Source: Candidatus Heimdallarchaeota archaeon (GTDB lineage: Archaea > Asgardarchaeota > Heimdallarchaeia > Hodarchaeales > Hodarchaeaceae). From it: 64,000 nucleotides of DNA. The position numbers were made by a program, and so were the translations under genes. Numbering within the stretch: position 1 is the first letter of the stretch; the number at the start of each line of letters is the position of its first letter. The notes beneath the pieces are model-generated. The model had not been told where the DNA came from. It saw only the letters and a program-made list of their open reading frames with translations, and searched no databases. Positions 1 to 64,000 of the stretch are shown here, piece after piece. Location: positions 821,057 to 885,056 of the forward strand of contig CP070695.1 of NCBI GenBank assembly GCA_020353515.1, in the 5' to 3' direction.

Positions 1-3000
1 ATAGGATGAGAGAGGAGGTTTGTATCATCATAACTTATACGAAAATCATAACCCGCCATTACACTGTCATCAGAATCGTTCAATTTGTTATTTGCAAAAT
101 CAAATACGAATCGAGCAGCCAAGATGTCCATTTGTGTCCCAAATTGTTCCCAATCTGAAATCAATAATAAACTACCCCCATTCTCTACCCAAAATTCAAT
201 TGCATCGAGTTCTGCTGTGGTATAAGCATTCTGAGAAGCTACAATAACCAGTACATTTGCACCATCCAACACTGAAGAGTCAATGACTGTACCAGGATTG
301 ATTGTTTCCACAAAATGTCCCATATCCAGTAGCATGTCGGCAAACTCAGAATATCCACCTATCGCACCGAAAGCAGGATTGGATCCGATACTATAGCTGG
401 GATTGTGAGCCTCATCAAAAAGAATGACTTGACTTTCAGATTTAACCTTTATAGATGCTATATCGAAGTTATTTGAAATCCATGTTTCGTTTATAACAGG
501 AACAGAATAAACGGTTATATTGTAAGTTCCCTCTACAGTTGGCATCCAAGGGAGACTGAGTGTCTCAGATGCTCCTGCAGGAATGATAGAATACTCCGTA
601 TTAGTTTCCAAAAAATTATTGATCCAAACTTGAAGTTCCACATTTCTTTCATCATTTGAACCTAAATTTTTGACTGTAACATTGAATACTGTCTTTTCAT
701 TAGGGGAAAGCAATATTGGTGCCTCTAAATGTACGGAAATATCATGAACTGAAGATTGGCGACTTGGCCAAGACAGGATATTATCAAAAATTTTCTTATT
801 GTCCTCCTTGTTAATTGCCAAATCAAAATCATCAGCTAACACTAGCATATGACCAAAACCATCATCAACAGCAGCTCCGTAAATACGAGACCCCGTTTCG
901 TCCCAAATGATTGGGTGTACTGAACCATTAACTTCCAAAGAATATAACACACTTTCCAAATAAATCGATGTAATCCCTTCCATTAAATGATGAAAAGAAT
1001 CGAAGACAGTGGTCGAACCGCTATCAGTAGCTACTGATTTTATAAAAGAGATCCCATAAGCAGCAGCAACTTGACCGGCACCTGACATATGGAATCTGTC
1101 ACCAATTGCGATTAACACGCCACCATTTTGAATATAGTCTTGAGCTGCAGTGATTTCACTTTCAGACCAAGTTGCTCCACCCTCTCCAACAAATATAAAT
1201 GGATAATTTTCTAGCAAGGGTGTGGTTATGGGTGAATTGATTACATCAATAAAATAACCTAAATTCTCGTAATAATTTCTTACCTTTGAGAGAGAAGACT
1301 CTCCATATGTAGAAATAAACCCGATAATATTATTCAACACAATTAATTGCTTAGAAACATGATTATCAAAGATTAGAGTTTCATTTATGACTGGTCGCAC
1401 AAATGCAGTTAGGTTATAATAACTTTCATCTATTGCAGTCCAATTATAAGAGAAAGAAGCGTAGGTTTTACTACTAATCTTTGGAAAGACAATACTCTTG
1501 ACAAGAGAACCATTGATCCAGAACTTTGCATATACATTTGTCTCGTTTTCTTGACCAGCATTATAAACTGATATGTTGAAAGAAGCAGATGATCCTGGTT
1601 TTAATACTGAAGGCGAATCTAAATAGATTTTAAGATTATGCTTAAATGGAGGTTGTACAGCTTTGTAAGCGTTTAAGCGTCCATAGCCATAATACTGATC
1701 CCACCCAAGTTCTCCTAGATCATCACCTTTATCTCTTAGATGCTCTCTGATCTGTTCTGCAGACCAACTTGGAAATTCAGAAAGAATTAATGCTGCCACT
1801 CCAGAAACATGAGGGCAGGCCATTGAAGTTCCACTTTTACTATCGTAGCTTCCCATAGTCACTGGGATTGTAGAATAAATATCCACTCCTGGAGCAGAAA
1901 TCTCTAATGTTGATCCATAATTACTAAAAAATGCTAAATCATCACTTTTATCAGTTGCACTTACTGAAATAGCTTCTGGATAAGCAGCAGGGTAAGATAG
2001 AGTTGAAGATCCAGCATTTCCAGCTGCTGCAATGATTACCACATCATTGGCTGTTGCATAGGTCAAAGCGTCTTTCAAAATCGTTGAAGGACTACTTCCT
2101 CCCCAACTATTTGAAAGGATATCGGCACCTTGATCAACGGCATGGATAATGGCATCTGCTGCATCATAATCGCTACCAGTACCGCTATCATCAAGAAATT
2201 TTTCAGCCATTATCTGTACGTTGGCAACTCCTGCAATACCCATAGCATTATTAATTGATGCAGCTATAATACCTGCACAATGTGTTCCATGAGAATGATC
2301 ATCCATTGGATCGCTATCATTATTTACCCAATCATACCCAAGAGGTACATATTGGGCGCTTAAATCTGGATGAGTATAGTCAATTCCAGTATCAATTACA
2401 GCAACTAAAACTATTGAAGGATCTCCCATCTGAATATCCCATGCCAAATCCGCTTGAATTTTTTGGGGGGCCCACTGAGTGGACCAGTTTGGATCATCTG
2501 GAACTAGTTCGATTGAATAAATTTGATTTGGTTCTATATAACGAACTTCCTCTAATGAAAGCCATTGATCAAAAAGTTGCTCTAATGAAGTGATAGGAAC
2601 ACTTACGACTAATGCATTTAACTTTTCAATAGTTTTTTCTATTTTTGAGGAAAATTGAATATTTTCATAAGCATTTTCATTAATACTAACAGTAGGATTA
2701 AAACCAATCACCAATTCTATTTTTCCATCGTCCACTTTAATCTTTGAATCAGCAGAGGTGTTAGTTTTTATAGTCTCTTTACGTAATGTATGCAATCCTG
2801 AGCTTTCACTTATTTCACCCCAAGTTGTGAAATGAGTTCCTTCTTTTGGAGAAATACTACCTTTATTGTCATCATTTTGATAAGAGATCTTTTCACTTAT
2901 AAGACTGGAATCAGGAAGCAATCTTGGAGAAGTAGTGTCAGTTGAAATTAAATCATGTTGAAAATCCAGCGAAGATACCAATGGAATTAGTATCATAAAT

Positions 3001-3062
3001 AATCCTAATAATAGGACACTCCTGATCAGTCTGATATGTAGTTTTTTCAAATTATTAACCAT
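1..3062 (-). CDS. Secreted subtilisin-like S8 serine protease with C-terminal alternating CARDB/Ig-like and DUF4350/GATase-like domains (3' end outside window)
   Basis: Not in the ORF track because there is no stop in the window; translated by hand in segments. ATG at 3062 gives a signal-like N-terminus (MVNNLKKLHIRLIRSVLLLGLFMILIPLVSS). Catalytic motifs: VAVIDTGIDYTHPDL (Asp), DDHSHGTHCAG (His), SGTSMACPHVSG (Ser, ~1800-1835, same frame as the ATG). Downstream are Ig-like segments and VILFDEAHNP...GGSLLLISDW. Confidence 0.9.
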   Translation of the reverse strand, partial: MVNNLKKLHIRLIRSVLLLGLFMILIPLVSSLDFQHDLISTDTTSPRLLPDSSLISEKISYQNDDNKGSISPKEGTHFTTWGEISESSGLHTLRKETIKTNTSADSKIKVDDGKIELVIGFNPTVSINENAYENIQFSSKIEKTIEKLNALVVSVPITSLEQLFDQWLSLEEVRYIEPNQIYSIELVPDDPNWSTQWAPQKIQADLAWDIQMGDPSIVLVAVIDTGIDYTHPDLSAQYVPLGYDWVNNDSDPMDDHSHGTHCAGIIAASINNAMGIAGVANVQIMAEKFLDDSGTGSDYDAADAIIHAVDQGADILSNSWGGSSPSTILKDALTYATANDVVIIAAAGNAGSSTLSYPAAYPEAISVSATDKSDDLAFFSNYGSTLEISAPGVDIYSTIPVTMGSYDSKSGTSMACPHVSGVAALILSEFPSWSAEQIREHLRDKGDDLGELGWDQYYGYGRLNAYKAVQPPFKHNLKIYLDSPSVLKPGSSASFNISVYNAGQENETNVYAKFWINGSLVKSIVFPKISSKTYASFSYNWTAIDESYYNLTAFVRPVINETLIFDNHVSKQLIVLNNIIGFISTYGESSLSKVRNYYENLGYFIDVINSPITTPLLENYPFIFVGEGGATWSESEITAAQDYIQNGGVLIAIGDRFHMSGAGQVAAAYGISFIKSVATDSGSTTVFDSFHHLMEGITSIYLESVLYSLEVNGSVHPIIWDETGSRIYGAAVDDGFGHMLVLADDFDLAINKEDNKKIFDNILSWPSRQSSVHDISVHLEAPILLSPNEKTVFNVTVKNLGSNDERNVELQVWINNFLETNTEYSIIPAGASETLSLPWMPTVEGTYNITVYSVPVINETWISNNFDIASIKVKSESQVILFDEAHNPSYSIGSNPAFGAIGGYSEFADMLLDMGHFVETINPGTVIDSSVLDGANVLVIVASQNAYTTAELDAIEFWVENGGSLLLISDWEQFGTQMDILAARFVFDFANNKLNDSDDSVMAGYDFRISYDDTNLLSHP

Positions 3063-3218
3063 CACTACTTCTATTGAATTTTCTTATTCAGAAATTATAT
3101 TTTTACCTCTATTGACACTGTATCGATTTATATTAACAAAAGACCATTTAAAAAGCTTTCTGAATAATCTATCAGCAAAATAAGGAGGTACCCGAGGACT
3201 AGAAGGATTTTAGTCCCA

Positions 3219-3400
3219 CATTCTTGGGATTACTTTCATAATTTCACCGACAAAACCATAGAATCAGGGAGAAATAGAGTGGAGAGAAATTAACCTGTTA
3301 AAAAATGATACAAATCAAATGGAGAAGATTTTGAGAGGTTTTGCCGATTTATTCGAGAAGAAGAAATTCAATCCGACAGAAAAGATCGTTTAAGTTAAAA
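3219..3400. repeat. Copy A of a diverged non-coding repeat (~165-180 bp)
   Basis: Colinear with 5525-5690 (cattcttgggatt...accgacaaaac...aaatta(a/g)cctgtt...ttttgccga...tccgaca) and, in its second half, with 4387-4500. Confidence 0.8.
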
Positions 3401-3449
3401 GTCTATTGATTAGGTTTAAATTGGTTATTACCGTACATCTACTACTTAT

Positions 3450-3608
3450 TCACATATGTACGACATATCCTTTATTGGTTTCAGTAAGACTTACCTTAAT
3501 AGGTTTATTAAGAAACCTGACCTTTTTGTCTCCTTTTTCTTCAACTCTCATCTGACGCGTCACGATATCACAAATAATCAGCACTCCCACTTGCAAATTT
3601 GATTTCAT
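3450..3608 (-). CDS. Possible small protein, 52 aa (MKSNLQVGVLIICDIVTRQMRVEEKGDKKVRFLNKPIKVSLTETNKGYVVHM)
   Basis: Open ATG-to-TGA frame in a long intergenic gap; no recognisable family. Confidence 0.25.
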   Translation of the reverse strand: MKSNLQVGVLIICDIVTRQMRVEEKGDKKVRFLNKPIKVSLTETNKGYVVHM

Positions 3609-3845
3609 CAGGCATTGATATGATAAATCTCTGTTTTGTGAGAGGAAAAAGTAAGAGATTGTTTTTTCCTCTTAGACCAGCTGTATAATCCCAAAAAAGG
3701 TTTTATCAAGGTGGAAGGTTGAGTATTGATTTATGGAAGAACCATGTTTGAATCCAAATGATGATTTGTTGATAATTTTGAGCTTTTATTTAGAAATAAA
3801 TATAAACAAGAAGTAATATTTTTCACATTAAGGAAAAATACCCCC

Positions 3846-3998
3846 TCAGAATGCTTCTTCCAACAATTCCAATAAATTCTGTTTATATAAGGTTCGGTTC
3901 AATCTAGCAGGGTGTTCCTGTGGAGAATAAGCGGCCATAATCGGGAATTCAGTATGTTTAGGGTTGAGGGGTATGTTATGGTCGCTACCCCTCTTCAT
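3846..3998 (-). CDS. Possible small protein, 50 aa (MKRGSDHNIPLNPKHTEFPIMAAYSPQEHPARLNRTLYKQNLLELLEEAF)
   Basis: Open ATG-to-TGA frame; its 5' end overlaps an 8-bp GC-rich stem-loop (3966-3993). Confidence 0.25.
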   Translation of the reverse strand: MKRGSDHNIPLNPKHTEFPIMAAYSPQEHPARLNRTLYKQNLLELLEEAF

Positions 3999-4386
3999 TA
4001 AGTTCAACTACAAGACCTTTCTACTTGATTTTCAGAAAAAGGATTAGTTTTGAGATCTCTCTCCTTTTTTGAGAAACACTAGTCTGTTTATATATTATCT
4101 TGCAACATGCAGTTATTTAAAGGTTATGTCGAATTTTTTTACTTCGATCTCAGATTGATCCTGAAAAAACTGAATGAATTAAATATTCATTTATAATATA
4201 TTTTAGAAATGTTCATACAACTGAAATACGAAACCAACAAGATATTCACCAGATTGGAATCGTGGGAATAGAATTTACAATTATTTCAGAGCGAGTTGAA
4301 ATTAGTAGACTTTTTTCCCCCTATTAAATTAACTTGAGAACTCACTTTACTGTCTATTAGCAAATAATAGAAGTATTTGGTGATTA

Positions 4387-4500
4387 AGAGAAATTAGCCT
4401 ATTAAAGAATGATACAGGGCAAATGGAGTAAATATTGAGAAATTTTGATATAAAAAGAAAGAAATCAATCCGACATAAAAGATTGTTTGAATTAAACAGT
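4387..4500. repeat. Copy B (partial) of the non-coding repeat
   Basis: agagaaattagcctattaaagaatgataca...caaatggag...caatccgacataaaagat matches the second half of copy A. Confidence 0.75.
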
Positions 4501-4527
4501 TAAAAATTATCGTGAATTCTTGAAAAC

Positions 4528-5187
4528 TCATTTTATTGCTTCAAAAATGGTAGTTGGACGTCCTACAGGACTTTTCCTCTCCGAATATTGAGCTACCAAT
4601 CCTTTTAAAATCAATCGTTCCAAGCTATCATAAATCGTGCTACGGGGAACACCAGTGAATTGGACTAGTTCAGGGCGGGAGAGAGGACCATAAGCTTTCA
4701 GAATCTCAAACAGAACGCGATCTAAGTCATGTAATTGTGCTGATCGCGCTTTAGCTAATATAGAATGCGGTTTTTTCGACACTGAATGCATTAGAAATTT
4801 TAGGAGAAGAGAGTCGTGTCTAATGTCTAAAGAGGCCAAATTTTCCAGAGACTCTTTCTGAAGCAATGTAATAATTTCAGACATGGGTGTTGTTTCAGGG
4901 AGTCCAAGAAGTTCACGGATGGTAATGATTTCAATATAAAGTTGATTTAATTGGGGGAAATTCGTAGATGTGAGGTTTAATGCTTTACGAATCTCCTCTA
5001 ATTTTTGAAAGAAGTAGTAATGTTGCTTAATTGGGTACAATGATGAAAGTTCTAATTCTTCTTGCATTTTCTTTAGAGAATTCCATGTTGTAATTACTAA
5101 ATCATCCGAAATATTGTCTTTTAAGCTTAACAGTCTCTGTAAATCTTTTATTTCTTCTTGTTCGTGCAATCTGCCATTATAGCTCAT
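4528..5187 (-). CDS. Transcriptional regulator with C-terminal TrmB-like winged helix
   Basis: GPLSRPELVQFTGVPRSTIYDSLERLILKGLV...GRPTTIFEA is a TrmB-type wHTH; the N-terminus is helical. Confidence 0.8.
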   Translation of the reverse strand: MSYNGRLHEQEEIKDLQRLLSLKDNISDDLVITTWNSLKKMQEELELSSLYPIKQHYYFFQKLEEIRKALNLTSTNFPQLNQLYIEIITIRELLGLPETTPMSEIITLLQKESLENLASLDIRHDSLLLKFLMHSVSKKPHSILAKARSAQLHDLDRVLFEILKAYGPLSRPELVQFTGVPRSTIYDSLERLILKGLVAQYSERKSPVGRPTTIFEAIK

Positions 5188-5524
5188 GATTTCCCATCTG
5201 CTGAAAATTTAAACTCGAACTTAGTATATACACGAATAGAAAATTATATTGAAGGATTTTCATCTTTTAAAGGAATAGTTCTTTGATATATTTTATATAA
5301 TATGAAAGAATCAAAATATATAAGATATCCTAGATAAATCTTGAACCAGAAAGTTCCACTACCTTTTTTAGATTCAGTTATATCAAATATTATACAACAT
5401 TGATATTTTGGTTTGTATCTCAATATTATCGATTATAATTAATAAAAAATTATATAATAGGCTTTCTGGATAATTCTTCAGTATATAGATAGAATACTCG
5501 TATATTAAACAGATTATAGTTCTT

Positions 5525-5690
5525 CATTCTTGGGATTGCTTTCACTATATTACCGACAAAACTAAATAATTATGAAGAAAAAGGATGAAGAAAAATTAGC
5601 CTGTTTTAAACTAGTTCAAACCGAATGGAAAAGGATATGAGAGATTTTGCCGAATCATTCAAGAATTAAAAATATATTCCGACAAAATTA
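5525..5690. repeat. Copy C of the non-coding repeat
   Basis: Colinear with copy A over ~165 bp. Confidence 0.8.
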
Positions 5691-5758
5691 TTATACTGAA
5701 CATTCCAAAGAACAAGTTTGACCTAGTTTGTTACCATTTCTTTCATACTTCAACTAAA

Positions 5759-7045
5759 TCAGATTTCCTTTAGAGTAACTCCTATCCTTTTAAGTACTTC
5801 ATCTACATCCATAGCTTTAATAATAAGGGGAGGTAAAAACTTGTTGGTAACTTTGTGATTACCACAGTAATCACACCAAACGCCATTCTTGATCATCGTC
5901 AGAGTGAAAAGTAATGAGGTGAACTCATCCTCAAATTCTATGCCCCACATTAATCCACGTCCTCGAACATCCACGATTTTCTCGGAAAACTTCTCTTGAA
6001 GTTCTATAAGCCCTTCACCGAATTGTGTTCCCCTTTTTTGCACATGTTCCAGAAATTTGGGTTGAGATACAATGTCTAACATTTTTCTTGTAACATAGCA
6101 ACCTAGCTCGGAGCCTCCTGTTGTAGAAATATGTAAGAAGGGATCATCTTCGAAGATGTCATCGAATTGAGGCTTATAACTAGTAGTTGAAAGTGGATAA
6201 ACTCCTGCACTCATTCCTTTTGCAAGTACAATTATATCTGGTATGATTTTTTCGCTTGGGTATACACCACCAAAAATTCCCCACATCCAACCTGTTCGCC
6301 CTAATCCAGTTTGAACCTCATCAACAATCATCACGACCCCCAAATCATCGCATATTTCCCTAAGTTCTTTAAAATATCCTTCAGGAGGGATGAGAATGCC
6401 ACCGGTAGCAGGGATCGTTTCAAACAACACACAAGCTGTTTCTTCATCGATCGTTTTTCTGAGGCTTTCGATGTCTGCAAAAGGAACCTGTTGAAAATCT
6501 GGTAAATTCCAGAGAAACGGATCTTTGAAATTAGAAGCACATGCACCGAGAGCAAAGCCAGTAACTCCATGATAAGCTCTGTTGGCTGATATAATTTTCT
6601 TCCTCTTGGTGAAAGCTCGAGAAAGCTTAATAGCCAAATCAATTGCTTCCCCACCTCCAACTGAAAACATCGTTTTGCAGATATCCCCTGGAAGTAAATC
6701 AGCCATCTGCTTGGCAAGTAGTGCTCGTTGTTCACTCAGGAGATGATGATCTCCTATGTCAAGGCCTGCTTCCAAGCCTTCAATTAACGCCTTGTTGATT
6801 TCTGTGTGATGATGTCCTAAATTAAATACTCCACCGCTAGTGTGACAATCGATTAATTCTAGAGGAGGTTCTCCTTCTGTAGAACCCTCCAACATCTTTA
6901 TTATTAATTCTTTTCTCTTTCCTTGTACCACTCCTAATCCAAGACTATCAAAAAAACCTGCTTTATACTTTGATACATAATTAGCATACATCTGCACTAG
7001 ATCTTTTTGACCAATAGTACCAATAATTTTTTTTCTAGAAGACAC
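5759..7045 (-). CDS. Class III PLP-dependent aminotransferase (putrescine/acetylornithine type)
   Basis: GGGEAIDLAIKL, AYHGVT, IVDEVQTGLGRTG, PDIIVLAKGMSAG (PLP Lys), DVRGRGLMWGIE. Confidence 0.92.
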   Translation of the reverse strand: MSSRKKIIGTIGQKDLVQMYANYVSKYKAGFFDSLGLGVVQGKRKELIIKMLEGSTEGEPPLELIDCHTSGGVFNLGHHHTEINKALIEGLEAGLDIGDHHLLSEQRALLAKQMADLLPGDICKTMFSVGGGEAIDLAIKLSRAFTKRKKIISANRAYHGVTGFALGACASNFKDPFLWNLPDFQQVPFADIESLRKTIDEETACVLFETIPATGGILIPPEGYFKELREICDDLGVVMIVDEVQTGLGRTGWMWGIFGGVYPSEKIIPDIIVLAKGMSAGVYPLSTTSYKPQFDDIFEDDPFLHISTTGGSELGCYVTRKMLDIVSQPKFLEHVQKRGTQFGEGLIELQEKFSEKIVDVRGRGLMWGIEFEDEFTSLLFTLTMIKNGVWCDYCGNHKVTNKFLPPLIIKAMDVDEVLKRIGVTLKEI

Positions 7046-7127
7046 AATTAAAACCTACAGTGATTTAATGAAATTCTTCTTAAAATAGAGTTTATAGCTT
7101 TTTCATCAAAAATAAGGAGGAATGTTG

Positions 7128-7601
7128 CTAATCTCGCCATAGAAAAAACATGGAGAGAGTAGACAACACACCCCCAATTACACCTCCCCAGAAAGCTCCT
7201 CCGTACCAGAATTCTAGATCTTCAATAATCATTTCTATAGCTACAATGAATCCACCTAAGAGGCAAATAACCACTGTTACCAGAGATAAAATGATTCCGA
7301 TAAAGTAAACTTGTTTTCCTGGAGGATTTTCTTGGTTAATAAGCCCTAGTAAAGAAATAACAGAGCAATAAAACAATCCTCCTGAGGCGAGAAGAAATAG
7401 AGGTAAGATTAAAATGGAATCGGGGAAGTTTTCTAATGCTGATGGAAATCCAATCCATCCCCAGCCATATCCTGTTCCCCAAACATACCAGTACCAGCCA
7501 GCAAAATCGTCGATTAGTATAAAAACTCCTCCTAATAGACTACAAATCAACCCCCCACCATATAGAACTATCTTATTTTCTAACAACTTAATGAGGCTCA
7601 T
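7128..7601 (-). CDS. Hypothetical membrane protein (~4 TM)
   Basis: Four hydrophobic Gly-rich segments; Trp/Gly-rich loop. Confidence 0.7.
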   Translation of the reverse strand: MSLIKLLENKIVLYGGGLICSLLGGVFILIDDFAGWYWYVWGTGYGWGWIGFPSALENFPDSILILPLFLLASGGLFYCSVISLLGLINQENPPGKQVYFIGIILSLVTVVICLLGGFIVAIEMIIEDLEFWYGGAFWGGVIGGVLSTLSMFFLWRD

Positions 7602-7740
7602 ACTACTTTTGGTAGTATGTTATTCTTTAAAATTTTTCTAATCTTTCATTGTCAAGAACATTAAAACAGAAGATCTATTCTCGTGATTCTAATTTCTTGG
7701 AGTAGAAAACCTTTTTACAGATCAAAATTATGATAAAATT

Positions 7741-8037
7741 ATGCCCAAGTACATACTTGCTACAAAATTTGATTTTGATGAAGAGGATTTAGCGAAACGG
7801 AAGGAACAGGGAAAGAAATGGCTTGAAATGGTAAAGGAAAAAGTTCCAAGTATTAAATGGATCTCGCATTATGCCATTTTAGGTCCTTATGATTTCTTAG
7901 ATATTTTTGAAGCAAAAAATGAAACTGAAGCTGCGAAAGTATCTTTACTTTCTCGTGCTGCCGGAGCAACGTTTGCAGAAAGCTGGACCGCTATTCCCTA
8001 TGCGGACTTCCTCAATTTACTTGAAGATTTGAAATAA
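7741..8037 (+). CDS. GYD-domain protein
   Basis: HYAILGPYDFLDIFEAKNETEAAKVSL...ESWTAIP pattern; 98 aa. Confidence 0.85.
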   Translation: MPKYILATKFDFDEEDLAKRKEQGKKWLEMVKEKVPSIKWISHYAILGPYDFLDIFEAKNETEAAKVSLLSRAAGATFAESWTAIPYADFLNLLEDLK

Positions 8038-8075
8038 ATCAAATCTTTTTTGGTTAAATCTGTTCATTAAAAAGA

Positions 8076-8993
8076 TTATTTAGGTGTGTAAAGTAGTCCA
8101 AAAATTATTCCTCCTGTTATACTAGTGAGAATGACTACTTTCCAGAGAAGAAGAGCTGCATCACGATTTTTTCTCTTTACTAAGTTACCCGCTAATACTA
8201 GTTCTATAACTCCCAATAGAAAAGGAATGAAATTTGGAATAAGGATACCCTCATTCATTAATATCAGATTAACTATAGCAAGCCCAACCACTCTAACACA
8301 TATAATGGTAGAGGTGAAGTAAGAAGCTTTCTCCCACCCTAAAAGGACAGCTGTAGTCATCTCCCCATTTTTTTGGTCTACTTCTAAATCTGTTAAAATG
8401 GTAGGTAAATGTATTCCAAAAACAAGTAGGACACAAAGAATTATGCCATAGAATAATAATTTAGTATTGACTATGGTGTCAAATCCCAATAATCCTATAT
8501 AGAATGGAATAAAAACGCCAATTATTAAGGTTGTGACAATCAAATCAATAAATGGCTTTGCTTTGAATCTTAAAGGAGGTACTGAATAAATAAAAGAGCC
8601 TACTACGGCTAAAAAATATGCTCCAAAGGCCAGTGGGAGTTTAGGAAAGGTTAAAGCTTCAGGGATGAAAAATATATTAAGAGGAATAACTGAGAGCCAC
8701 AATATGCCTACCCATAGATAGATCATTCTGGGTGAAAGAAGATTAGAGGACACAAGAGGATTACGGAGTGAGAAACGGCGGGGATTTAATGAATCAGAAT
8801 CTTTGTCAAAAAAACCATTAAGACTGAAATGACCGCATGCAAAGGCATATATGGATAACCAAGCAACTGAAAGTGAAATCAAGGGTAGGAGATAGAAAAG
8901 GCTTAACATATAAGCGACTCCCGCAAAAATAAACCCCCATTCGGGGCGAGAAAGGATGAAAAGCTCTCGAATGATCTGTAAATGTTCTTTCAA
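8076..8993 (-). CDS. UbiA-superfamily prenyltransferase (LyeJ/CrtEb-like motifs)
   Basis: SRP start; Asp-rich motifs NGFFDKDSDSLNPRR and DLEVDQKNGEMTTAVLLG; YSVPPLRFKAKPFID; multiple TM helices. Confidence 0.85.
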   Translation of the reverse strand: MKEHLQIIRELFILSRPEWGFIFAGVAYMLSLFYLLPLISLSVAWLSIYAFACGHFSLNGFFDKDSDSLNPRRFSLRNPLVSSNLLSPRMIYLWVGILWLSVIPLNIFFIPEALTFPKLPLAFGAYFLAVVGSFIYSVPPLRFKAKPFIDLIVTTLIIGVFIPFYIGLLGFDTIVNTKLLFYGIILCVLLVFGIHLPTILTDLEVDQKNGEMTTAVLLGWEKASYFTSTIICVRVVGLAIVNLILMNEGILIPNFIPFLLGVIELVLAGNLVKRKNRDAALLLWKVVILTSITGGIIFGLLYTPK

Positions 8994-9015
8994 AGACTAA
9001 CACATCACAGAGCAG

Positions 9016-9483
9016 TTAGAATTGTTTCATCATCTGATAACCAGTATCTGTGGTTTGAACCACCTCATAACCTACTGATTCATAAAGATACTTAGCAATT
9101 TTATTCTGTTTGAAAACATGGAGAGCTATTTTATTCAAACCAGATAATTTAACCTCTTTTTCTAATAATAATAGAGCCTGTTTTGCAAATCCTTTTCGCC
9201 TAAATTCTTCAAAAATGACAAGATCAGCGATGAGAAAAGCATCTTTCATAAATGATTCGGGAGAAGGCCAAAACCAGATATACCCGACTCTCTCACTAAA
9301 ATTTGTAGTTATAAAAGAAAAGAATCGATTAGGAGTTTTGAATCCTTGAGGAAGAGACCTACCATAAGCCAGTTCAGCTTGTTTCAATCCGTCCTCGAAA
9401 TTAAATTTAAAAAGTTCAGAAAGTTCCTTAGCGACGACTTTTACTCGTTGAGAATATATTTTCTGGAAATCATCCTCATTCAT
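9016..9483 (-). CDS. GNAT-family N-acetyltransferase
   Basis: FRRKGFAKQAL acetyl-CoA motif; LHVFKQNKIAKYLYESVGY. Confidence 0.88.
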   Translation of the reverse strand: MNEDDFQKIYSQRVKVVAKELSELFKFNFEDGLKQAELAYGRSLPQGFKTPNRFFSFITTNFSERVGYIWFWPSPESFMKDAFLIADLVIFEEFRRKGFAKQALLLLEKEVKLSGLNKIALHVFKQNKIAKYLYESVGYEVVQTTDTGYQMMKQF

Positions 9484-9545
9484 TTTTTCAAAATGGATTA
9501 TATTAACCAGCCCGTTCAGTCTTTCCTGTTAATCACAGGTTAATG

Positions 9546-9893
9546 TTAGTTACGTAACTTATCTAATGTACTTTTAGCTTGAGGAGATTTAATTTGGGTC
9601 CATAGCTTTTCAAGCTTTTCAGCACAGGGATAATCACGGCAATCTGCACATGTATTTATACTTCTCTCCATCGCACAATTTCGCACAAAACATGTCGAGC
9701 AAAATTCAATAAGTTCACCATCCGAGTGACAACCGTCACAATTAATTTGGTCAGGTTCTACATTAAAACCATGGCTTGACCAACTTTTTGCTGTCTTTAT
9801 GCGAAGCTCGTGATCATCTTTTCGTTTTGCGATGTATGCAGGACAATTAACGCAATCCAAACCACAAAATGCAATAGGTTGTTCCATTTTCAA
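9546..9893 (-). CDS. DUF3795-like Cys-rich (Fe-S/Zn) protein
   Basis: AFCGLDCVNCPAY...CDGC...CSTCFVRNCA...TCADCRDYPC. Confidence 0.8.
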   Translation of the reverse strand: MKMEQPIAFCGLDCVNCPAYIAKRKDDHELRIKTAKSWSSHGFNVEPDQINCDGCHSDGELIEFCSTCFVRNCAMERSINTCADCRDYPCAEKLEKLWTQIKSPQAKSTLDKLRN

Positions 9894-10075
9894 TCCTCTA
9901 AACTCATTATAATTTTGATACTAAAATATCAATGGAATGTATAACCCCTTTCGATTTTTCGTGTTTAATAGTTTGTGATTAAGGCAAGAATTATGAGGTG
10001 ATCTGCTTTAAATTCAATATCCTCTACTATTAATACAAAAATACTTTAATATTGAGAGAAGAACAAGATAGAAGA

Positions 10076-13000
10076 TCACGAGCAATTTACACAGCGAGCG
10101 ACTACTTCTTCATTTTTTATCTTGACTTTGACCCGACCACATTCGTTACAGACCAGAGCTTGACACTTTTTACAATTGGACATGTGATCAGGACAGAAAT
10201 TTTTGCTACAACCATCGCAAATCTTGGCAGTACTCTTGCCTTCAATTTGACCACACTCAGGACAGGTGAACAGATAATCAGATTCACATTCTTTACAGAC
10301 AGGTTTTTGCTCAGTATGTCCCATTTTGTATGGAAATTTTTCACTAAAGCCTTTTCCACAGACAACACAATTCCAAGAGTGATCGTTACATAGGATTCCA
10401 CCTGTTGATTCGTCAACAACCCCACAAGCAGTGCACAATGGCTTCTTGCAGACAATACATTCTTGTGAATGATCAATACAAGCTTTCTTTCCACAATCTG
10501 AACAGAACGTAATATGTTCGCTGCAGAACGTTTTTAAACATTCTAAACAGACAAAAATAGGAGGAGATATTTCTGCTTCTAACAAAGCCTGATAGTAATT
10601 TTCAGTACTGATCTGTTGTCCACATCCATCACATGTGATGTCTGCATTCCCATTGTATAAGTTTAAATTTATTATAAGCTTCTTTTCCAGGCCCTCTTCT
10701 GTAGTTTCATTTTTTATTGTAGTTGGCACTAAAAGTCTAGGAATCCAGTAAATAGCTTTTTCAGAGATGGAAACATCGGCTTTTCCTGGACGAAGAAAAT
10801 CTTGAGGAACCCCTCTTGACTTTAACTTTGCAATTGCTTGATGGAATTCTTCATAAGCTGCTTCTTGCTCCTTCATTAAGTCTTGTCGTTGACTTTCTAT
10901 CTCTTTAATTTGGTCACGGAAATCTCGAATTTTTTCTTCGTGTCTTGTAATTTTAGTTTCACTAGATTCGATTGAGCGCTCAGTTGCTTTACTTGATTTC
11001 CCTTCAGCATCACGAGCACGTTTCTCTGCTTGGAGATTTTCCAACCTTATCATTGTTTCATCTAATTTTCGGCTCTCTTTTTCCCTTCTTTCTTCTACAC
11101 GACCAATTTGTGTTGATATCTTTGATAATTCTTTTCTTACTTTTCTTCCAGCTAATTTCTCAACTTCATTCTTTTCAAACTCTCGTAATTGATGATGATA
11201 TATCGCCTCTGCTTCTCTAAAGGGATTCTGGGTAAAATACCAAATAATATTATCTGGTAATTTTGTAATTATTTCCTTATCAAGTTTATAAAACTGCACA
11301 CCATCCATAGGTTGGATTGATAGATCATTTGGCGGCAAAGATGATGCGTGAATTCCCTCAATCGTAGTTGCATTCCACTCTATCTTTCTACTTAAATCAA
11401 ATGATCGAATCATCTCTTCAGTGATTTCTACAGGAAACTCAAGTGACCCCTCTTTGATTCCCCGCTTAATGTTAATTTTAGTTGTGCTATAATAGAGAGG
11501 TGAATAGAAATTCGTTGCTTTTCCAAACTGCACAGAAAAACCATCTATATTGGGATCCCCACTGACGCTCAATCTATCGAAAATAATGATATCGCGTTGT
11601 TTTCCCTTTATAGGGATTTTAGGATTAAGAAATCGTTCAGTAATTTTCCCCGTTGCTGGTTTCTTTTTACTGAATTCAAATTCTATTTCTGGTGCTTCTT
11701 CTACTACCTCAGCTTTAACAACCTTTTTTGACTTTTCTTTCTTCTTGGGTTTTGGTGGTCTAAGTGTTAAAACTCTAATCTCGTTGTCTGTCAAAGGACC
11801 CTTGTGGAGACTTAGTAACCATCGAGTCTTTAGTCTATTCACTCCATATTTCGGATTATACATGATAAAATTGCCTGGTTTTAATGCCCGTATTTGTCCC
11901 ATAAGTTTAGAGAATTCTTGTGGTGTTCCACCTGCTCCTTCAAAAACTGGTTTTAATGCTCCTTCGACTTTCGCAATATCCTGATTCGTAGCTAACCTTC
12001 CCAAAACCCAGGTTGCAATATTGGAAAGACCACGATAATCTAGATCTCCAGGATTTTGTGTGGCTAACACACAACCTAAACCTGCTGCTCGTGCTTGTTT
12101 CAGAATTATTAATAATGCGGTTTTGGAAGGTGGACTTAATGAACCAGCTGGCATGAACCCGTACAGTTCGTCAAAATACAAGATAGCTCGTAATCGACTG
12201 GTTCCTCCCTTTGACCACACCCACCGTTGTACCTCTCCTAGTATTTCAGCAACAAAATTACTCTTCTCATCAGCATCGGTGATCTTCCGAAGGTCAAACA
12301 CAATTATCGGAGTTTTGTTCTTTTTCTTTGCTAATCCTATTAACTTCTCGAAATCTAAATCTACTCCAGGTACCGCCCTAACCATAAGCGCATTGATGTT
12401 CCTCGCCAATTCTGATCGTTTAGTATTAGAAATAAATTTATCAACTTCTAATGAACCGACCTTTTCAAATGGTGGGTTTTGAATACCCTCTATGAGTTGA
12501 TCCAGTTCCACATTCTTTTGCTTACCTTTCTCCCAAGAGTTTCTGATAAGGTTACTAAGAAAAATTACTCTATTATCGGTTGAAGAGCTCGTCCCAATAC
12601 CACAACGAGAGAGTAATAATTGAATTTTCAGATCTAATGCGCTTAAAAGAGCATCAGGAGATTCGACCATCAATTCATCATAGTTAGGAGGTTTTTCAAA
12701 GCTGGGAGTCAAGGATATTTGGACACCCGCGGAATTTTTGGGAGTAATAAGAATGACTGCCACCTTATCAGAGAAATCTTTCTCAACTTCTACATATTCA
12801 TCCCCATACGAATCTTCCAGTTTATCCTGATAAAGCTCAATCCATTCTTCAGCTATTTGTCCTGGGTCTCCACCCCCACGATCTTCCGCTTCTACTTCAG
12901 CATGAACTAGTAATTTATCTTTAGTGAACTCACCAAGGCCAATACCTAATGCTCCAATATCCCCCTTGGGATCAACTGCAATAATAGGAATGTCCGCTCT

Positions 13001-13165
13001 GATTGCTTCTTCTACAATTGACTTACATACAACAGTTTTCCCAGAACCACTTGCCCCAAGAATAGCTGCATGAGTTAAAAAGGTAGTACTTGGTATTTTA
13101 AACTGCTCCTCCCCGATTCTTCCTAGATAAAACTCTGGATCTGACATATCAACACCATTTATCAC
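10076..13165 (-). CDS. HerA/FtsK-superfamily (DUF87-like) ATPase with central coiled coil and C-terminal Cys/His-rich Zn-binding repeats
   Basis: THAAILGASGSGKT (Walker A), VDPKGD, LYFDELYG (Walker B), KQARAAGLGCVLATQNPGDLD (Arg finger/TQ motif). Coiled coil at ~aa 660-780; repeated CxxCxxxxCxxH/C at the C-terminus. Confidence 0.85.
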   Translation of the reverse strand: MINGVDMSDPEFYLGRIGEEQFKIPSTTFLTHAAILGASGSGKTVVCKSIVEEAIRADIPIIAVDPKGDIGALGIGLGEFTKDKLLVHAEVEAEDRGGGDPGQIAEEWIELYQDKLEDSYGDEYVEVEKDFSDKVAVILITPKNSAGVQISLTPSFEKPPNYDELMVESPDALLSALDLKIQLLLSRCGIGTSSSTDNRVIFLSNLIRNSWEKGKQKNVELDQLIEGIQNPPFEKVGSLEVDKFISNTKRSELARNINALMVRAVPGVDLDFEKLIGLAKKKNKTPIIVFDLRKITDADEKSNFVAEILGEVQRWVWSKGGTSRLRAILYFDELYGFMPAGSLSPPSKTALLIILKQARAAGLGCVLATQNPGDLDYRGLSNIATWVLGRLATNQDIAKVEGALKPVFEGAGGTPQEFSKLMGQIRALKPGNFIMYNPKYGVNRLKTRWLLSLHKGPLTDNEIRVLTLRPPKPKKKEKSKKVVKAEVVEEAPEIEFEFSKKKPATGKITERFLNPKIPIKGKQRDIIIFDRLSVSGDPNIDGFSVQFGKATNFYSPLYYSTTKINIKRGIKEGSLEFPVEITEEMIRSFDLSRKIEWNATTIEGIHASSLPPNDLSIQPMDGVQFYKLDKEIITKLPDNIIWYFTQNPFREAEAIYHHQLREFEKNEVEKLAGRKVRKELSKISTQIGRVEERREKESRKLDETMIRLENLQAEKRARDAEGKSSKATERSIESSETKITRHEEKIRDFRDQIKEIESQRQDLMKEQEAAYEEFHQAIAKLKSRGVPQDFLRPGKADVSISEKAIYWIPRLLVPTTIKNETTEEGLEKKLIINLNLYNGNADITCDGCGQQISTENYYQALLEAEISPPIFVCLECLKTFCSEHITFCSDCGKKACIDHSQECIVCKKPLCTACGVVDESTGGILCNDHSWNCVVCGKGFSEKFPYKMGHTEQKPVCKECESDYLFTCPECGQIEGKSTAKICDGCSKNFCPDHMSNCKKCQALVCNECGRVKVKIKNEEVVARCVNCS

Positions 13166-13413
13166 ATTGAAAAGATAAAATATTGATTAGTTTAATTTAA
13201 GAATTAGTAATCCGAAATTACATAAAGTAAGCTGCTAAATAAACTTTATCAACTTGAGTTTATTGATCATATGATATATTAAAAAATTGCTCTTAATTAA
13301 TGCTAGAGTAATTAAAAGATACTCAAGTCCCTCAATAATGCGTTAAAGTATTAGTTATCAAACCAACAGACTCTTCTGCGGACGTAAATCACACAAGGAT
13401 AGGTCAGACTATA

Positions 13414-13995
13414 ATGGTAAACGTTGGAATCCTAGGTACGATGAATTGTGGCAAGACATCGGTCTTCGTTTCATTCATGAATTCCTTAGCATCATCTGAT
13501 GAGAAGATCATTGCTGGTGCTCCAGGTGGCCCAGAAATGTACACAACGCAGACAGTTGATTTCATCAGATTTACTTCTAAGGGGTTTATACATGTTTTAT
13601 ATGGAACTGGGGGACACCAGACCCCTATCACTGATTATTATCGTGTTTACGTTCTAAGAAATGCTAATCGATTTCTTTGTATGTTTGATCTAAGCGAAGA
13701 TCTTGAAGAACAATTCAAATTTTATCGTGGATTCGAAATTCCAACCAAAGCAATTGTTGTTTATCTGAATAAGTATGATCTAGCTCCTGAAAACTTAAAA
13801 AACTACCAAGAAAAAGTTAGTTCATTCTTCATTGATGAACAGAAAAAACTCGTCAGAGATATATTCCCGACAGTTGCATTAAGAACTGTCGATGAGGAAC
13901 ACGAAGAATATAAACAAAATTGTCTAAAAGGGATATTAAGTTTGTGTGATTTTGATCGAGATGCTTCCGCTTTCGATGTCTGGGAAGGACAATAA
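13414..13995 (+). CDS. Small P-loop GTPase, MglA/CvnD-like
   Basis: G1 GTMNCGKT; G2 TTQTVDF (cf. TTVAMDF); G3 LYGTGGH (cf. LFGTPGQ); G4 NKYD. Confidence 0.78.
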   Translation: MVNVGILGTMNCGKTSVFVSFMNSLASSDEKIIAGAPGGPEMYTTQTVDFIRFTSKGFIHVLYGTGGHQTPITDYYRVYVLRNANRFLCMFDLSEDLEEQFKFYRGFEIPTKAIVVYLNKYDLAPENLKNYQEKVSSFFIDEQKKLVRDIFPTVALRTVDEEHEEYKQNCLKGILSLCDFDRDASAFDVWEGQ

Positions 13996-14025
13996 AAACC
14001 TAGAAACTACAGAGGATCAGATGTT

Positions 14026-14940
14026 ATGACTTCTGAAGAAGAAGATCCTTTTACTAAGCTTGTCGAAACACTCACAGTTTTGGAGAATTATAATCGAGCT
14101 CTCTGTCTTATAGCAGTATATTTAGGCCAAAGGGCTGACCAGAATACAGTTCAAGGAATTACAGATATTTTTTCAGCACTTTTAGGGAAGGAGGCGACTG
14201 CAACACCTGCAAAAGTAAGAGGTTTGATAACCTCTCTAGTTAATGTTGGCATTCTTGAACGTGAAAGAGTTAAAATGATTAGCTCAACTAAGGTTTCTTT
14301 CCATTCCATTAGTCCATTGGGTCTTATTGCTTTATTATACGTTCTCATCATGTATCTAATTAAAGATCCAATGCACGGGGTAGAATGGGAAAACTTAATG
14401 TTTGTGGGATATATTTCTAGTGATCGGGAGGAAAATCTTGTTCGTTTCTTAAACAATTCAATCATAGAGAGTAATAGAACAACAGAGAGATTCTGGACAT
14501 CCCTAAAAAGTGGAAAAGAACCGAAAAAAATTAGGATGAGTAAACCACTAGATCTTGATATCATTAAAACCTTCAGTGGTAAAGGCGGGATTAATACGTT
14601 CAAAATTTTAGAAGAACTCATGTGGGATCACCTGAATCTAAATACTGGACTTTCCCAAAATGAGATAGCAAGTCATTTTGAAGGTTCAATAACAAGTAAT
14701 CTTAATAGATTGGCTCCATTTGCCTTGGTGGAACAACTAGAAAAAACAAAATATTATAGATTATCATCTTTAGGCGTTCTTATTTTGCCAGTTTTTGCCT
14801 TAATGATTAAAGCATTATCAGTTGATCAGTCTATATTCCAATCAATGTTAACAAAAAAAGTAACCTCAGAAGATCATCCGTGGATTGTATTGATACGTCA
14901 AGCACGTCTTTTTTTCAAGAATTTATATCAGATACCGTAA
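14026..14940 (+). CDS. Hypothetical protein, probable tandem winged-helix
   Basis: Two similar units: KVRGLITSLVNVGILERE...HSISPLGLIAL and SITSNLNRLAPFALVEQ...YRLSSLGVLIL. Confidence 0.6.
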   Translation: MTSEEEDPFTKLVETLTVLENYNRALCLIAVYLGQRADQNTVQGITDIFSALLGKEATATPAKVRGLITSLVNVGILERERVKMISSTKVSFHSISPLGLIALLYVLIMYLIKDPMHGVEWENLMFVGYISSDREENLVRFLNNSIIESNRTTERFWTSLKSGKEPKKIRMSKPLDLDIIKTFSGKGGINTFKILEELMWDHLNLNTGLSQNEIASHFEGSITSNLNRLAPFALVEQLEKTKYYRLSSLGVLILPVFALMIKALSVDQSIFQSMLTKKVTSEDHPWIVLIRQARLFFKNLYQIP

Positions 14941-15102
14941 TCGTGGAACTAAACATCTGAATTTAATCAAAGAATTGATTTAAGCTAAAAGAAAAAAAAT
15001 CCTCGACTTCAACAAATTTAATTAATTGTCGGGTAAAAGACTTTTTCTGTCGCAAAGATTATCCCATCTATACTGATAAAGTAATCTAGGCTGTGATACA
15101 AC

Positions 15103-16512
15103 ATGATTGTTGTCTTAGATGAACATGACTCACCATTTCATCTTCCCCTTGTGGATTTTCATACCCACATAGGCAGAGTTAAGATTGAAACTACAAAAGG
15201 GGCTTCTCAAAGAGTAAATCGTCCTCAGGATATTATCAACCTTTATGAAAAACTGCAGTATGAGATACATAGGCGTATTTCTCAAGACCAATCAAAATAT
15301 TATGTTACTCTACCTAAAACAGAAGAACTTTCACAACCTTTACTCCCTGTTGTGCAGAGACTACTAGAATTAAATAGCACAAAAGGTAGAGGATGGATCG
15401 TAGATCACATAGTCTGCTTTCCTTTCAACGATATTTTTCATAAAAAGACATCACCAAAATTTATTAAAAGTAATAAGTATGTACGTCATCAAACTCAATC
15501 TTTCGACTTTTCTTTTCGGTTTATTCCATTTTGTAGAGTAGATGTAACTGATGAAGGAGCCTCCGATGAGGTTAAGAACTCTGTTGCCTTAGGAATGAGA
15601 GGATTGAAACTCCATCCAATGTCACAAGGTTGGATTGAGAATATAGTGTCAAACAATTGTAAAGAAGTTTTGCAAACAGCTGGAGATCTCTCAATACCCA
15701 TTATTTTCGATGTTCCTAATAAGGGAGTAGCCGTAGACATCACTAAAATCGCAGATGAAGCTCGTGAAGAGGTTGAATATCCGATTAATGTTATCCTAGG
15801 TCATTCTGCTTTTGATTATAACTCGGAAGAAATCTTTGAATGCTTGGGAAAAGATGGAATGTTTGCTGAGACATCAGGAATGAGAGGAAAAGATGTTGAG
15901 ATCTACTTCAACAATGTTGTAAAGGTAGATGGATGGGAAGAGAAGTTACTATTTGGAACAGATTCAAATTACTTTGGTGTCTTACAAGCAGCCGATTTTA
16001 TTACTTTTCTTCTATCTTGGAAATTCAAAGAGCTTGTTGAAAGCAATGGCTCAGATATTAACCCATTAACGGCAGCTGCAAAAATACTCGGTGGAAATGC
16101 TTTAAGAATTATCCTTCCTTCTTGGATTCAGAATAAGCAGGATCCTTCAAAATCACGCCGTTCGCGCTCTAAAGGATATTTAACTGATTTATCATTATTG
16201 AAATCAAATCTGAAAAAAATTTTGGCAGAAGAGAATACAACAGGAACCATCGATCTCGCTAAACCAGAAAACAAAGAGTATTCAGTTCAAGTCCTGTCTA
16301 TCGGACAATTAGACCGAAAATTCTCTTATATTCTTGAAACTAAGGACAGTTATCAAAAAATTAAACTCAGTCCAATATCTAATCTTAATAGAATCAGTGA
16401 TTTATCTATAAAAACTTTAAATCCAGTCGAATTGGTTTCTAAATCGTGGAGAAGAATACCACGTTTAAAAGAACAAACCTTTCTTGAATTATTAAATGGG
16501 GGAAATGTATGA
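15103..16512 (+). CDS. Amidohydrolase-superfamily metallohydrolase (Amidohydro_2-like) with C-terminal extension
   Basis: VDFHTHIG, RGLKLHP, ILGHS, ETSG, LLFGTD, KILGGNA; overlaps the next gene by ATGA. Confidence 0.85.
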   Translation: MIVVLDEHDSPFHLPLVDFHTHIGRVKIETTKGASQRVNRPQDIINLYEKLQYEIHRRISQDQSKYYVTLPKTEELSQPLLPVVQRLLELNSTKGRGWIVDHIVCFPFNDIFHKKTSPKFIKSNKYVRHQTQSFDFSFRFIPFCRVDVTDEGASDEVKNSVALGMRGLKLHPMSQGWIENIVSNNCKEVLQTAGDLSIPIIFDVPNKGVAVDITKIADEAREEVEYPINVILGHSAFDYNSEEIFECLGKDGMFAETSGMRGKDVEIYFNNVVKVDGWEEKLLFGTDSNYFGVLQAADFITFLLSWKFKELVESNGSDINPLTAAAKILGGNALRIILPSWIQNKQDPSKSRRSRSKGYLTDLSLLKSNLKKILAEENTTGTIDLAKPENKEYSVQVLSIGQLDRKFSYILETKDSYQKIKLSPISNLNRISDLSIKTLNPVELVSKSWRRIPRLKEQTFLELLNGGNV

Positions 16513-19442
16513 GGACTAAAGACTATTCGCTTAAAACGAAATTATATTTTACGCATGGAATTGAGATAGAAAATCACTTAGTTTCCCGAAAAACAGGTGA
16601 AGTCATTGTTGGGGATGAACTTCTCAACGCGTGGGAACAGATGTTTTTGGGTGCAGCAAAATTTATCGAGAAATTGAAGAAAGACAAACATGCACCCAAG
16701 GAGATCTTGAAAAAAATCGAAAAAGTGGAAGTTAAAGAGGAGATCAAAAGAGAAAGACGGTTAAAATTCGTTTTTGTCAACTATAAGCTTGGAAAAAAAA
16801 CCATTCGAGTTAATGTGTTTGGTCCAGATCCCAATATTGGTCAAATTACTTGGTTACTCGAGCTGGTGACTCCTCCTTGTGAGTATTTAGAAGAATTGGA
16901 TTGGTGGATTGATACATTATACGCTGCAGGACTTCAAGGACTACCCTCTGATATTGCGTTACTTCCAATTGGATTAAATCCAACAGAAAAAAGAGTGAGA
17001 AGTGGATTGACATGTGGAGAACATCATCATATAGGGATGCCAAAACAGATACGAATTCCCATCTACAATATGCTTAGAAATTATGTACCTCACTTAATCG
17101 CTCTTAGCACAACATCTCCTTTTTTGGATAGAAAACCAAGTGGAAAAGTCCTAATTCGAAAAAGTAATGGAAAAGAACAAATTATTGGAAGATGTGTTCA
17201 TTCGTTCAGATTACTTAAAAATAGTGGTCAAATGGGGCCAAATATACCTACTTATCTACCAGCTTTAGATAACAAGTCTACTAGGATGGATTTCGCCAAA
17301 TCAGTCAGAAAAGCTCCACCAGATGACCGAATGGTGGACCTATACCCCTTTACGGATTATTCTACGATAGAAGTACGATTTTTTGATGCACAACCTTGGC
17401 CAGAAATTCGATTAGGTATAGTACTTCTAATTCAAGCAATGGCACAGAAAACAAAAAATTTGGTCGAAAATGATGAAGAGATTCCTAAAGTTGCATCTCA
17501 ATGTCTTTACGAAAACCGAAGGAAATCCGTTCAATTTGGTTTACTCGCTCAATTTACCACTGATGATAGATTGGTAGAAGATTTCTCCAAATTCTATAAT
17601 TATGATATTACGACTGGGAAAAAAGCTTCAAAACTGATGCATTCTATAAAATCTTTGTTAGTTTATGTTCAGCACGAACTCGAGGGATTTAATTCAGAGC
17701 TGATTAATTACTTACTAATACCTATCCTTGGTTCAGATAATTATGATTCTCCTCTAACTGTAGCAGAATACTTGCTTTCTTTGTATAAAACATCTGGTGA
17801 AAGTATTTCATTCTTACCAAATTTGTATTATGACCAAGAAAATAGTTACCCATTAGTTGTTGATGGAGATTATAGTTCTCTTCAACCTGTTGAAATTGAA
17901 GATAGAACAGAAATTAAAGCCACTGAATCAGCCCTTCATCAGTCATTACGGAAGGATTTGGCTAAGCGGAAGGTCACAATTCCGAAAGCTGCTAAGAAAC
18001 CACCTAAAAAGAAGAAGGTTCCACGGAAAAAACCAGAGAAAAAGAAAGTCGAAAAACCAGTTGTAGCTCCATCAATTAAGGTCGAGAAACCACCAGTTCT
18101 AGTTAAAAAGACACGAAGAGCTGTAAAAGTGAAAAAACCTGTTCCTATTGGGAAACCAATTGAAGTGGTAGAAGAAGAAATTAAAATTTCAGCCTTCGAA
18201 GAAAGTGAGGATCTTGAAGTATTTTCACCAACTATAGAGGTTGAAGCTAAATACCAGAAAATTGAATCTAGAATAGCAAATGTCATGAGAACTCGACGTA
18301 AAGAAATAGAAGTAAAAAGACGAGAATTTTTCATAGATCATCTAAGAAAAGAACGTGTGGCTTTTAAACCCTCTCCGAAAAAGGTTTCGGCTATCTTTCC
18401 AGCATTGGTTTCTGGACCTGAAGTATTTGGGTATATTGAGCTTAGTTTTCGTGATATTAAACGAGTTATGTATAAATTTCGAAATAATCCCATAACTCTA
18501 ATATTTAGTGCTAAAGAAAAAGAAAAACCAGTGGAATCTAAGATAAACACCAGTATTGATATAGCAAGTCTTGAAGAAAGAGGAATGACTAGAATTCCAT
18601 GTTCAATAAACCTTGGTGAATTATATGGGCAGATCACAGTGAGTGTAGAGGCTATTACTGCAACAAATGAAAGTCTTTTACCAATAAATTTCTCTTTCAA
18701 AGTAGTCCGAAAGGATGAAATAGCAATAAATCCAAAAGAATTCTATGTTACAGGGAATTATGGTCTTGTAGAGTGTATTTTCCAAGCAGTTAATGAATCA
18801 AAAGATTCAGAGAAAGGAGAACTCGAAGTTAATCTTGTAACTCAATCCTTATCGGATCCAGTTCCAATTTACTATACGAAATTTAATTTAAAACCAAAAG
18901 AAAATCTAGAATTAGCAAGAAGTATAGATCTATTGATTAATTATCAACATAGTCCCTTCTACATTGTGTCTCAAATCACAATCGGAAGAATGAAGAAGAA
19001 TAGATCATTTAAGACAATAGGACCGATAAAACCACTGAAAGAGATTTGTGTTGATTGGAATTTCACAGTAGACCCAACAAAACGAACTAATCTCTGGGAA
19101 GGAGTTGAACCAAAGAAACAATATGAAGTAAATTTTGTTTTCCTGTTTATTAAATCAATGCCATATGCTACTATTACAATTCATGTGAATACCCTCCCTG
19201 GGGGACAAACGAAACGATTAGCAAATTTTCGGATTAAAAGAGATCTTGATGCTGGAGACGAATTTGTTATCCCAAATATCAAGTTTAAAACACCAAAAGA
19301 TTGTGGTTACCTCTTTTTTGATGTTGAAATACGAAATGAAATGGGATTAATTCCAATAGATCTCATTTCTGATCCAATTGGAGTCCAAAGTAAAGGTGAA
19401 CAGGCGGCTACATATGAAGAAAGACTTGATTTAACTTTATAA
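16509..19442 (+). CDS. YbdK/GCS2-type carboxylate-amine ligase fused to a Lys/Pro-rich linker and beta-rich C-terminal domains
   Basis: HGIEIENHLV, LELVTPPC, CGEHHHIG, NMLRNYVPHLIALSTTSPF, TIEVRFFDAQP; about 500 extra C-terminal residues. Confidence 0.85.
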   Translation: MRTKDYSLKTKLYFTHGIEIENHLVSRKTGEVIVGDELLNAWEQMFLGAAKFIEKLKKDKHAPKEILKKIEKVEVKEEIKRERRLKFVFVNYKLGKKTIRVNVFGPDPNIGQITWLLELVTPPCEYLEELDWWIDTLYAAGLQGLPSDIALLPIGLNPTEKRVRSGLTCGEHHHIGMPKQIRIPIYNMLRNYVPHLIALSTTSPFLDRKPSGKVLIRKSNGKEQIIGRCVHSFRLLKNSGQMGPNIPTYLPALDNKSTRMDFAKSVRKAPPDDRMVDLYPFTDYSTIEVRFFDAQPWPEIRLGIVLLIQAMAQKTKNLVENDEEIPKVASQCLYENRRKSVQFGLLAQFTTDDRLVEDFSKFYNYDITTGKKASKLMHSIKSLLVYVQHELEGFNSELINYLLIPILGSDNYDSPLTVAEYLLSLYKTSGESISFLPNLYYDQENSYPLVVDGDYSSLQPVEIEDRTEIKATESALHQSLRKDLAKRKVTIPKAAKKPPKKKKVPRKKPEKKKVEKPVVAPSIKVEKPPVLVKKTRRAVKVKKPVPIGKPIEVVEEEIKISAFEESEDLEVFSPTIEVEAKYQKIESRIANVMRTRRKEIEVKRREFFIDHLRKERVAFKPSPKKVSAIFPALVSGPEVFGYIELSFRDIKRVMYKFRNNPITLIFSAKEKEKPVESKINTSIDIASLEERGMTRIPCSINLGELYGQITVSVEAITATNESLLPINFSFKVVRKDEIAINPKEFYVTGNYGLVECIFQAVNESKDSEKGELEVNLVTQSLSDPVPIYYTKFNLKPKENLELARSIDLLINYQHSPFYIVSQITIGRMKKNRSFKTIGPIKPLKEICVDWNFTVDPTKRTNLWEGVEPKKQYEVNFVFLFIKSMPYATITIHVNTLPGGQTKRLANFRIKRDLDAGDEFVIPNIKFKTPKDCGYLFFDVEIRNEMGLIPIDLISDPIGVQSKGEQAATYEERLDLTL

Positions 19443-19564
19443 TTAAAAATTCGGATTTTTTCGAAATAAAATTAGCTTAAAAAAGATTAAGAATACTGAT
19501 GTAGAAGAATGTTAGTTAAGAATTATACGAATTATTCACTAATTAAATTTGAAGAGGCATAATA

Positions 19565-29256: not shown

Positions 29257-31359
29257 ATGGTTGATATTCCAAAACGAATTGAAAGATTAGAGGAGCTTGC
29301 AGAGAATCTCACATGGGTATGGAACCCAAAAGCCCGTGAACTATTTAAACGTCTTGATCATCCTCTATGGGTTTATACTTACCATAATCCTGTTCGTATG
29401 CTGCAAATCATACCAAATAAAAGGTTAGATGCAGCTGCTCAGAACCCAGCTTTCCTTAAACATTATGATGGCGTCATGCATAATTTTGATCGTGATCTAG
29501 ATTCAAAGGACACATGGTTCTCAAATAACTACCCTCATTTTTCTGGGGAAATAGCTTATGTTAGCACTGAATATGGATTACATCAATCCCTCCCAATTTA
29601 TTCAGGTGGTTTAGGAATCCTTAGCGGAGATCATGTTAAGGAAAGTAGTGATTTAGGAGTTCCACTCGTAGGAGTAGGATTCGTGTATCCCCAAGGGTAT
29701 TTTACTCAGTTATTGCCAAGAAATGGGTGGCAAGAAGCGCAATATAATTACTTGAAATTTAATCAAATACCAATTAATCCTATTATCAAAAATGAAGCTG
29801 AACAATTACATATAGAACTAAAGTTCCCTAAGCCAATTTTTTTGAGAGTCTGGAACCTCAAGGTTGGAAGAACCCCACTTTATCTTATGGACACTGATAT
29901 TGATAAAAATGAACCATGGAACCGAGGTCTTTCAGCACGACTTTATGGAGGAGACCAAGAAATGAGGATACGTCAGGAAATTGTTCTTGGTTTCGGGTCT
30001 GTAAGGATTCTTTCACAACTTGGGCATAATCCAGAAGTATATCACTGTAATGAGGGTCATACTGCGTTTGTCGGCCTTGAACTTCTTCGAAGGGAGATGA
30101 TTGAGAATGGAAAGAGCTTTGAAGAAGCAACTAAAATTGTACGAAATAAGATTATTTTCACGACTCATACTCCAGTAAAAGCTGGACACGATCAATTTCC
30201 TTTTGAATTAGTATCAAAGTACTTCCAAGATTATTGGGAAAATTTGGGGATCAATCGTGATAAATTTTTAGCTCTTGGAGCATTCGATTGGGGAGATGGC
30301 CAAGGTCCAAGGTTTAATATGACGGCACTTGGTATTAGGTTAAGCCGGTATCAAAATGCTGTCTCAAAGCTCAATTGTGAAATAAGTAACAAAATGTGGA
30401 ATGGCCTTTTTTCTACACCTGAATTTGAGAACCGATTACCGATCCAGTTCGTCACCAACGGGGTTCATATTCCCACATGGATTAGCAGATCATTTCAAGC
30501 TTTATATAAAAAGTATTTAGGTAAAAATTGGATTGATAGACACGATGATCCTGACATATTCGAGAAAATTGACAATATCCCAAATAGGGAACTTTGGGCT
30601 GCCCGAGAAGAAGCAAGGGATCGGATGTTTGTATTTTTACGTGAAAGAGCCCGTATTAAAAGAATAGATGAGAATAAAGATTCCCGTCAGACCTTAGTTG
30701 CTGGAGCTCTTCTTGATCCTCATGCTTTGACAATTGGGTTTGCAAGAAGATTTGCAACTTATAAACGAGCATTTTTAATCTTTCATGATATTGAAAGACT
30801 CCGTAAAAGTCTATTGGACCGTTATACCCCTATTCAAATTATTTTCGCAGGAAAGGCTCACCCTGCTGATGATCCCGGGAAGAATGTTCTTCAACAGATT
30901 TACCAAAAGGCGGTAGATCCATCAATAGGGGGTCGAGTAGCTTTCATCGAAGATTATGATATGCAGGTAGGAAGGTACTTAGTCCAAGGCTGTGATGTGT
31001 GGCTTAATACACCCCGAAAACCTTTTGAAGCATCAGGTACTTCAGGTATGAAAGCTGCTATCAATGGGTGCCTTAACTTCTCTATTCTAGACGGGTGGTG
31101 GCCCGAAGGATATGATGGAAGTAATGGCTGGACTATTGGAGGCCAAGAGCAAAATAATATTGAAGATCAAAACCAGTATGATGTTAATTCGTTTTATAGA
31201 ATTCTAGAGGAAGAAATACGACCGTTATTTTATGATAAAGATAGTGAAGGAATACCAACGGGGTGGTGTGAAGTCGTTCGAAATTCAATTAAAAGTATAA
31301 CACCCGCTTTCTCTGCCCGAAGAATGCTTAAAGAATATGTAAAAGGATATATTCCATGA
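29257..31359 (+). CDS. glgP: Alpha-glucan (glycogen/maltodextrin) phosphorylase
   Basis: YSGGLGILSGD, HCNEGH, TTHTP, VTNGVH, FARRFATYKR, EASGTSGMK (PLP Lys). Start at 29257 or 29242. Confidence 0.95.
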   Translation: MVDIPKRIERLEELAENLTWVWNPKARELFKRLDHPLWVYTYHNPVRMLQIIPNKRLDAAAQNPAFLKHYDGVMHNFDRDLDSKDTWFSNNYPHFSGEIAYVSTEYGLHQSLPIYSGGLGILSGDHVKESSDLGVPLVGVGFVYPQGYFTQLLPRNGWQEAQYNYLKFNQIPINPIIKNEAEQLHIELKFPKPIFLRVWNLKVGRTPLYLMDTDIDKNEPWNRGLSARLYGGDQEMRIRQEIVLGFGSVRILSQLGHNPEVYHCNEGHTAFVGLELLRREMIENGKSFEEATKIVRNKIIFTTHTPVKAGHDQFPFELVSKYFQDYWENLGINRDKFLALGAFDWGDGQGPRFNMTALGIRLSRYQNAVSKLNCEISNKMWNGLFSTPEFENRLPIQFVTNGVHIPTWISRSFQALYKKYLGKNWIDRHDDPDIFEKIDNIPNRELWAAREEARDRMFVFLRERARIKRIDENKDSRQTLVAGALLDPHALTIGFARRFATYKRAFLIFHDIERLRKSLLDRYTPIQIIFAGKAHPADDPGKNVLQQIYQKAVDPSIGGRVAFIEDYDMQVGRYLVQGCDVWLNTPRKPFEASGTSGMKAAINGCLNFSILDGWWPEGYDGSNGWTIGGQEQNNIEDQNQYDVNSFYRILEEEIRPLFYDKDSEGIPTGWCEVVRNSIKSITPAFSARRMLKEYVKGYIP

Positions 31360-31375
31360 AGAATGTCGTTCTCTT

Positions 31376-31978
31376 TTAACCAGTTAGCATCTTTTGAGCA
31401 TTCTCTTGCCAAGTTTTGATCTGCTTGTCACTTTTTCGGCCGATCATTGTTGCAATCTCCTGACTGTGTTTACTTAATAAATCCCCAATTGTTTTGATGT
31501 TGGTTGCAACTAATTTATCAAAAGCTGCCTTTCCAATTCCCTTCACTTCTGAAACAGAAGTTAATGTATTTATAGTCGGTGCTGCAACAGTTGGTTTCAC
31601 AGGTTCCGCTACTGGTTCTGGTATTGGTTCTGGTGGTTTTTCAACAGGTTTTATTTTTCCCTTGACTTTGATTGGAGGTTTAGGTACTGGTTTAGGTTTT
31701 TCCTTTTTAGGCTTAGTTTTTGGTTGTACTTTAAGAGAAGGCGCCTTTTGAAATAACTTTCCAGTTTCAATGCAAAGCCAAAGATGTTGTTGTTTAGATG
31801 GATCATCAGGAAGGTAATGATACCCAATATCATAAATAGCCCCAGGACACGATTCTTTGTGCAACGCTTTAGCCACTCGTTTTGTTTTTGGAATGTATTT
31901 CTTCACCCAATGCTTACCAATAATATAAGTGTCACCTGGTTTTCCTAGTGTGTGTTTCCACAACATTAATAATACCAC
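31376..31978 (-). CDS. Hypothetical protein with Pro/Lys-rich linker and C-terminal helix-hairpin-helix domain
   Basis: VSEVKGIGKAAFDKLVATNIKTIGDLL HhH motif. Confidence 0.7.
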   Translation of the reverse strand: MVLLMLWKHTLGKPGDTYIIGKHWVKKYIPKTKRVAKALHKESCPGAIYDIGYHYLPDDPSKQQHLWLCIETGKLFQKAPSLKVQPKTKPKKEKPKPVPKPPIKVKGKIKPVEKPPEPIPEPVAEPVKPTVAAPTINTLTSVSEVKGIGKAAFDKLVATNIKTIGDLLSKHSQEIATMIGRKSDKQIKTWQENAQKMLTG

Positions 31979-32115
31979 TTTTCGATTAAACTGTTTGAAG
32001 ACGAGTTTTCAAAAAAACTATAACAGTTTCTCTTAATCTAGGAACAAGACTCTTAAGAACTTAAATCGTGTGAAAATCTTACTAATAAGTTATCTAATGA
32101 ATGTGGTGATTATAA

Positions 32116-33105
32116 ATGCAAAGTAACGAGCAAAGAAAGAGAATTGGAGTATTCTGTAGTGGGGGTGATGCTCCAGGTATGAATGCTTGTTTGCGAGCTG
32201 TAGTACGAAGAGGTATTGCGAAAAAACTTAATATAATTGCAATCCACAGAGGATTTCAGGGTATTTTCGATGAAGCATTTGAGAAAATGACTCCCCGTTC
32301 TGTTGGAAATATTCTCCAACTAGGCGGAACTATCATAAAAACCGCAAGATGTAAGAAGTTTTATTCAATAGAGGGGGTATTAGAGGCAGTGACTATATTA
32401 AAAAAACACAGATTGGATGGATTAATAGCAATAGGGGGAGATGGAACATTTCGTGGTTTATTAGAATTAAAAAAACTTTGGGATGGCCAAGTCATAGGGA
32501 TTCCAGGAACAATCGATAATGATATTTTTGGCACAGATTATACTATTGGTTATGACACTGCAATCGATACTGTTATTCAAATGCTTGATCGAATCAGAGA
32601 TACAGCAGAGTCACATGAACGTGCATTTGTTGTTGAAGTTATGGGACGTCATACAGGTTTTATCGCTCTCAAGGTGGGGATAGGATGTGGAGCTGAGGAG
32701 GTATTGATCCCAGAACATACTATTGATTTAGAAACTGTAGCTAGGCGTGTAAAGGTAGCTCAGAAACGAGGGAAAAAAAGTATTATCATCATAGTAGCGG
32801 AAGGGGTAAGTAAAGGTAACATTTTTGATTTTTGTAATCGTTTAACTACCCAAAAAGGATTGGAATTTCAAACACACATATCTATTTTAGGCCACGTACA
32901 ACGTGGAGGGTCACCAAGCGCTCTTGACCGATGGCTGGCAACACGACTTGGTGCATTCGCCGTCGACTGTGTTTTAAAAGGGGATACAGGAATTATGGTG
33001 GGTGAACAGAATCTCCAATTAGTAAAAATTCCCCTTGAGGATACACAAAAGAAAAAACCCATTGATTCCTATGCTTATGAAATAATTCACGATCTTGCGA
33101 TTTAA
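32116..33105 (+). CDS. pfkA: ATP-dependent 6-phosphofructokinase (PfkA family)
   Basis: SGGDAPGMNA, GGTIIKTARC, IGGDGT, PGTIDND, EVMGR, LGHVQRGG. Gly at both ATP/PPi-discriminating positions. Confidence 0.93.
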   Translation: MQSNEQRKRIGVFCSGGDAPGMNACLRAVVRRGIAKKLNIIAIHRGFQGIFDEAFEKMTPRSVGNILQLGGTIIKTARCKKFYSIEGVLEAVTILKKHRLDGLIAIGGDGTFRGLLELKKLWDGQVIGIPGTIDNDIFGTDYTIGYDTAIDTVIQMLDRIRDTAESHERAFVVEVMGRHTGFIALKVGIGCGAEEVLIPEHTIDLETVARRVKVAQKRGKKSIIIIVAEGVSKGNIFDFCNRLTTQKGLEFQTHISILGHVQRGGSPSALDRWLATRLGAFAVDCVLKGDTGIMVGEQNLQLVKIPLEDTQKKKPIDSYAYEIIHDLAI

Positions 33106-33138
33106 TGGTTAAAGAACAGTAAAAAGAGGTCACTTTAC

Positions 33139-34272
33139 ATGTGTGATACTTTCGTTGCACTCGGATCAGCTACTATTGATGGTAAGGTGATTTTTGGAAA
33201 AAATAGTGACAGACCATATCTAGAAAAACAAACAATTGTGTATTTCCCAAGAAAACAATATACAGATGAAACTGTTCTTAAATGTACTCACATCTCCATC
33301 CCACAAGTCGAGGAAACACATGCAGTTTTACTTTCAAAACCTAGTTGGATGTGGGGGGCAGAGATGGGAGCTAATGAAAAGAATGTCGTAATTGGCAATG
33401 AAGCCATATTCGACACAAAAGAACCTTTAGGACCCCCTTCATTAATTGGAATGGACTTAGTTCGTCTCGCTCTCGAGCGATCTTCAACCACTATTCAGGC
33501 TGTCCACATTATTTGCGAATTGCTAGAGACATACAATCAAGGAGGAGCATGCGCGGAAGATGATCCGACGTTAATGTACCATAATTCCTTTCTCATAGCA
33601 GATTCTAATGAAGCCTGGGTTCTAGAAACCGCAGGGAAGTGGTGGATTGCTCAACAGATTAAAGACGGATTTAGAAATATCTCAAATTCTTTGTCAATTC
33701 GATCAGAATATACTCTTGCCAAAGAAGGGATTGTAGATTATGTCCTTGATAAAGACTATTGTGACAACCGTGGAGAGTTTAATTTTGCAAAATGCTTTAC
33801 TAAAGGTTTTTATCAAACCCCTTCAAGATATTCACGGGAAGGTTGGGGAAATTATCTTTTACAATTAAATTCTGGAAACATTGGTCCAAAAATTATGATG
33901 GAGATCCTCCGTGATCATTATGGGGGTATCTGTATGCATGGGGCCTTCCGAACGACCGCTTCTCAGGTTTCTTATCTTTCGAGAAAGAATACTATTCATT
34001 GGATGACAGGATCACCACACCCATGTGTTAGTTTCTTTAAACCATTTGTTGTTCCAAGGCAAAATCAACCTATAGAAATTGACATCTTTTCACAAAGAGA
34101 TAATCTCAATCTATTAGAAAAACAGGCTATAATTCAGGAACTACATTCTTTCGAGCAAGAATTAATCCAATCTATTCAAAATATAATCCAGACCGATAAT
34201 TGGTTAATGAAAGATATTCAGACTCTCACCCAGGAAGCTCTAAAGCGTGAGTATTCATTAATTTCGGCGTGA
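33139..34272 (+). CDS. C69-family dipeptidase / secernin-like Ntn hydrolase
   Basis: N-terminal MCDTFVAL, FGKNSDR, WMWGAEMGANE, GMDLVRLALER. Confidence 0.9.
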   Translation: MCDTFVALGSATIDGKVIFGKNSDRPYLEKQTIVYFPRKQYTDETVLKCTHISIPQVEETHAVLLSKPSWMWGAEMGANEKNVVIGNEAIFDTKEPLGPPSLIGMDLVRLALERSSTTIQAVHIICELLETYNQGGACAEDDPTLMYHNSFLIADSNEAWVLETAGKWWIAQQIKDGFRNISNSLSIRSEYTLAKEGIVDYVLDKDYCDNRGEFNFAKCFTKGFYQTPSRYSREGWGNYLLQLNSGNIGPKIMMEILRDHYGGICMHGAFRTTASQVSYLSRKNTIHWMTGSPHPCVSFFKPFVVPRQNQPIEIDIFSQRDNLNLLEKQAIIQELHSFEQELIQSIQNIIQTDNWLMKDIQTLTQEALKREYSLISA

Positions 34273-34521
34273 TGGGTGATTATTGCTTCTATTTGTTTGG
34301 ATCAACTAAATTTCTCTTTTAACCGAGACAATATAAATGGTGAGGACCATCAAACTCGTTTCTTAATGTGTTTACTTGAAAATTCATTGTAAAAACTTCT
34401 TAATTCACTTGACTTAATAGCTACTTTGAAGAGGTTTATTCAGAAATTTTTTTTATGAAAGGCTTTTTTCTGATTATTATAAAAAAAAAATAGATTCCCA
34501 TATCATTATTCAAATGCATTT

Positions 34522-35703
34522 TTGGAGATACCATTGGAACACGTTAAAAGGCAAAATTTGTCGTCTTTTTATTCGGCTTTCAATCTCCTAGAAAAAACAG
34601 CGAAAAGAACGGTAAATTCGATAAATGAAAATCCTCCTTGCCTTGTAGAATTTTGTAAAACACTTGAAGAAGCGAAAGAGAAAGACAAGAGGATACATCT
34701 CGTGGGGATGGGTAGATCAGGAAAAGTAGGTATGTTATTAGGGGAATTATTAAAAAATGTAGGTTATAAAGTCTCATATTTAGGTAAAAGTCTTGCCAAA
34801 CCAGTCCGAAGAGATGATGTAGTTATTGGTATCACTGGTTCAGGATGGACTAGCTTCACGATAAATACCTTACAGGAATCAATTAGTAGAGGCGCAAAAA
34901 TTTTAGTTTTCACTGGTGACCAGCATTCTCTTGCAGCAAGATTAGCAGATTCAATTATTCTTATCCCACGGGGATATGTGAAGGAAAAGTTCGCTCCTGT
35001 TTCTCATGCTGCCTTAACACCTGTTTCTCACGCACCTCTTACCCCACTTGGCACAGTATTTGAAATGACATCTATGTGTATTGGTATTGGTGTAATTTTA
35101 GGACTCCGAGACGACTCATCTGTTAAAGGGTTTAATGAAAGTGTAAATGAAGTTTTAAGAGCAGCAGAAATGACTTTAGACAATATTAAGAGAAACGAAC
35201 AACCTTTACTGCAGTTTGTCACTCTCCTTGAAAGTTATTCCAGCCAATCAGGTAAAATGCTATTTGTCTATGGTAGTGGCCTAGATTCAATTATCGCAAG
35301 TATTTCCTCTATTAGATTAAGTCATCTAAGAATTAATTGTAAATCAAATTATGATTGGAGATTCAGAGGGAAAAAAGACTTACTTATTGGAATCTCGGGT
35401 TCAGGTGTATCCACAAGTACTTTAGAACGTGTTGAAAGTGCGAAATCCGCCCATATGCGCATAGTTGGGTTAACATCTTTTTCAGAATCAGAATTAGCTA
35501 GAAAATCAGATATTTTTCTCCCTATTGAGGGAAGAACAGAAAAGATAAGTGCTGATTTACATCAAATATCGAATCTTAGCTTCTTAATTCCTTCATTTGA
35601 ATACGCGGCCGCAATTACTTTAGATTCATGTGTTGCTCAATTAGCAATGGATCTAGGCATTAGTGAGAGAGAAATGAAAGAAGAGCATGCGAATATTGAA
35701 TGA
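34522..35703 (+). CDS. phi: 6-phospho-3-hexuloisomerase, internally duplicated (two SIS domains)
   Basis: Domain 1: GMGRSG, ITGSG, PLGTVFE. Domain 2: RLSHL, ISGSG, C-terminal EMKEEHANIE. Confidence 0.85.
   Translation: MEIPLEHVKRQNLSSFYSAFNLLEKTAKRTVNSINENPPCLVEFCKTLEEAKEKDKRIHLVGMGRSGKVGMLLGELLKNVGYKVSYLGKSLAKPVRRDDVVIGITGSGWTSFTINTLQESISRGAKILVFTGDQHSLAARLADSIILIPRGYVKEKFAPVSHAALTPVSHAPLTPLGTVFEMTSMCIGIGVILGLRDDSSVKGFNESVNEVLRAAEMTLDNIKRNEQPLLQFVTLLESYSSQSGKMLFVYGSGLDSIIASISSIRLSHLRINCKSNYDWRFRGKKDLLIGISGSGVSTSTLERVESAKSAHMRIVGLTSFSESELARKSDIFLPIEGRTEKISADLHQISNLSFLIPSFEYAAAITLDSCVAQLAMDLGISEREMKEEHANIE
34996..35043 (+). repeat. Imperfect 24-bp in-frame tandem duplication (PVSHAALT/PVSHAPLT)
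   Basis: cctgtttctcatgctgccttaaca followed by cctgtttctcacgcacctcttacc. Confidence 0.8.
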
Positions 35704-35705
35704 TT

Positions 35706-36005
35706 TCAGAGTCCAAGCTTAAAAAATCCACCTGCGATTAGTGGAAAAATGGACACCTCACAGTCGTGACTTAAGCTAGTATCTAATCCCTCCAGAGCAA
35801 GTATATTTCGTCCATCAATAAGAATTGTAAATCCTTTTTTTAATTCTTCATTTTCTAAAAAGAAAGAACTTCCTTTTTTACCAGATTTCGATTGAAAAAA
35901 GTCGAAAATCTGCCTCAATTCTATAGGTTCCTTAATAACAATATTATGAGTTTCTCCAAATTCCAATTGTAAAATGGCAAAAAAAATGAGCCTTATTGTA
36001 ATCAT
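35706..36005 (-). CDS. moaD: MoaD/SAMP ubiquitin-like sulfur carrier with a 6-residue extension after GG
   Basis: IRLIFFA...ILIDGRNI...LDT.L....VSIFPLIAGG-FFKLGL; 4-bp overlap with the AOR-HPS stop. Confidence 0.85.
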   Translation of the reverse strand: MITIRLIFFAILQLEFGETHNIVIKEPIELRQIFDFFQSKSGKKGSSFFLENEELKKGFTILIDGRNILALEGLDTSLSHDCEVSIFPLIAGGFFKLGL

Positions 36006-38455
36006 TGGTCTTTACTCGTCAAAATTACATTTTTAAGATGTAGAGTTGCTTGTTGTGGATTAGCTGACCTTGTAATTGCTGAACCTACAATGATGATATC
36101 AGCACCACATTCGATAGCTTTCGGAATGGTTTCCGCTTTCAGTCCACCCGCTACTGCAATTGGAATCTTGATAATCTCTCTTAATCTTTTTAATGTGGGA
36201 AAAGGAATTTTATCAAAATCTGATCGCAGTTGTTGATCTATACCTATGTGTAATCCAATAATATCCACACCAAGCTTTTCCAAATCAATGGCTCGGTTAA
36301 TAGGATCCTTTATCCCAATTAAATCGGCGAAAATTTTGACTCCAAATTTTTTTCCTGCCCCAACAGCATCTTTAATGGTACTATCTGGAGCTATACCTAA
36401 AATACATACAATATCAGCACCAGCTAACGCAGCCATCTCTGTTTCTAAATAGCTCGCATCCATTGTCTTAAGGTCAGCAACAATTGTTTTGTGAGGAAAG
36501 AGCTGACGTAATTTACTAACTGATTCTATACCAGTTGCTTTAATTAAAGGGGTGCCCGCTTCAATCCAGTCCACGCCTCCCAAAGCACTTTTCTGAGCTA
36601 TTTTAAGGGCTTCATCCAGATCGCGAAGATCTAAAGCAATTTGAAGTTTTGTATGAGTTTTAATAGGTTGAATATTAAGCTCTCCTAATTTTCGATCTGA
36701 AGGGATTCCTAAATCTCCCCAGCCTCTGATATTATAATATTCTTTTAAAAGACCATTAATATTAAGGGTGTGACCCTTAGCTGGTCCTTCAGGTAACGAT
36801 TCTTTTTGAAATCTTGAAGGGAGGACATCATTTTCTTTTGTCAATCCTTCTCGAATATTAAACAAGCGTTCTAAATTGTAAATTCTTTCTCCAATTTTCC
36901 TGAACTCATCCTCATCAATATAAAAACCAGTAGCGGTAGTTAAAAGCTTCGCATAAATTTCGACTTCGCACTTAAACGTTGAGAATACAGCCATTGCAGT
37001 GAATTTACACCATTCAGCAGAATCGAGAGCAGCAAATACATCCTGCAAATTTTTGACTAGATTCGCTTTTTCCTCTTCTGCAAAGGGGTCGACAAAATGG
37101 GGTAAGCTTAATACTTCTTGAATAACAGTGTAAGCTTTTAAATGGGTTCCCCCACTATTGGAGGTGACGTAGCTAAGTGCCATGCCCTTTATTCCTCTTG
37201 GATCATAAGCAGGTAATTCCAAGCCTTTAACATGGCATGCAAACTTTGTTGTTTCCTTACCAATTTGATTAGCGGCATTTCTTACTCCGTTTGCCAATAA
37301 GTCACCTTCATTCCTTCGATAAGCAATATTTTCTATTAATGAAAGAAGCGCTTGACCATCACCAAATGGTATAGCGTTAGGAATGATTTTTTTTTCACTA
37401 CATTCCATAAACCATCCAATAACGTTTCCAGTAGAAATAGTATCTAATCCTAGCTTGTTACAAAGCGAATTAGCTTTAAATATAGTCTCAAGATCGCTTA
37501 TACCGCAATTAGGACCTAGAGCCCATAATGATTCATATTCAGGACCTTGTGTTTCTATCTCCTTGTATTTCATGATCCTCCCGCAAGCAATAGGACAGCC
37601 TCGGCAAGGTTCTTTCTTCACTAAGTATTCCCTAAGTGTTTCACCTGCAATTTGACGTACATCATCAAAAATACCAGTACTGAAGTTTTTAACAGGAAGT
37701 ACACCGTGCTTATTTACAATGTTAACAAGAATAGGAGTTCCATAAAGTCCCATTCCAGTTCCTGTCACAGGGTGCCCCTTTAAGATCTCTAAAAACTTTT
37801 TATTAACCTTCCGAAACGCGTGTTGGTTAACAGGGACGACTTTTCCATTTCCTCGAACTACAACAGCTTTAAGCTTTTTTGAACCCCAAACAGCTCCAAT
37901 ACCTCCTCTCCCTGCAGTTCTTGTTCCATTGATTACGCAGGCAAAATGAACTAGATTTTCCCCTGCAGGACCTATAGCTGCAACAGAATGACCACTGTGA
38001 CGCTTTTTTAGTAATCCTTCTGTTTCATCGATAGTTTTCCCCCATAGATTCGTGGCATCTTGAATTAAAACGTTCTTTGCATTTATTAAAAGATAAACAG
38101 GGGTATCAGACGCATCCTCGATAATAATACCATCATAACCTGCTCGTTTTATCTCAATCCCTAGTCTTCCCCCACAATGAGTATCATTAAGGGTTCGTTC
38201 TGTGAGTGGACTCTTGAAAACCATACACCACCTCGAAGTAGTAGGAGATGTTGTTCCTGTCATTGGCCCTGTCATAATGACAACTTTATTATCTGCGCTT
38301 AACGGATTAATCCCTGATTTAAGCTCGTCATACAAAATTTTAACGCCATACCCTCTTCCTCCAAGGTATTCTTGAGCGATATCAAGGTTTATTGGTTCTC
38401 TTTTGATCTCTTTTGTCTTTAAATTAACTCTCAGAATATGATTAGCGTAGGTCAC
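36002..38455 (-). CDS. Aldehyde:ferredoxin oxidoreductase (W/Mo-pterin AOR family) fused to C-terminal 3-hexulose-6-phosphate synthase
   Basis: AOR (aa ~1-600): GRGGIGAVWGSKKLKA, CRGCPIAC, GPEYE, GLDTIS, KGLELPAYDPRG, WCKF, YYNIRGW. HPS (aa ~603-817): LQIALD, IEAGTPLIK, VADLKTMDA, HIGIDQQ, AVAGG, IVGSAIT. Confidence 0.92.
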   Translation of the reverse strand: MTYANHILRVNLKTKEIKREPINLDIAQEYLGGRGYGVKILYDELKSGINPLSADNKVVIMTGPMTGTTSPTTSRWCMVFKSPLTERTLNDTHCGGRLGIEIKRAGYDGIIIEDASDTPVYLLINAKNVLIQDATNLWGKTIDETEGLLKKRHSGHSVAAIGPAGENLVHFACVINGTRTAGRGGIGAVWGSKKLKAVVVRGNGKVVPVNQHAFRKVNKKFLEILKGHPVTGTGMGLYGTPILVNIVNKHGVLPVKNFSTGIFDDVRQIAGETLREYLVKKEPCRGCPIACGRIMKYKEIETQGPEYESLWALGPNCGISDLETIFKANSLCNKLGLDTISTGNVIGWFMECSEKKIIPNAIPFGDGQALLSLIENIAYRRNEGDLLANGVRNAANQIGKETTKFACHVKGLELPAYDPRGIKGMALSYVTSNSGGTHLKAYTVIQEVLSLPHFVDPFAEEEKANLVKNLQDVFAALDSAEWCKFTAMAVFSTFKCEVEIYAKLLTTATGFYIDEDEFRKIGERIYNLERLFNIREGLTKENDVLPSRFQKESLPEGPAKGHTLNINGLLKEYYNIRGWGDLGIPSDRKLGELNIQPIKTHTKLQIALDLRDLDEALKIAQKSALGGVDWIEAGTPLIKATGIESVSKLRQLFPHKTIVADLKTMDASYLETEMAALAGADIVCILGIAPDSTIKDAVGAGKKFGVKIFADLIGIKDPINRAIDLEKLGVDIIGLHIGIDQQLRSDFDKIPFPTLKRLREIIKIPIAVAGGLKAETIPKAIECGADIIIVGSAITRSANPQQATLHLKNVILTSKDQ

Positions 38456-38603
38456 AATCTTAACCAGCTCTCAGGGCGATTTTACTCTTCACGATTTCTG
38501 ATAACAGCTGCTTATGATGGTTTTACATTTTTTTCCACAACAATAATTCCTTTAATTCCCTCTAAAAATACGTGTTTAAATCTTGAATCTATGAGGCTTA
38601 TTT

Positions 38604-39716
38604 ATGTACTCGAATTTTAACGAAAATTTGGCAAAACTAATCATTCAATATTCTGTTAATGTAAAGAAAAATGACCTTGTGTTAATTCAGGCTTCAATTA
38701 ACGCTGAGAACCTTGTCCGAGAGATATTTAAGGAAAGTATCCGAGTAGGCGCAAATATTTTAAGAATGAAATTCAGGTTTGATGGTCAGGACGAGATATT
38801 TTACAAATATGCTTCTGATGCTCAATTACAATACGTTGACGAGCTTGAAATTGAGTTATGGAAGAAAGCTAATGTACTAATAGCAATCGATTCTGACTAT
38901 AATACCCGGGAATTAACTAATGTCGCAGCAGATAAGAAAGTGATGCTAAGAGAGGCAAGGAAGGAAATCACAAAAATATATCTTGAACGAGCAGCTAAAA
39001 AGGAATTAAGATGGAATTTATCTCCTTATCCTTGTAATGCACATGCTCAAGAGGCACAAATGGGAGGAATGGAATACTTAGAATTTGTATATAAAGCACT
39101 GAATCTTCATCAAGAAGATCCTGTTAGTTTCTGGAAGGGCGTGGAAAAGAAACAGCAGAAAATAGTAGATATATTAAACAAGGGTTCAGAAATGCAGATA
39201 ATAGGTGAAGATACAGACTTAACTTTAGCGATTGAAAATCGAAAATGGGAGAATTGTTGTGGCCACGAGAATCTTCCGGATGGAGAAGTTTTTACGGGCC
39301 CACATGAAGATGGGGTTAATGGAACAATTCGGTTTACCTATCCAGGGATATATGAAGGCCAAGAGATCGAGGATATTCATTTAACGTTCAAGGAGGGAAA
39401 AGTAACAGATTTCAACGCAGTAAAAGGAAAAGAGCTTTTAGAAAAAATGTTAACTATTTCTAACGCGAATATTATTGGAGAACTAGCTGTAGGCACAAAT
39501 TTTGCAATAAATAAATTTACTAAGAACATGCTGTTCGACGAAAAAATGGGTGGTACCGTTCATCTTGCCCTAGGCTCTGGCTATCCTGAAACTGGTTCAA
39601 AAAATCAATCATCCATTCATTGGGACATTCTGAAAGAAATGAAGAGTGATGAATCAATAATATTTTTAGATGAAGAGATGATTTATAAAGCTGGAAAATG
39701 GTTAATCCCAAAATAA
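38604..39716 (+). CDS. M29-family aminopeptidase (AmpS/AmpT)
   Basis: NLPDGEVFTGP, GELAVG, LFDEKMGGTVHLALGSGY, SSIHWD. Confidence 0.92.
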   Translation: MYSNFNENLAKLIIQYSVNVKKNDLVLIQASINAENLVREIFKESIRVGANILRMKFRFDGQDEIFYKYASDAQLQYVDELEIELWKKANVLIAIDSDYNTRELTNVAADKKVMLREARKEITKIYLERAAKKELRWNLSPYPCNAHAQEAQMGGMEYLEFVYKALNLHQEDPVSFWKGVEKKQQKIVDILNKGSEMQIIGEDTDLTLAIENRKWENCCGHENLPDGEVFTGPHEDGVNGTIRFTYPGIYEGQEIEDIHLTFKEGKVTDFNAVKGKELLEKMLTISNANIIGELAVGTNFAINKFTKNMLFDEKMGGTVHLALGSGYPETGSKNQSSIHWDILKEMKSDESIIFLDEEMIYKAGKWLIPK

Positions 39717-39725
39717 TATCTATTA

Positions 39726-42026
39726 CTAAAGATGAATAACGTCACCACTTTGTAACGATTCAAGGGCAGCACGTGCGACTCGAAGAGCAGAAATACCATC
39801 AGAAATAGGAATAGGTACTTCTTCATCATTTAATATCGCTTTGGCAAATGCACCAACTTGATCAACAAAAAATGGTAATTGATCAAATTCTTCTAAAGTT
39901 GGTTCAAGTCCGTCTAATTCAGTATTTTTAACAGCAGGCTGTTTTGATGGATCAATCTGGATGGTTCCGTCCTCACCATAAACAAACATCTTTGTATTAT
40001 TTCCAACTTGGTCTCTGAGGTCTGCCTCGGCCCAGGAAGCTTCTATTGTAATCAATACCCCTGATTGAGATTGGAGAGTAATGACAACAGTATCCCATGT
40101 ATCAATCTCAGGATAAACAGAATTTGATCCAATTGCATAAACAGTTTTTATCGGATCATTTGGACCTAGAAACCATTGAACTAGATCAATATCGTGTATT
40201 GCTAGATCTACAGCTATCCCCCCACTTTTATCAATGTTCCAAAACCAATCTGCTACTGGTGGTCCTCTTCCCCTTCGGTGCGCATGAATGGAAACTATGG
40301 AACCAATCTCACCTTTATCTATTACCCTTTTTGTAGTAGAATAGTGAGACATAAACCGACATATCATTGCAACCATTAGTTTGACATTATTTTTCTTTAA
40401 TTCATGTTCAACTGCTTTTAACTCTTCTGGATGTAATAATATGGGTTTCTCACAAAGAATATGTTTTCCTGCATTTGCTGCAGCGACAATGTATTCTTTA
40501 TGAACGAAAGTTGGCACACAGATTGATACTGCTTGTAATTGAGGATCATTGAGAGCTTCAAGATAATCCTCGTAAATATTGGTTACCCCAAAAAATAATG
40601 CTGCTCCTTGAAGTGATACTGGATTTCGTGTAGCAAACGAGTGCAATTCTGTCCATGAGCAAGCAGAATAAGCAGCAGCATGAACTTGCCCGATCCCTCC
40701 CAATCCAATTACCCCTATTTTTAAGGGATTGTCGACTTTTGGAATACCTGAAATTAGTTCATACACTTTTGGAGAAGTCCTTGTAGAAAGCATTGTACCA
40801 ATGATTCGTTCCTTAATTCCGAGTTTAGTATTCAATATTTCTTCCATTTCTCTTAAAAATTTTCCAGCAATCAAAGATAACTCAATATAAGACAATTGAT
40901 GCCAATTAGGTAAACCAATTACATTTTCAGTAATTTTATCTGTAATAGGACAGCGGGAATCAGTATAGAACACTTCTTGTTCAAAAAAAGGACAAGTAAA
41001 TGGGCATTTACGGTTTCCATAACCCATTCTCTCCTTAAAGAGAGTAGAAGTGTAAAGACCAGCAGGATAAATTAACTGTGTTATCTGAAAGTCACGATTA
41101 AGACGATCAGCCAATTCTTTTCCCGTCATCCCAACTATTGATGGATCTATTTGTAGAGCATAAGCATGGAATACATGTTTTCCATTCTCTGGCATTTGAG
41201 GTAAGGCTACCCCTGGAATATCTTTTAATAATGAATTTAAATATAATGAGTTCTTAATTCGTCCATCATTCATCTGATCAAGTTTTTTTAGTTGTTCTAA
41301 GCCAATTGCTGCCTGTATGGTTGTCATACGATAATTATAACCTAATCTCTCATATGTGTACCAAGATGGTTCCCCATGATGTCTAACTAATCGGCATTGC
41401 TCAGCAAATTCGGGGTCATCAGTAACTATAATACCTCCCTCACCAGTCATCATATTTTTGGATTCAAAGAGACTAAAACATCCTGCCTTTCCAAATGTCC
41501 CTATTTTTTTCCCATCATATTCTGCTCCATGAGCTTGACATGCATCCTCAATCAAAACTAAGTTATGTTTTTCAGCAAACTCAAGAAGAGATGTTAAGTC
41601 CATTGGATAACCAAATAAATGTACAGGGATAATTGCTTTTGTTTGGTCAGTTACCTTATTCTTTAAGTCAGTAGGATCCATACAAAAGGTATTAGGGTCA
41701 ATGTCAACAAATACTGGAATAGCATTTTGATGTAGAACAGCTGTGGCTGTAGCAACAAATGTATAAGGTGGAATTAAGACTTCATCTCCAGCTCCAATTC
41801 CAGCAGCAGCTAAAGACACATGTAAAGCAGCCGTTCCTGAACTAACAGCAATAGCGTACTTAGCACCCATGTAATTAGCAAATGCTGTTTCAAACTCCTC
41901 TATTTCAGTACCACTCATGAAAGTTAAACGTTTATCACGCATAACACGCTTTACAGCCAAGATCTCTTCCCGTTCAACTTTTCGATCCATTGGGAATAGA
42001 TCTCGGGGTTTAATTTTACGGGTCAT
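39726..42026 (-). CDS. DegT/DnrJ/EryC1/StrS sugar aminotransferase fused to a Gfo/Idh/MocA oxidoreductase
   Basis: N-terminal: SSGTAALH, IEDACQAHGA, SLFESKNMMTGEGG, GYNYRM. C-terminal (from ~40735): IGVIGLGGIG, ILCEKP, SGGIAVDLAIHDID. Confidence 0.92.
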   Translation of the reverse strand: MTRKIKPRDLFPMDRKVEREEILAVKRVMRDKRLTFMSGTEIEEFETAFANYMGAKYAIAVSSGTAALHVSLAAAGIGAGDEVLIPPYTFVATATAVLHQNAIPVFVDIDPNTFCMDPTDLKNKVTDQTKAIIPVHLFGYPMDLTSLLEFAEKHNLVLIEDACQAHGAEYDGKKIGTFGKAGCFSLFESKNMMTGEGGIIVTDDPEFAEQCRLVRHHGEPSWYTYERLGYNYRMTTIQAAIGLEQLKKLDQMNDGRIKNSLYLNSLLKDIPGVALPQMPENGKHVFHAYALQIDPSIVGMTGKELADRLNRDFQITQLIYPAGLYTSTLFKERMGYGNRKCPFTCPFFEQEVFYTDSRCPITDKITENVIGLPNWHQLSYIELSLIAGKFLREMEEILNTKLGIKERIIGTMLSTRTSPKVYELISGIPKVDNPLKIGVIGLGGIGQVHAAAYSACSWTELHSFATRNPVSLQGAALFFGVTNIYEDYLEALNDPQLQAVSICVPTFVHKEYIVAAANAGKHILCEKPILLHPEELKAVEHELKKNNVKLMVAMICRFMSHYSTTKRVIDKGEIGSIVSIHAHRRGRGPPVADWFWNIDKSGGIAVDLAIHDIDLVQWFLGPNDPIKTVYAIGSNSVYPEIDTWDTVVITLQSQSGVLITIEASWAEADLRDQVGNNTKMFVYGEDGTIQIDPSKQPAVKNTELDGLEPTLEEFDQLPFFVDQVGAFAKAILNDEEVPIPISDGISALRVARAALESLQSGDVIHL

Positions 42027-42351
42027 AAGATTCTACAACTCTTTTCAGGTAATTACGGTTGAATCAGGTTTTGTCCAAAATGACTTTTTTAATTTAGAAT
42101 AGAAAAATAGTGAGAAACCAAAAAATTTTTTGTCTGAAAATATCCTCATCTTATCTGAAAAAAAAAGACGAAAGTTTATATATCATAATAAGGTGGAATT
42201 ATATAAGCCCAACTTCTGGAATGAAAGAGTAATTGTGCGAATGGAACAATTTAAGTCTCTAAAGTCTATCGAGATCGAAAATTAGAACATGTAGGATGAT
42301 TTTGCTTTTTTGTAAGGATTTGGGTTCTATTCGTCGTTAGAAGTGTAAAAA

Positions 42352-42867
42352 ATGTCTTATAGTTTTGATTCAGAAGAGACGCATGACGTCAAGATCGAAG
42401 ATGTCAAGCCTCTCGAAAAAAGATTGAATGTAGTTTTTCAAGTCACCAATGTTGGTGAAGAACGAGAAATAAATAAAAAATCAGGGGAAACACATAGAGT
42501 ATGTGATTTCACCGTTGCAGACGAGACCGCATCTATCACATTGACATTATGGAATGAAGATATTGATGCCATCTCGGTTGGAAAGGTTTACAAGCTCAGT
42601 AACGGATTTGCAAATGTTTTTCAAAATTCTCTTCGATTATCAAAAGGAAAATTCGGAGAAATCGGTGAGGACACAACAGTTTTTGATGATGTCAACCAAG
42701 ACAATAATAGATCTTCTGAACATGTAGAAGATCCCCGGAGGAGATCCTATAGACAACGTGGTGGTTATGGTGATAGAGGAGGTTATGGAGGAAGATCCTC
42801 TGGTTATGGTGATCGCGATCGTCGTAGAAGTTCAGATCGGGATCGGAGCTCACGATCTCGTTGGTGA
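42352..42867 (+). CDS. ssb: Single-stranded DNA-binding protein (single OB fold, crenarchaeal SSB/hSSB1-like) with RGG/RS-rich tail
   Basis: VADETASITLTLWNE...KLSNGFANVFQNSLRLSKGKFG; tail RGGYGDRGGYGGRSS...RDRSSRSRW. Confidence 0.88.
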   Translation: MSYSFDSEETHDVKIEDVKPLEKRLNVVFQVTNVGEEREINKKSGETHRVCDFTVADETASITLTLWNEDIDAISVGKVYKLSNGFANVFQNSLRLSKGKFGEIGEDTTVFDDVNQDNNRSSEHVEDPRRRSYRQRGGYGDRGGYGGRSSGYGDRDRRRSSDRDRSSRSRW

Positions 42868-42899
42868 ACTAAAAGTATCTTAGCTCCCTTTTAAGCCGT

Positions 42900-42929
42900 C
42901 ACTCGTATTATTCTTTTTTAATACGAGTG
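42900..42929. terminator. Perfect 11-bp hairpin between convergent genes
   Basis: CACTCGTATTA-ttcttttt-TAATACGAGTG, followed by a T-rich tract. Confidence 0.7.
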
Positions 42930-42955
42930 TTTATTTTCAATTCTAGAAGCCAAAA

Positions 42956-43768
42956 TTAGTATTTTTCATGGAATTGCTCTGCAGCAATTATTGCTCTTTT
43001 ACTGTCTACCTCTACTCTTTTCTGTGCCCAAAAGAGATCAATTCCTCCCGCTATAAGAGCAAAGATAAAGAAAAGCCATACTAAAGGATTAAATATTTCA
43101 TCTATTAAATCAACGATCATTTTCGACATGAGAATAATCAAGGAATATCCAAATGAAATGAAAATATAGCTCATCGTGTCAATATAAAGCCAATTTTTGA
43201 TCCATTCTACCCCAGCAAACTCAATGTACGCTCCTACAAAACAAGCAATAAACATGAGTCCCAAGCTATTTGAGGCAAGAAAAGCTAAGAAGGTGAAGAT
43301 TACTCGGGCAAATAAAAAATATTGATCTTTCCGGGTTTCGCCAAATTTCCATTCAAAAAAGAAAGTGGGTAGGATGAATAGTATTCCTGGAAGAAAAGCA
43401 AGCTCGGGAAGAACCATCACTTCTTTACCAATATTATAAGTAAAGATAGAGACCATGCCCCACGCGAAGCCCACATACGCCGAATAACCGTAATCTGGAT
43501 CCCAAGGATGATATTTCCACTTTCCAGAGCTTACACCCCAGTAATCAGTAATATAACCTACAGTTAGACCAAAAAAGAAGAAAAACCATTCATCCCACCC
43601 TGGTTGTGCAATTACTCCATAACAAACCATATATATTATCCCTAATACTAAACAAATCCAATCATTCTGAGTTTTATTATTCAACCATAATACAAAAGGA
43701 ACTCCCCCAATAAAGAAAATTAAGTTAAATAAGGGAATATAGGGAGCAAGTTGAGCGATTAGAACCAT
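42956..43768 (-). CDS. Integral membrane protein with internal duplication
   Basis: Two similar units (GYITDYWGVSSGKWKY / GAYIEFAGVEWIKNWLY); ~9-10 TM. Confidence 0.7.
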   Translation of the reverse strand: MVLIAQLAPYIPLFNLIFFIGGVPFVLWLNNKTQNDWICLVLGIIYMVCYGVIAQPGWDEWFFFFFGLTVGYITDYWGVSSGKWKYHPWDPDYGYSAYVGFAWGMVSIFTYNIGKEVMVLPELAFLPGILFILPTFFFEWKFGETRKDQYFLFARVIFTFLAFLASNSLGLMFIACFVGAYIEFAGVEWIKNWLYIDTMSYIFISFGYSLIILMSKMIVDLIDEIFNPLVWLFFIFALIAGGIDLFWAQKRVEVDSKRAIIAAEQFHEKY

Positions 43769-44041
43769 TAATAGATCACATCAAAGAATAATTTTGACAG
43801 TATTAGACTTTCCATTCATTTGGATGACAAATTACCTGTTTCAAAATCACTTCTAAGTCTTTTTCGTGTCTTGAGTTCGAGGTTATCTGAGAGAAAAACA
43901 TACCCTAAACAAATTTAAACTTACAAATTAAGAAAAGAGAAACCATGTTTTCTACGTAATTCCTTCTTTCAGAGAGTAGTCAATTTAAGTAAATAATAAA
44001 AAGATTACCTCAAAAAGAGTATTGATGATTTTTGCATTGTA

Positions 44042-44389
44042 GTGATAGAAATGGCGCGAGTAATCAACGAAAAGGAATTTGCAGACATTATTAAAGCAAA
44101 TACACAATCAAATTCATCCCGACCTTTAGTGGTAGATTGTTTTACTGATTGGTGTCCTCCATGTAAAGCAAGTGCTCCTATCTTTGAAAAATTCAGTCAG
44201 AAGTATACTGAAGCCGATTTCATAAAAATTAATGTAGATAAAAATCAGGGAGTAGCTGTTAAATTACGAATCCAGGGAGTCCCGACTTTTGCAATAATCA
44301 TTGGAAATAGATTAGTTTCGAAGATAGTGGGAGCAGATATGAGAAAATTAGAGAAAGAAATCCAAAAAGCTATCAATGGAAAAGAATAA
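44042..44389 (+). CDS. trxA: Thioredoxin
   Basis: VDCFTDWCPPCK; cis-Pro motif GVPTF. Confidence 0.9.
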   Translation: MIEMARVINEKEFADIIKANTQSNSSRPLVVDCFTDWCPPCKASAPIFEKFSQKYTEADFIKINVDKNQGVAVKLRIQGVPTFAIIIGNRLVSKIVGADMRKLEKEIQKAINGKE

Positions 44390-44637
44390 CTCTCTTCTTC
44401 CTTGAGGGGTAACTGGGATTAAGCTAAATTCCGAAAGGAGCCAATTGTACAATCAAACATAATTTCAAGTCTTCATGGATTTGAACAAGGAGGAGATAAA
44501 AAGGATTAATTTAGTTTTTTTCATTAATCGTTTTGATTTTTTTATTACATAGAAAAAAGACTTATGATTCAGTTATAAATAGTGGATTAGGAAGCAACTT
44601 TGATCTATTAGTAAATCATTATTTGAGGGCTATTTAT

Positions 44638-45531
44638 TTGGTTAAAGATTACTATGAAATACTTGGAGTCCCAAAAAACGCTTCAAAAAAAGATATTAAA
44701 AAAGCATACAGAAAACTAGCTTTGAAATATCATCCCGATCGTGCAAAAGAAAGTGGTATGAACCCAAAAGTAGCCGAAGAAAAGTTTAAAGAAATAGGAG
44801 AAGCATATTCAGTTCTTTCAGACACAGAAAAAAGGCAACAATATGATCAATTTGGACCCGAGGGATTTGCTCAGTTTGCTCGTGGAGGAGCGGGAGGATT
44901 CAGAATGGATATTGACCCATTTGAGATTTTTTCACAGTTTTTTGGTAGAGGCGGACCTAATGACTTTTTTTCAGCATTTGGAACTGGAGGTTCTCCGTTC
45001 TCAGGAAGAAGTGGTTTTAGAACCGCGATGAGACCACAAAGAGGTCAAGATCTCAAAATTGCCTTAAAACTTAAAATTTCAGAATTGGAGGGAAGAACTA
45101 CCTCTTTAAAGAAAACTATCAGTCTGAATCGCAAATATCAAGATGGTTCTACAAAAAAAGAGAAGATTAGGATTCCAATTCCTCCCAATATTAAAAATAG
45201 AAAGATTTTGAGAATAACTGGTAAGGGAAACCAAGGTAAAATGGGGGGGAGTGCTGGAGATTTACTAGTAGAAGTTTCTTTGATAGATGACGTTTTAGAG
45301 ATACCTGTTTCGGTCTTTTTAGCAATTCGTGGTTCAGATCTGACCATCAAAACACCTGCAGGTGAACAATTATCAGGTTATATACCTAAAAACACGAAAG
45401 AAAATACAATACTTACATTCATCAATAACGACAATGAAAATAAGAAAATAAGGGTGAAATACCAGTATCCGAGGAGTTTAACAAAAGAACAGGAAGACCT
45501 ATTATCAAAATTACATGAGCTCACAAAATGA
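44638..45531 (+). CDS. dnaJ: J-domain co-chaperone (DnaJ class B/CbpA-like, no Zn finger)
   Basis: [16 protein letters not shown]-rich region, C-terminal domain. Likely TTG start at 44638 after a GAGGG SD. Confidence 0.88.
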
Positions 45532-45876
45532 TCAATGATTTGTTATTTGTAAATCCTTTTTCTCCTTCATCTGAGCCCTGATGATAGTTTTCCTCCCAAT
45601 TCTTCTGAGAACATTTTCAATCCCTTCTTCCATTAACTGTTTCATCGAGTATTGAAATGTAGGTTTGATATTATAACCGTACTTTTGATCTATAAATAAT
45701 ATCAGGTATTTAACAGTAAAAGAACCTAAATCCATATCAATTGTTCGTGATAGAATCCCTGCAGCAAGTCCAGATTTATCTTGTGTGCTTTGATCACATA
45801 ATTCCTTGATTTTTTGCCATTGACCGAATGTTTCACCAATAATAGCCAATGACGTGACAAGTTTAGAAGAATTCAC
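45532..45876 (-). CDS. Hypothetical protein
   Basis: 114-aa ORF with GGTGA upstream, abutting the dnaJ stop. Confidence 0.6.
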   Translation of the reverse strand: MNSSKLVTSLAIIGETFGQWQKIKELCDQSTQDKSGLAAGILSRTIDMDLGSFTVKYLILFIDQKYGYNIKPTFQYSMKQLMEEGIENVLRRIGRKTIIRAQMKEKKDLQITNH

Positions 45877-46079
45877 TTCATCACCAATCTCTTTGATTTT
45901 TCTGTATTTACTAAATGATAATGTTTATAATTTCTTGTAGTGGAAATCATATAAATATTAATCATCAATAATTGATTTCCAAATATTTTTAATTTATCTT
46001 AAAATACTAATTCCAACATCGTTTAATAATAATGTATCTTATATAAACAAAACACAAATATCAATAGGAGCAAAGAAAC

Positions 46080-46361
46080 TTGGTTCGACTTGTGTTTAAG
46101 AATAGATCATTTACTGAAGGTAGAGAGGAAGCTGGTGACGCTGTACTAATCTTAGACGAGGCGACTCAATCAGGAAAATTGGAATACTCTCCTGATGCTG
46201 GTTTAATCTTACGTAGAACAGCACGTCGGCAAGCTGAGAGTATTTGTAGATCGGGATTTCAACTTGCAACAGGAAAAAGAATAGGAGCAGGATTCACTCT
46301 AACAGAAGATGAAGACAAAATTGATGACCGTCTACTCCAAGAAGGACACAAGTACCGTTAA
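46080..46361 (+). CDS. Probable Asgard proto-gelsolin (ProGel-like minimal gelsolin/cofilin fold)
   Basis: 93 aa. GLILRRTARRQAESICRSGF..TGKRIG.G..L...RLLQEGHKY resembles, from recall and not from a search, the Asgard single-domain ProGel helix and C-terminal motif. SD AGGAG upstream. Confidence 0.6.
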   Translation: MVRLVFKNRSFTEGREEAGDAVLILDEATQSGKLEYSPDAGLILRRTARRQAESICRSGFQLATGKRIGAGFTLTEDEDKIDDRLLQEGHKYR

Positions 46362-46388
46362 TCCCGATTAAAGTATAGGCAGACCTAG

Positions 46389-46928
46389 ATGCCAGCTAGC
46401 ACTTCGAAAATTGTTATGTGTGGAGACTACGGGGTTGGTAAAACAACTTTTGTTAAGTTGTTTTTAGGAGGTGAAATAGGAGGAGGGTATAAACCAACAA
46501 TTGGTGTGGATATTGGTCGCAAAATTTTCGATATCGATCGTAATAGGATTACCTTCCAAATTTGGGATCTTTCTGGACAAGAATCATTTCATTCAATTAG
46601 AAAACAATTTTATAGCAGAACTGATGGAGCAATTCTAATTTTTGATGTTTCCCGACGTACAACTTATCAAAACATTACTCGATGGACAGAAGAGTTGTTA
46701 GAAGAGACAGGAAAGATACCTATTGTGCTAGTAGGTAATAAGATCGATTTACGTGATGAGTTAACCGAATTTGTGACAACTGAAGAGGGTGAATTATTAT
46801 CTAAAGTCATTTCTAGTCAAACTGGTATCAAAACTCCATTTGTAGAAGCAAGTGCAATCAAACAACAAAAAAATCTCGAACCTTTTACAATGCTTGGAAA
46901 AACCATTCTGGAGCAAAAGGAGTCATAA
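46389..46928 (+). CDS. Rab/Ras-like small GTPase
   Basis: GDYGVGKT, PTIGVD, WDLSGQESF, GAILIFDVS, GNKID, EASA; no C-terminal Cys prenylation motif. Confidence 0.92.
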   Translation: MPASTSKIVMCGDYGVGKTTFVKLFLGGEIGGGYKPTIGVDIGRKIFDIDRNRITFQIWDLSGQESFHSIRKQFYSRTDGAILIFDVSRRTTYQNITRWTEELLEETGKIPIVLVGNKIDLRDELTEFVTTEEGELLSKVISSQTGIKTPFVEASAIKQQKNLEPFTMLGKTILEQKES

Positions 46929-46942
46929 TTTTTTCTTTTTTT
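46929..46942 (+). terminator. Oligo-T archaeal terminator
   Basis: ttttttcttttttt immediately after the GTPase stop. Confidence 0.5.
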
Positions 46943-47077
46943 GACTGATCTATCAATACCATCTGATAATGACAAAAAAGTCATCTTTTATTATTACGAT
47001 TAGAGTTCTAAACAATTTTAACAGGAAAATATATTTGAATTACAGCTTAAGTTTTTGATTAACGAAAAAAAAATTGT

Positions 47078-47980
47078 GTGATTAGCATTTCTCGAATTTT
47101 GATTCTTGCAGACATTCATGGGAATATTCAAGCTGTATCTAAATTACTTTCAATAATCAAGAAAGAACAGTGGTTAATAGATTTAATTCTAATAGCGGGG
47201 GATCTCCCAGAAACTACACCTATCAGTTTAATGCTACAATATATCCTTTCTCATGGTAATTTATCTAAAAGTAAGTATACAAAATGGGTTTATAAAGAAG
47301 GAGGGAGAAGAATATTTGTAAACAAGCAAATCAAGTCAGTTAAAGCCATTCTAGCTCTTTTAGCTTCACTAAAAGCTCCCATCGTTTATGTACCAGGTAA
47401 TGTGGATAGTTATGAAGCTCAAAAAGTACTTAAATCTTGGACAGCTTCAGAGGTTCATTTCTTAAATGCAAAAGTCCTCAAACTTGGATCCCTACAAATT
47501 TGGGGATTTGGAGGTACTGTATTTCCTCCTAAGAGACATAAAGAACCATTATGTGATATGGAATTTTCTCCAAATGATTTTTCATCCCAATTGAATCCAT
47601 TATTCAAAATAAGTACAGACACATCTTCCCGTACCTTTAATATCCTCCTTACACATGAACCTCCTGCTTTTTGCTATAAGACTGATGAGAGAACGATTAG
47701 TGGCGGATCTGATGAACTAACTAAGTTAATACAATATTTAAAACCGAATTTAGTGATATTTGGGCATTATCATGAATTTCCACTAATAAAAACACAAAAA
47801 GATATGATTTTTATTAATCCTGGACCATTAACACGATATTATTTCGCTTTAGTTGAAATTAAAGAGAATCTAGTTACAAAAAGTATCAAGAAAATGAACT
47901 CTGTCGCATGGGACTTCAAGAATATGATTTATTCAACTCGATTCCAACAATATAAAGAACTCAGATTTACAGAGTTCTAA
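47078..47980 (+). CDS. Calcineurin-like metallophosphoesterase
   Basis: ADIHGN, AGDL, PGNVD, THEPP, GHYHE, INPG. Confidence 0.88.
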   Translation: MISISRILILADIHGNIQAVSKLLSIIKKEQWLIDLILIAGDLPETTPISLMLQYILSHGNLSKSKYTKWVYKEGGRRIFVNKQIKSVKAILALLASLKAPIVYVPGNVDSYEAQKVLKSWTASEVHFLNAKVLKLGSLQIWGFGGTVFPPKRHKEPLCDMEFSPNDFSSQLNPLFKISTDTSSRTFNILLTHEPPAFCYKTDERTISGGSDELTKLIQYLKPNLVIFGHYHEFPLIKTQKDMIFINPGPLTRYYFALVEIKENLVTKSIKKMNSVAWDFKNMIYSTRFQQYKELRFTEF

Positions 47981-48002
47981 AAAAAGATAGATAGGGGTTA
48001 GG

Positions 48003-48791
48003 TTAAATCCGAACAGTTGTTTCCAACCGAATACCTTTCTTATCTATCGTCATAGGAACAGAAATTGGTAACAGGGTACTCTTCCAAGATTTCTGAACTG
48101 AGAAATTAATTGATATTTTTCCCCCACCAACTCTACCAAACGAGATATCAAATACGAAATCAGCTAAATGAGAAGCGAGAACTTCAATAGAGGAGCCATG
48201 CAGATTCTTTACCATAAGAATAAAGTGAATCCCTGATCCTCGTTGCCTTACAATGTGTTTCAGCGTTTCAATGGCAATAGATACGCTTTCCATGGAATTA
48301 CTACGGATCATTGAGGAAATTGTGTGTATACATGTACTCACATTATCATACTCAATAATTGTAGGTACAAAAACTCTTGAAAAATAACGTAACGAATCTT
48401 GAGCGTAATCGGAACCAAAATCCACACCAGGTAAAGATTGTAGACCAATGACAGCTCCTTCAGCAGCAATTCTAGCGGTAAAGGCGTCCATAAATTGCCA
48501 CTTTTCACCAGCTACCACAAAAGGTTGAATATTAAAATCATAGATTCCCATTTCTTCAATTATTTCGTGTGGTCTCCCATCGTATGATAAATAGACCACT
48601 TTTTCTGTTGCTTTTGATTTTAATGTTGAAAAAAGGATTTGCTGGGCAAATAATTCAAATTTTGTACCTGGTTCTCCCAATACTAGAATTACACTTTTAT
48701 CAGGGAGTCCAGGATTATCCTCTCCTCCTAAGAATAGGTCTAAAGATTTGACACCTGTACGAAGTATCTTATTCGTTTCCAAAGTCTTCAC
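48003..48791 (-). CDS. KaiC/RAD55-like RecA-fold protein with degenerate Walker motifs
   Basis: TGVKSLDLFLGG..GLP....LVLGEPGTKFELFAQQ; LADFVFD; IDKKGI. Confidence 0.8.
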   Translation of the reverse strand: MKTLETNKILRTGVKSLDLFLGGEDNPGLPDKSVILVLGEPGTKFELFAQQILFSTLKSKATEKVVYLSYDGRPHEIIEEMGIYDFNIQPFVVAGEKWQFMDAFTARIAAEGAVIGLQSLPGVDFGSDYAQDSLRYFSRVFVPTIIEYDNVSTCIHTISSMIRSNSMESVSIAIETLKHIVRQRGSGIHFILMVKNLHGSSIEVLASHLADFVFDISFGRVGGGKISINFSVQKSWKSTLLPISVPMTIDKKGIRLETTVRI

Positions 48792-49077
48792 ATCTCCAAT
48801 TGATCAATACCTTTTTTACTGTCAGTTCTATCCTCTACACGCTTTAAATCTCTATTTAATACAATAGCTGCTTATTTAGCTGAATTCACACAGTTTTCTT
48901 CTAATTTTATGTGGTAAATTTCAAATGTACAAATTAATCATTTCTTTTATTACCCTAGTATTTTAAATAATTCTAGGTTACTGTGAATATTTGAGAGATT
49001 CAACTGAATATAATTTATAATTTTCTCACATTAAAATGATAACGAAATATATTTGTAAGAATTAAGAAACTACATTT

Positions 49078-49884
49078 GTGCGGTTACTTATGTACGACGT
49101 TGATCCTCTAGCCCTTCCTTTTGAATTCAAAGGATTTGGCCCCAAAAGTGAAATTGGGTGTCTACTCCTCCATTCGTTCACAGCAAGTCCAAGTGAAGTT
49201 CGACCTTTAGGAGTCTTCTTGAGAAATTGTGGGTATTCAGGTATTGCTCCATTATTACCTGGACATGGGAGTGTGCCAGAGGAGTTAAGACAAACCACAT
49301 GGTTAGATTGGTATTCTAACGCGAGAGAAGGACTTTTCTACTTAATCCAGAATTATACTAAAATTGTTGTTATTGGGGTTGCATTAGGATCAGTACTGGC
49401 AACAATGTTAGCAGCTTCTCCAGAAAGAGATCAAATTGGTGGAGTAATTCTTATATCCCCCAGTCAGCATCCTCCTTCTACATTGGTCAAAACAGTATTA
49501 CCATTTCTGAAATATATCAAGAAAAGTTTCACTACAATTTCTGATGAAGAAGCTGGAATAATTAAGGTTCTAGATGAAGAAAGAGGACAATTTTACTATT
49601 CTAAAAGACCAACTGAATCTTTAATTGAACTTTATAGAGTCATTGGGTTCACAAATCGTCGTTTATCTCTCATTACTCAACCTACATTAATAATTCATAA
49701 TGAAAATGATAGTTTATCCCCTGATTTTATTCTTGATAATCTTATAAATTGTCCCTATAAAGAAAGGTGGACTCATGAGAAGAGAGCTCGTTGGTTCTTT
49801 TACTCAGAGGAAGCTCAATCGGCTTTTGAAAAAATAGACAATTTTATAGAGACACATTGTTTCAAAGAACTAAACACTGAATAA
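49078..49884 (+). CDS. Carboxylesterase-like alpha/beta hydrolase fold, apparently inactive
   Basis: LLHSFTASPSEVRPLG...PLLPGHG...TTWLDW; the nucleophile elbow reads GVALG. Confidence 0.8.
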   Translation: MRLLMYDVDPLALPFEFKGFGPKSEIGCLLLHSFTASPSEVRPLGVFLRNCGYSGIAPLLPGHGSVPEELRQTTWLDWYSNAREGLFYLIQNYTKIVVIGVALGSVLATMLAASPERDQIGGVILISPSQHPPSTLVKTVLPFLKYIKKSFTTISDEEAGIIKVLDEERGQFYYSKRPTESLIELYRVIGFTNRRLSLITQPTLIIHNENDSLSPDFILDNLINCPYKERWTHEKRARWFFYSEEAQSAFEKIDNFIETHCFKELNTE

Positions 49885-49914
49885 TTAATCATGTGGCTAC
49901 GCTGAATTTGGTAA

Positions 49915-51540
49915 TTATCTGAACCTTTTTGGCACAATCCGATATAGTAAGCTCGCAATAGGAGCACCTATTCGGATGGTGATCCAAAAAGGAAGAATTG
50001 GAAAGAATCGAGGTATCCATGCCCCCCATACCTTACCAGGATTAAATATACCATAGGGATCGATCTCCTTCTCAAGCAATTTCATTTTACTCAATTGTTT
50101 TTGGAATATTAAGCTTGAATAAGGACTAAACCAAATGCCACTACTATATGGCTTCCCTTTCCAATGACGAGCGATTTGAATTATATCAAAGGTCCTTATC
50201 CAATGAAAAGTATACGGTAAAGAACCGAATATAGGTACAGATTTTTGTCTTATATCTGCAGGAAACCAAACAAATAATATGCAAAAGCCATCAGAAGCTG
50301 ATACAAGTTCAATCGCATATAATTTCCTTTCATAACGTTTTGTTAAAGCCTCAATGATCTCATGTAAATGAATAGTAGGAACTAGGACTTCTGCAACTAT
50401 CAAAGAAGGACCTTCGCGTTTTAATCTAATTGTTTGAAAACGTTCATCCCAAAATCTCTTACTCAAGTCATCTGATAATTCAGAAAGCTCGAACTTTTGG
50501 GTAACCTCATCAAAATCTCCATTATGCCAGTTTTTCTCCAGAAAACTCATGGAAATAATCCCACCAGCATATTCTTGGGATTGCCAAGCAGAAATATTGC
50601 CTGAACTCTTCCACAGTAGATTTTGATGATCATCAAATCGTAAGAAGAAAGGTTGGAGATCTTGATAAGCTGAGATTGCTTTAAGTAACTGGTCTTGATG
50701 AAAGGATGAAACAGCTCTATGAACCATATCAGAGAGGTTCCTAACTTTTAATGTAACCTTCCAAAGGATTCCTAACTTTCCACAACTACCAATAAAGACA
50801 TCTGGATTCACTTGGACTTCTTTTCCCTGTGTTCCAAGAATTACTGTACTCACAACACTATTATTTACACTACCGAATTTAGTTGATCCAACTCCATATC
50901 CCCCTTGGGCTACCCAGCCACCAACAGTTGACGATGGACCTGAGGAAGGATATGATTTTAAAGTCAAATTTATAGTTTCTAAATGTTTACGAAGATTCTC
51001 CCAAGTAATACCACATTCTACTTCAACAGTATGATTTTCCTCATCTATTGCAATGACTTTATCGAAATTTGTAAGCAAAACAATTATCCCATTTTTTATA
51101 GGCACTGTTCCTCCATATCCAGAAGTTCCTGCTCCACGAGGGATTAGGGGAATTCGGTACTGTTCACAAAGATCAATAATTGATCGTAATTCGCTGATGT
51201 CTTTTGGTTGTAACACTGCGAGACAGTTTAAATTGAATAAAAGACGTATAATCTTAGGAATATCGCCAATGTCTCTACTATAAAGTAGTCGCTCATATTT
51301 TTTTCTGAAAACAATCATTCCTGCATCTTGGAAGGTATTGAGCTTAATATGAATCTGTTTCCGTTGTTTTTTCAGCGTTAGAAAGTAAATTAGCAATATA
51401 CTAAAGCTTAGAATTACTAAAGCTACCCCAACAAACTGATATTCCTGATTTGGATGTAATTCTGGCAGAGCGAAGAAATATATCGATATGGTAACCAAAA
51501 AGAAGACAAACCACATGAAAAGTCTATCGTAAGTACGCAA
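49915..51540 (-). CDS. FAD-binding oxidoreductase (GlcD/D-lactate dehydrogenase, VAO family) with two N-terminal TM helices
   Basis: PRGAGTSGYGG, YPSSGPSSTVGGW, GSCGKLGI, DPYGIFNPGK. Confidence 0.85.
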   Translation of the reverse strand: MRTYDRLFMWFVFFLVTISIYFFALPELHPNQEYQFVGVALVILSFSILLIYFLTLKKQRKQIHIKLNTFQDAGMIVFRKKYERLLYSRDIGDIPKIIRLLFNLNCLAVLQPKDISELRSIIDLCEQYRIPLIPRGAGTSGYGGTVPIKNGIIVLLTNFDKVIAIDEENHTVEVECGITWENLRKHLETINLTLKSYPSSGPSSTVGGWVAQGGYGVGSTKFGSVNNSVVSTVILGTQGKEVQVNPDVFIGSCGKLGILWKVTLKVRNLSDMVHRAVSSFHQDQLLKAISAYQDLQPFFLRFDDHQNLLWKSSGNISAWQSQEYAGGIISMSFLEKNWHNGDFDEVTQKFELSELSDDLSKRFWDERFQTIRLKREGPSLIVAEVLVPTIHLHEIIEALTKRYERKLYAIELVSASDGFCILFVWFPADIRQKSVPIFGSLPYTFHWIRTFDIIQIARHWKGKPYSSGIWFSPYSSLIFQKQLSKMKLLEKEIDPYGIFNPGKVWGAWIPRFFPILPFWITIRIGAPIASLLYRIVPKRFR

Positions 51541-51705
51541 TGAGCCTTCACTCCTCTGAGAGCAAATATAAATACCATATGACTAATTCAGAATCAATAT
51601 ACTTATTTTCGATTCTTTTAGAAAGAGACTTAAAAAAACATTTGATAACCACTTAATTTGAGTTGATTATGCAATAAATTGTCAGTAATTTTTGTAGATA
51701 ATTAG

Positions 51706-52377
51706 TTGAGGAAAGGTATGAGGAAAGACGTGATAAAATACGTTATGTTTGATTTCGATGGAACCATTGTTGATTCAATGCCATTCCTTGAAAATAACGC
51801 AGTTTATCTCTTAACAAATCAATATGATTTTTCTGAAGAAGAAGCTCAAAAAATATACCGGGAAACAACGGGACTCCCCTTTCTTCAACAAATGGAAATA
51901 ATTGCTCCTGGAGAGGATAATAGTCAAATAATTAATAAATTTGAAAAAATGAAAATTGAACGAATTTATGAACAAAAACTCTTTGCTGATTCGTATAAGG
52001 TACTCGAAGAATTGAAAGAGCTGGAATATTTGTTAGGAATATCAAGTGGTACAATTGAGGCCATAATAGTCAAGTATCTGTATAAGCAAGGGTTAACCAT
52101 TGTTGATGACATACTTGGCTGGCGTCCTGGCTTTGAGAAAGGCAAAGATCATTTTAATTTTGTAAAATCGAAATATAAGTTATCTAGCTCTAATATCGCA
52201 TTTATTGGTGATTCCCTGAATGATGCTCGGAGAGCTAAAGCAGAGAACATATTTTTTATTGGAAAAGAAGGAATGTTCCAAACCAAGCATTTTCAAAAGA
52301 TTATTAGAGAAACCCCAGTTATTTCATCTTTGAAGGAAGTAAAAGAAATCCTCGAAACATGTGAGAATGAGAAATGA
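51706..52377 (+). CDS. HAD-superfamily hydrolase
   Basis: FDFDGTIVDS, ISSG, K, FIGDSLND. Confidence 0.9.
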   Translation: MRKGMRKDVIKYVMFDFDGTIVDSMPFLENNAVYLLTNQYDFSEEEAQKIYRETTGLPFLQQMEIIAPGEDNSQIINKFEKMKIERIYEQKLFADSYKVLEELKELEYLLGISSGTIEAIIVKYLYKQGLTIVDDILGWRPGFEKGKDHFNFVKSKYKLSSSNIAFIGDSLNDARRAKAENIFFIGKEGMFQTKHFQKIIRETPVISSLKEVKEILETCENEK

Positions 52378-52802
52378 ATCTTAATTCCAAATATGTAACT
52401 GGACTTCTTGTTATCGTTGTAGCAAGTATTGGACTGTTTTCCCCTATAGGGATGATCTTTGGGTCTCTAATCCTAGATGATAGTGCTTTATTTGCCTTCC
52501 CTTATCTTGTATTAGGAGTTGTCACAATAGTGGTCGGGATCTTATTTCTCATCCTTCTATTCTCTCCTGAGCGAATTAGAGGATTTAAAGCTGAATATGA
52601 AGCCTCCCCTGATTTGACACATTTTACTGTGGTTAAAACTTTTCCGAAAAGGGGACCTGAATTACCAGAAATTCCCGAAGTCGGATATTGTAGTGCTTGT
52701 GGGAAAAAAGTCTTCAAACCATTTCAATGCTCTACATGTGGTCAAATTCTTTGTGGAAAGCATTATCTCCCAGGAAGTCATACATGTATAGAGGAGAGTT
52801 AA
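52374..52802 (+). CDS. Two-TM membrane protein with C-terminal AN1-type zinc finger
   Basis: CSAC.....PFQCSTCGQILCGKHYLPGSHTC. Confidence 0.82.
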   Translation: MNLNSKYVTGLLVIVVASIGLFSPIGMIFGSLILDDSALFAFPYLVLGVVTIVVGILFLILLFSPERIRGFKAEYEASPDLTHFTVVKTFPKRGPELPEIPEVGYCSACGKKVFKPFQCSTCGQILCGKHYLPGSHTCIEES

Positions 52803-53486
52803 ATGACTCAAAAACCTGACTGGGAACAAGATTTCACCAAAAAAACCATTCTAGATAGACTCCATCTCTCTGTTCAAGAAATCTCTGAATTAGGAATTGG
52901 CTGGATAATCACTAGTGTTGTTATTCTCTTTCTATATGGGCTGATTGGTGAGATTCTTCAGACTGGAAGAATTCCTGATACAATATTGATTTTTCTGTTT
53001 ATCTGGGGGATTAGTTTTTTTGCTCATGAATTGTCTCATAAATTTATTGCAATCAGATATGGTGCAAGAGCTTACTACAAACTTAGTAAAGAGGCCCTTA
53101 TATTTACATTAGTAAGCGTTATAATTGGTTTCCCGATTTTAGCAACAGGGGCTGTTTTTTGGTGGGGAGAGGCCACTGCTTCTCCAGGTATTCGGGGTAG
53201 AGTGTCTGCATCAGGACCAATAATAAACTTTGTACTTGCAGGGATATTTCTTTTTCTAGAGGGAATAGGAATATTAATTGAAATTCCTATACTCATACTA
53301 ATCGGGGCTGTAGGTGTTTGGTTAAATGTTTTTATTGGAGTGTTTAATCTCCTCCCCATTGGGGTTCTAGATGGAGCAAAAGTACTCGCCTGGGATCCCA
53401 AAATATGGATATCATTAATTGGGAGTTTACTAGTAATTGGTTTTTTTGGAGAAGGATTTATCCCCTTCCTTGGTTCTTTCTTATAA
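52803..53486 (+). CDS. Site-2 protease (M50) intramembrane metalloprotease
   Basis: AHELSHK, SGPIIN, FNLLPIGVLDGAKV. Confidence 0.9.
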   Translation: MTQKPDWEQDFTKKTILDRLHLSVQEISELGIGWIITSVVILFLYGLIGEILQTGRIPDTILIFLFIWGISFFAHELSHKFIAIRYGARAYYKLSKEALIFTLVSVIIGFPILATGAVFWWGEATASPGIRGRVSASGPIINFVLAGIFLFLEGIGILIEIPILILIGAVGVWLNVFIGVFNLLPIGVLDGAKVLAWDPKIWISLIGSLLVIGFFGEGFIPFLGSFL

Positions 53487-53508
53487 GACGAGAATTTAAA
53501 ATCTACTG

Positions 53509-53598
53509 TTACTGAATTGGCGGAAATAAATCTCCCAGACATGATGATAGCATGAAAGTAATGATGGCATTTAGATTGATGCTATCCATCCCCGCCAT
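53509..53598 (-). pseudogene. Remnant duplicate of the 3' end of the wHTH regulator gene at 57076-57699
   Basis: Translates to MAGMDSINLNAIITFMLSSCLGDLFPPIQ* versus PAGIDSINLNSVITFMLSSRLGDIFPPIQ*; DNA colinear over ~90 bp. Confidence 0.85.
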
Positions 53599-53641
53599 TT
53601 TACAATTCAAAAAAAAAAAAGAAAGAGAGGGAAAGAATCGT

Positions 53642-55933
53642 TTAAGTTGTTGTAGCCATAGTAATTTCGATATCATCAATGATAGTCTGAGCTTGTGAAA
53701 TCCAGTTATTTGCGACTGATTCAGGGATATGTTTAGAGTTTTGTGCTTGAATATGATTTATAAATGCCTGCATGATATTTCCACATGCTTTGAGCATATT
53801 GTTGGCTCGTCGATTTCTGCCTTCAAGAATGTACTCTAGTGCTTGCTCTTTTTTCTTAGTTGCACTCTCCATTTTCGAAAGTAGACTTTTCTTAATCCCT
53901 TTGTGGATGGTTGAATCACTGATCGAATCTATCAGCTCTTGAAGTTCAAGATTGATATATCTGGCCATACTCTCCTTTGTGACTCGGACATTAAGTCCTC
54001 CTATATCACTATCACTTGCACTTGAATCAGTTTGGCTTATAGCTATAGCTATGAATTGATAGAGTGCAGTCTCCATGCTTTGCCAATCGTTTGGAACCTC
54101 AATGCAGAGTTCAACACCACCATAGGATCCAGGATTCAATGTAATATATGTCTCATCGAGGCTTGACCAATCTGGTTGAATTACTGTGGGATTGGCACGA
54201 TAAGCTCCGTTGAAATCGATGTAAACCAAAGAAAGGTCAAAAGTTTCTAGAACATTTCCAAGATTTGTCACTTCAATAGAATAAACTCCAGTTCCACCAG
54301 GATCAGTGACATCTGTGCTGGGTACTACTTGAATATCGACCTCATAAAAGGGTAATATGTGGACTTTAGCTGAATCACTATCAGTTGCTTCTAGATCGTA
54401 TAATGGTGCCTGTTGGCTGGTAGCTGTGACGGTGAACGGATAATCGCCAGGTGACGTAGACCAGTGTCTATAAGGTTCGATAGAAAGCTGAACACTGGCT
54501 GATCCATAGGCAGTTACTGCGACTTCTGATGATAATATACACGTCCATGTACTTGGTAGCCCTGAATGCAAAAGGCTAAACGTATCTCCAACGTTTCCTC
54601 TGTTGATAACAACTATATCATAGATACCGGTGTCTCCAGGAATGATTTCCTGATAGGTGGGAGTAACGATTAAATCAACGCCAAATTTCTTGACAAATAC
54701 ATCGACATCAACAACTCCAACGGTACCAGGGTGAACACCTAAGTATAGTCCATCTGTAAGCCAACTCATATCAAGCGTGTAGAGTGTGATCGTTGGGTCT
54801 CCAGTAAGCCAGTCTATCCAACTGTTGAAATCTAATTTCAGTTTAAATGCTAGCTTAAATATACTGAAATAGTACCTGAAGTCTGATAACTCTATTCTTG
54901 CATAATCGGTTGTAGTATCGTAATCATCTGCATGCACGGTAAAAGGTATTTTCTGATTCGGCGCTGTCCATGTGAGGGTGGCTCCGTTAGTAGCATCTCC
55001 ACTAGTACTAAACTTGGCTGTGATCTTGTCAGAACAAAGTTGTGGTTCAACAACTAGCTTCAACGCCATTATCCATACATCCAACAGTGTATATTCGAAT
55101 GATGGTATGGGGAAGTAATTTCCAGGGCCCAAAGGAGTGGTAAAACTCCTACGCCAATTAAGGTTTGGTCCAAAATACCAAGAATTTTCTTCCCAGCCTA
55201 CAATAGGTAACCATATACCTGCTGCAACTTCAATATTCGTTTGGAATACTAAATAGAATTCATCAAAGTCTGGTTTGTCAAGAGGGGTCAGTGTCGCGTA
55301 ACATTCGTAGTCGTGTTCAACAGTCATCTGTTCTGGGTATTCAAGTGTGATTCTAACTGGAAGTCTTATCCCAGCACCAATATTTAGATTGATATAAACT
55401 CTGCAATAACCTTTCATAACCACAATGTCCGCAGAAACATCGAGAATTTTCCAACGAAATGCAACTAATTGATAGGTAAATCCTAACAGAACATCCTGTT
55501 CCAGTAATGCGTCTTGAGTTGCTGGAATCCAATCGGTAGATTCCTCTGTTGAAGTAGGTGTTTCCACCAATAATGATTGATCTGCTGTATCCTCTCCAAG
55601 TTGTAGAGTTGAAGTCTCCATGACCATTGTTTCTTTGATTACGTCCATGGTGCCATTATGATAATCAATAATTAGCATTGTAGTTCCATTTTCATAATCA
55701 ATGTATTCTGTTGAAGCTATGGATTCTGTTGATGGAGTTCCATCATTTAAGAAAGTGGCTTGTGACATAAGTATCTTTGCTGCCTGTTCGGGTGTGTCAA
55801 AGGCGGATGATTGGTCTATGGGGTTAGTATTTACCTGAGACGCCATGTTCATGAGTGAAAAAGCGACAACAAAAAGCAAAATGATCGAAACAAAGATTTT
55901 CTTGGTGTTTCTGTCTAACCCAATTTTTTTCAT
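53642..55933 (-). CDS. Secreted/surface protein with Ig-like (COG1470/NPCBM-associated) repeats and a C-terminal FIMAH-like helical domain
   Basis: Signal peptide; repeated PGDTGIYDIVVINRGNVGDTFSL / PGGTGVYSIEVTNLGNVLETFDL; C-terminal KSLLSKME...AFINHIQAQNSKHIP. Confidence 0.8.
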   Translation of the reverse strand: MKKIGLDRNTKKIFVSIILLFVVAFSLMNMASQVNTNPIDQSSAFDTPEQAAKILMSQATFLNDGTPSTESIASTEYIDYENGTTMLIIDYHNGTMDVIKETMVMETSTLQLGEDTADQSLLVETPTSTEESTDWIPATQDALLEQDVLLGFTYQLVAFRWKILDVSADIVVMKGYCRVYINLNIGAGIRLPVRITLEYPEQMTVEHDYECYATLTPLDKPDFDEFYLVFQTNIEVAAGIWLPIVGWEENSWYFGPNLNWRRSFTTPLGPGNYFPIPSFEYTLLDVWIMALKLVVEPQLCSDKITAKFSTSGDATNGATLTWTAPNQKIPFTVHADDYDTTTDYARIELSDFRYYFSIFKLAFKLKLDFNSWIDWLTGDPTITLYTLDMSWLTDGLYLGVHPGTVGVVDVDVFVKKFGVDLIVTPTYQEIIPGDTGIYDIVVINRGNVGDTFSLLHSGLPSTWTCILSSEVAVTAYGSASVQLSIEPYRHWSTSPGDYPFTVTATSQQAPLYDLEATDSDSAKVHILPFYEVDIQVVPSTDVTDPGGTGVYSIEVTNLGNVLETFDLSLVYIDFNGAYRANPTVIQPDWSSLDETYITLNPGSYGGVELCIEVPNDWQSMETALYQFIAIAISQTDSSASDSDIGGLNVRVTKESMARYINLELQELIDSISDSTIHKGIKKSLLSKMESATKKKEQALEYILEGRNRRANNMLKACGNIMQAFINHIQAQNSKHIPESVANNWISQAQTIIDDIEITMATTT

Positions 55934-56594
55934 GTCTTTAGTTCCTCCATCTTATTTCCTGAATAGCCAGCTACTACATTATTTTTTCATAGCTGGTATT
56001 CTAATGTTTAAAAACAGTGTATATCTTGAGGATAAGTATGATAATTCCCGTATTGATGTCTACTCTGTTCCTCACTTAAAAATAGGAATATAATTGAAAA
56101 TAATTCAGATTGATTATCTTGAATTAAAAATTTCGTGGTTTAGACGATCCCCTTATATCTCTGGTTTATTTGTTTTTAAACAAGGGTATACGGTGTTTTG
56201 TTTTAATTTAAAAATTTATCTAGGCATACTAATGCACCTATTTTATGACAATGAAACTAGCTTCTTGTTTTAGGAATTCCTGATTTAAAATCATTAAAAA
56301 ACCGTTTTGTCGAGCTTGTTCATATTTTTCGTATTATTCGGCAAAAATCAACATTCGTTTTGCAATAAGTGTGGGGGAGATAATTGTGGGGCAGGTCGGG
56401 CTCTTCGATCTAATCCCTCATACTCTGGTTCCTGTGATTTGTCACGAATGAGAAGTACAATCAAAACACGTACTACCAAAAATTTCGACTGTAAATGTCA
56501 TCTACCAAGTATCAATATCAATAAAAGTCCCCTGTAAGGTGAATAGATAAGAACAGAATCCAGGTGAATAGAAACTAACATCTATAGTGCCTTT

Positions 56595-57008
56595 TCAGGG
56601 CGACCGGTCTTCTCTAGTTGGATAATTATGAGTCGCAATATGAGTTGTAACTTCCTCCTCGGCTCTAGCAGCTCCACCTGTTGTGTGAAGGGTGGGATCG
56701 TTATCGACCCAAATATCCCAGTAACCATAATCCCAATGTTTCCATTGATTAACCAGAGGAAAAGAATAAGCAAAATGATGTTGGACTGAATAAAAGCCAG
56801 ATTCCAGCTGACCCAGGACATTAGTGGTTACTAAAGGTAAAATAAACCACCCAAATGGACGTGAATGATTTTCATCAAGGGTTTTTCCTCCAATTGTAAC
56901 ATTAATGGGATAAATGATGTGCTCACACAATTCTACTATGAATTTCCTATCAGTATCTGGATCCTCAAGCCACAAAATACTAATTTTATCTCCTTGATGA
57001 AATGTCAC
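56595..57008 (-). CDS. Hypothetical protein, possibly a 5'-truncated fragment
   Basis: The open frame extends 12 codons upstream of the GTG to a stop, with no clear start signal. Confidence 0.4.
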   Translation of the reverse strand: MTFHQGDKISILWLEDPDTDRKFIVELCEHIIYPINVTIGGKTLDENHSRPFGWFILPLVTTNVLGQLESGFYSVQHHFAYSFPLVNQWKHWDYGYWDIWVDNDPTLHTTGGAARAEEEVTTHIATHNYPTREDRSP

Positions 57009-57075
57009 ATTAGCAAGGTCCCAATACCATGATTGCGTGTTATTTTAGAACAAACTGAAAAAAAAAAATGAGTTG

Positions 57076-57699
57076 CTACTGAATTGGAGGGAATATATCT
57101 CCCAGACGCGATGATAACATGAAAGTAATAACACTATTTAGATTGATGCTATCTATCCCTGCAGGTGGCTCTCTATGCTCCTCGAAGAATTTCCTCTGGA
57201 ATTTTATAAACTCCTTTACAAATAAATGCCCAGTTTCTGTACTAAACAAAAATATGGTAAAAATATTTGAATCCTCTTTGATTGAAGGATTTTGAAAATA
57301 CTGAAGTTGACTGTTAACTAAGTGATCATAAACGGTCTTCAAGATTTCACGGAACGCGATAAGAATATTTTGCATACGAAAGATTGCTTTTTCTTTTTCT
57401 TCACCTGATAATTGATCAATAGTCTCATCTGTAATCAAAGTATCTAAGCTAATAATTTCGGGGTTCAAGGCCCAATATTTTACCTGTAAATTTCCTTTTG
57501 CCTCAGTTTTGGAAACATACACCAAGTTTGCTTCCAGCAATTTTTCTAAGTTTCGAGTAATGGTTGACAGATTCTTTTTTGTAATTTTGGCTAATTGTCC
57601 TGCCGTCAACTCGGAATAAAAGACTAAATACATTGAAATTTGGCTAATTGTTGGATTATCAAATAATTCGAGTATTTTTGAGATATGTGAAGTGGACAT
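57076..57699 (-). CDS. Winged-helix (ArsR/MarR-like) transcriptional regulator
   Basis: LTAGQLAKITKKNLSTITRNLEKLLEANLV...KYWAL; ATG at 57699 preceded by GGAGTGA. Confidence 0.85.
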   Translation of the reverse strand: MSTSHISKILELFDNPTISQISMYLVFYSELTAGQLAKITKKNLSTITRNLEKLLEANLVYVSKTEAKGNLQVKYWALNPEIISLDTLITDETIDQLSGEEKEKAIFRMQNILIAFREILKTVYDHLVNSQLQYFQNPSIKEDSNIFTIFLFSTETGHLFVKEFIKFQRKFFEEHREPPAGIDSINLNSVITFMLSSRLGDIFPPIQ

Positions 57700-57745
57700 G
57701 TTATCACTCCTTGGATTATTACTCGATTTGAATGAATGCAAAAGG

Positions 57746-57779
57746 TATATAAATAGCTAGCGCTTGCATTTATGCAAGC
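57746..57779. promoter_or_regulatory. TATA-like box followed by a palindromic operator in the divergent regulator/OPT promoter
   Basis: TATATAAATA (57746-57755), then GCTTGCAT-TT-ATGCAAGC (57762-57779). Confidence 0.65.
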
Positions 57780-57843
57780 ACTTGCGAGAGTATAACTGAT
57801 AAAAATTTGTATGTTTTAATCATTTAAAAGGAATGAAGAAGAG

Positions 57844-59775
57844 ATGGAACAGGAATATCAGACAAAAATGGTTGAAATTGCACAAACTCAAGAGTTTTCT
57901 AAGAGAATTGTCATTATTGGTATCTTAGTAGGTTTAATGATGAATTGGTTAACGCTATATTTGAATGTTGTTCTTGGCCTCATGTCTGTTGGTATTTCCG
58001 CTTTTGTTGTCCTCCTATTTACTAAAATTCTTCTTAGAGAAAAAGCAACCTCACAAAACCTATCTTTAGTGTCAATAGCTTATGGGGCTACAAGCTCAGC
58101 AGAAGCTAGTATAGGCTTGCTATTTCTCATATGGTTATATAACAACGCCTCCTCATTCGGATTTGAAAATTTTAATCCTCCAGGTTGGCTTTTACCTAGT
58201 TCAACAGTCATCTCAAATAGAATTGTGTTAACAAATGAATGGATTGTCCCTTTACTTGTCCATTATTTCCTCATGCTTATCCCTGGAATTTCTGGATTAA
58301 TTCTTGGAATCTATTTAGCTCCAAAATTCATAAATAATGAGGAAGAATATCCTTTCCCAGGTATCATTCAACGTGTGAAAACAGTTGAAGTGTTAGTAAC
58401 TAATCAAACCTCAAAGATAAATTTATTCAAACGATTCGGTTTTTTGGGCTTTTTCGTAGCTTTAATCACTCTATTTTACCCTGTAATAGATTTTTCAAAT
58501 ACTAATACTGGTTTAGTATTCGGTATAATGCTTGGAACGATCGGAGTTACAATGTTTTCTGTAGGATTCGTGATTAATAACCCTAAAATATCAGTACCAG
58601 CAGGAATATCATCTCTTGTGCTATACACAGTTGTAACTCCACTCATAATTAATATCGCTGACTTCAAAGATCAAATAATACAAGGTAACTTTACTAATGA
58701 CTTTTTTGGTCTATATTCATATCTATTACAGCATAAATACCTATCCTTCCTGATTGGATTCATTATCTCTGCATCAATCATTTCTCCTTTCGTATTTTCT
58801 CAGATTAAAAAAATAATAATAAAATTAAGGAAGAAAAATCAAACATTTGGAGTTACACCATCCTCAGACATATCTTCAGAAAATAAAGCGGAATTTGAAG
58901 AGAATGAACAAACTAAAGGAGTAAATGAAGGAAGTAATCCAGCACAAATAACCAAAAATTCATCATATTTTCAGAATATCACTAGTTCAATTGGCAAGAG
59001 AGAGCTGATAATTTTCATATCTTATATCACGGTGTTGATTATATCAACATTATTCATTGTTACACTCAATATTCTTCCTTCTACGGATTTCATCTTAGTT
59101 CTCCTACTCCTTATGTGGATTATGATTTTAGGATCGTTTATTCAGGGTTATATCACAGTATCAACCATTGCTAAAGCATCAGCTGCTGCAACTATACCTT
59201 TTATATTTGACAATATACCGCTTTTCCTTGTTGGGGCCAGGGGTTTGACTCCATATATTGCTACTCCGAAAGCTGAAGTAGGAGAAACAATTGGTATGGT
59301 TTCTACTTTGAAATTTGGCCAACAAATGAAAATAAGTCAGAAAAACACTGTATTGGCTTTTCTAGCTGGTTATATTGTTGCTGTTTTAGCTACTCCGTTT
59401 TTTACATTATTTCTATGGAAAGCATTAGGAATTGGAAATGTGAATTTTCCCGCTCCTGCCTTTCCGATTTTTCTTGCTTTGATTGGGCCATTTGCAGCTG
59501 GAGCACTTGATGTTTTCTTAAAAATCTCTGAAATGATATTCGGAGGAATCTTAGCATTGTTTTTCCCTACAATTGGATTATCAGTTGCAATAGGAATGTT
59601 TTTTCCTCCCCATATGGCGATATGTCTCAGTTTAGGCGGAATAACGGCATTTATCGCAGAGAAAAGGAAAGGAAAGGAATGGATGAAAGATAAAGGACAA
59701 ATAATAGCTACTGCTATTTCTGTAGGAGCAACTTTAACAGTACCAATCTTAATTCTCTTAAATTTATTAACATAA
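57844..59775 (+). CDS. OPT-family oligopeptide transporter
   Basis: Many TM helices; EEYPFPG, FPAPAF and IGMFFP motifs typical of OPT/YSL proteins. Confidence 0.75.
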   Translation: MEQEYQTKMVEIAQTQEFSKRIVIIGILVGLMMNWLTLYLNVVLGLMSVGISAFVVLLFTKILLREKATSQNLSLVSIAYGATSSAEASIGLLFLIWLYNNASSFGFENFNPPGWLLPSSTVISNRIVLTNEWIVPLLVHYFLMLIPGISGLILGIYLAPKFINNEEEYPFPGIIQRVKTVEVLVTNQTSKINLFKRFGFLGFFVALITLFYPVIDFSNTNTGLVFGIMLGTIGVTMFSVGFVINNPKISVPAGISSLVLYTVVTPLIINIADFKDQIIQGNFTNDFFGLYSYLLQHKYLSFLIGFIISASIISPFVFSQIKKIIIKLRKKNQTFGVTPSSDISSENKAEFEENEQTKGVNEGSNPAQITKNSSYFQNITSSIGKRELIIFISYITVLIISTLFIVTLNILPSTDFILVLLLLMWIMILGSFIQGYITVSTIAKASAAATIPFIFDNIPLFLVGARGLTPYIATPKAEVGETIGMVSTLKFGQQMKISQKNTVLAFLAGYIVAVLATPFFTLFLWKALGIGNVNFPAPAFPIFLALIGPFAAGALDVFLKISEMIFGGILALFFPTIGLSVAIGMFFPPHMAICLSLGGITAFIAEKRKGKEWMKDKGQIIATAISVGATLTVPILILLNLLT

Positions 59776-60249
59776 TTGAAGATTATTCAAGAAATAGAAA
59801 AAAAGGTGTTAAAAATGACCAAAAACCCTAAAAATCGAGTTTTATTAGAGTTAAATCCTGAAATGAGGGCAAAAATTGATGTGTTAATTGAAAAAGGACT
59901 GTATCCAAACAGCTCAGATTTCCTTAACAAAGCTATAAAATCCCAACTTAAGCTCCATGATGCGACTTTTCAAGAGTTAGACATAGAAAGGGATTTAGTA
60001 ATTGGATTAGCCAATTATTCAGCCAAGGAATTAGAAACAATTACTGCTAAAGGAAAAAAACTTGAGATCAAAGTCTTGGGCGGACTCAAATTTTCTGAAG
60101 ATGTCACACCAGCATTAGTGGACCAATCAATTGCAAAGATAAATCTTGCAGGGATTCTCAAAGCACCTGAAAAGGTAAAAACTGTTCTAAATGAAAAAAG
60201 GTATACTCTCTTGGGTCATAAGTATTCAGAATTCAAAAGGTTTGAATAG
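59776..60249 (+). CDS. CopG/ribbon-helix-helix regulator with C-terminal extension
   Basis: IDVLIEKGLYPNSSDFLNKAIKSQL; LEIKVLG...DVTPALVDQSI. The start may be the downstream ATG (MTKN). Confidence 0.75.
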   Translation: MKIIQEIEKKVLKMTKNPKNRVLLELNPEMRAKIDVLIEKGLYPNSSDFLNKAIKSQLKLHDATFQELDIERDLVIGLANYSAKELETITAKGKKLEIKVLGGLKFSEDVTPALVDQSIAKINLAGILKAPEKVKTVLNEKRYTLLGHKYSEFKRFE

Positions 60250-60301
60250 TCAAGATGATAAATAAGAGGGATTACTTGGAAGTATATCACAGATGGTTCT
60301 T

Positions 60302-61753
60302 TTACGCAATCATTGAGGACCAAGGATATCGTTTACTAATCTCTTGAAGTAAGCGATTAACCTTTCGTTCTTCAAAGGTCTCTCGATAGCATAAACATAT
60401 TACTAATCCACCACGAGTTCTTTTAAATCTTTGATACATTGTTTTCACTGTATTGACGACATCATAAACTATCATTAGATTTGCTTGAGGGATATCAATA
60501 TCACGTTCCCCTACAGCAGTCATGACTAACACAGCTTTTGCTTCTTCTCTCTTGAATTTGTTTAGCACCTCTATTTTGTTTCTGACTTGCCCAGTAATTA
60601 GGAATGAGGCAATTCCCCTCTTCTCTGTTTCCTCTTGTAAACAACTAGCAGTGTCTAAAAATGAGCATAAGACGACAGTTTTAGAATTAGGTGGTTGTTT
60701 TTTAATAAGATCATGTACCGCCTTGATCTTCGTCGTTTTTTCAGGTAAAGCCTTAATAAGTTCCTTAGTTACTCCAAATTTCTTCAGTCTATACAGAAAT
60801 CTCCTAAATTTTTTTGGTTGCATTGCTGTACAGTATTTACGTATTAATAATAACCCATGATATTTTTGATTATCCCCTGATTCAGACTCCAACATACCAG
60901 ACACTAGAGCTAATTGTGATGAAGGAATCGCCTCAAGGAGTGTTGGTTTCTCTTCCAAGGTTTCATCTATAATTTTTTGACGTAAATTTTTTATCGCTTG
61001 ATCTATCAGGTCCAAAATAGTCTTCAATTCAGGACTCACATCAATCTGTAGTCGTTGAATGAAAGTGTTCTGGATATAATCTTGTATATCCGTCTGTGCT
61101 AAGAGTGAGTCCATTCGAATAATATGAAGTCCAGGAATACTATTATTCAGAGTGACAATCTCTTGCTGAATTTCTATTGTTTCTTTCCTAAAATCAAAGA
61201 ATATGTGATCATCACGGATTGTGCCAGTCATTCCAACAATCCAAGCTTTTGATTGTACAAAATAGGGGATAAGGGTGTTATAAGGATAAATTAATAAACG
61301 AGAATCTCCGTGTCGTCGAACTATTTTATCTATTTCATTAATAATTACTACGTCGAATATAGGTTTTGTTATGAATTTCTTGAAGGCATTTGAGAATGTT
61401 TGTGGAGTGGATGCGACTATTCGAGCGTTTTCAAGAATTTTTTTTCTGAGGAAACTTGGTGTTCTACTTGAAAAAGCTTGAAAATCAGATTCTCGAAATC
61501 CCCCATATTCTTCCTTGAAGTAATGAATTGTTTCAGAAAAGCTCAGAGTTGAATGTAATAGAAGAAGTACTCTTTGTTTAGGAAGAAGATCCTTGATAAG
61601 CAAATAAGTGAGAACACGTTTTCCCAATCCAGTGTCAACTTCGGCTATTGTGTGGTATCCTCGAAGCCAATTTTCTTTAAGTATAGAAAGAATCTTTTCT
61701 TGATATTGTCTTTGTTGAATTACACTTCTTTCTGTCGAATGATGGTTTACCAA
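60302..61753 (-). CDS. Hef/FANCM-like SF2 helicase core with degenerate motifs
   Basis: RQYQ (Q motif), TGLGKR, STPQT, INEID (for DEAH), GMTGT, VGERDIDIP, YQRFKRTRG. Confidence 0.75.
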   Translation of the reverse strand: MVNHHSTERSVIQQRQYQEKILSILKENWLRGYHTIAEVDTGLGKRVLTYLLIKDLLPKQRVLLLLHSTLSFSETIHYFKEEYGGFRESDFQAFSSRTPSFLRKKILENARIVASTPQTFSNAFKKFITKPIFDVVIINEIDKIVRRHGDSRLLIYPYNTLIPYFVQSKAWIVGMTGTIRDDHIFFDFRKETIEIQQEIVTLNNSIPGLHIIRMDSLLAQTDIQDYIQNTFIQRLQIDVSPELKTILDLIDQAIKNLRQKIIDETLEEKPTLLEAIPSSQLALVSGMLESESGDNQKYHGLLLIRKYCTAMQPKKFRRFLYRLKKFGVTKELIKALPEKTTKIKAVHDLIKKQPPNSKTVVLCSFLDTASCLQEETEKRGIASFLITGQVRNKIEVLNKFKREEAKAVLVMTAVGERDIDIPQANLMIVYDVVNTVKTMYQRFKRTRGGLVICLCYRETFEERKVNRLLQEISKRYPWSSMIA

Positions 61754-61889
61754 GGCAAATTAATTAAGAACCAATGTTATTATAAACATACAAGCTTGTG
61801 TAAAAATTTTTGACACCTTTTTAAAACTGAAGTTCATTTATGAAAATATGTAATTATAGGTTAAAATTAGATTTAAATGTGTGATAATT

Positions 61890-64000
61890 ATGTCGAAAGA
61901 CTTATATGACCAGCTAGGGCTCACATCAGAAGAGACCCGAGTTTATAGCATTATCATTTCTAATTTAGTGAGAACAATTGATGAAGTAGTAATTTTGGCA
62001 AGGGATCTAAACCCTGAAGTTATTAAAACCGCTCTCGACGGATTAGAAAAGAAAAAATTTTTACGAGTAATTCCTGGGAAGGTGCCTCAGTATATCGCCT
62101 TAGCTCCAGCAATAGCTGTTACTAGTGAAATTGACAGGCAAATAGAAAACGAATTGAATCAAAGTCAAGAGGAAATCATGAATCGGTGGGAAGTAGGACA
62201 AAAAGAACTGCTAGATATGATCAATGATTTCCAAAAGGGTCCAGAACTGTTCACAAGAACTGAAAGAGAGATTCACTCCCATATTAATACCTATATGGAA
62301 CAGATAAAGACTAAAAGTATGGAGATCCTACAACAGATCAAAAAACAGATCTCTGTTCAAAATCAAAAAAATTCTAAAAGTCTAGAGGAATTGAGGTCAG
62401 ATTTCTCTTCTAATTTAGAAGCAGAAGTTCAAAAAAACATCTCACAGCTTGAATCACAACTTCAAGCAATCAAAGATGCTCAAACAGAAGAAAGAGCACA
62501 ACTTCTTGAGAAAATTTCAAAAATTTACTCTGAAAGAATTGATAGTTTCAACATTCTATTCTCTCAAGTGAAACAATCAGTTCAAACACATCAACAACAG
62601 CTTTCAAATTCAACTGAGAATTTAAATTCGACCCTCACGAGTGTTAATGAACAAACAAAGCGGAATATCAAGAATAGTAAGGCCACTAGCCAAGAAGATC
62701 TCGATTCAATTGAAGAAGAGGTAACTAAGAGAGTTATTGATAAATTAACAATCATTAATCAAAGTATTGAATCAGTGCAATCAAATCTCATAGAAGTAAG
62801 TGAGGAATCATTGAAGTCCATTCAAGGAATGGTTGGAATTTTCAGGGAAAAAACTTCTCAAAGTTCAGCCTCTGTAGTGGAAATCACAAATAAAACAGCA
62901 GAAAATCTATGGCAACACATTCAAAAGATGCTTCAATCGTTTGCCCAAACTATCAGTAGTTTAGATGAGGTTAAAGAAAAACTAACCTCACAAGAAACAA
63001 TTAACAAATTAAATGTCGCAACTTCTAGCGTAAAGGATGGATTATTTAAAGGATTAGAAAACCTCGACGAGGTTTATACAGGTGGAGTAACACTTATCAA
63101 TACAGAAATGACTAAACAGTTGTTATCCTTTCAAGAAAGAATGCAAAACGATATTTCACAATTATTTACACAGCTAGAAAGTTCTATCCAAGAAAAATAT
63201 GCTATTGGTATAGAAAAAATCACTGATTTACCCTTGGAAATCTCCTCTCTTTTAGATACTAATAGAAATATGATTATTCAAGAAACTTCAGAATTACATA
63301 ATAAAGTTTTAGGAGATTTTAAGCAGCAAATTCAACCCACGATTAACAATCTATCAGAATATTTTACAGAAATGATAAGGAAGATATCAGATTCAGAAAA
63401 GGTCTTCATTGAGGATTCAGAGATAGATTTAGTAGATATATCAACTGCTATCGATGAACTAAACCTGAAAATGAAGGAAACAGTTTCAAATCGTGGGAAG
63501 CTCTCAGAAGCATTACAATACCTCCGAAATGTAGCAAATGAGGAATTCTCGTCTTTTGGATCTTCTGCCAATATGATGCTAGGCCAAATGCAATCAACGA
63601 TAACTGAAAATGTTGCAGCACGAACAGAAGAGATTTCTCAGAATTTTGAAGTGATTAATCAAGTTACTGGGGAATTAAATAAGATTTCAAACAATTCTCA
63701 AGCAGAAATCTCAAAAATTCTTGAACAATTGGAAACTAGCATAGATGCTGGGAATCAAACAATTTCTGAAGCTTTTGATCAGGATATTGCTAATCTCGCG
63801 ATGGATGTTGAAGAAATTAACAAAGCAGCGATAAAAGAGCAAGAGGATCTAATAATTGCATCAAATGACCGATTAAGTTCTCTAAGTGATAGAATTGGAA
63901 AATCAACCCTAGAACTCAGTCGTAATATTCCCACTCAATTAGAGGAATACCAAGCACGCCATACTGACGATTTTAATAATTTCGATAGAGCAGTAAAGGC
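61890..64000 (+). CDS. TrmB-type HTH fused to a very long coiled-coil/apolipoprotein-like region (3' end outside window)
   Basis: Not in the ORF track, consistent with no stop in the window; frame spot-checked. MSKDLYDQLGLTSEETRVYSIII...ALDGLEKKKFLRVIPGKVPQYIALAP, then Q/E/S/N/K-rich heptad sequence. Confidence 0.82.
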   Translation, partial: MSKDLYDQLGLTSEETRVYSIIISNLVRTIDEVVILARDLNPEVIKTALDGLEKKKFLRVIPGKVPQYIALAPAIAVTSEIDRQIENELNQSQEEIMNRWEVGQKELLDMINDFQKGPELFTRTEREIHSHINTYMEQIKTKSMEILQQIKKQISVQNQKNSKSLEELRSDFSSNLEAEVQKNISQLESQLQAIKDAQTEERAQLLEKISKIYSERIDSFNILFSQVKQSVQTHQQQLSNSTENLNSTLTSVNEQTKRNIKNSKATSQEDLDSIEEEVTKRVIDKLTIINQSIESVQSNLIEVSEESLKSIQGMVGIFREKTSQSSASVVEITNKTAENLWQHIQKMLQSFAQTISSLDEVKEKLTSQETINKLNVATSSVKDGLFKGLENLDEVYTGGVTLINTEMTKQLLSFQERMQNDISQLFTQLESSIQEKYAIGIEKITDLPLEISSLLDTNRNMIIQETSELHNKVLGDFKQQIQPTINNLSEYFTEMIRKISDSEKVFIEDSEIDLVDISTAIDELNLKMKETVSNRGKLSEALQYLRNVANEEFSSFGSSANMMLGQMQSTITENVAARTEEISQNFEVINQVTGELNKISNNSQAEISKILEQLETSIDAGNQTISEAFDQDIANLAMDVEEINKAAIKEQEDLIIASNDRLSSLSDRIGKSTLELSRNIPTQLEEYQARHTDDFNNFDRAVK

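What the first reader, a model, noticed from the sequence alone, without database searches (positions are those of the whole stretch)
34522..38455. AOR-HPS fusion with double PHI and MoaD: reverse RuMP with built-in formaldehyde oxidation
Seen: one 817-aa ORF holds a complete AOR (pterin and 4Fe-4S motifs) joined by a short linker to a complete HPS. It is coupled to moaD, which ends 2 bp from a convergent PHI gene. Established: many archaea make ribulose-5-phosphate by running PHI and HPS in reverse, which releases toxic formaldehyde; known fusions are HPS-PHI (Thermococcales) and Fae-HPS (methanogens); AOR-family tungstoenzymes such as FOR oxidise formaldehyde with ferredoxin. Inference: this is a third solution in which formaldehyde from HPS passes to the fused AOR, giving formate and reduced ferredoxin and pulling the reaction toward pentose. 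The opposite direction, formate reduction to formaldehyde and fixation into hexulose-6-phosphate, would be a two-domain C1-assimilation enzyme. I do not know of a description of this fusion.
Basis: partly seen in the sequence, partly recalled or inferred. Interest (0 to 1): 0.9.

Follow-up and report, generated by a model that had tools for sequence, protein, structure and literature searches.

The report
Aldehyde oxidoreductase fused to hexulose-phosphate synthase
One gene of this Asgard (Hodarchaeales-like) archaeon joins the enzyme that splits a six-carbon sugar phosphate into pentose phosphate plus toxic formaldehyde to a tungsten-type enzyme that oxidises aldehydes. The fusion is real and widely conserved, I found no paper describing it, and it probably shows how cells that lack the usual formaldehyde-trapping enzyme dispose of formaldehyde while making pentoses.

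Summary
ORF 36002-38455(-) encodes 817 aa: a complete AOR (AFOR_N and AFOR_C, all Fe-S and catalytic residues present), a ~6-residue linker, and a complete HPS (TIGR03128, 210 bits against a cut-off of 200). A MoaD-like gene overlaps its stop codon (ATGA). A tandem-PHI gene ends 2 bp beyond that, convergent.

The fusion is not an artefact. More than 100 protein clusters from Asgard, Thermoplasmata, Methanomethylicia and Nezhaarchaeota share the architecture, and junction length is identical in 70 of 77. Their AOR domains form one clade. It is not KGPDC: three specificity positions are in the HPS state.

- The AOR domain belongs to the AOR sensu stricto clade, not FOR.
- MoaD-like genes accompany several AOR paralogues in this genome.
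- PHI adjacency is lineage-specific and occurs without the fusion too.
- The genome also has a 6PGDH, so this is not the only route to Ru5P.

Best reading (about 0.6): reverse RuMP, with formaldehyde oxidised to formate by the fused AOR, as a functional analogue of Fae-HPS. No fusion genome tested has Fae (0 of 18). Channelling and direction are inferred, not shown.

I found no paper describing the fusion. This scan has already reported it in at least six other genomes.

The parts
36002..38455 (-). AOR-HPS fusion gene, 817 aa, GTG start.
   Evidence: AF2 model: pLDDT 93.3, pTM 0.89. It is the best of the genome's 10 AFOR_C loci and its only HPS match.
37850..38440 (-). AFOR_N domain (aa 6-202).
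   Evidence: PF02730, 252 bits.
36671..37810 (-). AFOR_C domains 2 and 3 (aa 216-595). They carry the Fe-S cysteines C284, C287, C291 and C483, and the catalytic E308 and H438.
   Evidence: PF01314, 455 bits. Alignment to 1aor. These residues are invariant in 77 fused sequences. TM-score 0.95 to 9mqx, 9g7j and 1aor.
36653..36670 (-). Short linker of fixed length (aa 596-601).
   Evidence: junction length is identical in 70 of 77 fused homologues. pLDDT is about 78 here.
36023..36652 (-). 3-hexulose-6-phosphate synthase domain (aa 602-811).
   Evidence: TIGR03128, 210 bits against a cut-off of 200. 9lj9 (HPS-PHI) 220 bits and 3ajx 141 bits, against KGPDC 73 bits. D711, I739 and A769 are in the HPS state.
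35706..36005 (-). MoaD/ThiS-like beta-grasp gene, 99 aa. It overlaps the fusion stop by 4 nt and has a GG motif followed by a 6-aa tail.
   Evidence: An orthologue lies directly downstream of the fusion in all 13 fusion genomes of the genus and in 0 of 9 genomes without it. A ThiS-family gene is also adjacent in Nezhaarchaeales and Methanomethylicaceae.
34522..35703 (+). Tandem (double) PHI-like SIS gene, 393 aa. Database gene calls start 12 nt downstream and give 389 aa.
   Evidence: Both halves are closest to PHI-family structures (1vim, 9lj9 PHI part, 1jeo, 1m3s). The family has 107 clusters, and nearly all that carry a source name are Asgard.
32116..33105 (+). Phosphofructokinase (context).
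   Evidence: PF00365, 345 bits.
29242..31359 (+). Glucan phosphorylase-like gene (context).
   Evidence: DUF3417 plus Phosphorylase.

Best explanation
The 817-aa protein is a bifunctional enzyme of the reverse ribulose-monophosphate route.

Proposed steps:
1. The tandem PHI converts fructose-6-phosphate to 3-hexulose-6-phosphate.
2. The C-terminal HPS domain cleaves this to ribulose-5-phosphate plus formaldehyde.
3. The N-terminal pterin/[4Fe-4S] AOR domain oxidises the formaldehyde to formate and passes two electrons to ferredoxin.

Removing formaldehyde pulls the otherwise unfavourable cleavage and prevents toxicity. In function the protein is an analogue of the Fae-HPS fusion, in organisms that lack Fae. 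Formate can then go to formyl-THF or to CO2. The co-transcribed MoaD-like protein most likely serves maturation of the AOR pterin cofactor.

Shown here: domain identity, conservation of the catalytic residues, single origin of the fusion, and its distribution. Inferred: formaldehyde as the AOR substrate, direct hand-over between the two domains, and the net direction.
For: - Both domains are complete and the catalytic and cofactor residues are invariant in 77 fused homologues.
- It is the only HPS in a single-contig 4.94-Mb genome. That genome has no Fae, transketolase, transaldolase or G6PD_C, but has RpiA.
- Formate sinks are present: FTHFS at 785 bits, and FDH alpha TIGR01591 at 737 bits against a cut-off of 666.
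- The fused AOR domains form one clade (SH-aLRT 95 and 97). None of the genome's nine stand-alone AOR paralogues falls inside it.
- There is a bit-score gap between fused representatives (671 and 653) and the best unfused one (538).
- The linker is short and of fixed length, and the single-chain model has pTM 0.89.
- Fae is absent from all 18 fusion genomes tested and present in 12 of 22 sampled non-fusion Asgard genomes outside the window's genus. Within family f19 the fusion and Fae do not co-occur in the sampled genera.
- AOR-clade enzymes do oxidise formaldehyde: AOR from A. aromaticum at 4.1 U/mg (PMC6365974).
- RuBisCO-like genes give pentose breakdown another exit, so a forward RuMP is not needed for catabolism.
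- From memory, not computed here: HPS cleavage has Keq of about 4e-5 M, and E0' of formate/formaldehyde is about -535 mV. Coupling to ferredoxin would then make the overall reaction favourable at mM concentrations.
Against: - There is no biochemical or expression evidence.
- The AOR domain is not of the FOR clade. AORs have broad specificity and typically millimolar Km for formaldehyde (from memory), so formaldehyde is inferred from the fusion partner only.
- The genome also has a 6PGDH next to an FGGY kinase, transporters and a glucose-dehydrogenase-like gene. This is another possible source of Ru5P.
- Nine same-genus genomes lack both the fusion and Fae. The three examined closely (G057, G058, G064) carry a stand-alone HPS-like gene. 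The fusion is therefore not the only way to live without Fae.
- No WtpA tungstate-binding protein was found, so the metal is unknown.
- The model coordinates could not be read, so no tunnel or active-site distance was measured.
Confidence: 0.6

Rival explanations
1. Reductive, assimilatory direction. The AOR domain reduces formate to formaldehyde using low-potential ferredoxin. The HPS domain at once condenses it with Ru5P to hexulose-6-phosphate. This would be a two-domain formate-fixing enzyme, or a freely reversible enzyme whose direction depends on conditions.
For: - AOR-clade enzymes can reduce acids to aldehydes, at low rates (PMC6365974).
- HPS condensation is strongly favoured (from memory) and could pull the reaction.
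- The genome can make Ru5P by 6PGDH and has nucleoside or AMP phosphorylase-like genes next to a second tandem PHI. With no transketolase or transaldolase, pentose phosphate would need an exit to hexose phosphate.
Against: - Acid reduction by AORs needs very low potential and low pH, and is slow.
- RuBisCO-like genes offer the usual archaeal exit for pentoses.
- The known analogue Fae-HPS works in the pentose-forming direction (from memory).
- In the sampled genomes the fusion never co-occurs with Fae-HPS, which points to the same role as Fae-HPS.
- No natural precedent is known.
Confidence: 0.15
2. The fusion gives co-expression or stoichiometry only. The AOR domain is a general aldehyde:ferredoxin oxidoreductase that clears formaldehyde from solution along with other aldehydes. 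There is no direct hand-over, and the AOR domain may have another main substrate.
For: - The AOR-clade placement implies broad specificity.
- The MoaD-like companion is generic to AOR paralogues.
- No inter-domain geometry could be measured here.
Against: - The linker is very short and of fixed length across phyla.
- The fusion had a single origin and has been retained over long times.
- The clade has its own conserved insert after the fourth Fe-S cysteine, with F491, T493 and E497.
- The whole-chain pTM is high.
All of these argue for a fixed two-domain unit rather than loose tethering.
Confidence: 0.2
3. The feature is an artefact or non-functional: an assembly chimera, a lost stop codon, a KGPDC-type C-terminal domain, or a dead AOR domain.
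For: None found.
Against: - More than 100 independent clusters share the architecture.
- The junction is constant.
- TIGR03128 scores above its cut-off and the three KGPDC/HPS specificity positions are in the HPS state.
- All Fe-S and catalytic residues are invariant.
Confidence: 0.01

Closest known systems
Fae-HPS bifunctional enzyme of methanogens and other H4MPT users (NCBIfam NF009833 / PRK13307)
   Same: An HPS domain is fused to an enzyme that removes the formaldehyde made by HPS in the pentose-forming reverse RuMP route. In the Asgard genomes sampled, Fae-HPS and AOR-HPS never co-occur.
   Different: The partner is a ~600-aa pterin/[4Fe-4S] oxidoreductase that would oxidise formaldehyde to formate with ferredoxin. 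Fae is instead a ~160-aa lyase that condenses formaldehyde with H4MPT. The fused HPS domain scores only 144 bits on the Fae-HPS model (cut-off 274) and is closer to the HPS-PHI type.
HPS-PHI bifunctional enzyme of Thermococcales (NF041755; PDB 9lj9)
   Same: Its HPS domain is the closest solved relative (220 bits, about 50% identity). Both belong to the same pathway.
   Different: Here PHI is a separate gene that has been duplicated in tandem. The fusion partner is on the N-terminal side and is an oxidoreductase. HPS-PHI has no formaldehyde sink.
Aldehyde:ferredoxin oxidoreductase sensu stricto (P. furiosus AOR 1aor; C. autoethanogenum AOR 9g7j; 9mqx; A. aromaticum AorB 8c0z)
   Same: The domains, fold (TM-score 0.95), Fe-S ligands and the catalytic Glu and His are the same. 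The association with a MoaD-like gene is as in the aorABCDE operon (PMC6365974).
   Different: It carries a C-terminal HPS domain, forms a separate clade, and has a clade-specific insert after the fourth Fe-S cysteine.
Formaldehyde:ferredoxin oxidoreductase (P. furiosus FOR, 1b25)
   Same: It belongs to the same superfamily and carries out the chemistry proposed here.
   Different: It is a clearly more distant match than AOR (338 against 517 bits), so the fused domain is not a FOR orthologue.

Membership tests
AOR family (tungsto/molybdopterin aldehyde oxidoreductases) | AFOR_N plus AFOR_C domain architecture and fold | tested here: met
   PF02730 at 252 bits and PF01314 at 455 bits. TM-score 0.95 to 1aor, 9g7j and 9mqx.
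AOR family (tungsto/molybdopterin aldehyde oxidoreductases) | Four Cys ligands of the [4Fe-4S] cluster and the catalytic Glu and His (Pf AOR C288, C291, C295, C494, E313, H448) | tested here: met
   C284, C287, C291, C483, E308 and H438 align to them and are invariant in 77 fused sequences.
AOR family (tungsto/molybdopterin aldehyde oxidoreductases) | Tungsten (or Mo) bis-pterin cofactor actually bound | not testable with these tools
   The pterin-motif residues are conserved (N333..D338, D478-S479). No WtpA was found in the genome. The metal is unknown.
FOR subfamily (formaldehyde:ferredoxin oxidoreductase) | Closest relationship to characterised FOR rather than to other AOR subfamilies | tested here: not met
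   1b25 scores 338 bits, against 517 for 1aor, 496 for 9mqx and 486 for 9g7j.
3-hexulose-6-phosphate synthase (TIGR03128 RuMP_HxlA) | Score above the curated equivalog cut-off | tested here: met
   210 bits and 214 bits, against a cut-off of 200.
3-hexulose-6-phosphate synthase (TIGR03128 RuMP_HxlA) | Metal and catalytic residues of the OMPDC suprafamily, and the HPS state at the three positions that separate HPS from KGPDC (KGPDC E112, R139, T169) | tested here: met
   D609, E632, D661, K663 and H736 are invariant. D711, I739 and A769 align to the E112D, R139V and T169A positions of 1xbx and 1xby.
3-keto-L-gulonate-6-phosphate decarboxylase (UlaD/SgbH) | Score above the curated cut-off and the E112/R139/T169 state | tested here: not met
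   83-92 bits against cut-offs of 250-294. The specificity residues are in the HPS state.
Fae-HPS bifunctional enzyme (NF009833) | A Fae domain N-terminal to HPS | tested here: not met
   There is no Fae domain in the protein or in the genome. The protein may work like Fae-HPS but is not a member of that family.
6-phospho-3-hexuloisomerase (TIGR03127 RuMP_HxlB), for the 393-aa neighbour | Score above the curated cut-off | tested here: not met
   The whole protein scores 127 bits against a cut-off of 160, with halves at 69.5 and 60.8 bits. The best solved relatives of both halves are still PHI-family proteins, so it is PHI-like and its activity is inferred.
MoaD/ThiS beta-grasp sulfur carriers, for the 99-aa neighbour | ThiS-family fold signature and a C-terminal Gly-Gly | tested here: inconclusive
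   PF02597 scores 32.7 bits, above its cut-off of 22.5. moaD_arch (33 bits, cut-off 49.5) and SAMP1 (33 bits, cut-off 60) are below theirs. GG is present but followed by a 6-aa tail. Orthologues have tails of 0 to more than 25 aa.

The most novel reading that the evidence does not exclude
AOR-HPS is a naturally evolved, reversible two-domain C1 module. In one direction it releases pentose phosphate from hexose phosphate while conserving the C1 unit as formate and reduced ferredoxin. At low ferredoxin potential and high formate it runs backwards and fixes formate directly into sugar phosphate, passing formaldehyde between the active sites without release. That would be a formate-assimilation route with no known natural precedent.
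Probability: 0.12. Interest if true: 0.9.

Novelty: new variant of a known kind. Interest (0 to 1): 0.65.

Why it matters
How archaea that use the reverse RuMP route but lack H4MPT and Fae cope with stoichiometric formaldehyde is an open point in archaeal central metabolism. This includes Asgard lineages close to the origin of eukaryotes. A conserved AOR-HPS fusion gives a concrete, testable answer.

It would also add a physiological role and substrate to the AOR family, most of whose members have no assigned function. It would conserve the C1 unit as formate and reduced ferredoxin rather than wasting it.

If the enzyme is reversible or channels formaldehyde, it would interest people designing synthetic formate or formaldehyde assimilation.

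Current database names hide the architecture. Entries are called '3-hexulose-6-phosphate synthase', 'aldehyde ferredoxin oxidoreductase' or 'orotidine 5'-phosphate decarboxylase'. Metabolic reconstructions therefore probably count the AOR and the HPS as separate, unrelated genes.

Tried and rejected
- Complex prediction on the AOR domain (1-597) against the HPS domain (598-817), each with its alignment: 'no answer', score 0.00. This is evidence neither for nor against an interface.
- The AF2 model coordinates are not readable from the script box. No tunnel or active-site distance could be measured.
- Six literature searches on AOR/HPS/fusion, Asgard RuMP, and tungsten with hexulose found no description of the fusion. 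Two metagenomic papers discuss AOR and HPS/PHI as separate genes only.
- I first held that the fusion is the only route to pentose phosphate. I dropped this after finding a 6PGDH cluster.
- I considered the MoaD-like gene as part of a RuMP-specific system. I rejected this because ThiS-family genes also sit beside two other AOR paralogues, and MoaD-like genes are known in aor operons.
- A WtpA search, meant to argue for tungsten, gave no match. No conclusion on the metal.
- The artefact and KGPDC readings are rejected.


Full report
**1. Observation.**
- ORF 36002..38455(-) has a GTG start and encodes 817 aa.
- ORF 35706..36005(-) encodes 99 aa. Its ATG overlaps the TGA of the long gene (ATGA).
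- ORF 34522..35703(+) encodes 393 aa, is convergent, and ends 2 bp from the 99-aa gene.

Pfam and NCBIfam give the following.
- The long protein has AFOR_N at aa 6-202, AFOR_C at aa 216-595 and OMPdecase at aa 602-803.
- The C-terminal domain scores 210 bits on the HPS equivalog TIGR03128 (cut-off 200). It scores far below cut-off on the UlaD/KGPDC and OMP-decarboxylase models.
- The small protein is a ThiS/MoaD-type beta-grasp.
- The 393-aa protein is two SIS halves, both PHI-like.

**2. The fusion is not an artefact.** A search of 5.8 billion proteins returned more than 100 clusters at 90% identity with the same AFOR_N + AFOR_C + OMPdecase architecture. They are 42-87% identical to the query and come from NCBI, JGI, ENA and Logan assemblies. 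Source names include Hodarchaeales, Heimdall-, Thor- and Hermodarchaeota, Thermoplasmata, Methanomethylicaceae, Nezhaarchaeales and Thermoprotei.

In an alignment of 77 full-length members (A1), the stretch between the AOR C-terminus and the HPS start has the same length in 70. The linker is only about 6 residues.

The AF2 model built from that alignment has pLDDT 93.3 and pTM 0.89. Foldseek matches the N-terminal 600 residues to AORs (TM-score 0.95) and the C-terminal 215 to HPS (TM-score 0.94). No solved chain covers both parts.

**3. Identity of the domains.**

AOR part:
- The best solved relatives are P. furiosus AOR 1aor (517 bits), 9mqx (496), C. autoethanogenum AOR 9g7j (486) and A. aromaticum AorB 8c0z (416).
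- FOR 1b25 scores only 338, WOR5 199 and BamB 174.
- The Cys-x2-Cys-x3-Cys motif plus the distal Cys (C284, C287, C291, C483) and the catalytic E308 and H438 align with the Pf AOR residues. They are invariant in the 77 fused sequences.

HPS part:
- 9lj9 (HPS-PHI) scores 220 bits and M. gastri HPS 3ajx 141 bits, against 73 for KGPDC.
- Three substitutions named in the titles of PDB entries 1xbx and 1xby (E112D, R139V, T169A) were used, as I recall, to push KGPDC towards HPS activity. At those positions the domain has D711, I739 and A769, which is the HPS state. All three are invariant or nearly so in the family.

**4. Origin.** At 50% clustering, the fused representatives score 671 and 653 bits against the AOR domain, and the best unfused protein scores 538.

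I built a maximum-likelihood tree of 94 AOR domains (IQ-TREE quick, LG+G4). It held 33 fused domains, 52 unfused representatives and the nine stand-alone paralogues of this genome.
- All fused domains fall on one side of a branch (SH-aLRT 95; 97 for the main group of 30).
- One 562-aa protein, probably truncated, joins them.
- None of the genome's own paralogues falls inside.
- This quick search has no bootstrap. It is compatible with a single origin of the fusion.

The clade has its own signature: an insert after the fourth Fe-S cysteine with conserved F491, T493 and E497, plus K249, T506 and T507.

**5. Genome context (single 4.94-Mb contig, 96% complete).**
- The fused HPS is the only HPS match.
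- There are ten AOR-family loci.
- Not found: Fae, transketolase N-domain, transaldolase and G6PD_C.
- Present: RpiA, formate-THF ligase and a formate dehydrogenase alpha subunit above its equivalog cut-off. Formate therefore has sinks.
- Caveat: the genome has a 6-phosphogluconate dehydrogenase. It lies next to an FGGY kinase, two transporters and a glucose-dehydrogenase-like gene. Ru5P can probably also be made from gluconate, and the fusion is not the only route.
- RuBisCO-like genes are present. They offer the usual archaeal exit for nucleoside pentoses.

**6. Distribution against Fae.** Among 400 genomes of the phylum, fused frames (~814-859 aa) occur in four places:
- the window's own genus, in 13 of 22 genomes counting the window's own (two have the gene split over contig ends or interrupted);
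- one genus of family f4;
- genus g39 of family f19;
- family f30.

Fae is absent from all 22 genomes of the window's genus and from the five other fusion genomes. It is present in 12 of 22 sampled non-fusion Asgard genomes outside the genus, with the best match in each lying in a ~405-434-aa frame typical of Fae-HPS. Within f19, genus g39 has the fusion and no Fae, and g36, g38 and g42 have Fae and no fusion.

These genomes are related, so this is about four independent lineages. It is a pattern, not a statistic. Nine same-genus genomes lack both the fusion and Fae. The three I examined (G057, G058, G064) carry a stand-alone, divergent HPS-like gene of about 122 bits. The fusion is therefore not the only solution.

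**7. The neighbours.**

MoaD-like gene:
- An orthologue lies directly downstream of the fusion in all 13 fusion genomes of the genus and in none of the nine without it.
- A ThiS-family gene also flanks the fusion in Nezhaarchaeales and Methanomethylicaceae, in divergent orientation.
- In this genome, three of six ThiS-family genes sit beside AOR-family genes.
- MoaD-like aorD and aorE are known in the bacterial aor operon, where a role in W-cofactor synthesis was suggested (PMC6365974).
- I therefore read it as an AOR maturation factor and not as a RuMP component.

Tandem PHI:
- Both halves are closest to PHI-family structures, but the protein is below the TIGR03127 cut-off.
- Where sources give a name, the family is almost all Asgard, with one Korarchaeota cluster.
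- It is convergent with HPS in same-genus genomes that have an unfused HPS as well.
- It is not adjacent to the fusion in other phyla. The PHI pairing is thus independent of the fusion.

**8. Mechanism.** The best reading has three steps. F6P is converted to Hu6P by the tandem PHI. Hu6P is cleaved to Ru5P plus formaldehyde by the HPS domain. Formaldehyde is oxidised to formate, with two ferredoxins reduced, by the AOR domain.

From memory, not computed here: the HPS equilibrium strongly favours condensation (cleavage Keq about 4e-5 M), and the formate/formaldehyde couple is near -535 mV. Oxidation by ferredoxin would then supply roughly the energy needed, and the overall reaction becomes favourable at millimolar concentrations.

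AOR-clade enzymes oxidise formaldehyde, though not preferentially. A fixed, very short linker would raise the local concentration of substrate.

The reverse reading is that formate is reduced and trapped by HPS. The near-equilibrium energetics and the known acid-reducing activity of AORs do not exclude it. I rate it lower because the fusion never co-occurs with Fae-HPS in the genomes sampled, and because another exit for pentoses exists.

**9. Novelty.** I found no paper that describes the fusion. Metagenomic papers mention AOR and HPS/PHI separately. The proteins are in public databases under partial names.

This scan has already reported the same fusion in at least six other genomes, with similar conclusions. 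My tests were made independently on this genome. They agree on the main points and add five things:
- the placement in the AOR clade rather than FOR;
- the generic nature of the MoaD companion;
- the independence of the PHI pairing from the fusion;
- the three KGPDC/HPS specificity positions;
- the 6PGDH caveat.

It is a new variant of a known kind, namely HPS fusions that handle formaldehyde.

Noticed in passing
G065:C1:1043672-1050721 (loci L030, L025): In a same-genus genome on a single contig, the fusion gene is interrupted inside the HPS domain. HPS profile positions 1-65 end a 708-aa frame, and positions 70-205 resume about 6.4 kb downstream. The insert begins with a 338-aa ORF that has no Pfam match. 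It could be a mobile element or another insertion.
   Followed up: partly
Proteins P0037, P0040, P0043 (about 990 aa; other genomes): A longer form of the fusion carries a second, degenerate OMPdecase-like stretch of about 180 aa between the AOR and the HPS domain, giving a tandem barrel. Its AOR domains nest within the main fused clade. This may build the HPS dimer into one chain.
   Followed up: partly
window 35706-35730 (-), and loci L039-L050: The MoaD-like proteins downstream of the fusion all have the motif FFPxxxGG. What follows the GG varies from nothing to more than 25 residues. The longest tails read into the antisense of the convergent PHI gene. This suggests C-terminal processing or drifting stop codons.
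   Followed up: partly
G000:C1:3522984-3527347 (outside the window; locus L031): A second tandem-PHI paralogue (388 aa) lies next to two Glycos_transf_3/PYNP_C genes (AMP or nucleoside phosphorylase-like) and near a HAD hydrolase and an inositol monophosphatase-family gene. This links the tandem-PHI family to pentose and nucleoside metabolism.
   Followed up: partly
G000:C1:1828670-1836385 (outside the window; locus L052): A cluster holds an FGGY sugar kinase, 6-phosphogluconate dehydrogenase, EamA and MFS transporters, and a Zn-ADH/glucose-dehydrogenase-like gene. It may be a gluconate-to-Ru5P route in a genome with no G6PD_C, transketolase or transaldolase.
   Followed up: partly
L027:303-3321 (G058) and the equivalent loci in G064 and G057: Same-genus genomes without the fusion have a stand-alone, divergent HPS-like gene of 247 aa (TIGR03128 about 122 bits). 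In G058, the one locus I annotated, a radical-SAM-like gene precedes it and it is convergent with a tandem-PHI gene. How these genomes dispose of formaldehyde is unexplained.
   Followed up: partly
window 39726-42026 (-): A 766-aa ORF fuses a DegT/DnrJ/EryC1 aminotransferase (aa 18-344) to a GFO/IDH/MocA oxidoreductase (aa 435-764). It is probably a bifunctional amino-sugar enzyme.
   Followed up: no
window 29242-34272 (+): Upstream of the PHI gene lie a glucan phosphorylase-like gene, a phosphofructokinase and a peptidase C69/AAT-like gene. The sugar-phosphate context matches the other first-stage note on this stretch.
   Followed up: partly

Follow-up and report, generated by a model that had tools for sequence, protein, structure and literature searches.

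The window analyzed here is a stretch of 64,000 nucleotides corresponding to G000:C1:821057-885056 of the source genome (G000), which is a single contig of 4.94 Mb. Within it, a 93-aa ORF and the gene of a small GTPase lie one behind the other, with an AT-rich spacer on one side and a T-rich tract and a metallophosphoesterase gene on the other (Table 1). The initial annotation had described the two genes as 27 bp apart on the same strand, with an AT-rich region before the pair and an oligo-T after it, and all of this is borne out by the coordinates, by the base composition of the upstream spacer, and by the tract itself.

Table 1. Features of the ORF-GTPase locus (positions are those of the window)
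Feature	Position	Strand	Remarks
AT-rich upstream spacer, putative promoter region	45877..46079 (203 bp)	+	GC 0.21-0.26
AGGAG ribosome-binding site	46066-46070	+	9 nt 5' of the start codon; invariant in 9/9 aligned orthologous upstream regions
93-aa ORF, Pfam-less Asgard family, predicted gelsolin/cofilin-like fold	46080..46361	+	TTG start
Intergenic spacer, 93-aa ORF to GTPase	46362..46388	+	27 bp
Ras-superfamily (Rab/Ran-like) small GTPase, 179 aa	46389..46928	+	ATG start, G1-G5 motifs intact
T-rich tract TTTTTTCTTTTTTT, candidate archaeal terminator	46929..46942	+	directly 3' of the GTPase stop codon
Calcineurin-like metallophosphoesterase, 300 aa	47078..47980	+	Pfam Metallophos, E = 5.8e-17

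The GC content within the 93-aa ORF and the GTPase gene is 0.34-0.43, as against 0.21-0.26 in the spacer ahead of them. Oligo-T tracts terminate archaeal transcription, and we infer that the two genes are co-transcribed. A scan for promoters and terminators, whose model is that of sigma-70 and not an archaeal one, returned 10 sigma-70-like sites where 9.0 were expected, and no hairpin terminators. The possibility of a structured RNA in the GC-richer ORF stretch was rejected, as a search of positions 45000-48000 with permissive filters placed no Rfam family there; the sole Rfam match over that interval was weak (E = 0.96) and lay at 47583-47643, away from the 93-aa ORF. A protein atlas search with the upstream 114-aa ORF gave no usable match.

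Comparison with its relatives indicates that the 93-aa ORF is a real gene, because its homologs are 71-98% identical to it, the differences among them fall mostly at the third codon position, and the AGGAG motif is conserved. The database contains 68 homologs, all from Asgard metagenome bins wherever the source is named. Sixty-six of these are 84-114 aa long and have the stated identity over at least 89% of the query; the remaining two are an 85-aa partial sequence and a chimera (P0068, on a 755-bp contig). Across 12 orthologs, 1325, 604, and 3008 differences were counted at codon positions 1, 2, and 3, respectively. The start codon is ATG in all eight aligned orthologs and TTG in the window. 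A profile search for related loci returned 19, of which 14 contain the orthologous ORF-GTPase pair (this set overlaps with the genomes considered below), and the MAGs that carry these pairs are mostly labeled Hodarchaeota or Heimdallarchaeota, and some otherwise.

The product of the second gene had been described as a canonical Rab-like GTPase. Its assignment to the Ras family is sound (Pfam Ras, E = 2.7e-40; NCBIfam small_GTP, E = 3.6e-24), and the G1-G5 motifs (GDYGVGKT, T37, DLSGQ, NKID, and SA) are intact, being fully or almost fully conserved across the 16 aligned orthologs, all of which also keep the catalytic glutamine, Q64. The assignment to a canonical Rab in particular is less secure: the best PDB sequence match is Ran (E = 2.4e-31, over residues 5-125 only), followed by the Thorarchaeota Rab 7ezb (E = 3.9e-29, full length) and then by Rab2, Rab11, and Sec4, and the C-terminus (...TILEQKES) has no cysteine, whereas eukaryotic Rab proteins carry a C-terminal cysteine motif for prenylation. 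Judged by these sequence matches, "Rab/Ran-like" is a fair label. Asgard genomes encode dozens of small GTPases, and G000 has 50 Ras-like ORFs in its 4.94 Mb, approximately one per 99 kb.

A Pfam-less Asgard family and its predicted fold

The 93-aa protein had been likened to the Asgard actin regulator ProGel, with a Foldseek or structural comparison as the proposed check. Thor ProGel (PDB 7C2F; Akil et al., 2020, PMC7444086) is a stand-alone gelsolin of a single domain of ~88 aa for which the available text reports measured, weak actin binding and bundling and describes no GTPase neighbor. The 93-aa protein is likewise single-domain, as the lengths of its homologs indicate; in contrast to ProGel, with its measured actin activity, it is described here from sequence and predicted structure.

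Two AlphaFold2 models of the 93-aa protein, built from alignments of 28 and 59 sequences (mean pLDDT 73.9 and 77.1, respectively), have the same secondary structure, in which four strands lead into a 17-residue helix that is followed by a further strand. In these predicted models, a central mixed beta-sheet lies against one long helix, which is the core of the gelsolin/cofilin (ADF-H) fold. When the models were compared with 48,161 PDB chains, the Thorarchaeota ProGel chain 7c2f_D ranked first for both, and ranks 2-20 were filled, again for both, by gelsolin, villin, adseverin, fragmin, severin, or ADF entries. The models make a gelsolin/cofilin-like fold likely for the 93-aa protein. Asgard gelsolins also top the Foldseek lists, where every E-value is 0.085 or worse and hence non-significant, so that the structural check against ProGel came out in favor of the predicted fold and of the first rank of ProGel but not of statistical significance in Foldseek.

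The sequence comparisons are less uniform. In a protein-language-model search, the second rank, after the protein's own cluster, was taken by a cluster (score 0.94) 28% of whose members have the Pfam Gelsolin domain (PF00626). In hhalign, 135 family domains were set against the N-terminal gelsolin domain, recognized by Pfam, from 22 Hodarchaeales proteins, which gave P = 1.2e-4 (probability 54.6%, 53 columns) in the register expected from the structures (strand-strand-helix), AVLILDE being paired with VYIIVDE; controls with the reversed family gave P values of 0.029, 0.15, and 0.14. There is also a weak PF00626 match over the family domain in P0152 (E = 4.2e-4, 20.5 bits against a cut-off of 21). 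Comparison with the two domains of 97 Heimdall 2DGels, on the other hand, was non-significant (P = 0.29 and 0.033), and the 93-aa protein itself has no match to PF00626 at E values up to 1 and belongs to no Pfam or NCBIfam family. Searches of PDB sequences with the family profiles yielded no significant match to any chain, and that of ProGel (7c2f) did not appear at E values up to 10. The WxG motif, a signature of gelsolin domains according to the available text of PMC9433394, is absent from the 93-aa protein, in which hhalign aligns KLEYSP with the IFIWKG of the canonical domain, and the family consensus has neither W nor G at this site. Homology with gelsolin is plausible on these sequence data, which support it weakly. 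By the same sequence comparisons, the 93-aa protein belongs to a separate, phylum-wide family and is not an ortholog of ProGel. What stands of the earlier comparison with ProGel is the predicted fold, with 7c2f as the top structural match of two models; sequence homology, PF00626, and the WxG signature do not bear it out.

The family profile has matches in 214 of the 251 Asgard genomes sampled. These cover 54 of 63 genera, and most of the matching ORFs are ~100 aa long. A search of 1.84 billion representatives returned 138 family proteins at E values of 0.001 or better; among the 134 domains kept, 39 stand alone, 57 are N-terminal, 34 are C-terminal, and four are internal. Pfam scans, which took in 124 of the 138 proteins, identified two Gelsolin repeats ahead of the family domain in P0073 and P0098, and a Ras GTPase with the family domain at its C-terminus in three representatives (P0137, P0147, and P0202). 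Among the 124, coiled coils are also matched often, though weakly, and a thioredoxin and a RING once each. The Ras fusions are rare, with 1-4 contigs each. Whether the fused Ras domains might be orthologs of the window's GTPase was also considered, and this was rejected as their best matches in G000 are other paralogs. A search for longer fused forms gave one match among 8000 scored candidates, a field dominated by chance candidates. Residues conserved across the 135 family domains include R50 (132/135), G59 (134/134), G69 (119), and R67 (113/135).

The source genome, which also encodes actin, at positions 2936847-2937953 of contig C1, contains three family members: the 93-aa ORF, a 278-aa protein with the family domain at its start, and a 415-aa protein in which two Pfam Gelsolin repeats (E = 3.4e-19) and a proline-rich linker precede a C-terminal family domain. 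It is this C-terminal domain that is the nearest paralog of the 93-aa ORF (46-49% identity). In a FastTree phylogeny of the family domains, the 93-aa ORF groups, with weak support (0.78), with C-terminal domains of the 2DGel type, and the Ras-fused domains fall nearest another 2DGel C-terminal domain, again with weak support. The 415-aa protein is of the same type as the B3_Heim 2DGel, a protein of 409 aa with an uncharacterized 193-aa C-terminal extension, the available description of which says only that the tail is non-homologous to the other tail examined (PMC9433394). The C-terminal extension of Heimdall 2DGels is a member of the phylum-wide family, with a gelsolin-like predicted fold. 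What is a C-terminal extension in the extended 2DGels is in the window a domain on its own, beside a GTPase.

Conservation of gene order in Hodarchaeales

Conservation of the adjacency had been set beforehand as a test of the link between the two genes. Among same-genus genomes, which are close kin so that the counts are not independent, the order ORF, GTPase, metallophosphoesterase is found in 12 of 12 loci, and the GTPase directly follows the ORF in all 15 genomes that have the ORF. In 12 of the 13 orthologous loci measured, 0-55 bp separate the two genes; in the other, the distance is 208 bp. Seven further genomes of the genus (completeness 71-95%) have only paralogs of the ORF, and the best GTPase matches in these seven score 105-122 bits, compared to 207-213 bits in G001 and G016, so that a genome of the genus has either both genes or neither. 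Since the genomes are kin and the genes adjacent, their joint absence may go back to a single event, such as one deletion. The ORF of G005, one of the 15 genomes, contains an in-frame TGA.

Beyond the genus, a sister family is represented by two genomes. In one of them, G023, the pair is present, with an intergenic distance of 26 bp; the other, G022, has a GTPase with an ortholog-like score (152.7 bits) and no family ORF before it, nor was any remnant of the ORF detected there in six frames with filters off. At the sister-family locus L040, a coiled-coil gene takes the place of the downstream metallophosphoesterase. In three genomes of a further family of the class, a Ras-like GTPase is located 1.2-1.5 kb away on the opposite strand. 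At 40 loci from ~26 Asgard genera outside Hodarchaeales, there is no case of a co-directional adjacent GTPase (0/40); a GTPase lies within 3.5 kb in six of the 40, two of which belong to the further family just mentioned. With none of these 40 loci showing the arrangement and with the pair present in two Hodarchaeales families, the ORF-GTPase pairing is a trait of Hodarchaeales and not general to the domain family. The adjacency is thus conserved within this order but not among the other Asgard genera. The recurrent neighbors of family members in other Asgard lineages are a ~590-aa Pfam-less protein, or Prok-RING_1/zinc-ribbon and PRC-barrel proteins, and no actin, profilin, or GTPase theme was seen among them.

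A second gelsolin-GTPase pair was identified at positions 2587516-2589810 of G000, where the gene of a 313-aa canonical Pfam-gelsolin protein (21.8-24.6 bits for the gelsolin domain, above the Pfam cut-off) is followed 22 bp later by a Ras GTPase gene (Pfam E = 2e-49) and then by that of an Arf/MglA-like GTPase. The same arrangement was seen at all 14 same-genus and both sister-family loci, and at none of seven loci from other families of the class. As in the window, a gelsolin-type gene directly precedes that of a Ras-like GTPase, and it does so in the same order, Hodarchaeales; however, a canonical Pfam gelsolin with two GTPases differs from a Pfam-negative 93-aa protein with one, and the GTPases of the two clusters are only distant paralogs (E = 6.1e-20). 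Given the density of approximately one Ras-like ORF per 99 kb, two immediate adjacencies among few gelsolin-type genes are unlikely to have arisen by chance.

A candidate GTPase partner and its alternatives

Our preferred reading, which we put forward tentatively, is that the two genes form a unit, with the gelsolin-fold protein acting directly as the GTPase's partner and possibly connecting it to the actin system. The 93-aa protein would be a divergent single-domain gelsolin/cofilin-fold protein of an unnamed family common to most Asgard genomes, and in Hodarchaeales its gene and that of the Rab/Ran-like GTPase would make up a two-gene unit. It would bind the GTPase directly, as an effector or adaptor that reads the nucleotide state, and a possible link between the switch and actin would lie in its relatedness to the domain at the C-terminus of three-part gelsolins. 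The mutual binding of the two proteins is an extrapolation, as is an action of the 93-aa protein on actin, and with it the "control of the cytoskeleton" that the initial annotation had seen foreshadowed here. The proposal of a GTPase-partner pair draws only on gene context and predicted structure.

The link to the GTPase is further supported by the rare Ras fusions, by the second gelsolin-GTPase pair, and by a weak complex prediction. For the complex of the 93-aa protein with the GTPase, modeled with GTP and Mg, the score was 0.48 (runs of 0.48, 0.00, and 0.55), classed as weak support. Unless a pairing is likely beforehand, such a score is wrong more often than right, and one of the three runs scored 0.00. 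The best of three controls scored 0.00, the partner pLDDT was 70 or higher, and at least 5% of contacts were shared between the runs. Of 157 solved complexes in the calibration, 116 reached the mark, as did two of 215 mismatches; the band of scores up to 0.60 contains only 18 of the 157 solved complexes, and both of the mismatches that passed.

An alternative that we regard as unlikely is that the 93-aa protein is a plain actin binder of the ProGel type, co-expressed with the GTPase but not touching it, the pairing being a matter of timing or genomic inertia. The top structural match, Thor ProGel, and the nearest paralog, a domain of a two-repeat gelsolin, are both consistent with such a role, but the gelsolin sequence signatures are missing from the 93-aa protein, and G000 has other, canonical one-domain gelsolin genes that are potential equivalents of ProGel. 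It would also fit a plain actin binder that the family is phylum-wide while the GTPase neighbor is not (0/40 loci outside the order) and that G022 keeps the GTPase without the ORF; against this stand the fusion of the family domain to Ras GTPases in three representatives, the conservation of the second pair in Hodarchaeales, and a complex prediction that passed, if weakly, with all controls at 0.00.

We see a similarly small chance that the 93-aa protein, by means of a gelsolin-like fold, regulates the GTPase in a GAP-, GDI-, or GEF-like manner and plays no part in actin biology. Such regulation would resemble that by eukaryotic Sec23: in the available text of PMC11914678, the gelsolin-like domain of Sec23 supplies a catalytic residue for GTP hydrolysis by Sar1, which is a precedent for an action of such a domain on a small GTPase. 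That domain, however, is part of a five-domain coat protein whereas the 93-aa protein has a single domain, the partner of Sec23 is Sar1/Arf-like whereas the window's GTPase is Rab/Ran-like, and the match to Sec23 is far weaker than those to true gelsolins. The near-invariant arginines R50 and R67 fit a regulator and prove nothing: neither is matched to the catalytic residue of Sec23 by any alignment, and GTPases are missing from the vicinity of most family members in the phylum, so that a conserved arginine needs another reason there. The retention of the catalytic Q64 in all 16 GTPase orthologs, the gene pairing, and the Ras fusions are compatible with regulation as well.

Least probable, in our estimate, is that the likeness of fold reflects a common alpha/beta arrangement without shared descent, the function being unrelated to actin or GTPases and the neighborhood a lineage-specific accident: the sequence evidence for gelsolin homology is weak and the recurrent neighbors in other Asgard lineages are unrelated genes, but the first 20 structural ranks are all of the gelsolin/ADF type for two independent models, the protein-language-model search points independently to gelsolin clusters, several fusions place the domain after bona fide gelsolin repeats (P0073, P0098, and the 415-aa protein of G000), and the 0-55 bp spacing of the pair is kept across two Hodarchaeales families.

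The gelsolin superfamily, the Asgard ProGel, 1DGelX, and 2DGel proteins, and the Asgard small GTPases are already known. The Pfam-less phylum-wide family, the identity of the 2DGel extension, the Ras fusions, and the Rab/Ran-like GTPase pairing in Hodarchaeales appear to be new as far as the available literature goes; no published description of the family or the pairing was found there, and the supplements of the papers, for example the gelsolin-domain datasets D19, D21, and D22 of PMC11914678 and SI Fig. S1 of PMC7444086, may list such proteins. According to the available text of PMC10933270, the genes of Asgard small GTPases generally do not share operons with those of their regulators, and the partners of a given GTPase are for that reason difficult to identify.

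In a more far-reaching version, to which we assign a low probability, the family would be a primordial gelsolin-fold module for GTPase binding, to which the Rab/Ran-like switch of Hodarchaeales binds directly. If this is true, the state of a GTPase would be relayed straight to proteins that sever or cap actin, since the third domain of the three-part gelsolins is this very module; the result would be a simpler and direct version of the eukaryotic wiring from GTPase to actin.

The Hodarchaeales are held to be the archaeal order closest to eukaryotes. According to the available text of PMC13716822, they now have a cultured representative with actin-dependent motility. A fixed neighbor with a gelsolin-like predicted fold for one particular GTPase would provide a defined two-protein pair in the order thought nearest to eukaryotes, and a Pfam-less family, the extension of the Heimdall 2DGels, and the rare Ras fusions are now given a name and a predicted fold.

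Flanking genes and the neighbourhoods of the family in other genera

Positions of the features discussed (G000, genome of the window; G005, a same-genus genome; C, contig; L, extracted locus)
Feature	Position	Extracted locus	Strand	Remark
Thioredoxin gene and DnaJ gene	window 44042-45531		+	upstream of the pair
114-aa ORF	window 45532-45876		-	divergent from the pair
KaiC-like ATPase	window 48003-48791		-	Pfam E 1.7e-12; 1.1 kb past the GTPase
Partial second copy of the 93-aa gene		L006:1324-1392		within the spacer
TGA-interrupted orthologue	G005:C367:3165-3443	L031:3165-3443		
415-aa paralogue	G000:C1:2119838-2121085	L013:839-2086		
278-aa paralogue	G000:C1:2581069-2581905	L014:1570-2406		
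Second conserved cluster	G000:C1:2587516-2589810	L046:1501-3792		outside the window

Upstream of the 93-aa gene and its GTPase, DnaJ is present at the same place in 7 of 12 same-genus loci. The 114-aa divergent ORF has no match in Pfam, NCBIfam or the protein atlas; it is retained in 6/12 same-genus loci, and the five copies besides the window's own are 52-70% identical to it.

Two neighbourhoods recur around stand-alone family genes of other Asgard genera (40 loci, L069-L108), one marked by a ~590-aa protein without any Pfam family, and the other by a ~228-aa Prok-RING_1/zinc-ribbon protein together with a ~225-aa PRC-barrel protein. At two of these loci (L095 and L105, from two genomes of another Asgard family), the family gene is adjoined by a KaiC match (E ~1e-70) much stronger than that of the window's KaiC-like ATPase; the presence of KaiC near family genes in both settings may be coincidental.

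Variant copies of the 93-aa gene

At one orthologous locus (L006; the same place is covered by L034) the spacer between the 93-aa gene and the GTPase is 208 bp long, and it contains a partial second copy of the gene's last 23 codons, 74% identical. The G005 orthologue carries an in-frame TGA, and a TAA in addition with the wider profile, and may be either a decaying copy or the product of sequencing error; the GTPase downstream of it is intact. One database homologue, the 147-aa P0068 from a contig of 755 bp, is identical to the 93-aa protein over residues 1-40 and matches Peptidase_M28 over the remainder. An assembly chimera is the most likely explanation, and P0068 was excluded from the folding alignments.

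Paralogues and a second gelsolin-GTPase cluster in the same genome

Two Pfam Gelsolin repeats in the 415-aa paralogue are joined through a long proline-rich linker to a copy of the 93-aa protein's domain, which sits at the C-terminus and ends, like the 93-aa protein, in the motif LLQEGHKY. This paralogue is probably of the published Heimdall 2DGel type with an uncharacterised C-terminal extension (PMC9433394). In the 278-aa paralogue, the family domain is N-terminal and precedes an acidic segment in two near-repeats (EEEYVPTFLTQE...). The genome's best paralogue of the window's GTPase lies 2.8 kb beyond this gene, which is itself 6 kb ahead of the second cluster.

That cluster opens with a gene for a 313-aa protein, whose Pfam gelsolin domain is N-terminal and whose linker is rich in Pro/Thr/Ala, and continues with a Ras-family GTPase 22 bp later and then a 250-aa Arf/MglA-like GTPase. 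Found at none of 7 loci from the class's other families, its gelsolin-GTPase order is conserved at both sister-family loci (2/2) and at all 14 loci of the same genus.
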